From assembly GCA_964035545.1 (NCBI GenBank), contig OZ037770.1, positions 11,676,463-11,740,462 on the forward strand: a stretch of DNA of 64,000 bases. Reading direction: 5' to 3'. Position 1 is the first letter of the stretch, and each line of letters opens with the position of its first letter. Positions 1-64,000 of this stretch are shown here, in pieces. This stretch comes from Bugula neritina. Lineage: Eukaryota; Animalia; Bryozoa. The notes under the pieces were generated by a model that worked only from the letters and a program-made list of their open reading frames with translations, did no database searches and was not told the origin of the DNA. Made by a program: the position numbers and the translations under genes.

Positions 1-12005: not shown

Positions 12006-14517
12006 CTAATAAAATCACTAATCTTTTATGTGGGTTTAAAGATTGAGCTTCTAACATGCAACTTTAAACATTGGATATCTCCTAATGCTGTTACTGTAGC
12101 CAGATTAGCAATTTTTATTTTGAGGTTATACCCACAAGAAAAAGAATATTTGCACGTTGTAACTTGGGACAATGTTTGGTGATTTCACTATAAATTATAG
12201 TGTGTTATACTTTTTACTTTGTTGAAATTATTGTAATTGTGTAAAATTTTAGAATACCTATTTTGATTGTACAAATATTTGATGAAATTGATAATAAATT
12301 TTGTTGTCTAAAATGAATATCTATTGGAAAAACTTTAAATAAAAAGATTACAAATGTCAGACAAATGCATGCAGCACTTATAGTAATGACAAACCTCCTA
12401 TGCTTCAAGTCAGCTTGAAATAGTTAATGCATTTCGAGTTTACGTTTTGCACAAATTTTAATTTGTATAACATTTTGCTACTACCAAAATATTGTGAATT
12501 TATAAGCAATAATAATATACTCGTGATACCCTTTAGTCAGTATACCATGCAACAGAAATCGTCTTATATTAAAAATGAATGATATTTGTTATGAATAATT
12601 GATGTGAAAAGATTCAATGAGCGAAACCCATGCAACAGAATGATGCAGAAAAGTGAGCATTTAGCAAATGTTCAAACAAGCCAGACAAAATTAAGCAAAT
12701 GCGAATCAAATTTTTCTCAAGTGATTTCTCTTGCTAATAAATTGGAAATTCTCAGGGGTAAAGCATTGTGCTGTCAGCTTAATTATTGAGGCTATACCTT
12801 ACACTGTGCTTAAGAATCTAGTTAAAATTAATCTTGTTAAAAGTATCTTGTTGCCAAGTAATGAGTTTAAGTGTTGTGAACACAATCTGGATTATTCAAT
12901 AAAAATCTATTATTATGAGTTAATGCTCTTGCTGGCCGAAACTCAAGTAATCGATTTTTGCGCAAGAATCCCGTACAATCTGTTTGGTCGTTTTATGCCA
13001 GAACAACTGCAGACTGCGTTAAAGCAAAGCTGTTCATTTTATGCAACTTTTTAGGGATGGATAAAGCACCACCACATGCCAGTTTATTAGATTATTTGTA
13101 GTTCTAATGTCAAGATGTGCACTGCAGGCCAACAGTTGTACTCTCTATTTTAGAATAGCCCAATGTCCTCAGAAAATATCAGTTTAAGATTTTCACTGTT
13201 TTCTCCCCAGTTCTCACATTAAAATAGTTTATAAACATGCTTTTCATGACTTATATTTTGTTATTTTTAACAATTTCATATTTTGCATCTTTTAAATGTT
13301 ATCTGTTTGACATTTATATGGTTTAAAACAGTTACCTCCAGTGTTAATATAATAGACCGAACGTTTTACAACATATCTCCATCACAGATTGCAAGTCAAT
13401 AGTTTTGTAAGTACATTTTGCAATTTCGCACTTCATGTTATAAAAACAGTCCAACAAAACTTCAGATGTTTAATTGAAAGCCCTAAATTGCACTATTTTA
13501 TTACATATTGTTCTCATCATTGACTTAATTATTACTATTTCGCACTGAAAGTATGCATTTGAATAGGCAGCCATGTTGCTATTCCTTCGCGTTTTGGCCA
13601 TTTTCCCTACTCTTTATCTCATTTCTTGTAATAATGTCTTCTTCATTCATATTTTGCTCCAACTATGGTGCCTATTCGTTGTACAATAATTTTTGGCCCA
13701 TATTGTTCTTGACATCCTGTAACATTTCTATTCATCTATATACATGCACCAGCACACACACATTGCTGTGTTCATACACTTTATATAGGATGTCATGTGC
13801 CAATATCTCTGGCAGCCATCTTGCTACATTCTCCTACTCTATATCATCTGTTAATATCAAGGTGGAGTACAAAAACATACCTGAAGGTTTCACTGCTGCG
13901 GAACTTGATGAACTGGCTGCAGTAGGATCAATAAAAGACAATGTAAACTTTATAACTGTAGTTTATCTTGTTATGTTTTCAGATGAATTGGTGTTGGCTG
14001 CAATCTCTTTTACTATAATAATCAGAAAATTAACTTAACGTTAAAATACTAATACATTCTACTTCTAGCGATTTTCCTATGATCATCTCATGCACAAGTT
14101 TCAAAATGGCCATCATTCACTCAATTCATCTGCTTTGATTGAACTGTTATCACATGTTTTATTATTTCATCTTGTTACTTGTTCGTATTATGTTACACTT
14201 TTGTTCCCAATTTAATTAATAACACTGGCGGAAGTGGGTACGTATTTTTACATGACAAAATAGTTTAATACATGTTTATATTGATGATATTGAAGGTAAT
14301 TTTCAAGTTGAAAAATTTTTAAAATTACTTTGCAATTCATGGAGATTTCTCTACGTATCCAGTTTTTTGTTTGATTGGGATAAACACGTTCAGCTAAGCA
14401 TGCAATTAAGACTGTAGCATGAAATAATACAGAGCTGAACTAATTTTTACTTTTTGAAGTCTAAGTATCACATTACCTGCTCTCTCTCTCTCATGTTTCA
14501 ACTTTGTCCATTTGTAG

Positions 14518-15238
14518 CTGAGAGACCCTCCGGCCGAGGGCATGTTTGTTCACGGGATCTATATTTGGGGTGCGTCATGGGAAAAGACGACCGGAGAACT
14601 CATTGACGCTCCTCCGAGACACAGCTGCACTGCACTTCCTGTTATACACGTCACCTGTTGGCCTCTTTCTGAGAAACCTTCAATGCAGGTAATGTGTTGC
14701 CTATCTGCCACTATGAATTTCAAAGAAGGGATAATCCCAAAAAGTTGACTTTATAGAATGTTTATTAGTTTTACTGACTCTAGTATTTTGTCAACAACTT
14801 TTGCAGCTAGCATAACAATCATTGTAATGATGTATTTAATTTTTCTTTTAATCTATTGTTGAAAAATCACATTCTTCAAATAATATATATGTGAGTCCAT
14901 TGTTGAGTTACTCACCATTGTTGGCTATACTGTACAAGACATTGTTATTCCTTTGCCAGGTTTGATATGGCATCAACTTAAAGCATGAATGTTGCTTAGG
15001 ATATTTTCCCACATTGTATATAGCCATAATATTACATATTCTAGTTGCTCTACAAGCTATCAGATTGTATTTATGCCTGTAGGATCCTGTGAAAGTCAAT
15101 GAGACCTATCAATGTCCAGTATTTCCCTCTCGTCTCACTGCTAGAGAACCCATATTTGAGATCGACCTTCGCCATGACAGTATACCAGCCACCCGATGGG
15201 CTCTTCGAGGCCTCAGCGCCACTGTCCGACCTTTCTAG
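14518..15238 (+). CDS. Duplicated last two exons of the dynein heavy chain (14518-14688, 15083-15238); orphan fragment or alternative 3' end
   Basis: Intact AG/GT sites, open frame and stop; protein identical to 9019-9783 except one G>S. Confidence 0.8.
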
Positions 15239-16372
15239 GTCACTGTGACACGTTTACTAGTAACCATCATGTTTTATGGTCTGCATATAGTATTATCCAA
15301 TATATTTGCCAGAATAATATGTCAGCTCATTTTTTCTTTCTAATATATAATTGTTTTAAATCCATCCGATGAACCAAAGATTTATTTTTCTTTTTAATGT
15401 CACACATTTACTAATAACATATTGATTTGATTTTAATTTATTTGTTACCATAAAATTAAATGTTTTCTCATAACCTTCTGTGTTACTAACAACTCACTGT
15501 TTTTAATTTTGGTGCATTTATTATTTTGTTCCGTCCACTTTTGCTGTGATTGTATATTATATAATAATGTTTGTATGAGTTTTTATTTGTTTTATCTATT
15601 TTGTTAATAAATTTATTTCATCAAAGTATCATACGTTTTGTATCTATTTATATTCAATTAACTAAAATACTACCAAATATTTGTCCATCTCCATAAGTGC
15701 AGATGTTTTAGAAGTTGCATTCTATACTTGTAGTATTTATTATCTCTGTTATAAAATCAAACCGTGATCTTGGAAATTCTAATAAACTGTACTGAGCTAT
15801 TATTATCTGGTGTAATGTAAGCACAAGTTTATAGATGTACTGTAGCATTGCCTAGTTTATTGTCAAGTAGACAAAGTAGTTGATTAGCTATGTGACATTC
15901 AACTTACACTGGTTGCTAAACTGGAAGATGCAGTGTCTGTAGCAAGCATACAATTAAAACTGCTACGTGTTCATTATCTGATGCTACAGCTCTATTTTCT
16001 ACTATCTAATAAACTTTTTCTTTAGTAGCCATCTAAAATGCTCAGCATATTTTGAAGAGTCAGTATTGGTTGTAAATTTAATGAGTAGTTGACCAAATAA
16101 CGATTTATAATAACTTATTTCACGTAAATTATGACATGTTAGATTACAAAAAAACACTTGACTAGGAAAATCATTAGATAGGTAAATTGTTTCACTGGAT
16201 AAACTTAAAAACGAAATTTAAAAATTGAGCTAGATGCCTAGGAAAATATGCTAAAGGACATATTGGAATAAAGTCTATGATATATAAGCTTGGAAAACTT
16301 AATAAACAGCTTGAAGAAGTCATAAAATATATATTCTGCAAGTTTGTGTTACAAACAGATAAGAAAACAGAC

Positions 16373-17314
16373 ATGGGAAATTCCAGCTCCGAGCTGATGG
16401 AAATCGAGCTTCTCACGAACGACACAGAGCGATGCTATTCTCCATTTACTCAGATTAGCGACACAGTCAACTGTTTGTCAATTGTTATAAACATTCTTCA
16501 TATACTTATGTTAAACCAGATGAAAGAGTTGAAAACTACCAAGTATTTCTTCATATTAGTTATTATAGGCTCATCCGATGTTCTCGCTGGCATTATTGGA
16601 ATACTATTTTATAGCTGTAAAATTAGGATTCTACTTCTACAACTCACAACTAAAGCCGCTTATTGGATCTTTACTGTCATAGTAAGACTTCTAGGATTTT
16701 CAGTCGTACTCCAGTATCTTGTCCTGTTGATGTCAAGTCTTGAAAGGTATCTAGCTGTTTGTCAACCTTATAAATACAGCACACATCCCTTGATCAACCA
16801 TCTGAAAGCTGTTTTTGGATTGGTCAGTGGCATTTTGGCTGTGTGTTTTGGTTTGTCAAGCATACAAATACAACAACTCCGTGAGAATAGGCTGAATGTG
16901 GTGTTTGTAGCACGAGTGAAACTTCTATGGATAATTTGGGTGGTTACCTTTATTTTGTCAATAATAATAACCGTTCTTCTCGTCAAGGTGTGGAAGGAGC
17001 TGAAAGGATTAACGCCCAATGACTCATCTGACAGACGGCTGATTCGATCAGCCAGCCAATATGTCATATTGACATATGTCATACACCAGTCAACCAATAT
17101 TCCAAACTTGGTACACTTTGTGAGCAAACTGTGTGGTATCCCACTAACGATATCCAACGTGCTTGAAGCTGTCGCAAGTATTGCCCGATCCAGCTACGGT
17201 ATTGCTAATGTATTTCTGTTCATCAGCTTCCATCCTGGTTACATTGTTAAAGTCAAGAAGTATTTCAAAGTGAGAACCTGCACTAGTTCTGTTGCGCCTG
17301 ACAATCTCAGTTGA
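16373..17314 (+). CDS. Intronless rhodopsin-family GPCR, copy 2 (313 aa)
   Basis: ATG at 16373; colinear with copy 1, about 25 amino-acid differences, ERY motif intact. Confidence 0.88.
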   Translation: MGNSSSELMEIELLTNDTERCYSPFTQISDTVNCLSIVINILHILMLNQMKELKTTKYFFILVIIGSSDVLAGIIGILFYSCKIRILLLQLTTKAAYWIFTVIVRLLGFSVVLQYLVLLMSSLERYLAVCQPYKYSTHPLINHLKAVFGLVSGILAVCFGLSSIQIQQLRENRLNVVFVARVKLLWIIWVVTFILSIIITVLLVKVWKELKGLTPNDSSDRRLIRSASQYVILTYVIHQSTNIPNLVHFVSKLCGIPLTISNVLEAVASIARSSYGIANVFLFISFHPGYIVKVKKYFKVRTCTSSVAPDNLS

Positions 17315-17382
17315 TTTAATGTCTGCGGAATCTGCTAGAAAAGGCATGAATTGAGTAAAGTGTATTAGTCATAAAACATAGC

Positions 17383-17488
17383 TGTAGTGTTGCGTTTACT
17401 CAGTAGTCCCTGTGGTGTAATGGTCATCACACTTGTTTGCAAGCCAGAGGTCTTGGGTTCAAATCCCAGTAGAGGCAAACGTTTTATC
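17383..17488 (+). mobile_element. tRNA-containing TG...CA element, 3' terminus eroded
   Basis: TGTAGTGTTGCGTTTACTCAGTAG + A box TGGTGTAATGG + B box GGTTCAAATCC + TTTT. Confidence 0.8.
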
Positions 17489-18571
17489 TTAACATCACTA
17501 ATCTTTTATGTGGGTTTAAAGTTTGAGAGCTTTTAGCATGCTGCAGCTCTAAACACTGAATATCTCCCAATTCTGTTACTGCAGCCAGATTAGCACTATT
17601 CATTTCCAGCTTATACTCACAAAAAAAGAATATTTGCATGTTGTAACTTTTGACAGTGTTTGGTGATCTCACTATAGATTATAGTGTTTCAAGTTTGGGA
17701 CTCTTTAATTTGCTGAGATTATTGTAGTTGTGTAAAATTTTAGAATACCTATGCATTTTTTATTGTACATATATTTGATGACATTGACAATAGGTGTTGT
17801 TTTTGAAAATAAATATTTATTGAAAAAAACCCCAATTAAAATGATTAAAAATGTCAGTCAAATGCATGCAGCACTTATAGCAGTGACAAATATTTTATGC
17901 TTTAAGTCTGCTTGGTTAAAACATATCTTGGGCCTGCAATTTGCACCAACTATAATTGTAAGCTATCAAGAAATAAATCATTTAGTATTTGTATAATATT
18001 TTCCTACTATCAGAAGATCTTAGAATCATGAGGCAATAATAATCATAATCTTGGCTAGTAAATTATGTTAATTGCATGAATGTTGGTCAAAGAAATCTGT
18101 TCTAATGAGCTATTAAAATACATTGAGAAAAACCAATATGTAAGCGAATCGTGCAGGAAAGTGGGCATCAAGCCATCGTTCAAATAATTTAGAGAAAAAA
18201 CTGCTAAACAAGCTCTCATTGGTGAAGTTATAAGGGGTCTGGCTTTGCGCTGTCAGTTTATTAACTGAAGCTATGCACTACAGAGAGTCCAATTTTCTTT
18301 TATATTTCAATCAAATAGAATTCAGCTGAAGTGCCGCAGAAAATCTTTTGAAAACATTATTTTGTTTTCAAGTAATGAGTTAACGTGCAGCTTTGATTTT
18401 TTTTTACTAAAATCTATTTCTATGAGTCAACTATCTTGCCAAGCAAAATTAACCTCCTTTAAGCTCACCAAATTCATGTTATCAATTTTTGTGGGACAAC
18501 TCCACGCAATATGATTGGTCATTTGTTGCCATAGCAACTGCAGACTACACTAAAGCAAAGCTTGTCGCACC

Positions 18572-18676
18572 TGTAGTGTAGAGTTTACTCAGTGGCCTCC
18601 GTGGTGTAATGGTAGCACACTTGCTTGCAAGCCAGAGGACTTGGGTTCGATTCCCAGTGGGGGCAATTATTTTACA
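18572..18676 (+). mobile_element. 105-bp tRNA-containing solo-LTR-like element, TSD GCACC
   Basis: TGTA...TACA termini, GCACC at 18567-18571 and 18677-18681, absent from the paralogous site at ~13031-13040. Confidence 0.9.
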
Positions 18677-19647
18677 GCACCATGCAACTTTTTAGGGATG
18701 AATAAAACGCCACATGCTAGTTTACTGTATCATTTATAGTTCTAAGGCCACGGTTGGCACAGGCCAGCAGCAGACTAGAGCTGATGGTTCAAGGAGTTGT
18801 ACTCTCCATCTTAGAATAATCTATTGTCCTCAAAATATGTCAGTTTAAGATTTTCACTATTTTATCCCCAGCTCTCACATCAATATGGTTTGTAAAGATG
18901 CTTTCATGATTTATGTTTTGTTTTTTTTAATAATTTCATATTTTACATCTTTTAAATGCATCTTTTACAGTTATATAATGCTTTAAAACAATTAACTCCA
19001 GTGTTTATATAATAGACCAAATGTTTTTTAACATATCTCCATCCCAGATTGCAAGTCAATAGTTTTGTAAGTAAGTTTTACAATTTTGCACTTCGTGTTG
19101 CAGAAAAATCCAACAAAACTTCAGACGTTTAATTAAAAGCCCTAAATTGCATAATTTTATCAGTTACTGTTCTCATCATTGGTTTCATCCTATTAATCTT
19201 TCGGGGTCAAAGGGCATCAAGTAATGATTAAGATAGTCACATGCACTACTGCTAGAGAGAAAGTTGCCACTTAATACTATGATTTTAATAAGTTTTAGTG
19301 AAGCAATAAAAATGTGCTTATTGTGTAGGGAGATAACTCTGGCTTCCCAAAAAAATCTATTCCTATTATGAAATGTTAGCTTTTGCATGCCTCCTTTTTG
19401 TGGAATTGACTAAAATTTGGAACTTGTTTTAGCTAAGCTATAAGCCTACTTTAAGTTTTATTAACTTATTAACTAGAAATTTATGAGCTGCGATTAGAAA
19501 AGCAATTGAACTGCTTAGTTGCTAAGAATTATTACAAAACTACTGCAATATCTTTCGCATTTTGGTTATGGAGTTATTATTCCCTCATTTGAAACCTCTG
19601 TATCACTGAATAGCACAGTTTTTCAATTTATCTATGTTAATAAAATA

Positions 19648-19837
19648 CAGCGCCCCCTTTGTATATTACTAATCGGCAGGTCCTAAAACCTCAATTAGTG
19701 ACATAGTAGAATACTGTTAAATTCCGCCATTTTGCCCTAATACGCATATACATAGGCCATGAAACAGGGTCCAAGCTTTTCTGGTGACCTGCGAGATTTT
19801 GTAAGAAATGAATTTGTGAGAGATTGAGGGAGCACTG
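19648..19837. mobile_element. MITE-like element with Tc1/mariner-type TIRs
   Basis: TA|CAGCGCCCCCT ... GAGGGAGCACTG imperfect TIRs; internal sequence (GACATAGTAGAATACT..GTTAAATTC.GCCATTT..AAACAGGG) shared with ~33333-33540. Confidence 0.65.
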
Positions 19838-20535
19838 CATGTAAAATGAGCATTTACAAAACATTTTTATTTCTAAATTGCACAGAAATTTTTAATTTTG
19901 TAAGCTTTATTATACTGGCATAGGAATATTCTGAAGTAATGCATATTTTGCAAAGGTAAAGTTATAAATAAAATGATATTTTATAAAATAAATTTTGCCA
20001 CAGCGCAAAAAATTTAATTGCTTAAAATAAATGCTAATAAAAAAGTTAAAAAAAATTAAATCTACATAACCTACCCATTACAGGGTATCAACTTACTAGT
20101 TTCAAAACTTTGCAGCTTGCAAGATTTGAAATATTGTTATACAAAATTCTGATAAAACGAAATATGTATTATTTATAAGTTACAAAAATATAATTTATAC
20201 AATTTTGAGGGAAGCTATTATGAGCTAGCACACTGTGTCTAGGAACAAAAAGGAATAAAGAACTTTTGAAGTAGGCGCATAGTTAGACCGGGCTAAAATC
20301 TGTTTGGTCAGTTTTGAGTTTAGTTTTTTCAGCATCTTTAGTAGTAGCAGAGTCATGTTTAATGCTTCCATCAGTCAAGTTGTTTTCCTATAAAATAAAG
20401 AAAATATCTGGAAATGTTTTTTTGTATTTTTCTAATGATTACCAAATCCTAAAACATATTGTTAATAAATAATATGATTCCAGTAAGAATATTACTGGCA
20501 ACTTTTTGTCAAATTGTAAATGGAATTAACCTTAC

Positions 20536-20641
20536 TGCAGTGTTGAGTTTACCCGGTGGTGCCGGTGGTGTAATGGTTAGCACGCCTGCTTACAACTCAG
20601 AGGTCTCGGGTTCAAACCCCAGTGGAGGCAAAACTTTTATA
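20536..20641 (+). mobile_element. 106-bp tRNA-containing solo-LTR-like element, TSD CTTAC
   Basis: TGCA...TATA (CA>TA) termini with CTTAC on both sides; A and B boxes intact. Confidence 0.85.
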
Positions 20642-21198
20642 CTTACTTACTGTGTTCAGAAGGGTTTATACAAATACAAATTGAAGGATAAAAATTGATG
20701 GCTTATTTGCAATCAGCAGAATTTTCAGAAAGTTTAGTTTACTAAGAAAGATTTTTGCTGATTTTGTGTTGTAAATAAGCGTAATATTGCAAAATATAGC
20801 TCTGATCAGTGTGAATCTCAGAATGAGAAAAAAAAATCAACACTAAAGATTTAGCTAACAATCTAAGAGACAACCTTTGAGAATGTTGTCTATTAGCCTA
20901 AAGTTAAGGGCAACAATCATGCTGGCAAACTAAATCATTTACAACCTCAAAGTCTAATATCGTTTAATTATCATAAATTATGTAACAGTTATCAAAATAT
21001 TTTGGCTAAATGAATAAGTTATATAACGATCAGTAATATGGTCATAAATTATTTTAATTTGCATAAAATCTATGCTCCCTTAACTTCAAACTCTGAGGAG
21101 AAAGATAACTTCTAAACAAAAACCAAATCCATATTAGTTGCAGGTCAATTTATAATACCATTGATAATTTTTATCTCAAAAGTACAACTCTGTTTTCT

Positions 21199-24100
21199 TT
21201 ACTCATTTAGTTCTTTGTCTGTAACATCCTGTGCCATAGACTTAACACCTTCACCTGTCTCATTAGCACTCACTGATTTTATGAAGGAAGCAACTGCTAG
21301 AGCTACATCAAGAGTGTGGTGAGCTTTTGATACAGTCTTTCTTGGAGTGACCTTTGCTGCTATGCGATATTTAACCTCTTGACCTTTAGGGTGGCACATG
21401 CATCTCAGATTCTCAGCAAAGCAGGTTACACTGAAAAGCAGATATACTCAATATCAGTACATGTGATCATTGCTAGAACTATGCATGGATTCTTCAAGAC
21501 AAATACTGAGCATTTCAAGTGCGGTATATTTTTCTGACAGAAATGAAATATATAAAGTTTTTGCAGACTAGTTGGATAATGCGTAGATAACCTTTTTACC
21601 TGTTATAATATAACGTCCAGGGTCCTTCATCTCTTTGCACAAAGACATTACAGTAATCCCTTTTCTTGCCATCTTTAAACGGTAGACAGCATTTGAAGGG
21701 CTTGGCTAAAGGCATCTCAGACTCCAGTTCTATTACGTGACTAACAAACATGTCTGTAGTGTACACCTGTATAATATTGAGTTATATACAAAACAGTGAA
21801 ATTACATGTTCCTGCAAGCTGCTACAATTGCCTGCTTCAGGTAGTTATTATATACAAGGGATAGGTTTCTACTGCATAAATGTATCTTAAGAAAAATACA
21901 TGCATGTGATAGCAAAATGTTATGCATATATTTTGTTCAGTTTAGGATTTTACTATTGAATATTTAGCAATGTTGTACAATGTATTATTAGGTTTGCTCC
22001 ACACTAGACTTGCCTGTACTTTCACTAAGCTAGGTTGAGCAAATGTTTCCTTGTCTATAACAACCCATGTGTCTGGGAGAACTTCAATCTGGCCACCTTC
22101 TGGTCCAATTCTTTTGCTGGCCTTGTTTAGGCAGTTATATTCATCTTTAAGTAGAACTGCTTGTACTGGAGTGACTGCTGGTTCTTCTACTGAAGCAACT
22201 GTTGGTAGTTCTACTGGAGCAACTGCCGGTAGTTCTATTGAAGTGAGTGTTAGTACTTCTACTGGAGTGACTGCTGGTTCTTCTACTGAAGCAACTGTTG
22301 GTAGTTCTACTGGAGCAACTGCCGGTAGTTCTATTGAAGTGAGTGTTAGTACTTCTACTGGAGTGACTGCTGGTTCTTCTACTGAAGCAACTGTTGGTAG
22401 TTCTACTGGAGTGACTGTTGGTAGTTCTATTGGAGTGAGTGTTAGTACTTCTACTGGAGTGACTGTTGGTTCTACTACAGCAGCTGTTGGTAGTTCTACT
22501 GCAGTGACTGTTGGTGCTTCTACTGTAGTCACTATTGGTATTTCTACTGGAGTGACTGGTAGTTCTACTGGAGCAACTGCTGGTAGTTCTATTGGAGTGA
22601 GTGTTAGTACTTCTACTGAAGTGACTGTTGGTTCTACTACAGCAACTGTTGGTAGTTCTACTGCAGTGACTGTTAGTACTTCTACTGTAGTCACTATTGG
22701 TACTTTTACTGGAGTAACTGGTAGTTCTACTGGAGTTACTGGTAGTTCTACTGGAGTGACTGGTACTTCTACTGGAGTAACTGGTAGTTCTACTGGTGTG
22801 ACTATTGGTAGTTCTAATAGGCTAACTAAACTCTCAACTGGGGTAACTGCTGATGGGTACTATAAAGAAGGCAAAATGCTCACGAAGAACACAAAATTTC
22901 ACTTATTTAAAATCGACCTTTTTTATTCATCTGCCTTTTGCGAAGTTATCCAAATATGGGCAATAACTGTATTTCAGTGATATTTGGATGAAACAAATAG
23001 CATTATGTGAAATGTCAAATGAAAGCAAGGCACACCAGAGTGTTATTAAATAAGCTGGGAAATCATTTTTGTCATTCATTGAGCAGCATTTTGAATTATT
23101 GACGTGGACAATAACTGCTGTAGTGCCTAGGCTTTTATAGTAGGAAGCTGTTGTGTTAGACTTTATATGTAACTGTCAAAGCGCATATAGCCAGGACCAT
23201 GGCCTATTTATTTAGCTCTGCAGATGCTTTTGTTAGGATGAGTTAACCCAGTAGCCCAGCTTTCTTATGATTTCACAAGCTTGCTGTTGAGTAACAACTA
23301 ACTAATGTTAAACCCAAATATTCACCAATGTATAAATTGTATTTGAATCATGAGCCACTTTGGCTTTTTGATATCAATTTATCTTTCTCATTTGCTAAAA
23401 TTAAATTTCATTCACCAACCTTTTTCTCGTTTGCTTTCTCGATATAGCCTTTCATCTTCTCATTACTCAATATCATGTCCCAAATAATGGTCTTTATAGC
23501 CGCTCTGACGGTGTGTTCATTTCTGTCATGTTGTTTACACACTGTCATTGATCTCTTCTCTCCTTCAGTTAATTTGGTTGTAGAGATCAAATCAAGGTAT
23601 TCAACTGCCTGTAAACAAACAAAAATTGATGATGCAGATGCAAAGTACACCACAAATAAGACACTGCAACTAAATTATAAATAGTGATTCTCTATTGATA
23701 AAGTATAACTAATAGTTTACTATTACTAATAGTTTACTATACAAAGCATATTGCTGCAAAGCATTTAAAAATCTTAGCAGCAAAATTATTCTTCAGAATA
23801 TTATAGCTGTATTTTATTGCTCTAAGTTTGACCTTTCAAAGGTCACACTTCCCTCACTCTGATTGGCTTATAACATACCTCGGCCTCTAATATAAAAGTA
23901 ATGGACGTCAAAAAGAAATCGAAACAAAACGATGATGGGAATGCATTATGAATTCAATCGATTCTGAAATCCTTACCATAAGCTCAACAATTACTAAAAA
24001 AATATAGAAAGTTGTGAGAAAGCTGAATGTTTCAAGTTAGAAATCAACAAATTTTAAACAACACGTATGTGAAATTCCTGTAATATCCAGTATCAAGATA

Positions 24101-27100
24101 TATTATGCTATACTGGAATTAATTCTATAATACAAAAAGTGTGCTTTAAAGGTTTTATTGAAGGATAAGTAGTATTTCAACGACCTATGAGTGATAAAAT
24201 GCCAACACTTTATCAACATATTAGTAATACTTTAGTGAAAATTTAAACAAGTATACCTTGGCGATATCTTAACAAACTAATTTGCAACTATAGATTTAAA
24301 AGGTGCAAAATAATTTGTGAGGTAAAACCAATAACATATCAACAGCATGCCATGTGGCATAACTCCTTTATGTTTTGTATTTGAATCAACCACTGCTATT
24401 ATTATGTATCCGTTTGTTATAATTGTAAAAGAGAGCATAACCATTATACCATACCTTATGTGCTCTGTCATCAACATTAGCCTGGTGTCTTAAAGCTTGT
24501 TGATCTTCAATAAGGGTGACTTTGTATTCCTCTAGTAAATCATAATATAGCTCCAGCTCTCTGTTCCATGGCCCACCTCTACGAACTTTAGCCAGGGTTT
24601 TCCCACTACGATTATTACTAGCTCCTGTCAAGCTCTTCCACCAGTGTTCAAGCTTGCTCTAAAAAACCACAAGCTTCACTATCAACTTCTATTTTGCAAA
24701 CATGTTGATAGGCAAGATGTGTTTCCAAGCTTCGAATTATGCAAACATATCAATTGAAAACCACAACCATAAGTTAATGCAAACAGCAGAGCCTAGTTCG
24801 AATGAAGTAGATGTTAACTTTTTTAATTTGATTTGTAAGTAACGTACTGTCAAATAGCTAGCCATTGCAGCATCAAACTCAGTTTCCTTGGAGTTTTGGT
24901 GGACAAAAGTTAGGCCATCATTGATCACAGAGATGAAGAGATTGAGAAGAAGAAAGTTTCCAGCCACCATAAAGAAGCCAAACAGAATTCTGAGAACAAC
25001 CGTGTCAATCTCTATCAGGTCAGTGTATTTGAGAACTCCTGCAAAGAGAAGATAACTCTGAGAAGCCCTGTGAACACAATGCAAACTCACTCAGTTTCTA
25101 ATGTAATGTGGGATATTGGACAACTCATTTTAACTTGAAATAAATCTTGTAAAGGTTATACTTATTTCATCTCCTAAAACATATTTACCTTACAATGTAA
25201 TAAGTAATCAAATGCATCTAATGGGTTACTTCAATTTGATAAGGTTAATAATTTCTAAATTTTAAATGTAAAATTGATTTTCTTTTCATAATAATTGTGT
25301 AAAATGAAGTTTATAGAATAGTATATGTATTATGAGATCTAAAATTGTTGATAGGCCTATTGTGTTAAAAATAATTTACAATGCAAGAAATAATAAATTT
25401 TATTAAAATCAAATTTTTTGAACTGTAGTATTATCATGCTGTGTATTATAATATTGTACCTATATAAGCTGTTAAGAGAAAAGGCTATGGAAAGCATTTA
25501 GCTATATATAGCTAATGTTTATGTATGTTATGTTTTTGCATGCTTTATGCTATTAAACCTACTTACATCATGTCCTACTTGCAATACAAAATATTTTTCA
25601 TAATGTAACATATACTGGATTAAAAAATTATATGAATATATGAAATAATTTCAGTTTAAGTTGGAAACATGAGTTGATAACTATATTATTATTCTCACCT
25701 ATCAGCATTCCAAAGAGATAGTAAAATGCCTTGAAAAACTCATTGAAAGTTTTAAACTGAGAACCAAACGCGACCATCATCACATGACTATAGAGTAGTA
25801 GGAAGCCTGCAAGGACCCCCACATACCAGGCTATGGTTGAGCCTGTGAATCTCAGAGACATCTGAAAAAGCAACTACAAGCACTAGAAAGACCGCCTATT
25901 TCTCAAAACCAGATTTATATGTTGAGCACTAAATACTTGTGTTTGATTAAAAAATATAAAGTCTCAAATATATTTATGGGACATTTCAAAAATATTGCAA
26001 GCTTTCGTTGCATTATATACTAGTATGCAAACAAGAAGCACACATCATTACAGCTTTAATCGAAGTGTTAAAGCTATTGTTAGCTATTCTATGCTTTTTC
26101 TACATGTTGGATGGCACAGCATATATACAGCTATTTAGGTTACTATAACACTGCTAACTTTTAGATTATTATATAAACCAAGCATTTTATGTTATTCATT
26201 CTTTTTCATTCAGTCTTTGGTGTTCAATGCATATCTATTATAGCACAACATATAGAATGATAAAGTTCAAATTTTTACTGCCTATAAAACAAGTTTTTGT
26301 GACAGCTATTAACAGCAATATTTTATTGGAAAATCTCACCTTTAGGGCTGTAAGTTGTTGGCTAAAGTCCATGGGTTTAAACAGCTGCATGATGGCAATA
26401 AATAGAACTGCAGCAAGAAACATGGAGTAGAAGTCATTCCATTTCATTACAGGGTCAAAGTTCACATAGTCTTCTAGAATAAAGTTGAAAGAACTATACG
26501 TATAACAGAATTTACCAAGTAGAGAAATTAGACACAGGATTACCTATAAAATATTATTTTAACTAATGCTTTATTAAAACTATCGAAAATATTTCAGTGT
26601 CGAAAGTCACATTTTTATTTAAAATACAAGGAAATAATAAGCTTTGGGGGGGGGGGGCAGAGAACCTGTAAACACTTCAAATGAGCCTAGAGTGGTTGAC
26701 TTTAATGCGCCTTATGCAACGTTGTTATCAAATATCTTTTAGTCTTTTTAAGTATATTTTATTAATATATTAGACTATAATATCAACAAAGCAAAGGTAA
26801 ACAGATTTACTATTTAATTTGTTTACAACTGGGACTAACAAAGAAATTTGGCTAAAAAAACTCATTTTTATTCCAATAAATATAAAATAGTTATAAGCAT
26901 ATTTGCTATTCAATGTGCTGCAGCTACACTAAAATAAATTTGGCGAAAAAGCTATCAGTGAAATAATCTTACTTCTGTTGTTCATCATAAACTCTACAGC
27001 TTTAACAACAGCTAAACTTCTTAGTACAAAGAAGAGGAGAATGAGTAGTCCAAATATAGCATTCAGTATCTCTACCACATGCCACGGGTCTAATACATAG

Positions 27101-29841
27101 CTTCTTAACCCAACCTTTACCAGAGCTGAAAATATTTAATTAAAAAAATTATTTTAGCAAAGAAAACAGACATAATAACAAATATTTAAAAAAAAAATAT
27201 TTTTTAAGATTTATAGTGAAATAACAGTATGTGTACTGTTTAGATTACTATTAGAAATATATAACGTAGCTTACCTCTCACTTCACTGAAGACAATATAA
27301 GAGAGGACCAGGTACCAGATAATCTGAATCACCAGAAAGACAAAGTCAAATGTATCCACGTAAGGATACGGTCTAAAGCTGTCCACTTTACTTGAAGCAA
27401 ATACACCTAAAATATACACACCAATGTACACTAGGATACGGATGGTGGGGGGGGGGGTGGAATAAAATATGCTGCCCAAAACCCTGGATTAAAAAAGGTC
27501 TTGTAAAATATAAATATTTACTGTTAAAAATAATAAAACTATAAACAAAATCAAATTGTTTTATTGTCTATGAAAATTAAAGATGTTGTTATGCAATATA
27601 AAATATTTGAATAATAGTTATGTTTAAAAATTGAAGCAAATAAATGTGTGAAATGCTTGAACAGCTAATTCTGATGCTAATTTTGTAAGTAATGCTTTTG
27701 CTCCTTCGCTTTTTATGGTGTAGTTCGAAAGTGAAGTGAATAATGTGCTAAAATCAGTTTAATATTTCTCAGTCAAAGTATTGAGACGTGAAAGTTATTT
27801 TTAGACCAATAGTAAGATTTTTTACTCTGAGCATATTAATTCTATAATGAGTGAAATTCTTTCAATAATTCTTTAACTTGCAGTAAAACCAACAACCTTA
27901 CCTCCAGTGACAGGTGTCTCTAACAGAATCTTCACTTGAGTGAATAAATTAACATTCACGTTGTTGATGACAAATTCTATAAAAATGGCTCTCGTCTGTT
28001 TATCTATCCATATTTCTGACTTCAACTTTGGGAGTATTATCTCCCAGTTACTCTGTATCATTGTGATGCTGAAACAAGGGAAGGAAAACATCATGTCATC
28101 ATAACTTTATCATTGTTGAACATAAAGAGTGAATAAAAAATTATGGTAAACAATTAATTGAAGTTTAGTTAATTTATGTATTGTTGTGATGATACAAAAA
28201 TACAATGCAAATATTTATAATAATATAATAATATGTTTATTGAGCATTAATGCTACCTGAAAATTAATATTTGTCTCTGCAATTTAAATCATTAAAAATT
28301 AATAAAGCAACAAAGATTTTTAAATGTAAGTCAAAATTGAATTATTACCAAGCTAGCTCCATGCTGGTTTCACTATAAACAACAGTGCCTGTTATTTTAT
28401 TGTATATTGTAGTTATTTACTAATATATGTACAATCAGTGTATAATGTATACTGTATAGTATAACATACGTATAACCGCTAGGATCATATTTATCAAGTA
28501 ATCCTGGAAACTTGGCTCCCTTTATGACGTCATGTATATATGGTGGATGAGTCACTCCCTCTTGATAAGTACCATTCCATCCTAGAATAGAATGTCACAG
28601 TGTATTTTGATATGTACCATTCCATCCTAGAGTGGAATTTTATAACAAACCTCATATTAAAATTATACATTCTTATTTAAAGTATTTGTATGTTAAACTC
28701 TTTTTTGCATGTATTTGTTTTGACATTCTACAAATATTTTCAATTTTTAGGTGATTTTTAAGAATGGCAATTTTGGTGTAAAAAATAATTTGTTTTCATA
28801 TCTAAACTTGTGTTTTGCTATTTGCCAGAAGTTTGTAAAAAATATATCAACGGTATGAGTAATATTTTTAATTGTTTCAAGATAGCTACATAGAGAATCA
28901 TATTCTATAAATATACACAGGTAACTTACTGGCATTCCAGTTTCTGGTTTCCTCTTTGGATTTACATCTGTACACTTTGAAAGCTCTGGCAGCGGCAACC
29001 ACGTCAGCTTCATCACACTCTGCTGCATAAATATCATCACAAAATCCGTAAGAAACATAAATGTCAAAATTAAGTTGTCTAAAGCAGGTATAATTAATAA
29101 ATCTGGAAGTGAATGTTGCTGCATGGATGTTTTCAGTATACAAAAGCAGTGAAACATTAGGAATGACTCAAAATATGAGCCTAAAATCATATTTCTGTGT
29201 TTTCATTGCTTCAAATGGGTCAGGGAGGATACTCGTAAGGTTCTTTCAATGCAACTGTTCCCAAACATTGGATGAAAAATTCATTTGCATAATGTGAAGC
29301 AATGGAAATGCAGTAATACTCTAAGTCTACATATTTTAAATCTAGGTGTCTAAGGCTAAATTTCTACACCAAAATATTTATAGCTATATATCAGTATCAG
29401 ACTTTTATAAACCGATTAGTTATAAGTATTTCAAGCACATCCAAGTATAATTAAATGTAATATAACCTCACCATCTTCATCTCTGTTCTGTTTCATCCTG
29501 AGAGGTCCCATCAAGTAGCCATCCATATTATAGATATACTGTCTCTCTTCAAGATCCATTGGATCTCCATTATATCTCACTGATGGGTAGACAACTGGGA
29601 ATACTGACTCTTCCAGCCATGGCCAGATGTCTTCTATTTTACTCAACTGTGTATATTAGCATAACATTTAACAGAAAAAATGTACGGTTTCATGGTTTAT
29701 ACTAGTCAACAGTGAACAAACACACTTATATATAATGCAGTTTATACAGTGAAAGTCATTTATTCTGAAACAGCACCACTATATAGTTTTCCACAGTCCG
29801 CTGATGATCGCGGCTATACACTCACGCACGCTCACGCGCAC

Positions 29842-29872
<31 letters not shown>

Positions 29873-32800
29873 AATGTACACACAAATGCACACACACAAA
29901 TGCACACAAATGCACACACGCATAAATGCATAAATGCATAAATGCACAAATGCACAAATGCACGCAATATCCAATCATCTCACACTGACTTACTTGGATA
30001 TCATCAAGCTCAAATGTGTCTTTCACTGCTCTGTTCTGGTAATAGAAATCTGAACTGGTGTTGTGACTGACAATTGCTATGAGAAGACCTACAAAAAGTC
30101 AGAAATAAACAAGAGCTATGACTGGGTATCAGATAGAGATAGACTATTAGATATAAAAAGATTGTGTAAGATATTTGCAAAGACAGCATCAAACAAGCTC
30201 AGTGTATGGAAAAACTAACCCCTACCTAAATACAGCATTTGAACCCCAATCCCCTTTAGCTTTTTCCATAGTCTTTTATGGAGCTTAGCTTCTGTATACT
30301 TAACCACCGGGTCAACTTTCTTTATTTTCTGGGGTGTGATAGGAGGTTCTCGTATTGTTTTAGAGTTCTGCTTGCAGTATAATTCCGAAACTGCAAAAAC
30401 CAGCTGCTCATATTAAAAGAACTTAAGATTTTAACGGCATATTAAACTTGTAAGAATTTGTTACATAAGTGAAGCCATGAGCATATTTCAATGTAAAATT
30501 AGCTTCTCAGCTAATAAGCAGCTGTTATGCATTGGGTAAACTCAGCGCTACACTTTACAGTTACTGCCTTTGAATTTGGAATAAAGGCTAAATTTTTAGG
30601 CATTATAATAGCTGTCACAGCTCAAAAAGTAAATAAGAAAATCTAGTGTCAAAAAGTATTTTTTCAAAGTGAATTTCACCTGTGCTTCTTCCATAATAAT
30701 CTTCCAAGTCAAGAGAGCTGTTTTGAAGCAAGATGGCTGCCAATGTTGCGAATAGTAATACCTGAAAGAGAACATAACTTATTTTAATTTTTATCTAAAT
30801 TTGTAAATAAATAGCAACAATGTTTTATAATAGTCTTGTACATACATGCGCTTTAAAGTTAAAAATAATTCATAGCTATAATCACTGCATTAGATACCTG
30901 ACAAGGCTGGGTAACCAGTACAGATAGTAGGATACTGAGAACAAAAGTAGACATCCATTCTAGAGACAGGTCTTTACCCCACTGTATACTGTACAGATAC
31001 GGCCACCAAACCCCATTGGCTATACACACACCACACAGTATATAGCCAAAGATTATGAAGAACCAGGGAAAAGAAAATGGTTTGTTGTTGGTCTTTTCTA
31101 GTCTCTTTAATTCTAGAATTGCAAAAACGCCAGAATAGGAAAAGCAAAAACACTTTAGATAGACTTTTTTAATAAATCAATCTTTTATGTTAAAATGTGT
31201 ATAAATTCAAAAACTCATTCCAAGATATGTAGCATTACATACACATAACCACACAAAATAAGAATACTTAGAAGATAAAAAATAGAGTTTAATGCTTAAA
31301 ATTATTCTTGAAAGAATTAGCAAGACCATGAAAAATTAAGCGAAGTGATTTATCTGTAAATTACCGTAAATCAGCATTATTGTCTTTTGCCAAATAATGA
31401 ATGTTTTTCTTGTTTAAATGCATTTGGGTTCATTAAAGTTGTGTAAATATAAAAATGACTCACCCATGTTGATATTTTGTGGAAGCTGTCCATCAGCAGT
31501 GGAAAGCTCATGTTTAACATATTCCGGCATCTTCTCAAGTCTGGAAGAGTCAATATTCATAATATTGCAACAAGAAGAAGTTATTGGCTGGATATTGCTT
31601 TCTTCGGACTTTTCAAACTTATTGTTGGAGAGATTGGAACTTGAAATCTTAGTTTGATGAATATTTGGAGAGAACGTCTGCTCTTTTGATGCAACAACAT
31701 TTGCCTCATCTTCAGTTAACTTGGAGTGTTTAAGATCTGAAATAGAATTATCACTAGTAATGAAGGCTTTTAAGAGAAAGTCCAATTGGTTTGCAAGTGA
31801 AAACATATAAGCAAATTTTTTACAAGTTCAAGTATAATAAAAATATATGGCAAGTCGTTTAGCATGCAGCACACAAACAAAAATATAAGTACTTATTGTC
31901 TTAGTGCCTACTTTTAGTAATAGCTACATGCAGTGTTTGTGAAATAATGATTTTTTTAATTATTCTGATAATTTAGTCAATGGCCTCTTATTACAAGAAA
32001 TCTCAGCAGCTAAATTTCAACGTAGAAAAGAACATACTAGCTTTACTAAAGTCAGAGCCAAGTGGTAGTGGTTCTACTGCTGTTCTTTCTTGGCCAACTT
32101 TGTGTCTCATCTTTCGTGGTATGAAGTTTCGACTTCGTCGAAAAAACAGCATTATTAATATGTTGGGAGGCAAAACAATTATTGCACCTGCAGATAAAAA
32201 CAGCAACTGTTATAATACCAATTTACCTGATAGTAATAACAAAATGATGGCTTGCTTATCAAAAAACATAGTAATTAGAATAATTAGAGGAGGGTAATGA
32301 GGTAGAGTACAGCTGCAAGGTTATGGTTTAAAATCAGCAATACTCTCTAGGAGGCAGGATGCTAACTCCAAGAATGCTTAGGTTAGCAATGAGAAGCAAA
32401 AATAAACAATAATAGAAATTAGTTTTAGCAGAGGAGCAGCAGGTATGAAAAAAATTGAGTAAAACTGATAAAGTATTGCCATGTGTTGAGAAGAAATGAA
32501 GACTATACATGTAGTAGAGAGAGTTAACAGAAAGAAGCATGACAACAGAATATTGATGTGAATGGTAAAAATCATGTATATAAAATGCTGAGAACTAAAA
32601 GTTGGAAATATAAAGAAACAGAAGAAAGAGATCATTTGTATGTTGATTTAGATGCATCAGAAGAAAGCCGAGTCAAGAGGTAAAAACGAAGAAACAGCTT
32701 TTATGAGAACCAAATTTTCACCGACCCATTATGGCAACAAAGAAGGTCCTCCATGAGAGGTTGATTGGGCCGAGTTGTACACTTGCCCCTGTGTCTTCTC

Positions 32801-35800
32801 TCGCCTCATCAGAAGTTGGGAACCTAAAAAACATACTCTGTTTGAAAAGGTAGTGAGAGAAAATAAATAATTCTGTACATTTCAACAGCACCACTATAAA
32901 AATTACGTATCACATAGCTTTAGTCACCATAATTATACACATAACACATGGCGTTTACCACCATAACTGTACACATACCACATGGCGTTTACCACCATAG
33001 TGAGATACAAGGTAGAAAGACACATCGACCATCTCTGTACTCTGGAAAAATTACTCTTCTGAGGTCTTCTCGCCACAGACAACCAAAGATGGTCATCAAA
33101 CATCTTTGACTTTGTATTATCTTTGACCAAAGAAACAAAGTCTTTCCCTTCCTCCATGTCTTTGCTGAAGATCTCATGTCCATAGCAGAGAGTCTGTACT
33201 GGAGAGAGCCAGTCATTGCACAAGAATGTGTACCTAAAGTGCCAAGAAAAAAGCTATCAGCTATTATATGGTTTTTACAGAGCTTTAGTAAACTCTAACC
33301 AAGCATGATTGTCTAACCATTGTCAAAGTAAATGCTCCCTCCGTATCTCACTAAGTTAGGGGTTTCTAAATCTCAATTCATGACATAGTAGAATACTAGA
33401 TTTAACTCACGAATCTGTTAAATTCAGCCATTTGTCTTCTATACACATACATAGTAGGTCACAAAACAGGGGTTCAAGCCTGTCCCATAATTTATCAAAG
33501 TTTATGAAAAATAGATCCCTGAGACACAAAAGGTGCACAATGAGTAGTGGGTGCATCGATTTATAGTTTTAGTTAGTCAGATGCTATTTGAGTATAATTA
33601 TGGCAAGAGACAGTAGTAGTAGCAACGCCTTTTGCCATATAGGGTAAGCATTGCATCAATCAACCTACCAATGGCAGCATTAACCTCAGCTCACTATACC
33701 TGCCTACCAACTAAACAAACTGACCTCTTCTGTAGTTCCGTATCCACTATTGAGATCCACTCAATATAGAGACTATCTCTATCATCTCTGGCTCTGGTCC
33801 AAAGGTGAATATGAGTTACACTACCGATATCCTCCTTAGCTGTCACTACCAGGTTGGTCACAGAGTTTGGTTGGAAGTTCTGAATAAGATGTTTATTGAA
33901 ATATTAGCTATAGTAATCTATCACAACATTTACTTCATTGCTACTTACTAAATAGTAATTAGTATGCTATTCTAAAAACCTACGTCTCTCACATAATTTT
34001 ACAAACTTTATAAAATTGCATTAGTTAGTATTTTAACATATAACTTAGCTAGAAGCAGCTGTGATCATGTCTTTAGAGTGCTGACTAAAAAATATTTATA
34101 TACTTCTGATTTAAATCAAACATTATTGAAAATACAATAAATTTGTTGCTTTTTTCCACATAATTAGACTCACTTTTCTTCTTCCATCTTCTAATTCTAT
34201 TGGAGTCGTTTTTCCATTTTCTCCATAAAGAACACAGAATAGTTTAGTGTCAAATTCTTTACTCGACACACTTCCAATGCTGACGGTAAGTTGATAAATG
34301 AACTTGTCATCTGGCTCATTGTGGATCACTGGCAAGAATTCCCACTATAAAACAGAAAGGTTAATATATCATTATGTTATTCATGACTTTTATTGTAACA
34401 ATGAAAATATATGTTAATCTGTAATGACAAATCTACAAGTTTCGGATAGCTATTTGAAATTAAACTGGTAGCTGTAGTGATGAGTTTACCCAGTGTTCTT
34501 GTGGTGTAATGGTTAGCACATTTGCTAGCAAGCCAGAGATTTCGAGTTCGAATCCCAGTGGGGGCAAATATTTTTCAGTAGCTAATTATAGATGTAAGTC
34601 AAAATTGAACTAGAAAACAATTGCAGCCATTCAAGTGAAAAATTTGCAGTGATTTTCAGTATTTGATTTATTTTATTACCACAGAGCTTGCTGTAGATAA
34701 ACACTATTGCCATATTACAGTGTTGCTCAAATAGATTTGATACTGTGTGATACAAACTCTGGGAATATATTTAAAAGTGTGTTTATGCAATTATCAATAA
34801 TTAAGGAAACCCAATATCGATAGGATAGTCAAAACAAAACAAAATTCATAAGAAAAGCTGCTGTATCCAGTAACTGCTCACTCACCCTCTTGTAGTCTCT
34901 AACATCCAGTCTTCTGATTGGGATGAGGAGAATGAAGTACAGACCAGCTATGAGACAGACTAGAATCAGAACATAAGGATTCTCTGCCGTCTTGGCTCCC
35001 AGGTCATCAAATACTTCATCAAAGTCTATAGTGTTGGGAGGAATGAACAGGTCTGATGTCATGGATCCCATGAAGTTAGATTTGAATACCACTTCTTCCC
35101 CACTTGAGGAGGGGTCAATCTAAAACAGGGTTGAAAATATAGTAATGAAAATTTATGAAAAAAAACTCACACAAGTTCATAGTCACTACCTCTGTGAGAC
35201 CTACTGATCGAAGGGGTTTTTGTTAACTCAAGCTAAGGACTTATTCGATTATGATTGGATGCTTTTCCTAACATCACCAATGGTCTTTAATGTCCCAAAA
35301 CCTAGGACCTACTAAGCCAGGTTTCTAAACACTAAACTATGGCTGTTCCAACTAAATTTTTTTAAAAATTTGCTATAAAGAAGCTAAACTAAGTTTGACA
35401 ACATGTTAAAGCAAACCTTAACCATTAGTTTGCTGTTAAGTACATGAGAGCTAGTTGAACCTTTTCAAACTTACTTCCACTTCATCCGAAGGCACCCAAG
35501 CTTTGATGGTCTCATTCCAGACTCTTGGAGCATAAACAGCGGCTCCAGATGAGGAGCCTGAACCTGTGGCTCTCTTCTTACGACTTCCTTCAACCTGATT
35601 GGCTGAGAGGTGAACGTAGAATATTCCAGTTCCTGTCACTCGCCCATTTATAAAAATAGACAGCTCATCTAGAATAAAAAATGTTTTATCTTGTAGTGTT
35701 AATTGGCTTTATCTCTCTCTCCCTCTCTTTCTCTCTCTCACACACGCACCTACACACGCACACACGCACACGCACACACGCATGCTTGGCGCTTGCACAC

Positions 35801-38800
35801 ACGCACGCACACACACGCACACACGCACGCACACACGCATGCATGCACGGATGCACCAAAAAACTCACGGCTACACACACACACACGCGAACGCACGCAC
35901 GCACACACACATAATATATGCATACTCATACTACTATGCAATTAAAGTAAGTTTATCAAACAGCAGATAAAAAGTGCTCAAACTATTATGAAAAATAATA
36001 AAGAAAAAACGTGTAAATGTTGTTTTTGCTCATTTTGCAACTAATAGTTTAATACTTGTAGGCTTCATTAGACAGAATTCTGTTTAAATTACTACATAGA
36101 TAAACAGAAAGTAACGCATTCAGAATGTTTTTTTAAGCACCCACCTGTAGTATTGGAGTAGCTGATAGTGGCACTCAGGTTATTGTAAGTGACATTCAGG
36201 TCCTCTGTGATGTGTAATTCAATATCAAACTCTTTTTCTGTTGGTTCAACTGACATGGCACATCTGACTGTGTAGGAATTTTCCTCTCCTGGTATGGACA
36301 CAAACACCTGTAAGAATTTCTCTGTTTGTTAGTTGTTATATCCGTTACAATGATCTGTGGTTTCAAATACTGGTGTTACTCCTGAGTTTATAGAGAAATA
36401 CTCGGTCAGTCTTGTTGAAAACCTTTTGAAGATGGTTGGGTAAAATTATTACGATAAATTGATGCTTCTTTAAGTAAAAGTGCGCGTTTGTACTAAATAA
36501 TACTCAAAGCATTTTTTAATAAAACAAAAAAATAAAAATATAGTTTGGAATTAAAGATCAAAGTAAACAAGTTTCAACATTATAATATAAAAGATTCAAT
36601 ATGTAAAAATCTCTATATTTATCTATTATAGAATTATTTTGACACCTGCAATATCTGTGGACAATTGTTTCAAAGCATGAAATTGTTCAAAGCATTTCAA
36701 TTTAGAGTTAGACCACGGCTGTTCCATAGAAATGAAAGCTACAGATTTCTGCCAAGGGACTTCTTTTAAAACAAATTCCCTTTTATACCTTCATGTACGA
36801 GTAGACATCAGTGACACTGTAATGACTCAGAGCTCCATCAGCACCAACTTCCTTTGTCTCTCGTGGAATCGTGACATTGGCTTTTGATGCTGCCTTGAAA
36901 TTTACTTTGGAGTTACCTCCTCCAACAGCTCTCATAGTAACTGGGGCTGCCTCACTTTTAAAGTTGTTTGTGTTTGTAGCAAAGGTAGCGTACGGGTCTG
37001 TGTCAAATGATGTGACCTAAAATTGCAACAAAACGTCATACGTGTTATTTCAATAAGTGATCAAAAAAGTTTTAATAAAATAAATAATTGTTGTCCGATT
37101 GGTAAAATCATGCTTTATTTAAACACTTTAGTAAATTTTAATTTAAACTCTGTTAAAATGATTATTACTAAACTCAAACTTTTGACACATAAATTTGTTT
37201 TTTTTTTTCTGATTTAATCTGGAAAATCAGTTTTAAAAATTTAAACTTATTTATAGTTTATGATCAATTTATTATTAACTAAAAATTTTTATCGAGTGTT
37301 CAAATAGATACAGCCTTTTGTGGGAACAGAAAGTGTTTAACCTAACTTCTGATCTAGAAACTTGCTAATAATAAAAAAAAGCAAACTAAAATTTATAGCA
37401 CTGGTGCTTTAGAGATAAGACATAGCTATGTAAGCATTGTGTACCTGCAGTGAAATATCCCCGGCGATCTCGGAGTTGTCTTCTAATGTAATGCTACTGA
37501 AACCTGCTTCCATTACATCCCCATTACTATTTGCAGCATCTTTCACTGCTACAGCCATGCCAAAGTTGTCAGTTACAAGAGTGACAGCTGGGTCTGTGTT
37601 TGACAGAGCACCTGCTACTGCTGTGCCCATCGTGTCAATCACAGCAAGTGTTTTTTGAAATAGGTCTTCTGCCTACAACATAATGCATTTCAAATTTATG
37701 AACGAGTGGAGTACAAACACAAAATATTTTCTCAAATTGTAGACAACAAATAATAAAACTGTTGAGATTGAAAAGAAAAACAATATTTTATTTAATCTTG
37801 TCACATTATTTTAATTTATACCAGAGGTACTAATGAAGCTAAGCTATAATTTATTTTAATTAAACGAACCTCAGCGGTGCTGTTGGAGTTTGTGCTATTA
37901 GCAGGTGCAGCTGTAGCTGTCACTAGTGCTGACTCAATCAGCCCAGCAGCACTGTGAGCGACGTCTGTTATCTGCCCTTTGTCTATTCCTCCCTCAGCCT
38001 TGCTGAATATTTTGTCTAACGTCTCAACTGCTCCACCCTGGGTAGAAATTGTTGAAAACTTGAAAAAGTATTCAAAGACTTTTTGATAATGGTGATACAA
38101 TGCTCAACACTGGTTAGAAACATTAGAAATACATACAAACAATTTTTAGCAGCTATTTTATTCATAAAGCTAAAAATGGACATAATATTTTCCATAACGA
38201 CACGCTTTTGTCAGTAATTAATGCCTTAAACTTGTTTGACATATTCGTTTGAGTCTAATTCACAACCTTTTATCTGCTTTGTTTGTTGTTTTTATTCTAA
38301 AATACACAACCAAATAAAATGTGAGATGACAATACAATACCATGGTGGCCGCACTGCTTCCAATAGTATACTTTTTGAGAGTTATGGTGTAGCCCAACAG
38401 TTGTTCAGCTTCTATTGACGTGACATTCTCTAAAGCCTTGTCAAGGGAGTTCACCATATTCGCAGCGCTAGCATTAGTCTAAAGAATCATTAGATAGATC
38501 TTCATTCATAAAAAAGGAGTTCAAACTATTCAAATTTGTATATTTAAATTAACAAAAGTGTAAACCCGGTAATATATTAACCTTCAAATGTCATGAAACT
38601 ATTTATAATAATCTGTAAACAGGTTGTTTCATTAAGTTAATACGTCACGTGCTATCAGAATTTACACCACGTTTTACTGTAAATATATCTCTTTATTTAA
38701 GTAGCTACTCACTTCTAAACCCAAGTCGTTCAGGAAATTATCAATACTAGGAGTAGTTCGAAATGAGTCATCGGTAGTGCCAGAATATTTGCTAGTAGTA

Positions 38801-41800
38801 GTTATTGAGGTAGTAACAGTAGGTGTAGTGGTAGGGGTAGTAACATTAGGTGTAGTGCTAGGGGTAGTAACATTAAGTGTAGTGGTAGGAGTAGTGGCAT
38901 TAGTTTTAGCTGTTGAAGTGTTACTGGAAAATGTTGTAGTGGCTTCAGTGCCATTACAGATTATTCTGGCCGAGGGTGAAGTGGTGCTGCATGGCTCACT
39001 TTTCACATAGCTTGTTGGTGTTGTAGAGACCATGGTTGTGTACACATCTGCAATATATATGAATTCACAAGACTGTAGGTTTGCACAGATACAGATCTGT
39101 GTATGCACTTGTCTTGTTGATAAGAAATATGTTGTTATACACAAAACAAAAAGACTTAGGCCCCGCATTTTGTGTGGGACAACCTGCTAGAATGTAGACT
39201 CACTATTCTGCCTTCTCGAGTAGAGCAGCAAATCATGGGCTTACTCTACATTGCCAAGTAAGTTGATGTAGCACAGGCTCAAATTCTTTGAAGTGAAGAG
39301 TATTTTTTAGCACACAGCATGTAGCTATTAGTAATACTTGTGCATATTTTTAATATTTCATTTTGTAAATTGCAAAATATAATTAGCGTTCAAGGAAACT
39401 CAGCAGGCTTATAGTGCTTATAGTAGTAATGGTGCCCAGGGTGCTCATGGTAATTATGGTGCTCATGGCACCCAAGGGGCACTGGATGTCTAACTAAATT
39501 GAGCATTGAGGTGCAGAAAGTTCTCCCACAAAGCTATTGTTTTAAACCATGCAACTGACTCTGTACTCACAATTGTAGTAGAAGTAACAGTTGCCAGGAA
39601 CAGCTGGATCTAGCATCTTATATCTTACATAATCAGAGTCTGGATTTCCTTCTTTACCATTACTGAACATTCTGTAACATCAACTCAATAAATTTAACTT
39701 ACTTCCTAAATATAGTCATTAGCAACCCCTATAATTAAGCAAGGTTTTCTATAGATTGGCAAAATTTATGTTTGTAAAAGACTTCAGTTTTTATGAAAAG
39801 GTTTTGAAAATATTGTAACAGCTTTTATTTGAGAATTTTTATAGGTTAATATTTTTAATTTAACTTGATAAAAAGCATTACAATTACTTAGCGGTGCCAT
39901 TTTGCAAAACTTGAAGCTTTTAAAATTGGGGAAATAAATGACGCTTACCCAGTGCCAGGATTAAAAGAGAAGATATGAGTTGACAGCAACTCAAAGATTT
40001 CCAAAGCAGACGTAGAATCCTTAGCTGAGAGTATTCCTCCACCATTGATTGACTGGAAAGAATAATGCTGTATGACGTATGTGATGGGAAACGATAGTGA
40101 AATTAAAAAACTAATTATAACATTATTATAAGCAAAATATCAAGTTGACAAATGAATAAGCTAACATATCTTTATTATTCAAAAGCTTAACTTATACAGA
40201 TTTTAAAATTTTATTTCATGTTGTTCAACTCTTCATAAAATACCCAAGCTCAACCAGCTTGAAAAAGCTTTATTCATGCAAAAATTATTTTTCTTATCTG
40301 TTCATATATATATAAGTGTAGCAAATTTTACATACCAAAACACAAACATAAACACAGAACACACGCGCGCGCGCACGCACACACACACACACACACAAAT
40401 ACTAAGTTTGTAGCGTCATACCTTAGGGGCAGCCAGTGCACACACATCTGATTCATTATTCAAGTTGTAATAAGCCCTGTCTATGCAGTAGTATCCAGAT
40501 ATAGAGACTCCAGCACAGGAACTATCTGAAAAGACAAAAATTAAGTAATCACTAAAAAGTATGTCGTCTACTAAGAGCAAAATTGCAGAAATTAACATGT
40601 AGCCCTTTAACTCAACAACTATACCAACTTGCAAAAAATAGTTATCATTTGATCCCATATAATGCTCAACTTGAAAATATATTAACATTTTAATAAACTA
40701 TAAGACTACTAAGGTTAAAACGATATTCACTACAAAAAAAAAAATGAAAAACAACTTAATGCAATGCTGAAAAGTTTGACACCTCGAAACAAAGCTTTGA
40801 GTTTAATTAAGATGTGGTGTGCTTATTATTAGATGAAGATTTCGTAAAAACTGAGACATTAACTGTAAACCATGTGCTAGAAAAAGATTGTATTCCTATT
40901 TAATGATACAAGAAAAACAAAAGTGTCATATTAATTAGGGAAATATAAAGTGCTGAATCAGGTAGGCCTACTAATGATATTCCAGTTTCCAAAAAAATAT
41001 TCATTTCATTTTTACAAAATATTTTTACATATTTGTTGGTTAGATTGAGTAAGTTTAAATTTTTGAAATTCCATTCAATGGGTGACAGAAAGTATACTAT
41101 GTGATGTGAAGCGGGTTTCTATCTACTATATTGCTAAGTCATGCTAGAACAGAATTAACCTTTATATGATCCAGTTGGCGTTGTTCGGTCAGTAGACTGA
41201 CTATCTTCAGTTGTTAATGCATCAGTAGACTGGGAATCTTCAGATGTTAATACATCAGTAGACTGGGAATCTTCAGTTGTCAATGCATCAGTAGACTGGG
41301 AATCTTTAGATGTTAATGCATCAGTAAATTGACTATCTTCAGTTGTTAACGCGTCAGTAGACTGGGAATCTTCAGTTGTGAATTCATCAGTAAACTGACT
41401 ATCTTCAGTTGTTATTGCATTAGTAAACTGACTATCTTCAGTTGTCAATGCATCAGTAGACTGGGAATCTTTAGATGTTAATGCATCAGTAAATTGACTA
41501 TCTTCAGTTGTTAACGCGTCAGTAAACTGGAGATCTTCAGTTGTGAATTCATCAGTAAACTGACTATCTTCAGATGTTATTGCATCAGTAAACTGACTAT
41601 CTTCAGTTGTCAATGCATCAGTAGACTGGGAATCTTTAGATGTTAATGCATCAGTAAATTGACTATCTTCAGTTGTCAACGCGTCAGTAGACTGGGAATC
41701 TTCAGTTGTGAATTCATCAGTAAACTGACTATCTTCAGTTGTTATTGCATTAGTAAACTGACTATCTTCAGTTGTCAATGCATCAGTAGACTGGGAATCT

Positions 41801-44800
41801 TTAGATGTTAATGCATCAGTAAATTGACTATCTTCAGTTGTTAACGCGTCAGTAAACTGGAGATCTTCAGTTGTCAATGCATTAGTAAACTGAAAATCTT
41901 TAGATGTTAATGCATCAGTAAATTGGAAATCTTCAGATGTTAATGCATCAGTAGACTGGGAATCTTCAGTTGTTATTGCAGTAGTAAACTGACTATCTTC
42001 AGTTGTCAATGCATCAGTAGACTGGGAATCTCTAGATGTTAATGCATCAGTAAATTGACTATCTTCAGTTGTTAACGCATCAGTAGACTGGGAGTCTTCA
42101 GTTGTGAATTCATCAGTAAACTGACTATCTTCAAATGTTATTGCATTAGTAAACTGACTATCTTCAGTTGTCAATGCATGAGTAGACTGGGAATCTTTAG
42201 ATGTTAATGCATCAGTAAATTGACTATCTTCAGTTGTTAACGCGTCAGTAAACTGGAGATCTTCAGTTGTGAATTCATCAGTAAACTGACTATCTTCAGA
42301 TGTTATTGCATTAGTAAACTGACTATCTTCAGTTGTCAATGCATGAGTAGACTGGGAATCTTCAAATGTTAATTCATCAGTAAACTGACTATTTTCAGAT
42401 GTTATTGCATTAGTAAACTGACTATCTTCAGTTGTTAACGCGTCAGTAGACTGGGATTCTTCAGCTCCCAATGCATCAGTAGACTGGGAATCTTCAGATG
42501 TTAATGCGTCAGTAGACTCGAAATCTTCAGTTGTTATTGCATCAGTAAACTGGGAATCTTCAGATGTTAATTCATCAGTAGACTGGGTATCTTTAGATGT
42601 CAATGCATCAGTAAACTGACTATCTTTAGATGTCAATGCATCAGTAGACTGACTATCTTCAGATGTTGGTACATCAGTAAACTGGAAAGCTTCAGATGTT
42701 AACGCATTAGAAGACTGACTATCTTCAGTTGTTAACGCGTCAGTAGACTGGGAATCTTCAAACGTTAATGCATCAGTAAATTGGGAATCTTCAGATGGTA
42801 ATTCATCAGTAGACTCGGAATCTTCAGTTGTTGGTACATTAGTAGATTGAATCTTCTTAAAGGTTATTGCATCAGTAGATTTAGGTGTTAATAAATTCCC
42901 TGTGAATAATGCACTTGTCTGATAATTGTGAGTGGTCATCTTTTATAATAAAAAAATTAACTCAAGATAGTCAGCAAATTTCTGATTTGAATTTTTTAAT
43001 GCTATCCAAAACAAGGATAGGAAAAAAGTGACAGAAAAAGTGTCAACTGATCAGACTGAAAAACTCACCCGATAAAGCGTTAGTTGTTGCATCGCTGGTG
43101 GATGTTGACAAACTCCCTGTAAACATGAAGTGAATTGTTGTGAATACATGCTCTATTGCTTCAGCAAATAGCAACATATAGCTCGTACTACAAGCTATTT
43201 CATGTTTGTTAAAAATTGGATTTTCAGAAATAGAACCACCAAAATGCTGAATAGTGCATCTGCTTCTAATCAAGACCAAAAATGTGTCTGGACAGGGTAT
43301 ATGGTTGATTTTAATATAACTTCATTGTTTATACTTTATCTACCCTTTATCTACCCTTTATCTACCCTTTATCTAACCTTTATCTACCCTTCATCTACCC
43401 TTTGTTTATCCTTTATCTACCCTTTGTTTATTCTTTATCTACCCTTTATCTACCCTTTATCTAACCTTTATCTACCCTTCATCTACCCTTTGTTTATCCT
43501 TTATCTACCCTTTGTTTATTCTTTATCTACTCTTTAGTTACCCTTTAGTTACCCTTTTTATCTACCCTTTATCTACCCTTTGTTTATCCTTTATCTACCC
43601 TTTAGTTACCCTTTTTGTCTACCCTTTATCTACCCTTTATCTAACCTTTATTTAATTTTTATCTACCCTTTATTTACCCTTTATCTACCCTTTTTATCTA
43701 CCCTTTAGTTACCCTTTATCTACCCTTTATCTACCCTTTATCTACTTTTAATCTACCCTTTATCTACCCTTTAGTTACCCTTTATCTACCCTTTATCTAC
43801 CCTTTATCTATAACCCTTTATCTACCCTTTATCTGCCCTTTATCTACCTTTTATCTACCCTTTTTCTACCCTCTGTCTACTCTGTGTAGCTATATAGCTA
43901 CATAGCTACAAGTGTGATGTCACTTTCAACAAGAAATAGACGGGGCTGAAATAAACAGGGGTTGTTTGTTTATATTGTATGAATCAAAAGATAATTAAGA
44001 TGAAAAACCAAAGTGACAAAAAATGCGTCAACTAGTTAGACTTCAAGACTCACCTGAGTCTGATAAAGCGTTGGTTGCTGCATCACTTGCGAGAGCATCT
44101 GAAGAGGTTGATGAGCTCACTGCAAAAAATGTAGTAGATTATTGTAAATATTATATGCTGTTTTGTTTTAGGAGAAAGTAATATATAGTTCATAATATGA
44201 GCTATGTTACATCGGTTAAAATTTGCTGCTTTTAGAAATAAAAAACAGCAGAATATTGACTAATATAGGGGCATTATTGCATAGCTGTGGAAATACACAT
44301 TAAAAGTTATTAAAATTTGCTATTAAAAGAGTCACAGAAATTTCATCAAGAGATGAAAGAGGAAAATTCTACAACAGAATTTTTTGAAGCTTTGCATTAC
44401 AGTTAAGATAAATAAATAATTATTAACCATCTAACAATAGATTTCAACATTTTTAATCTATGCAACTATTTTTTTAGAATATAAAATTAAACACCTTTCA
44501 GTTATATGTGTAAAAGTATTATTATGACTTGACTCCATGTGGATAATCTATTGATAAATAGTATTATAATAATTGAATACAGCTTAAAAATTTTTACAAA
44601 TAATTGGGATACCATGTAAAGCATCTAAAGCACTTTTGGAAATTCTAATGTGTAATATTAAGAGGTCTTATTTATTCTGGTAATTTATTTATAATTGACT
44701 GAAAATCTTCTAATTCTTGTACAAAAATTGTTAAAAGCGTATATTAAGATTACAACACCTCTCCATAAGTAAAAACAAAGTGACCAAATTTAGAGAAAAT

Positions 44801-45366
44801 TTGTTTAATGTGCATATTGTGTGAATTTTCAGTGACACCAAAAGATGTCATTTTATTCCAATATATATGGTATGAGGAAAAATAATTTATTAAATTAAAA
44901 AAAATTCCTTAAAAATTAAAAAATAAAATTTAATTAGTAAGAAGCCACCCATTGTTTTAAACATTTTTATGTCACCCAGCTTCCTCAATAATTATGAAAA
45001 AATATTTTTTGCTCTGTTTCACTGATATAAATAGCATTAGACAGAACTTTTTACAATTATGAAAGGCATGCATGAGTCATAATTTACTATTTCATTAAAA
45101 ACTTTCTCAGCTAACTTACCTGCATCTATAATCTCTACATACGTGTCAGAACAGATAACTCCTACTAAAGGAAATTTTCCATTACTATCCCGGCATTGAA
45201 TTGACTCTATTCTATTTGATATTGAGGCTGTGCTTGAATCTAAATAACACAGCAAGCATAATTTTAATGAGTTTTATAAACTTTATAGCCCAGGTATAAT
45301 ACGGGACTTGCAAAACAATATGGGTTGTGCCAAGTATTTTCTGGTAACAGCAGAGGCAGCAGCAGA

Positions 45367-45411
<45 letters not shown>

Positions 45412-48400
45412 GGCAGCATTTATCCTTTTTAAAGTTGGGCAGGTAAGATAGTGATAAAAACCCACTCTGCAGTTACCAATGCTCACACAAATACAAAGTA
45501 GCCTATAGCTAGGTAAGAATACTTTTTTCACCATATAAGCCAAAATACTTACAGTAGCAACGACATACTAGAACGTAATAATAAATACTCTGCAAAGGAA
45601 CTTTCCAATAAAAGGGAAAGCCTTAAGTAAACTATTTTTGTTTCTTAAAGCTTAATGCACTTGCTTTTATTAAGCTATCCCAGTGTGCAATGTAATCTCA
45701 AAATAAACAAATCATAAAAAAGCAATGTTATTGTGTTATTAGGTAGGCCCTATATATTGTTACTGCAACACAGTAAGTTCTTAGTTTTAAATGTTATCAT
45801 ATTTTATTGATTTTGGTCTTAAAAGGGTTGCATTTAAAGCAAGGAATTATGCATTAGCGTTTTCTAAAACAAATAGTTATAAAAAAGTTGATGGCAATAC
45901 AGCAAAAGTTGTTTACCTTTCACAATTAAATTCCTGTTTTTACTCTACATAACAATTCAATTTGATGCTAAAAATATTGTTAGAACCTGTATTGACAAAG
46001 CAGCACACTGTTCAGCTCACTTTAAAGTTCTCTTTGAGCTTTGAAAATATTTCAGCACTGTCCACGCCAAAAATAAAATAATCTACATTTTACAGCTTTA
46101 AAAAAATGTGAAAATGTCTTTGTATCTTGCAGCTGGCTAATAAGATTTTTTGTAACAGCCAGTAATAAAAAAATTTCCTTTTGTTACAATGTATGTATTG
46201 TAGAGGAATAGAAGCTGATCTATCTATAGTACCACTCCAGCACGGCATATTCAATATGCAATAATCAATAATACAATAATCAGAGTAATTATTAACTAGC
46301 TATAACAGTTACATAATTTTGGTTTGATATAAAATGGAAAAGAGCAGCAAAGTTGTTCTTGAGTTTCAAGATCATTATTGTTCTTTTAACAAATGTTATT
46401 ATTAGAGTTATTGATTTTTCTTATATGGTATTGGGTAGGCAAGCGTTTGCACATCAATTCACTTTAATAAATCAGTCATTGTGAACTGTATTCTTAATAC
46501 TTTGAAGCTATTTTTGTAGAGGACAAGTTTTATTTGCAGCAAAAATAATTGGCTGGTTTTCCAAAGTGCCTTGCTAAGGTTTTTGACTAAACATTTCAAT
46601 ATCTACATATTTATAAATACCTGTATGCTTAATATCAATATTTAAGCACTGATATCAGGTGCAGAAAACAATTTACAAAGATTTAAGCTTTAAGCTGGAT
46701 ATTATAATATACTTGAGCTCAACAAAGTCACTTATAATAATATATTATTTTTATTTAATTATATTTTAAATGTATACTAATTTTTTGAAGGAGCCTAATA
46801 ATAAACCTTAGCTTAAAAATTCTGCACTAAATAAAACAAGTTATATCAAATGGTTGAGCATTTATTACTCAAATAATATATTCTTTCTTTGTATGTTTTA
46901 TCCCAAAAAAGGTAAAAGGGTAATTACAATTCTTTGCTAAAAAAGAATTGCACTAAAGAGACAGCTTTTAAAGTTTCATAACTTCAAAATTTTTATTTAA
47001 AATGAAATGTTACCAACAATGCTCACTTACTTCCTGTGTAAAGGTAGCAGAGCCCAGATATTTTTCTAAACATCAGAAATTGATAGCTTCTGATGGCATA
47101 CCATGATGGAGGGTCAGACCTAAGAAAGACAGTGGTTTTTATTATGTAAAAATTTATCAATTTCAGCACAAAAAAATATCATTTTTCATAATATGATTTA
47201 TTGTTGTTATGGCATTCAGGAATTGTCTCTTCACAATTATGTTTACTATTCCCTTTATTTATGCTGTTTTGTTAATATACAGAGCAACAAATCTATAAAA
47301 AACTGATAAAAACTGTTAATAAAGTGAGAAAATCAAAATAAAAGAGTTTTTTTAATAACAGAAAAATGTGGAATCCCTAAAAGAAGCTGTATTCAATTTT
47401 GTGCCACAATAAAAGTAATAAACAACTGTTGAACTATTTCACCTTTATGAGAGCAGTCTAACCAACATAGTAACAAACAGTAGTGGCCCAGTGCAGCATT
47501 AAATTATCTGCAAAAAATAGCTAGCATATTTATTATTTGTTTAATTTTTGTGAGAAATAAAGCATAGAGCTTACGAGTCAAAGTTTGGAATGATGGATGA
47601 ATTATCTAACTCTTGAAAAATTTCAACGGCTTCTTCAAAACTGGAAACTGTAGCTGCATAATCCTGAAGGTTGTTTGAGCTACAGGCAGTGTCTAAATCA
47701 GATTCAAACACATTGTACCCTATACAGCTCACAGTTATGGCTTGTCCTGAACTTGAAAAGTTGAATGTTGTAGGTACATCTTCAACACATTTACCTGTAA
47801 ACAACAGCAACAATGACTGCAATATTATTATTCACAGTACAAATATGTTAAAATATCTAGTAGTTTGTGAATAATAACAAATGGAGTGCACTGTAGTACA
47901 TATATATTAAAAATAGCCCAATTACTTTTATGATATATTATAAATCTAATTCAAAATAATTAAGGCAACATACAAATTCGATAGTCAATTCCTAAATTCA
48001 TTTAGTTTTTTAAAATTTTATATAGCTAAAATTATTGCAAAAAAAGTTATTATCTCATAGTACACATTAACATTGATGTGTTTTTATATGATGTGATATT
48101 AGTAGCTTTTCAGCCAACAGAGATGTTTCCTTCTATACCCAACACGTTGCAATATTTGTCAGTCTAAGCATATCACATTAGCTCTGTACATATCCCATGA
48201 AATGTGAAACTTGAAACTTCCATACTATATGAACAATAAATCATATGAGAAATTCTTTCAAAAATTCACACCTTGCTTTATACCAATAGTGAAATTAATA
48301 GCCTCAAATTGAAAATTGGGAAACAAGTAAACAAAAACATTCTGATTGCATGGAAGTTTTAAAATTTCGAACTTGATCAAAATCTATTTTTCATTACATT

Positions 48401-50377
48401 TCTCCAAGTATAGTTAACGTGTACATTATATTTATCTTACCAGAATTATGTGTAGCTTTCACATAATCTAAAATATAAACTCAAGTATTAGAATAACAGA
48501 ACAAAAGATGCGAAGCAGTTATAAGGAAACAAAAATACTTAAACAAATTTTCATTATATTAGTGTGTGTATTAAGACTAAACAACTTTAAATGCAATGCT
48601 TATTTTGATAAATCGATTTTATCTTAGTAATCACTATTTCACTGTATTATAACCAAATAATAGGTTTTTTCAAGTTATTCATATAACTTTTTATACATTT
48701 GCTTTATTCTTTTACAATAAACTCACAATTAATCTATTATGGTAAACTGAAATAAAACAAATTAAAGTGATGACTGCAGCTAGTGAAAAACAATCATTAA
48801 GTTGTGCATAAACTAGCCATTTCAGCATATTAGCACTCAAAATACTTGATTTAAATTTTTAATGTCAATACAAAATAACTCTAAAGTTACTCAAAAATTA
48901 AAAAACAGTTTTTATAGTCAACTGTTACCGTAAAAAGTTGATAAAGTAAGCACTAAGAAAGTATACAATTATATGAGGATTGGCTTGAATGATGCGCGTC
49001 AGATGAGTAAATGGATATAAATGTCAATTGCATTTTTATACAATAGAAAACTTAGAATTGACTGATTCTGCTATAATATTTTTATAAAAGCATAGAAATT
49101 GACTAGAATTAAGCATCAAGTTATAGAAACACAAACGTCTCATAACTCACACTGTTTGTGAACTTTATTACAATGATGTACTGCAAAGTATTTGTATAAT
49201 TGGTGATTTTTTCTAATCATAGAAAAATGCACCGCATCTTTAGTTAAATGTATTTTCAAAAGCATGATTTAAAACTTTTGCAGCAACAAAATGGTGCTGA
49301 GATGGCACTAGATAATTGGTTTAGCATGTGAATATCTCCCAGCTGCAGTAGATACAACATATCAAAGCAAGACGATGTACGATCATTATGCCAAAAATTT
49401 GTATTCATATAAACAGCAACAATAATTATATTGTGTTTTAGCTATTTGTATTAAGAGTTTATTATTTATATTGTATTCTCTTTTTATTTGGGTCTTTTTA
49501 TTAGTCTCTGGTCACAAGAATTGGCCTCCCTTGTGCAAATAAATTAAATCAATAATAGTGTTTCTTTTATTATTGAATAACAGATTCAATCAATACGAGT
49601 TAATTAATTTTAGTTTCTTTTTAACCTTTTGTATAGCTATAGAATAATAGACTGCTATATACATATGTACTGCAGCCCTGGTTTTATATGTAAAAGAAAT
49701 TCATTTTTTAAGGTATGAATTTAAGAGAATCAAATAAAAAATGTTTAAATGAAAACTGCTTTTTTATCGCCTTCTAAATTGATTCCTCAAAAATCAATTT
49801 TAATGCAGCATTAGCATAATGTTTGGGATGTGAGAAACAAATTATTTGTCAACACTTTCACTACAAGTGCTTGCAGGTGCTAGTTTTGCAAACACCCATG
49901 CATGACAGGTGATTGCAGGTACTAGTTTTGCAAACACCCATGCATGACAGGTGCTTGCAGGTACTAGTTTTGCAGAGACCCATGCATGCTAGGTGCTTGC
50001 AGCTGCCTTGAAGGGCCTACGGATGTGAAAATATTATTTTCAATGTTTTGCGGGTGCTCTCTAGACCAAATTTACAATAGTTGCAGTTTGCTAACAATTA
50101 AATATTTAATACAATTTCTGACTTCTAAGAAAAGTAATATGTTGTGTATGTGTGGGACCTAATAATAATAATCTTTTTTTATAAAAATAAACTTTAAAAA
50201 GTTTTAAATAAGCTCATATTACGTTTGCAACAAAATTAAATTATGTTTCTCAATTCTTATAAATACAAGCTCAAAATATTTTTTGTTTTTATACTCATAT
50301 TGCATCTACGTACCTGGTATGTAACAGATCACTATTACTACAAGTAAACTGAAAGCAAAGTTCTTCAATGTCGTCAT
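21199..50377 (-). CDS. Polycystin-1-like protein (PKD1L family), copy A, multi-exon, with C-terminal Pro/Thr/Val/Glu repeat and ZU5-like domain
   Basis: Signal-peptide exon 50377-50314 (MTTLKNFAFSLLVVIVICYIP); 27-nt exon 48467-48441; Cys-rich exons 47794-45120; repeat exon 42899-41160; GAIN-like region ~38500-35000; TM1 after LFIPPNTIDF (ENPYVLIL); PLAT (YQLTVSIG..LYGENG; FLCNDWLS); DDHLWLSVARRPQKSNFSRVQRWSMCLS; TOP domain (DIWPWLEE, LMGPLRMKQNR, WIDKQTRAIFIEF..NVNVNLFT); S5-S6 (FLLLNLFISVIND); tail exons ~24658-24456, ~23608-23420, 22859-22014, 21766-21600, 21430-21199. Confidence 0.9.
22160..22815 (-). repeat. Coding 21/24-bp (7-8 aa) repeat, VTPVELPT-type, with a 96-bp higher-order unit
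   Basis: Open frame on the - strand within exon 22859-22014. Confidence 0.9.
29820..29965. repeat. (CA)n / (AAATGCAC)n microsatellite, intronic
   Basis: Directly visible. Confidence 0.9.
33333..33540. mobile_element. Second, degenerate copy of the Tc1/mariner-type MITE
   Basis: Begins TGCTCCCTCCGTATCTCACTAA; similar to 19648-19837. Confidence 0.55.
34473..34577 (+). mobile_element. 105-bp tRNA-containing solo-LTR-like element, TSD GTAGC, in a PKD1L intron
   Basis: TGTA...TTCA termini, GTAGC at 34468-34472 and 34578-34582; A box TGGTGTAATGG, B box AGTTCGAATCC. Confidence 0.9.
35712..35912. repeat. (CT)n/(CA)n/(CACG)n compound microsatellite, intronic
   Basis: Directly visible; source of several spurious ORFs. 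Confidence 0.9.
41185..42885 (-). repeat. Coding 33-bp (11 aa) tandem repeat TDALTTEDSQ[F/S], ~50 copies, extracellular stalk exon of PKD1L copy A
   Basis: Lies in the 1740-nt phase-1/phase-1 exon 42899-41160 with no stops. Confidence 0.95.
43335..43880. repeat. 11-bp minisatellite (TTTATCTACCC)n, intronic
   Basis: Several dozen near-perfect units. Confidence 0.95.
45348..45418. repeat. (GCA)n microsatellite, intronic
   Basis: Directly visible. Confidence 0.9.
49865..50002. repeat. 42-bp minisatellite, ~3.3 copies
   Basis: Unit AGGTGCTTGCAGGTACTAGTTTTGCAAACACCCATGCATGAC. Confidence 0.85.
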
Positions 50378-50685
50378 TATAATTAACTTCTGGTAGGATC
50401 TCATAAAATTAGTTTCTAGCGGCAATCTAAAAGTAAACGCAGCACTTAAATATTTTTGAATTTGTATTTTGATTATTTAAAAAACAAACTGATACCACCT
50501 GTTTTGATTGTGATTTGATTCTGATTTGGTAAAACTAATAAATGCTTTTAATAAGAAGCTGAATTATGCTTCATAAATTAAAATCATCATCATTTCAATT
50601 TTTTTAGCGCAAATACAATATTGTTATGCTTTCTAAACCTCAAAACCGGCTAAATAAACTGGATTAATTAAAATAAACAATATAT

Positions 50686-50688
<3 letters not shown>

Positions 50689-50778
<90 letters not shown>
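50689..50778. repeat. (AT)n microsatellite ~300 bp upstream of the PKD1L copy A start codon
   Basis: Perfect AT run. Confidence 0.95.
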
Positions 50779-50780
<2 letters not shown>

Positions 50781-52761
50781 AAAGGAAGGCCATGTGTTAT
50801 TTTGTTGTACTGGAACCTGGTGAAAAATATTGCTTTCAATTTAATAAATTGTACTATAATAAAAGAAAAATGCAACATCATAAACTATAAAATAGGAGTG
50901 AATAATAAATGACACTCTAACTAATCTTGTGACAATTGTTATTTCCAATTTTACCACTAGATATCGATATAAAATTTCAAATGAGTAGGTCTAAAAGCTA
51001 GAGATTTCTCTTATGCTATGTACTGCTTAATGCATGTCTACCCATTTAGTCTTGATTGTTAAGTATCAATGCTATTGTGTAACTGAGTTTTGGAAAATAG
51101 TAAAAACTTTGTCAAGTCAAACTTATAGGTCATTTCACATGTATAGAGTTCATTCTTTTAAGATTTGTTTCAAGCTTTAATTAAATTGGAAACAAAAATT
51201 TAGCATGCAATGAATGCAGTATTGTCAATAACTGCAAAATAACATATTTGCAATATTCAAACTATTTTCTATAAGATATTGCAATAGCTAAATTATAAAG
51301 CAACAGGAAACACGTTTGAGCCAAGAATTATAAAAATTCTTTTTTTGATCAAATACTTTTTTACGAAAATTTGTATAAGTCTACCTTGTGATTGTCAAAA
51401 AACAAAAGCATTTAATTTGAACAGGCTGATTTATTTACAATTTTTATTGCTACATTTCAACATGCTTGCAACCAAATAGCTGAAATTCAGATAGCCTTAC
51501 TTAAGGTACTAATCCAGTTTTCTTTGAATAAGCTATCTAAAAATAATATACTTCAAACTAACTAACTTAAAATACAACACAAAATATAGAGCTGTAAACT
51601 TACTTTTTTAAGTAAATACATTAGTTTTCTCAATCCGAGATGTTTTTCAATTTACCGGGTTTCTATTTTAGCAAGGAACCAGTAGTATTAGCAGCTGTAT
51701 ATGTAAATGGTTACTGTTGAGTTACCTGATCGTAGATTAGCAGTTATTCACACAATATAACAATAGCATTTGAGAGAGAGGGGGGGGGGGTAAATAATAC
51801 CCTCTATAAATCAATATGTGTATACAAGACTTTGTTTTCTATAATAATTATAGAAAGTTTTGTTGTAAAACACATTGGTACACAACAAACAAAAATACAA
51901 TGCATACTCAGCTGCACTGTCTAATGATTATAGCTATGTAGCCCTATCAAAACTCTTTTTGCATATCTGTTTTAAACATCTCAATGCTGGTGCTATGATG
52001 TACATTTTTTTACTCTATGACATTTTAGCTCAATAAAATGAATTCAATATGTACCGTAGCCCTTTAATATACTGAGGTATATCAATTAAATAACGAAACG
52101 AAGAACAGACAACTCCAAAGTATAAAAAATCATAACTCTCTTATATCAGTATTTCAATTGCAGTCATTTATTGTTTGTTTACAAGTTAACATGTTATTGT
52201 AGATACAGCAACCAAAAATAAAGAAAAATTATTTTTGTGCCTCATATTAACCTTTACTGGCAAATATTCCTAAAAAGTCCCATAATGCTTTGCAATCTAT
52301 ATAGATCCGGATAACATCAAAATTTATGTGCAATAAAATTTGATCTGTGAATCACAGTTTTCTTTGCTTTTAAATATTTAAACTTTAAAAATACAAAAAG
52401 TTTTAATTCATTTAATTAAAGCAAATTGATAGTTAAAAATCTAATTATACAAAAAAAACTTATATCTTAGTTGGCTATCAGATAAAACTAGAAATTCAAT
52501 GACAAACTGACCAGTAAGTCTGACAATTTGCTGATTGAGCCACAAAACTACACAAACTAAACAAACTGATTTTTAGCTAAATTGTAATTTGATAAAAAAA
52601 ATTTCCTAAATGAATTAATTACGAGTGTTGCACAAAGTTTTAGCTACAGCAAAGATGATTTAAACTATTTATTTACTTTGCTCACAAAGTTGGATTTTCT
52701 GCTCATATAAAAAACTCATAGAAAGGAAATTATTTTCAAAGCGGCTAGAGCTTTATTTATA

Positions 52762-52888
52762 TGTGGCAGAGGAGCAATTTTGACTAGATACTCTTCCTAG
52801 CATCACCAGTGGTCTTTGTCAGGGCTCGAACCCATGACTTTGTGTTTACTAAGCTGAACACTCTAACCCCTAGACTACGACTGTTCCT
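52762..52888 (-). mobile_element. tRNA-derived SINE fragment (second family)
   Basis: Reverse complement has a tRNA-like head (TAGTCTAGGGGTTAGAG..GGGTTCGAGCCC) then CTGGTGATGCTAGGAAGAGTATCTAGTCAAAATTGCTCCTCTGCC, homologous to ~55878-56001. Confidence 0.7.
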
Positions 52889-53457
52889 TCATATGTCTGT
52901 TTATATTGCATGTTCTAATTAGGTAACAATTGTGTGAAGGTAAAATACTTGTTCTAATTGTCTCAGCTACCTTTCTTAGGTCTGTCTGGTAGCAGTTGAA
53001 TAATTTTTTTACGTTCAATTGCCAATGTGCAAAAGAATAACTACAGCTGGCACTTTGAAGGCAAATATTATTTATTATCAAATCATATGTTTTATTAGAA
53101 AGCATGAGGTAAAAGATAATTATCTTGGCTTATAAAAATAAAGACAGATTGCATTAATTATTGCATAAAGACATCTTTTTAGAAAGAAGTGATAATACGG
53201 AAGAAATGCAAAAAATATATAATCACAATAAAAACCTATTTATGAATAACAATTTTATTATATTTGAGGTTTCAAAAGTGCACTGCAAATTCAATGTCAT
53301 TTGAAAACAACTTTTCCCTCATTGCATTATTATTCATATTTCAATTTGCCATAAGAAGATTTCATTATATATATAATAGTAGAATGCATAATTAGCTTTT
53401 AAAAATGAGCATATAATATGTAATGAAAATATTTAATAAGAATGTTTTGAGGATACA

Positions 53458-56400
53458 TTATAGCAAATCTAAATTATTCTTGTCACTCTTAAATTGATCT
53501 TCGGCACTTCCAGGATCATCTTGTTTTTCCTCTTCATTGCTTATCTGCAAAAAAACATAATTTTTAACAACTTTATACATGCATTTATTGCAGCATAAAT
53601 TTAATAAAAGCTCGAATAAAATGCCAAATTAATATTTTTGGCTTATGGGTAGATTTTAATACAAGTATATTAATTAGTTAAAAAATTTTATATTTTAATT
53701 TCTAAATTTTAAAAATATATTTTATCACAGCATTTTGTCACTATTGTTTAATTTAGTGCCTGATATACGTAAGTAGTCCATAAGCTAACCAATAGCAAGA
53801 AATCTATAAATGAAATTATAACATATATAAGCTAAGATTCACCAAGAAAATAATATGTCTGTTCAATACACAGTTAAGGTTAGAGAAATAACCATAAACC
53901 TTGAATATTGAACTTAAGAGAACTGACAAAATACAATTAAAACAACATTTTGATAGATGGAAACATATCAAAAGTGTTTTGTAAGAAGAAGACTGTATAA
54001 GCACATGTACACAATATATAGACAATGGGAGAAGTTACGTATCAGTAAAACATACAAGAATATTCATTGGTAAAAACAAATTAATATATATTTTACCCTG
54101 GTACAGCTGTTTAATCTATAAATTGATTGAAATGGTAATCAAGCTAAATCAAAACATAATTAGCTTTAGGTCAAACAATTGAAATACTCTTGGTCATGCA
54201 AAGCATTGACAGCAAATTGTTTAAAGCAGAAAGTTTTTAGCAGGTGAAATTATCATTGAATAACTTTGATTTCACATGGTGTCTGTATTTAAAAGTAACT
54301 TCTTTTATTATTTCAAGTAGAAAAATTGCTTTGAAAGCAATTTTAGACTTTTGAAAAAGGCCAGAAACGTTTAAAATCTTTTTGCCACACAGAGCAACAC
54401 TGACGGTCAAGTCAAACCAAGCAGGTCAAGTCAAGCTACAATCGAGTTGAACATTGGATCTGTAGTGTTGAGTTTACCCAGTGGTCCCCGTGATGTAATT
54501 ATTTTTCAAGATCATGTTTAAGTCTATTCAAGTCAAGACTCAAATAAATTCATCACAATTTAATTTGATTTACAAGCTTTAATCAAACAGATGACAATAA
54601 ATTAATTACAGACATATGACATGCAGTCTAATCTCTCACTATTCATTACTATACCTCTGTCATGCTGTTTACAAATATAGCATGTAGCTTATACCTGGGC
54701 CATGTTGTGCCATCTTTTAGCCATTTCATCTGCTATATTCTCCGTAATAGACTTGACCATTTCACCGGTCTCATCAATACCACTCAGTAGGTTCTTTACC
54801 ACCGGGGCCATGGCTAGATTGACATCCAGATTCACATCCAGAGTGTGCCGGGCTTTTGATACAGTCTTCCTAGGAGTGACCTTTGCTGCTATTCGGTATT
54901 TAACCTCTTGACCTTTGGGATGGCACATGCATCGAAGATTCTCAGCAAAACAGGTCACGCTGTTATAAATAAATAGAACAACATACATATAAAAAGTGTT
55001 TTACCTATTTTTAAATTGTTTAACTTCAATAATCAAAGTATTCTGGCAATGACCTTGACATTGTGAACTGACTAAGTTGGAAAAGATATTCCAAAAGCAT
55101 GTTATAATTATTATTTCTTGTTGGTATCAAGTTAGGTCAAGTAGAATAAGTAAATCTTAATTTTCCTGGTAATAAAAATAAAATTCAACTGATAGAAACC
55201 TTGAAATATTTTATAATGTTATTAATGAATTAACTGTTTCCTAAGTTAAGTGAATAAAGTCAAATTGATAAGAGAAATGGGGAAACATTATTTTGCTGCT
55301 ATCAGAAAAGCATCCTAAAAAATATAATTTGTTACAGACTTGAAACAACCAATCAATTTTAGTATGTCATTAATTCAGCCAGTAAGAGCGTATTCTGCTT
55401 TGTGCAGAGCGTACTGTTACTGAATAATCCTTCTTATTTGGTGCTTTACGCACCTCTGTTTGCAGAAATAAGTTTAACAAAGAGAGCTTTATGTCTCTTA
55501 CCTGTTATAAGACAGGGTCCAGGGTCCATCATCTCTTTTCACAAAGACATTACAGTAATCTCTTTTCTTGCTATCTTTAAATGGTAGACAGCATTTGAAG
55601 GGCTTAGCTAAAGGCATCTCAGACTTCAGTTCTATCACGTGACTGGCAAACAGGTTTGTAGTGTACGCCTGCAACATTTCAATAAAGGTTTTATTAAGAG
55701 AACATAATATATATTTATATTCAGAGAAATGACTTTCTTTGGGAAATGTATTTTTTAATTCAACGTATATTAAAACTATTTTTAAAATATTTTTAGGAAT
55801 ATAGCAAATAAGACTTTGTCACAATTTGAATAAAATTTATGAAAATAATAATATGGTCACTATATAGTACTAGAAAGGGAGCAGCCATGGTTTATGGGGG
55901 TTAAAGCGTTTGTATTGTAGACACTAAGTTATGGGTTCAAACCTGACAAAAGGCTCTTGGTGATGTTAAGACAAGCATCCAGTCATAATTGCTCCTGTGC
56001 CCTGTCTGAATAACTCCTTAACCCACTTTAACAAAATATTCTTTCCACCAGGGTTTCTCACAGAGATAGCGACTGTAAACTTGCGCAAGTTTTTACTATA
56101 CAGTACTAGAAGTGTGAAACACATTTTAGTACTTCGTTCATGGCATGTAAAACAGCTGTCAGTTGCATATTAAAAGTACTACATATCTATTTTTCAAGTT
56201 CATGTTAATGCTTGAAAATATGTAGACATTTGAAAATTATGTTTTTTTTGCATTTTTGCATTCAAACTAAATAGAAGTGAATTCTTTTGAATGCATATTA
56301 CTTGACGATCTTTATTTAATAAAACAAATTACAGCATAAAATAAATATTTTTTTGTTTAATGCTTAATCAACAAGATCTAATGTTCTGTGAAGAGATACA

Positions 56401-59400
56401 ACAATGTGAAGCATGCAAAGTAACTTTCGAACTTACCTGCACTCTCACTAAGCTGGGTCTGCTAAACGTTCCCTTGTCTATGATAATCCATGTACCAGGG
56501 AGAACTTCGATTCGACCACCTTCTGGTCCAATCCTACCACTTGTCTCATTCAAACAATGGTACTCATCTTCAACTGTTACTGTTTCTGTTGGCTATAAAA
56601 TTAATAAATCAATTTTTTTCTAAAGCAAGATCTATAAATAGTAACATAATTTGCAATTTGCAGTTTTCTATAAATGCAATTTTACATTTCTGGGTCTAGT
56701 GAATGTTTTAGTATGCAACCTAACTCTAGTTTTAAATTTTTTTTGACGCTCTTTAGTTATAGTTGCATTATGTACTATTAAAATGAACTTGGTAAATAAT
56801 TATAGTGTTTCCAATATGTAATATTATAATGCTGGCAGTATACAGTCTTGAAAATCTCGGCCAAGCATTTTGTTGTAAGTGTTGTCTAGCATATGTATAT
56901 GAAGAAGCTTGGGTGCCTCATTTCTTTTCGCTAAAAAACAATAACTGCAAATTTTGGTAAAAAAGTTTCTCATACTGGAGGTATAGAAGCCACCCGTTTC
57001 GGTGACTTGTTGAGATAGCCTCTCATCTTCTCGTTACTCAATATCATGTCCCAAATGATAGTCTTTATAGCGGCTCTGACGGTGTGTTCATTTCTATCAT
57101 GTTGTTTACACACTGTCATTGATCTCTTCTCTCCTTCAGTTAGTTTGCTTGTAGAGATCAAATCAAAGTACTCAACTGCCTGTAAAAGAACCTATCACTT
57201 TTGTGTTTGCATCTTTACAACTCTGATTGGTGACAGAAGGCTCCCCCGAGTTGCAGTTGGCATAAAATATATATTTATTGCTATTATATATTAATTAGGT
57301 ATATAATTATTATTAAATATAATATAAATAATTATAATTAAATATAATTTAAATATATTAATACAATATATTATTATATTAAAATTATTATCAACTTTAC
57401 AGTTATGTAATTTTTTTAAATAATCAGCTTGACTGTCGATTTTAAACGAAAGTAGAAAGTTGCTAAACACATTTTAATCTTTATAATGAATTAAAATTTT
57501 AAACAAATATACTTGCAGCTAATATCTACAATTAAAACATAGCAATACCGTGTCTGCTCTGTCGTCAACATTAGCTTGATGCTTCAAAGCTTGTTGATCT
57601 TCAATAGGGGTGACTTGATGGTCTTCCAGTAAATCATAATATAGCTCAAGTTCTCTGTTCCATGGTCCCCCTCTGCGAACTTTTGCCAGATCTTTCTTAG
57701 ACACGTCAGTTACACCTCTCAGGCTCTTCCACCAGTGTTGAAGTTTGTTCTGTGAAAATCAGAAATTGATAGATTTAAAATAACCAGCTTTAAATAACCT
57801 TGATATTTTATAAATAAGTTGTACATTTTTATGGCTTTTAGAAAATGAAAAAGTACATTTCTATGCTCTTACATTTCTGTAAAAATGACTATAAAGAATA
57901 AAACGTGTTAAATAAACTGTTTCCTTAAACATTCGGCAAGGTGCTTTTAATTTATCATATTAACTACTTTGTAGCAATGCAACTTGTTTGACAGTACATA
58001 GCTTAAAGTAACCAAAGGCTAATAATATTACCAAAAGACTAAAAGCTCTATCCTTTTGACTATAGTTTTACACAGTCATATTCATTGCTGTTGAACTGTT
58101 GAATAGTGTTTTAAAGAGCAAATAAACTAGTTGTAGACAGATTCACAATTCATTTAAAAACTTTTGTAAATCTAAATAAAATTAAGCATCAACTCTCCTG
58201 TTTGCCTTAAAAATACTTCAGTTCTCATTCTTTGCTTAATTATGGAATTTTAGACCAATGTTCAAAATTTCATTTAATGGAGACATATAATATTGAAGTA
58301 CACCAAAGTATCGGACAGAAAGATTACATAAAAATGAGAAGAAATTAATACCATCAATAATCTTTGAAATATTGTTATTAAATTTAGATGAAGTTACTAA
58401 TAACAAACACATATACCGTCAAATAGCTAGCCATTGCAGCATCAAACTCTGCTTCTTCGGGGTTCTGTTGCACAAAAGCTAAGCCATCGTTGATCACAGA
58501 GATGAAGAGGTTTAGGAGAATAAAGTTCCCAGCCACCATAAACAAACCAAACAGAATTCTGAGAACAACCGTGTCAATCTCAATCAGATCAGTGTATTTG
58601 AGAATTCCTGCAAAGAGAAGATAGCTCTTATAAAACTAACCATGATAATTTTTTTATTAAACTTAAAATATTTCCTTGTTTACGATTGACTCAAAATTAT
58701 AAATAATCTAAAAAGAATTTGACCTAATTTAGGTTTCTTATTAGGAATGCCAAAATAAATAAATTGTACTAAAATGTTGAATGAAAAACCCATGATTATA
58801 TATCTTTAGAAAGCATCATTGGTTATCATTATCACAATTGTAAAACTCTATTGAATTCTAGAGCTGACAAAAAAAGCCATCTTACACAAAAGTAAATTCC
58901 TTAGTAAATATTGATAAAATAAAGAAGGCAGCTTAATATAACATATTATTATTACTCATTAAAGTTAAATATTTGCATTGACAACTTCATGCAATCTAGT
59001 TATAATATAATGAACCCAAAGCAATGCAAGGAAAAGTTAAGCTTGTTTTAAATCAATCGTTTAGATAATTAATATTCTCAATTGTTTTGGCTAACAATTA
59101 TTTTAAATTTAGTAAATATATTCCTAGTTCCAACATTTTGGGTAACTATTTTATAATTCTTACCAAGCAGCATTCCAAAGAGGTAGTAAAATGCTCTGAA
59201 AAAGTCGTTGAAAGCTCCAAATTGTGAACCAAATGCAACTACCATTGCATGGCTATACAGCAGCAAAAATCCCATCAGGATTGCCACATACCAGACTAAT
59301 GTTGGGCCAGTCTTGCTTAAAGACATCTGGAAAATGCAAAGAACAGCTTAATATACACTCACAACTTATTTACCTTTTACAATTGAAATAATATGAATAT

Positions 59401-62400
59401 GACTCTTGTAATTATTAATTAGGCTAAAACTTCTAAGTCCTTGCTTTCTATTAATTAAAAAGTAAAATTGATAATAGTTTTATTTCATCTCTAAGGCGCT
59501 TAAAGTTTACTTTGCGATATTCTTGCATTTAACCAATAAGGTTGCAATTTTAAGTTGTTTGTATTTCATGATTTTACAGCTGACGGTCTATACTGTAATT
59601 TTAACTTTTAATTTACCTTCAGGGCTGTAAGTTGTTGGCTAAAGTCCATGGGTTTAAGTAGCTGAATGATGGCAATAAATAGAACTGCAGCAAGAAACAT
59701 GGAGTAGAAATCATTCCACTTCATAACAGGGTCAAAGTTCACATATTCATCTGGAATAAAAAAAAACACAAAAGGCTTGATGTTCACTTTCCATTACAGT
59801 TCAAAAAAACTTTAGTGCTTAGTAATTTGCAAATTAACATGGAATTGTTCAAGTTTCTCATGTGTAGCAAAAAAATTATTTTTGAACAGTTCTTTTGTAG
59901 TTCCTATAAATCTTTTGTTAGATTACAATTAGTATTAAACAATTTTAGGTAAATTGATTATTAAACTTAGCAAACAATCACTTCCAGTAGTAATTCAAAT
60001 ATCACAAATCTTACTTCTGTTGTTCATCATAAACTCTACAGCATTAACAACAGCTAAACTTCTTAGTACAAAGAATAGGAGAGTTAGCAGTCCAAATATA
60101 GCATTCAGTATCTCCACCACATGCCACGGGTCCGACACATATTTCTTCAAACCTTCTTTTATTAGGGCTAAAAATTAACAATCATACAATATTAATAAGT
60201 TACCTGAACAGCAGAGATAGGTTGGAAAAATAAAAATAATGAGTTAAATTACATAAACTTTGATTTTTTTTCTGCAAGTTGTTTTTTTTTAATAAAGTGT
60301 TGCAAACATTTTATTTCAAAGGGAAAAAAATTCAAAGCATCATCCGTAAGCACGCATATACTGCTAAGATTATTATATTATAAAAGTACAACTTTCTTCA
60401 TTTCTTAAGTGCAAACTATTCTCACCTTTTACTTCACTAAAGACAATAAAAGAGAGGACCAGGTACCAGATAATCTGAATCACCAGAAACACAAAGTCGA
60501 ACGTATCTACATAGGGATACGGTCTAAAGCTGTCTATTTTACTTGAAGCAAACACTCCTGAAAGAAAATATGAAACTTGATAATTTGGCAATTCTGTAAC
60601 TCGACAATTATTTTTACTAACATGAAGCATGCATGCATCAAACATTTCAACCTATTTCTAAAAATTTTACACTACATAATAAATATTATAATAATAGCAT
60701 ATTATTGTTAATTATAGCCTTTTTGACTAGACATCTACTGCAATATCTCATAGTTTTTAGTTTTATTTTGTTTTGAGATTATTTTTTTTACAACCATACC
60801 TCCAGTGACAGGTGTTTCTAACAGGATCTTCACTTGAGTGAATAAATTAACATTTACGTTGTTGATGACAAACTCTATAAAAATGGCCCTGGTCTGTTTA
60901 TCTATCCATATTTCTGACTTCAACTGTGGGAGTATTATCTCCCAGTTACTCTGTATCATTGTGATGCTGAAACAAGGGATAAAAAAACATCATGTCATCA
61001 TAAATCATTATTGTTGAACTTAAAGAGTGAATAAAAAGTTATGGCAAACAATTAATTGAAGTTTAGTTGATTTATGCATTGTTGTGATGATGCAAAAACA
61101 CAATGCAAATATCTGTATCTGCATGTATCATTGTGATGCTAAAAAAGGGAACGACAAGCATCATGCTATATTATAACTTTTTTTTCCTATTTAGGCTATA
61201 TGTTTTAAATTTAATATCACTTTATTCTTTGCTTCAAAATTTTGCTTATATTTAGTTTATTGTATTTCAAAGTAAATTCACTGAATTGCTTCCTAAAATT
61301 TTGTTACCAGAATGTTATTTAAAAAATTTAACTCAACTTTTAGGTTATATTAAATGAATTTATAATTTTATTATTTTAAACTATTTGAATATCCACAGAC
61401 CAAGCACACTGCTAAGCAAGCTTTTTAGTAGAGTTTAAACAATGATCTTGTCTGATAGATAACAAAAGCAAATAAGCATTACTCATTTTCCCTTTCCAAC
61501 TCCGATGCTTTCTTTTCTATTGTCAAAACATTTACTTATCAACAAATAGTAGCTGTGGTATAAATTATGTATATAGGGAGCATAGAAAGTATAAAGAAGT
61601 GATATAAATATATATTCATATAACATGCAATAGTATAACATACGTATAGCCACTAGGATCATATTTATCAAGTAAACCGGGCAATTTGGCTCCTTTGATA
61701 ACGTCATGTATATATGGTGGATGAGTCACTCCCTCTTGATAAGTACCATTCCATCCTAGAATAGAATGTCATATTATATTTTTACATGTACTATTCCATC
61801 ATAGGGTAGAATTTTATAATGCATTCATCTGGAAACTATCTTACTTATGATTTTCTTTAATTTGTTTATCTTTATTATGTTGAGCATCTCACATTTAGTG
61901 ACATAATAAAAACTATATTTTTATTCTTATGGTGAGCATAATTTTGAACTTGAACTTGATCGTTTACATATTAAGTGTTCTTTCTTTAAATTAGGCTTTT
62001 ATATTTTTGCTAAAATTTCAAGTGATTATTAATGCCTCGCAATAGTTCAAACTCTATTTAATAACTTTCTAGCTTGAACATTGATAAATGTAACACCAGC
62101 TAGTCTCAATGTAAACAGGAATATGGCAGATTGCTTGAAAGAAAAGATTTGCTAAGTGAATGAATTATATATTAAAAAAGATTTTGTATTTGTTGCTATT
62201 CAAGCAACTACTTGTAATTTAAACTGAGAACTTTCAAGCTTTCTTTAAAAAACAATGACGAATCTTGTGACTTTTACTACGTACTCTGTTAGTATTTTAG
62301 GAGTTTGCTAACATTATGTAGGCTATCATGCTATAACTCAAAGCTTATGAGCAATATTTTAAACAGCTATAACGTGGTTAAATTAATAATCAGATCTTAT

Positions 62401-63285
62401 AAATATAAACTAGTTACTTACTGGCATTCCAGTTGCCGGTTTCCTCTTTAGATTTACATCTGTAGACTTTCAATGCCCGAGCAGCGGCAGCAATCTCTTC
62501 TTCATCACACTCCACTGCAAAGCACAGTAATCTATGATAGTTAAAGATAGTTAAAAAGTGTGGCCGGATACCTCAACATGTCTCAACAGGTCTCAACATG
62601 TCTCAACATGTCTCAACATGTCTCAACATGTCTCAACATGTCTCAACAAGTCACAACATGTCTTAACATATCTCAACCTGTCTCAACATGTCTCAACATG
62701 TCTCAACATGTCTCAACATGTCTCAACATATCTCAACAAATCTTAACATATCTCAACATGTCTCAACACGCCTGAAAATGCCTGAACACTCCTGAAAATG
62801 CCTGAACACTCCTGAAAATGCCTGAACACGCCTGAACACGTCTCAACAAGTCTCAACAAATCTCAACATGTCTCAACACGCCTGAACCCGCCTGAACACG
62901 CCTGAACACGCCTGAACACGTGTCAACACGTCTCAATATGCCTCATTATACTCCAATACATCACCATGTGCCAATAAAAAGTAAAACAGATAGAAATATG
63001 GCACAAGTAATCTCATATTTTCAGTGTAATTAATGGATAGTTATAGCATAATATAGTACTAAAATTTTATATTTGCATTTGGTATCAATAAAAGGAACTT
63101 TTATTCACCATCTTCATCTCTGTTCTGTTTCATCCTGAGAGGTCCCATCAAGTAGCCATCCATATTATAGATATACTGTCTTTCCTCAAGATCCATTGAA
63201 TCTCCATTGTATCTTACTGATGGGTAGACAACTGGAAATACTGATTCCTCCAGCCATGGCCAGATGTCTTCTATTTTACTCAACT
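53458..63285 (-). CDS. Polycystin-1-like protein copy B, 3' half (TOP/channel domain, tail, ZU5-like domain); 5' part lies beyond the window
   Basis: Exons paralogous to copy A in the same order: ~63285-63109, ~62515-62422, ~61755-61645, ~60967-60780, ~60557-60427, ~60167-60014, ~59750-59617, ~59326-59164, ~58607-58418, ~57749-57550, ~57179-56975, 56592-56437, ~55667-55503, ~54959-54695, terminal exon 53544-53458 (ISNEEEKQDDPG..DLL*). Confidence 0.88.
54461..54499 (+). mobile_element. 5' fragment of the tRNA-containing TG...CA element
   Basis: TGTAGTGTTGAGTTTACCCAGTGGTCCCCGTGATGTAAT, truncated in the A box. Confidence 0.7.
55878..56001 (+). mobile_element. tRNA-derived SINE (second family), intronic
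   Basis: A-box-like TGGTTTATGGGGG, B box GGGTTCAAACC, body TGGTGATGTTAAGACAAGCATCCAGTCATAATTGCTCCTGTGCC. Confidence 0.7.
62570..62940. repeat. 10-bp minisatellite (TCTCAACATG)n grading into (CCTGAACACG)n, intronic
   Basis: About 37 units in one 10-bp register. Confidence 0.95.
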
Positions 63286-64000
63286 ATATATATTAGCATA
63301 ACATTTAGCAAGCTGTATATAATATTTTTATAAGACTGAAAAGGGAAAAAAAAGGATTTCCTCCTGATTTAATAACAATTTGCACTATTTGATTTAAAGA
63401 AATTACAATGTTTCTACCAAAAATAGTCAAACGATTTTTTAAATGACTAATTATTTTACTCAAAAAAATGGAAGCACTATGATATCATCAGGTAATAGAA
63501 TACAATTGCAGTTATAATGTTAGTCATCTTTTTCATTATAACAATGTGATTATGCAGCTAATATTTTTGTTAAAAAAAAATTAATTATTTTTGGTTTTTT
63601 TAGAAGTATTGCTACGTTGCAGCAAAGTTTTTGCATAGCATATAGCAGGTCTTGCAGTTTTAACTTTTTTGAAACCAATAGATAATGCGTAAAGATTTTG
63701 TTTGGCATATAAATGAAATCAATTCACACTTTATGTTAACTGTAGTTACACAAAGATAAAAATATGAAATATATTTTAGTGTTTGCATGCTCAACTCTTA
63801 CAGCTATAAATAGCAATGCTGAAGCTTAGTTTTTTCATATAAATATTATAAACCCCACATACATCTAGAGCAAAGAAATGCAATCTAATTGTTTCTACAA
63901 AATAATATTATAGTGATATAGAAATGCAAAGTATAATACAATAAATACATAATATTTGATAAAACTATTTGTAATATATTTTGAAACTGTTCACTGAAAA

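What the first reader, a model, noticed from the sequence alone, without database searches (positions are those of the whole stretch)
18567..18681. A 105-bp mobile unit that is a tRNA-like Pol III gene packaged between TG...CA ends with 5-bp TSDs (solo-LTR/TRIM-like, not a SINE)
Seen: three full copies of almost identical length, each with a different 5-bp direct repeat: 18572-18676 (GCACC), 34473-34577 (GTAGC), 20536-20641 (CTTAC). Further eroded copies lie at 17383, 11920 and 54461. Each has a conserved ~22-nt leader (TGTAGTGTTGAGTTTACCCAGT) upstream of the tRNA part, an A box TGGTGTAATGG, a B box GGTTCRAATCC, a pairable acceptor stem and T arm, a degenerate anticodon arm, and an internal TTTT just before the terminal CA. 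The 18572 copy is absent from the paralogous site in the duplication (~13031-13040), whose length matches one TSD, although that empty site has diverged in sequence. Established: SINEs begin at the Pol III +1, end in a simple tail and have variable TSDs, whereas TG...CA plus a fixed 4-6 bp TSD is the integrase signature of LTR elements. TRIMs with small-RNA-derived LTRs exist (Cassandra with 5S rRNA; from memory, the Helenus group with tRNA-like LTRs, whose animal members I recall having 4-bp TSDs - to be verified). Inference: these are solo LTRs of a tRNA-LTR TRIM family with 5-bp TSDs, or a one-unit integrase-mobilised element that spreads Pol III promoters/TFIIIC sites; six copies in 64 kb implies a high genomic copy number.
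Basis: partly seen in the sequence, partly recalled or inferred. Interest (0 to 1): 0.82.

Follow-up and report, generated by a model that had tools for sequence, protein, structure and literature searches.

The report
Solo LTRs of a tRNA-like mini-retrotransposon
The 105-base repeats are leftover end-pieces (solo LTRs) of a 330-base non-coding retrotransposon whose ends are built around a tRNA look-alike. This type, "Helenus", was published in 2024, but here it sits in an animal phylum not listed for it and has a 5-base rather than 4-base insertion footprint.

Summary
The window holds five independent insertions of a 105-106 bp unit, plus one copy made by a segmental duplication. Each unit has a 23-nt leader, a 71-nt tRNA-like module with intact A and B boxes, a T4-5 run, TG...CA ends and 5-bp TSDs.

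Elsewhere in the same 216-Mb metazoan genome, two such units flank a ~120-bp internal region. That region begins with a 12-nt primer-binding site and ends in a purine tract, and the whole ~330 bp lies inside one 5-bp TSD. So the window copies are solo LTRs of a Helenus-type TRIM ("TRIMp3", Kojima 2024).

- **Copy number:** at least 634 LTR 5' ends and 118 PPT/3'-LTR junctions, giving roughly 3.4 solo LTRs per full element.
- **Recent activity:** one full copy has identical LTRs.
- **Differences from published animal Helenus:** 5-bp TSD instead of 4-bp, a host said to be a bryozoan, and a PBS complementary to nt 1-12 of the host's tRNA-Phe.
- **Likely helpers:** the same PBS, 5-bp TSD and TGT...ACA ends occur in four young autonomous PR-RT-RNaseH-IN families.

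Earlier notes of this scan found the same family on other pieces of this genome (s1-481206, s1-444358, s1-444306). Pol III transcription and the priming mode are inferred, not shown.

The parts
18567..18571 (.). Left copy of the 5-bp target-site duplication GCACC of the 18572 LTR
   Evidence: Read directly. It is identical to 18677-18681.
18572..18676 (+). Solo LTR (105 bp) of the young subfamily, with TGT...ACA ends
   Evidence: It is 96.2% identical to the LTRs of the full element in L054, whose two LTRs are identical to each other.
18572..18594 (+). 23-nt leader upstream of the tRNA-like module (U3-like part of the LTR)
   Evidence: Conserved within the subfamily. It is the most divergent LTR segment between subfamilies.
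18595..18665 (+). 71-nt tRNA-like module with A box, B box, pairable acceptor stem and T arm, and a degenerate anticodon arm
   Evidence: Rfam RF00005 at 49.3 bits against a gathering score of 29. ARAGORN returns tRNA-???. The D-arm matches this genome's tRNA-Gln genes.
18666..18676 (+). Trailer holding the only T4 run of the LTR (terminator-like), then the terminal ACA
   Evidence: T runs of 4 or more occur only at LTR positions 99-104, in 54 of 57 LTRs. This segment is invariant between subfamilies.
18677..18681 (.). Right copy of the TSD GCACC
34473..34577 (+). Solo LTR (105 bp) of an older subfamily ending TTTTTCA; TSD GTAGC at 34468-34472 and 34578-34582
   Evidence: It is 87-90% identical to the best genomic copies.
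20536..20641 (+). Old solo LTR (106 bp), starting TGC and ending TA; TSD CTTAC at 20531-20535 and 20642-20646
   Evidence: It is 79-85% identical to other copies.
17383..17488 (+). Old solo LTR that predates the local segmental duplication; its TSD has decayed
   Evidence: Rfam tRNA scores 40.3 bits at 17406-17477.
11920..11998 (+). Eroded, 3'-deleted paralogue of the 17383 LTR, copied by the segmental duplication
54461..54508 (+). Internally deleted LTR (first 39 nt plus last 9 nt); flanks GGATC/AGATC
13036..13040 (.). Paralogous site without the 18572 LTR: 5 nt (ATTTT) in place of TSD-LTR-TSD
   Evidence: Pairwise alignment.

Best explanation
**What it is.** The 105-bp units are solo LTRs. 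They were left by LTR-LTR recombination of a ~330-bp non-coding LTR retrotransposon, a TRIM of the Helenus / TRIMp3 kind.

**Anatomy (shown).**
- Each LTR has a 23-nt leader, a 71-nt tRNA-derived module, an 11-nt trailer with the LTR's only T4-5 run, and TGT...ACA ends.
- The tRNA-derived module has a tRNA-Gln-like D arm, consensus A and B boxes and a spoiled anticodon arm.
- The full element is LTR, then a 12-nt primer-binding site, ~95 nt, a purine-rich tract, then LTR. It inserts with a 5-bp target duplication.
- The architecture, the 5-bp TSD, the PBS/PPT, the copy number and the co-resident autonomous families with the same PBS, ends and TSD are all shown by the sequence.

**How it likely works (inferred).**
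- RNA polymerase III starts at the tRNA-like module of the 5' LTR, sometimes reads through that LTR's weak T4-5 terminator, and stops at the T run of the 3' LTR. That would make R the tRNA-like part and leave U5 only about 3 nt long.
- The ~305-nt RNA is then reverse transcribed and integrated in trans by proteins of co-resident autonomous PR-RT-RNaseH-IN elements.
- The primer is a 12-nt 5' piece of tRNA-Phe.
- Solo LTRs may still act as dispersed Pol III / TFIIIC sites.
For: - **TSD length.** 14 of 25 solo LTRs have perfect TSDs at exactly 5 bp and none at 3, 4, 6, 7 or 8 bp; 18 of 25 match with at most one mismatch. Of 10 full elements, 7 have perfect 5-bp TSDs around the whole unit.
- **Termini.** 55 of 57 LTRs start TG and 50 of 57 end CA; lengths run 101-109 bp.
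- **Full elements.** Copies of 327-369 bp with two LTRs, a PBS and a PPT were found. One has 100% identical LTRs. A tandem LTR-int-LTR-int-LTR array occurs in L045.
- **Primer site.** The 12-mer right after the LTR is the exact complement of nt 1-12 of all five tRNA-Phe-GAA genes found. CA plus this 12-mer occurs 103 times in the genome, against 0 for the control.
- **Candidate helpers.** Four autonomous families of 4.3-5.3 kb carry the same PBS at the same position, TGT...ACA ends and 5-bp TSDs, with LTRs 99.5-100% identical. One shares 21 of 22 nt with the TRIM across the LTR end and PBS.
- **tRNA module.** It scores 43-49 bits on Rfam tRNA.
- **Conservation between subfamilies.** The tRNA core, the trailer with T run and CA, the PBS and the PPT are conserved, while the leader diverges.
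- **Census.** 634 LTR 5' ends against 118 PPT/LTR junctions.
- **Window content.** The window holds no internal region, so its copies are solo LTRs or fragments.
- **Definition.** The kind is defined in PMC10886601.
Against: - There are no RNA data, so Pol III transcription, read-through of the 5' LTR terminator and the R/U5 boundary are all inferred.
- The absence of other T4 runs is matched by an absence of A4 runs, so it does not discriminate between strands.
- The PBS pairs with the 5' end of a tRNA, not the 3' end. That needs a cleaved tRNA with a 3'-OH at nt 12, and I found no published precedent.
- The helper family is not resolved. LTR-end and PBS similarity points to the L066/L068 type, while PPT similarity points to the L067/L069 type.
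- 7 of 25 solo LTRs lack a recognisable TSD.
- The paralogous 'empty' site differs at all five positions.
- The copies sampled are the best-scoring ones, not a random sample.
Confidence: 0.88

Rival explanations
1. An ordinary tRNA-derived SINE mobilised by a LINE.
For: It has a tRNA-like Pol III promoter, is short and has a high copy number.
Against: A 23-nt leader lies before the tRNA part and there is no A-rich or simple-repeat tail. The TSD is fixed at 5 bp and the ends are TG...CA. Paired copies flank a PBS and a PPT under one TSD.
Confidence: 0.01
2. A non-autonomous cut-and-paste DNA transposon (MITE) of a superfamily that makes 5-bp or 4-5-bp TSDs, such as Transib or Ginger.
For: It has a 5-bp TSD and TGT...ACA termini.
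Against: There is no terminal inverted repeat beyond 3-4 nt. The units occur as direct repeats around a PBS/PPT core. The same PBS, ends and TSD are found in elements encoding RT and integrase.
Confidence: 0.02
3. The single 105-bp unit is itself the mobile element, integrated as one LTR by integrase, rather than arising by recombination of full copies.
For: Solo units outnumber full elements by about 3.4 to 1, and each has its own TSD.
Against: A single unit lacks a PBS and PPT, so it cannot be copied by the LTR route. Identical TSDs on both sides are what intra-element LTR-LTR recombination leaves. The LTRs lie only ~120 bp apart, and tandem arrays show the family recombines.
Confidence: 0.04
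4. The identity is the same (a Helenus-type TRIM), but the replicating RNA is made by Pol II or by read-through from neighbouring genes. On this view the tRNA-like module is kept for another reason, such as packaging, nuclear handling or decoy function, and not as the promoter.
For: A T4-5 terminator lies in the 5' LTR ahead of the PBS, so a pure Pol III transcript should mostly stop before the internal region. There is no expression evidence.
Against: The A and B boxes match consensus and are conserved between subfamilies whose leaders diverge. The youngest subfamily has only T4, a weak terminator. From memory, the related Cassandra is reported to be transcribed from its Pol III promoter; this is stated in PMC10886601 section 4.1.
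Confidence: 0.15

Closest known systems
Helenus (TRIM with tRNA-derived LTRs; 'TRIMp3'), Kojima 2024, PMC10886601
   Same: It has two short LTRs, each carrying a tRNA-like sequence with A and B boxes. It has a short non-coding internal part with PBS and PPT. Solo LTRs with TSDs and tandem arrays both occur. The tRNA is non-functional. Its size (105/120/330 bp) lies within the published range of 311-1263 bp; Helenus-2_TeGr, for example, is 104/130/338.
   Different: - All published animal families have 4-bp TSDs and are linked to Gypsy helpers; this one makes 5-bp TSDs.
- Bryozoa is not among the listed phyla.
- The PBS pairs with tRNA-Phe nt 1-12, not with a tRNA 3' end or anticodon loop.
- The paper's sequence file holds neither this A-box core nor this PBS, although wrapped lines make that check imperfect.
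Cassandra (plant TRIM with 5S rRNA-derived LTRs) and Ajax (nemertean, 5S-derived)
   Same: These are TRIMs whose LTRs carry a Pol III promoter from a small RNA gene. Ajax makes 5-bp TSDs in an animal.
   Different: The promoter source is 5S rRNA (type 1), not tRNA (type 2). Ajax uses a tRNA-Leu 3'-end PBS.
tRNA-derived SINEs (SINE2)
   Same: They have a tRNA-like internal Pol III promoter, are short, non-coding and high in copy number, and confound tRNA prediction. Here, 2 of the 3 Rfam tRNA hits in this window are LTRs.
   Different: SINEs begin at the Pol III start, end in a tail, have variable TSDs and use LINE machinery. None of these holds here.
Copia/Ty5-type priming from an internally cleaved tRNA
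   Same: The primer is not the tRNA 3' end but a 5' portion ending inside the tRNA (described in PMC10886601 section 3.6).
   Different: There the cut is in the anticodon loop and the helpers are Copia. Here complementarity stops at nt 12 in the D arm, and the helpers have the PR-RT-RNaseH-IN order.

Membership tests
Helenus / TRIMp3 | TRIM architecture: two LTRs flanking a short non-coding internal region under one TSD | tested here: met
   Ten full elements of 329-369 bp (one of 739 bp) were found elsewhere in the genome, 7 of them with perfect 5-bp TSDs. The window itself has only solo LTRs.
Helenus / TRIMp3 | tRNA-derived sequence with A and B boxes inside each LTR | tested here: met
   Rfam tRNA scores 40-49 bits. 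The D arm equals that of the genome's tRNA-Gln genes.
Helenus / TRIMp3 | PBS just downstream of the 5' LTR and PPT just upstream of the 3' LTR | tested here: met
   A conserved 12-mer abuts the LTR CA and a purine-rich tract abuts the 3' LTR TG. The PBS is atypical: it is complementary to the tRNA-Phe 5' end.
Helenus / TRIMp3 | Animal members: 4-bp TSD and Gypsy-like PBS partners (an empirical rule of the 2024 paper, not part of the definition) | tested here: not met
   The TSD is exactly 5 bp. The genome is metazoan, with multiple Wnt loci. The partner elements show neither Ty3/Gypsy-type nor BEL-type Pfam signatures.
Helenus / TRIMp3 | Active Pol III transcription from the LTR | not testable with these tools
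   No RNA or ChIP data are available. This is also unproven for published Helenus.
tRNA-derived SINE | Element begins at the Pol III start, has a 3' A-rich or simple-repeat tail and variable-length TSDs | tested here: not met
   There is a 23-nt leader, the ends are TG...CA, and the TSD is fixed at 5 bp.
MITE / DNA transposon with 5-bp TSD | Terminal inverted repeats; no PBS or PPT | tested here: not met
   Only TGT/ACA is inverted. Direct-repeat pairs with PBS and PPT exist.
Cassandra / Ajax | 5S rRNA-derived promoter in the LTR | tested here: not met
   The Rfam hit is to tRNA, not 5S.

The most novel reading that the evidence does not exclude
This animal Helenus lineage and a clade of young autonomous PR-RT-RNaseH-IN elements share a way of starting reverse transcription from a 12-nt 5' fragment of tRNA-Phe, cut in the D arm. 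The TRIM's LTR is a complete Pol III unit (leader, tRNA-like R, terminator), so U5 is only about 3 nt. That would be a Pol III-driven retroelement using a priming mode I could not find described.
Probability: 0.4. Interest if true: 0.75.

Novelty: new variant of a known kind. Interest (0 to 1): 0.45.

Why it matters
- **Range of Helenus.** It extends the recently defined Helenus/TRIMp3 class to another animal host. Earlier scan notes identify that host as a bryozoan; I verified only that the genome is metazoan.
- **The 4-bp rule.** It breaks the published rule that animal Helenus makes 4-bp TSDs and rides on Gypsy elements.
- **Annotation.** Hundreds of LTRs score as tRNA genes. In this window 2 of the 3 Rfam tRNA hits are LTRs, so tRNA counts for this genome will be inflated unless the family is masked.
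- **Biology.** More than 600 dispersed intact A/B-box units are candidate TFIIIC/Pol III sites.
- **Priming.** The unusual primer site links a non-coding parasite to a set of apparently active autonomous elements. It offers a clean system for asking how a 5' tRNA fragment could prime reverse transcription.

Tried and rejected
- **SINE and MITE readings.** Rejected on termini, TSD length and the existence of PBS/PPT-bearing full copies.
- **Tf1-type self-priming.** No sense-strand copy of the 12-mer's complement occurs in the TRIM or in the four autonomous elements' LTRs.
- **Priming by the element's own tRNA-like module.** It has no complementarity to the PBS.
- **T-run asymmetry as a Pol III signature.** It is uninformative, because A4 runs are absent too.
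- **Metagenome scan for the LTR core.** 0 hits.
- **Literature searches.**
  - Searches for priming from a tRNA 5' end returned nothing relevant.
  - 'DUF7047' returned no paper.
  - 'TRIMp3' returned only the 2024 paper as relevant.
  - Bugula transposable elements returned nothing on this family.
- **Classifying the helper Pol.**
  - Pfam gives only weak RT and IN hits plus DUF7047.
  - The RT-RNaseH part has no PDB sequence match even at E = 10.
  - A profile of the four Pols finds retroviral integrases first and Ty3 only weakly.
  - The Atlas lists unnamed DUF7047 clusters.
  - The superfamily therefore stays open, and I ran no further search on it.
- **Tool output not used.** align_proteins printed a majority consensus of the four Pols by default. 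I did not use or copy it.
- **Not available here.** Repbase and Dfam cannot be reached with these tools, and neither can other bryozoan genomes.
Full report
**Observation.** The three full copies are exactly as described: 18572-18676, 34473-34577 and 20536-20641, each flanked by a perfect and different 5-bp direct repeat. BLAST of the units against the window finds the further copies at 17383 and 54461, and the 11920 copy is seen by eye and through the duplication. A 19-nt A-box core matches 3 times against 0.02 expected. Rfam and ARAGORN call 18595-18665 a tRNA at 49.3 bits with an unreadable anticodon, and Rfam also calls 17406-17477 at 40.3 bits. So two of the three tRNA hits in this window are these units; the third is a real tRNA-Pro at 751-822.

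Three corrections apply.
- The 11920 copy is the paralogue of the 17383 copy inside a segmental duplication (9546-12417 vs 15001-17914, 89.8% identical). There are therefore five independent insertions, not six.
- The 54461 copy is an internally deleted LTR that keeps both termini (54461-54508), with flanks GGATC/AGATC.
- The 20536 copy ends TA, not CA.

**The genome.** The window is G000:C6:11676463-11740462 of a 216-Mb assembly with 33% G+C in the window. It carries many Wnt loci, so it is metazoan. Earlier notes of this scan name it Bugula neritina, a bryozoan. I did not verify the species.

**What the unit is.** A search of the whole genome gave 924 first-look candidates, and 37 of the 40 scored hits cover the query to within two bases of both ends. 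In several fetched loci two same-strand copies lie about 225 bp apart, start to start. Cutting these out shows LTR (105 bp), internal region (117-157 bp), LTR (105 bp), with one 5-bp duplication around the whole.

The internal region begins, directly after the LTR's CA, with a conserved 12-mer. It ends in a purine-rich tract directly before the 3' LTR's TG. That is the anatomy of a terminal-repeat retrotransposon in miniature. The window contains no internal region at all, so its copies are solo LTRs and LTR fragments.

**Statistics.** These come from 57 LTRs with both ends in the fetched loci and the window.
- 55 start TG, 50 end CA, and lengths run 101-109 bp.
- Of 25 solo LTRs, 14 have perfect flanking repeats at exactly 5 bp and none at 3, 4, 6, 7 or 8 bp. 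Eighteen match with at most one mismatch. Shuffled partners give 0.67 on average.
- Of 10 full elements, 7 have perfect 5-bp TSDs.
- LTR pairs within elements are 85-100% identical. One 330-bp copy (in L054) has identical LTRs and another is 97%, so the family was active recently.
- A tandem LTR-int-LTR-int-LTR array occurs in L045.
- Genome-wide, the LTR 5' end motif occurs 634 times and the PPT/3'-LTR junction 118 times, both at up to 2 mismatches with controls of 0. That gives roughly 3.4 solo LTRs per full element.
- The window copies differ in age. The 18572 copy is 96.2% identical to the L054 LTR, the 34473 copy is 87-90% identical to its best matches, and the 20536 and 17383 copies are about 80-85%.

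**LTR anatomy.** The LTR has four parts.
- *Leader:* a 23-nt leader.
- *tRNA-like module:* 71 nt, at LTR positions 24-94. It has a good acceptor stem, a T arm with one mismatch and a collapsed anticodon arm. Its D arm/A box is identical to that of the genome's own tRNA-Gln genes, and overall it is closest to tRNA-Gln among the four tRNAs I compared (48 of 66).
- *Trailer:* 11 nt, holding the only T4-5 run.
- *End:* the terminal CA.

A sister subfamily of 322-333 bp, also with 5-bp TSDs, has a different leader. It keeps the tRNA core, the trailer, the PBS and the PPT. That is the pattern expected if those parts are functional in the master copies.

**Primer site and helpers.** The 12-mer after the LTR is the exact reverse complement of nt 1-12 of the five tRNA-Phe-GAA genes found in this genome. 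CA plus the 12-mer occurs 103 times, against 0 for the control. Of the first 30 sites, 21 are this TRIM family or its sister subfamily. Nine belong to four other LTR elements.

Fetching those four shows the following.
- The elements are 4.3-5.3 kb long, with LTRs 99.5-100% identical, and carry gag and pol frames.
- They have TGT...ACA ends, 5-bp TSDs, the same PBS abutting the LTR, and G-rich PPTs.
- The Pol order is protease, RT, DUF7047, RNase H, integrase, which excludes Copia.
- The four Pols are 37-77% identical to one another.
- Neither the LTRs of these elements nor the TRIM carries the sense 12-mer, so Tf1-like self-priming is excluded.
- The TRIM shares 21 of 22 nt with the L066 type across the LTR end, the PBS and five further bases. 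By eye, its PPT is nearer the L067/L069 type.

The helper is therefore among these families but is not resolved. Their superfamily also stays open. The RT has no PDB sequence match. The profile's best PDB hits are retroviral integrases, with Ty3 weak. The Atlas neighbours are unnamed DUF7047 clusters.

**Mechanism.** The following is shown: a TRIM with tRNA-like LTRs, integrase-type ends and TSDs, a PBS and PPT, abundant solo LTRs, and co-resident intact elements with matching cis signals. The following is inferred.
- Pol III initiates at the tRNA-like module.
- The T4-5 run of the 5' LTR is sometimes read through, and the 3' LTR's T run ends the RNA. R would then be the tRNA-like part, and U5 only the last ~3 nt.
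- Helper RT and IN act in trans.
- A tRNA-Phe piece ending at nt 12 is the primer.

The terminator ahead of the PBS is a real difficulty for a pure Pol III model, and there are no RNA data. The lack of other T4 runs is not diagnostic, since A4 runs are absent too.

**Comparison with the known.** Kojima 2024 (PMC10886601) defines Helenus as TRIMs with tRNA-derived LTRs. It reports them in fungi, one plant and six animal phyla; Bryozoa is not among them. In that paper, fungal and plant families make 5-bp TSDs and every animal family makes 4-bp TSDs. Animal families are linked to Gypsy through shared 3'-end tRNA PBSs, and fungal ones to Copia, often through anticodon-loop priming. The present element meets the definition and fits the size range, but differs in TSD length, host phylum and primer site.

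The paper's sequence file contains neither this A-box core nor this PBS, and no Bugula or Bryozoa entry. Line wrapping makes that check imperfect, and I could not consult Repbase or Dfam. No other paper in the held library mentions TRIMp3 in this sense.

**Prior notes of this scan.** The same family was already reported on other pieces of this genome. It appears as a 321-bp element (s1-481206) and a 314-bp hybrid (s1-444358). It also appears as tRNA-like cassettes with TG...CA ends and 5-bp TSDs (s1-444306). The tRNA-Phe 5'-end primer site was reported in s1-441634.

**Loose ends.**
- *The 'empty' site.* The unfilled paralogous site (13036-13040) has the right length but differs at all five bases. 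The 18572 LTR is much younger (about 4% from an element with identical LTRs) than the duplication (flanks 77-85% identical). The insertion therefore post-dates the duplication, and the 5-nt difference remains unexplained.
- *Local clustering.* Five independent insertions in 64 kb, all on the + strand and three within 3.3 kb, exceed the genome-wide density of about 0.2-0.3 per window. Extra copies also appear in the flanks of several fetched loci. This clustering is only partly explained by ascertainment.

**Verdict.** The kind is known. This family is a new variant, being an animal family with a 5-bp TSD, an unusual PBS and unclassified helpers. It has already been noted elsewhere in this scan.

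Noticed in passing
L066:931-5194 (+), L067 (-), L068 (-), L069:298-5600 (+); genome places G000:C2:25607000-25616900, C1:14642500-14652400, C2:20498500-20508400, C1:12509500-12519400: Four small autonomous LTR retrotransposon families of 4.3-5.3 kb, with LTRs 99.5-100% identical. They have intact gag and pol frames and a Pol order of PR-RT-DUF7047-RNaseH-IN. They also have 5-bp TSDs and a PBS complementary to tRNA-Phe nt 1-12. Their superfamily is unresolved: the RT has no PDB sequence match, and the integrase is nearest to retroviral integrases.
   Followed up: partly
window 9546-12417 vs 15001-17914, and 12939-13522 vs 18470-19181: A local segmental duplication (~90% identical, falling to 77-85% further on). 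It carries a 322-345-aa open frame with no Pfam match (10883-11851 and 16277-17314) and an old LTR copy.
   Followed up: partly
window 13036-13040: The paralogous site lacking the 18572 LTR has 5 nt (ATTTT) that differ at every position from the TSD (GCACC), in otherwise alignable flanks.
   Followed up: partly
window 17383-20641 and the whole window: Five independent insertions of one family lie in 64 kb, all on the + strand, three of them within 3.3 kb. Additional copies sit in the 1.5-kb flanks of several fetched loci (L006, L019, L026, L045, L064). This may reflect an insertion or retention hotspot.
   Followed up: no
L045 (reverse complement) 1168-1840: A tandem array LTR-int-LTR-int-LTR of the TRIM, immediately followed by an inverted solo LTR.
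   Followed up: partly
L046, L048, L050, L064 (e.g. G000:C2:32334-35347): A sister TRIM subfamily of 322-333 bp with a different LTR leader. It has the same tRNA core, trailer, PBS, PPT and 5-bp TSD.
   Followed up: partly
window 751-822: A genuine tRNA-Pro(AGG) gene at 54.6 bits on Rfam. It is the only one of the window's three Rfam tRNA hits that is not an LTR.
   Followed up: no
window 41155-42939 (-): A 594-aa open frame with only weak, low-complexity-like Pfam matches (PLC-beta_C and SnoaL_2, with no significant stretch). Its nature is unknown.
   Followed up: no
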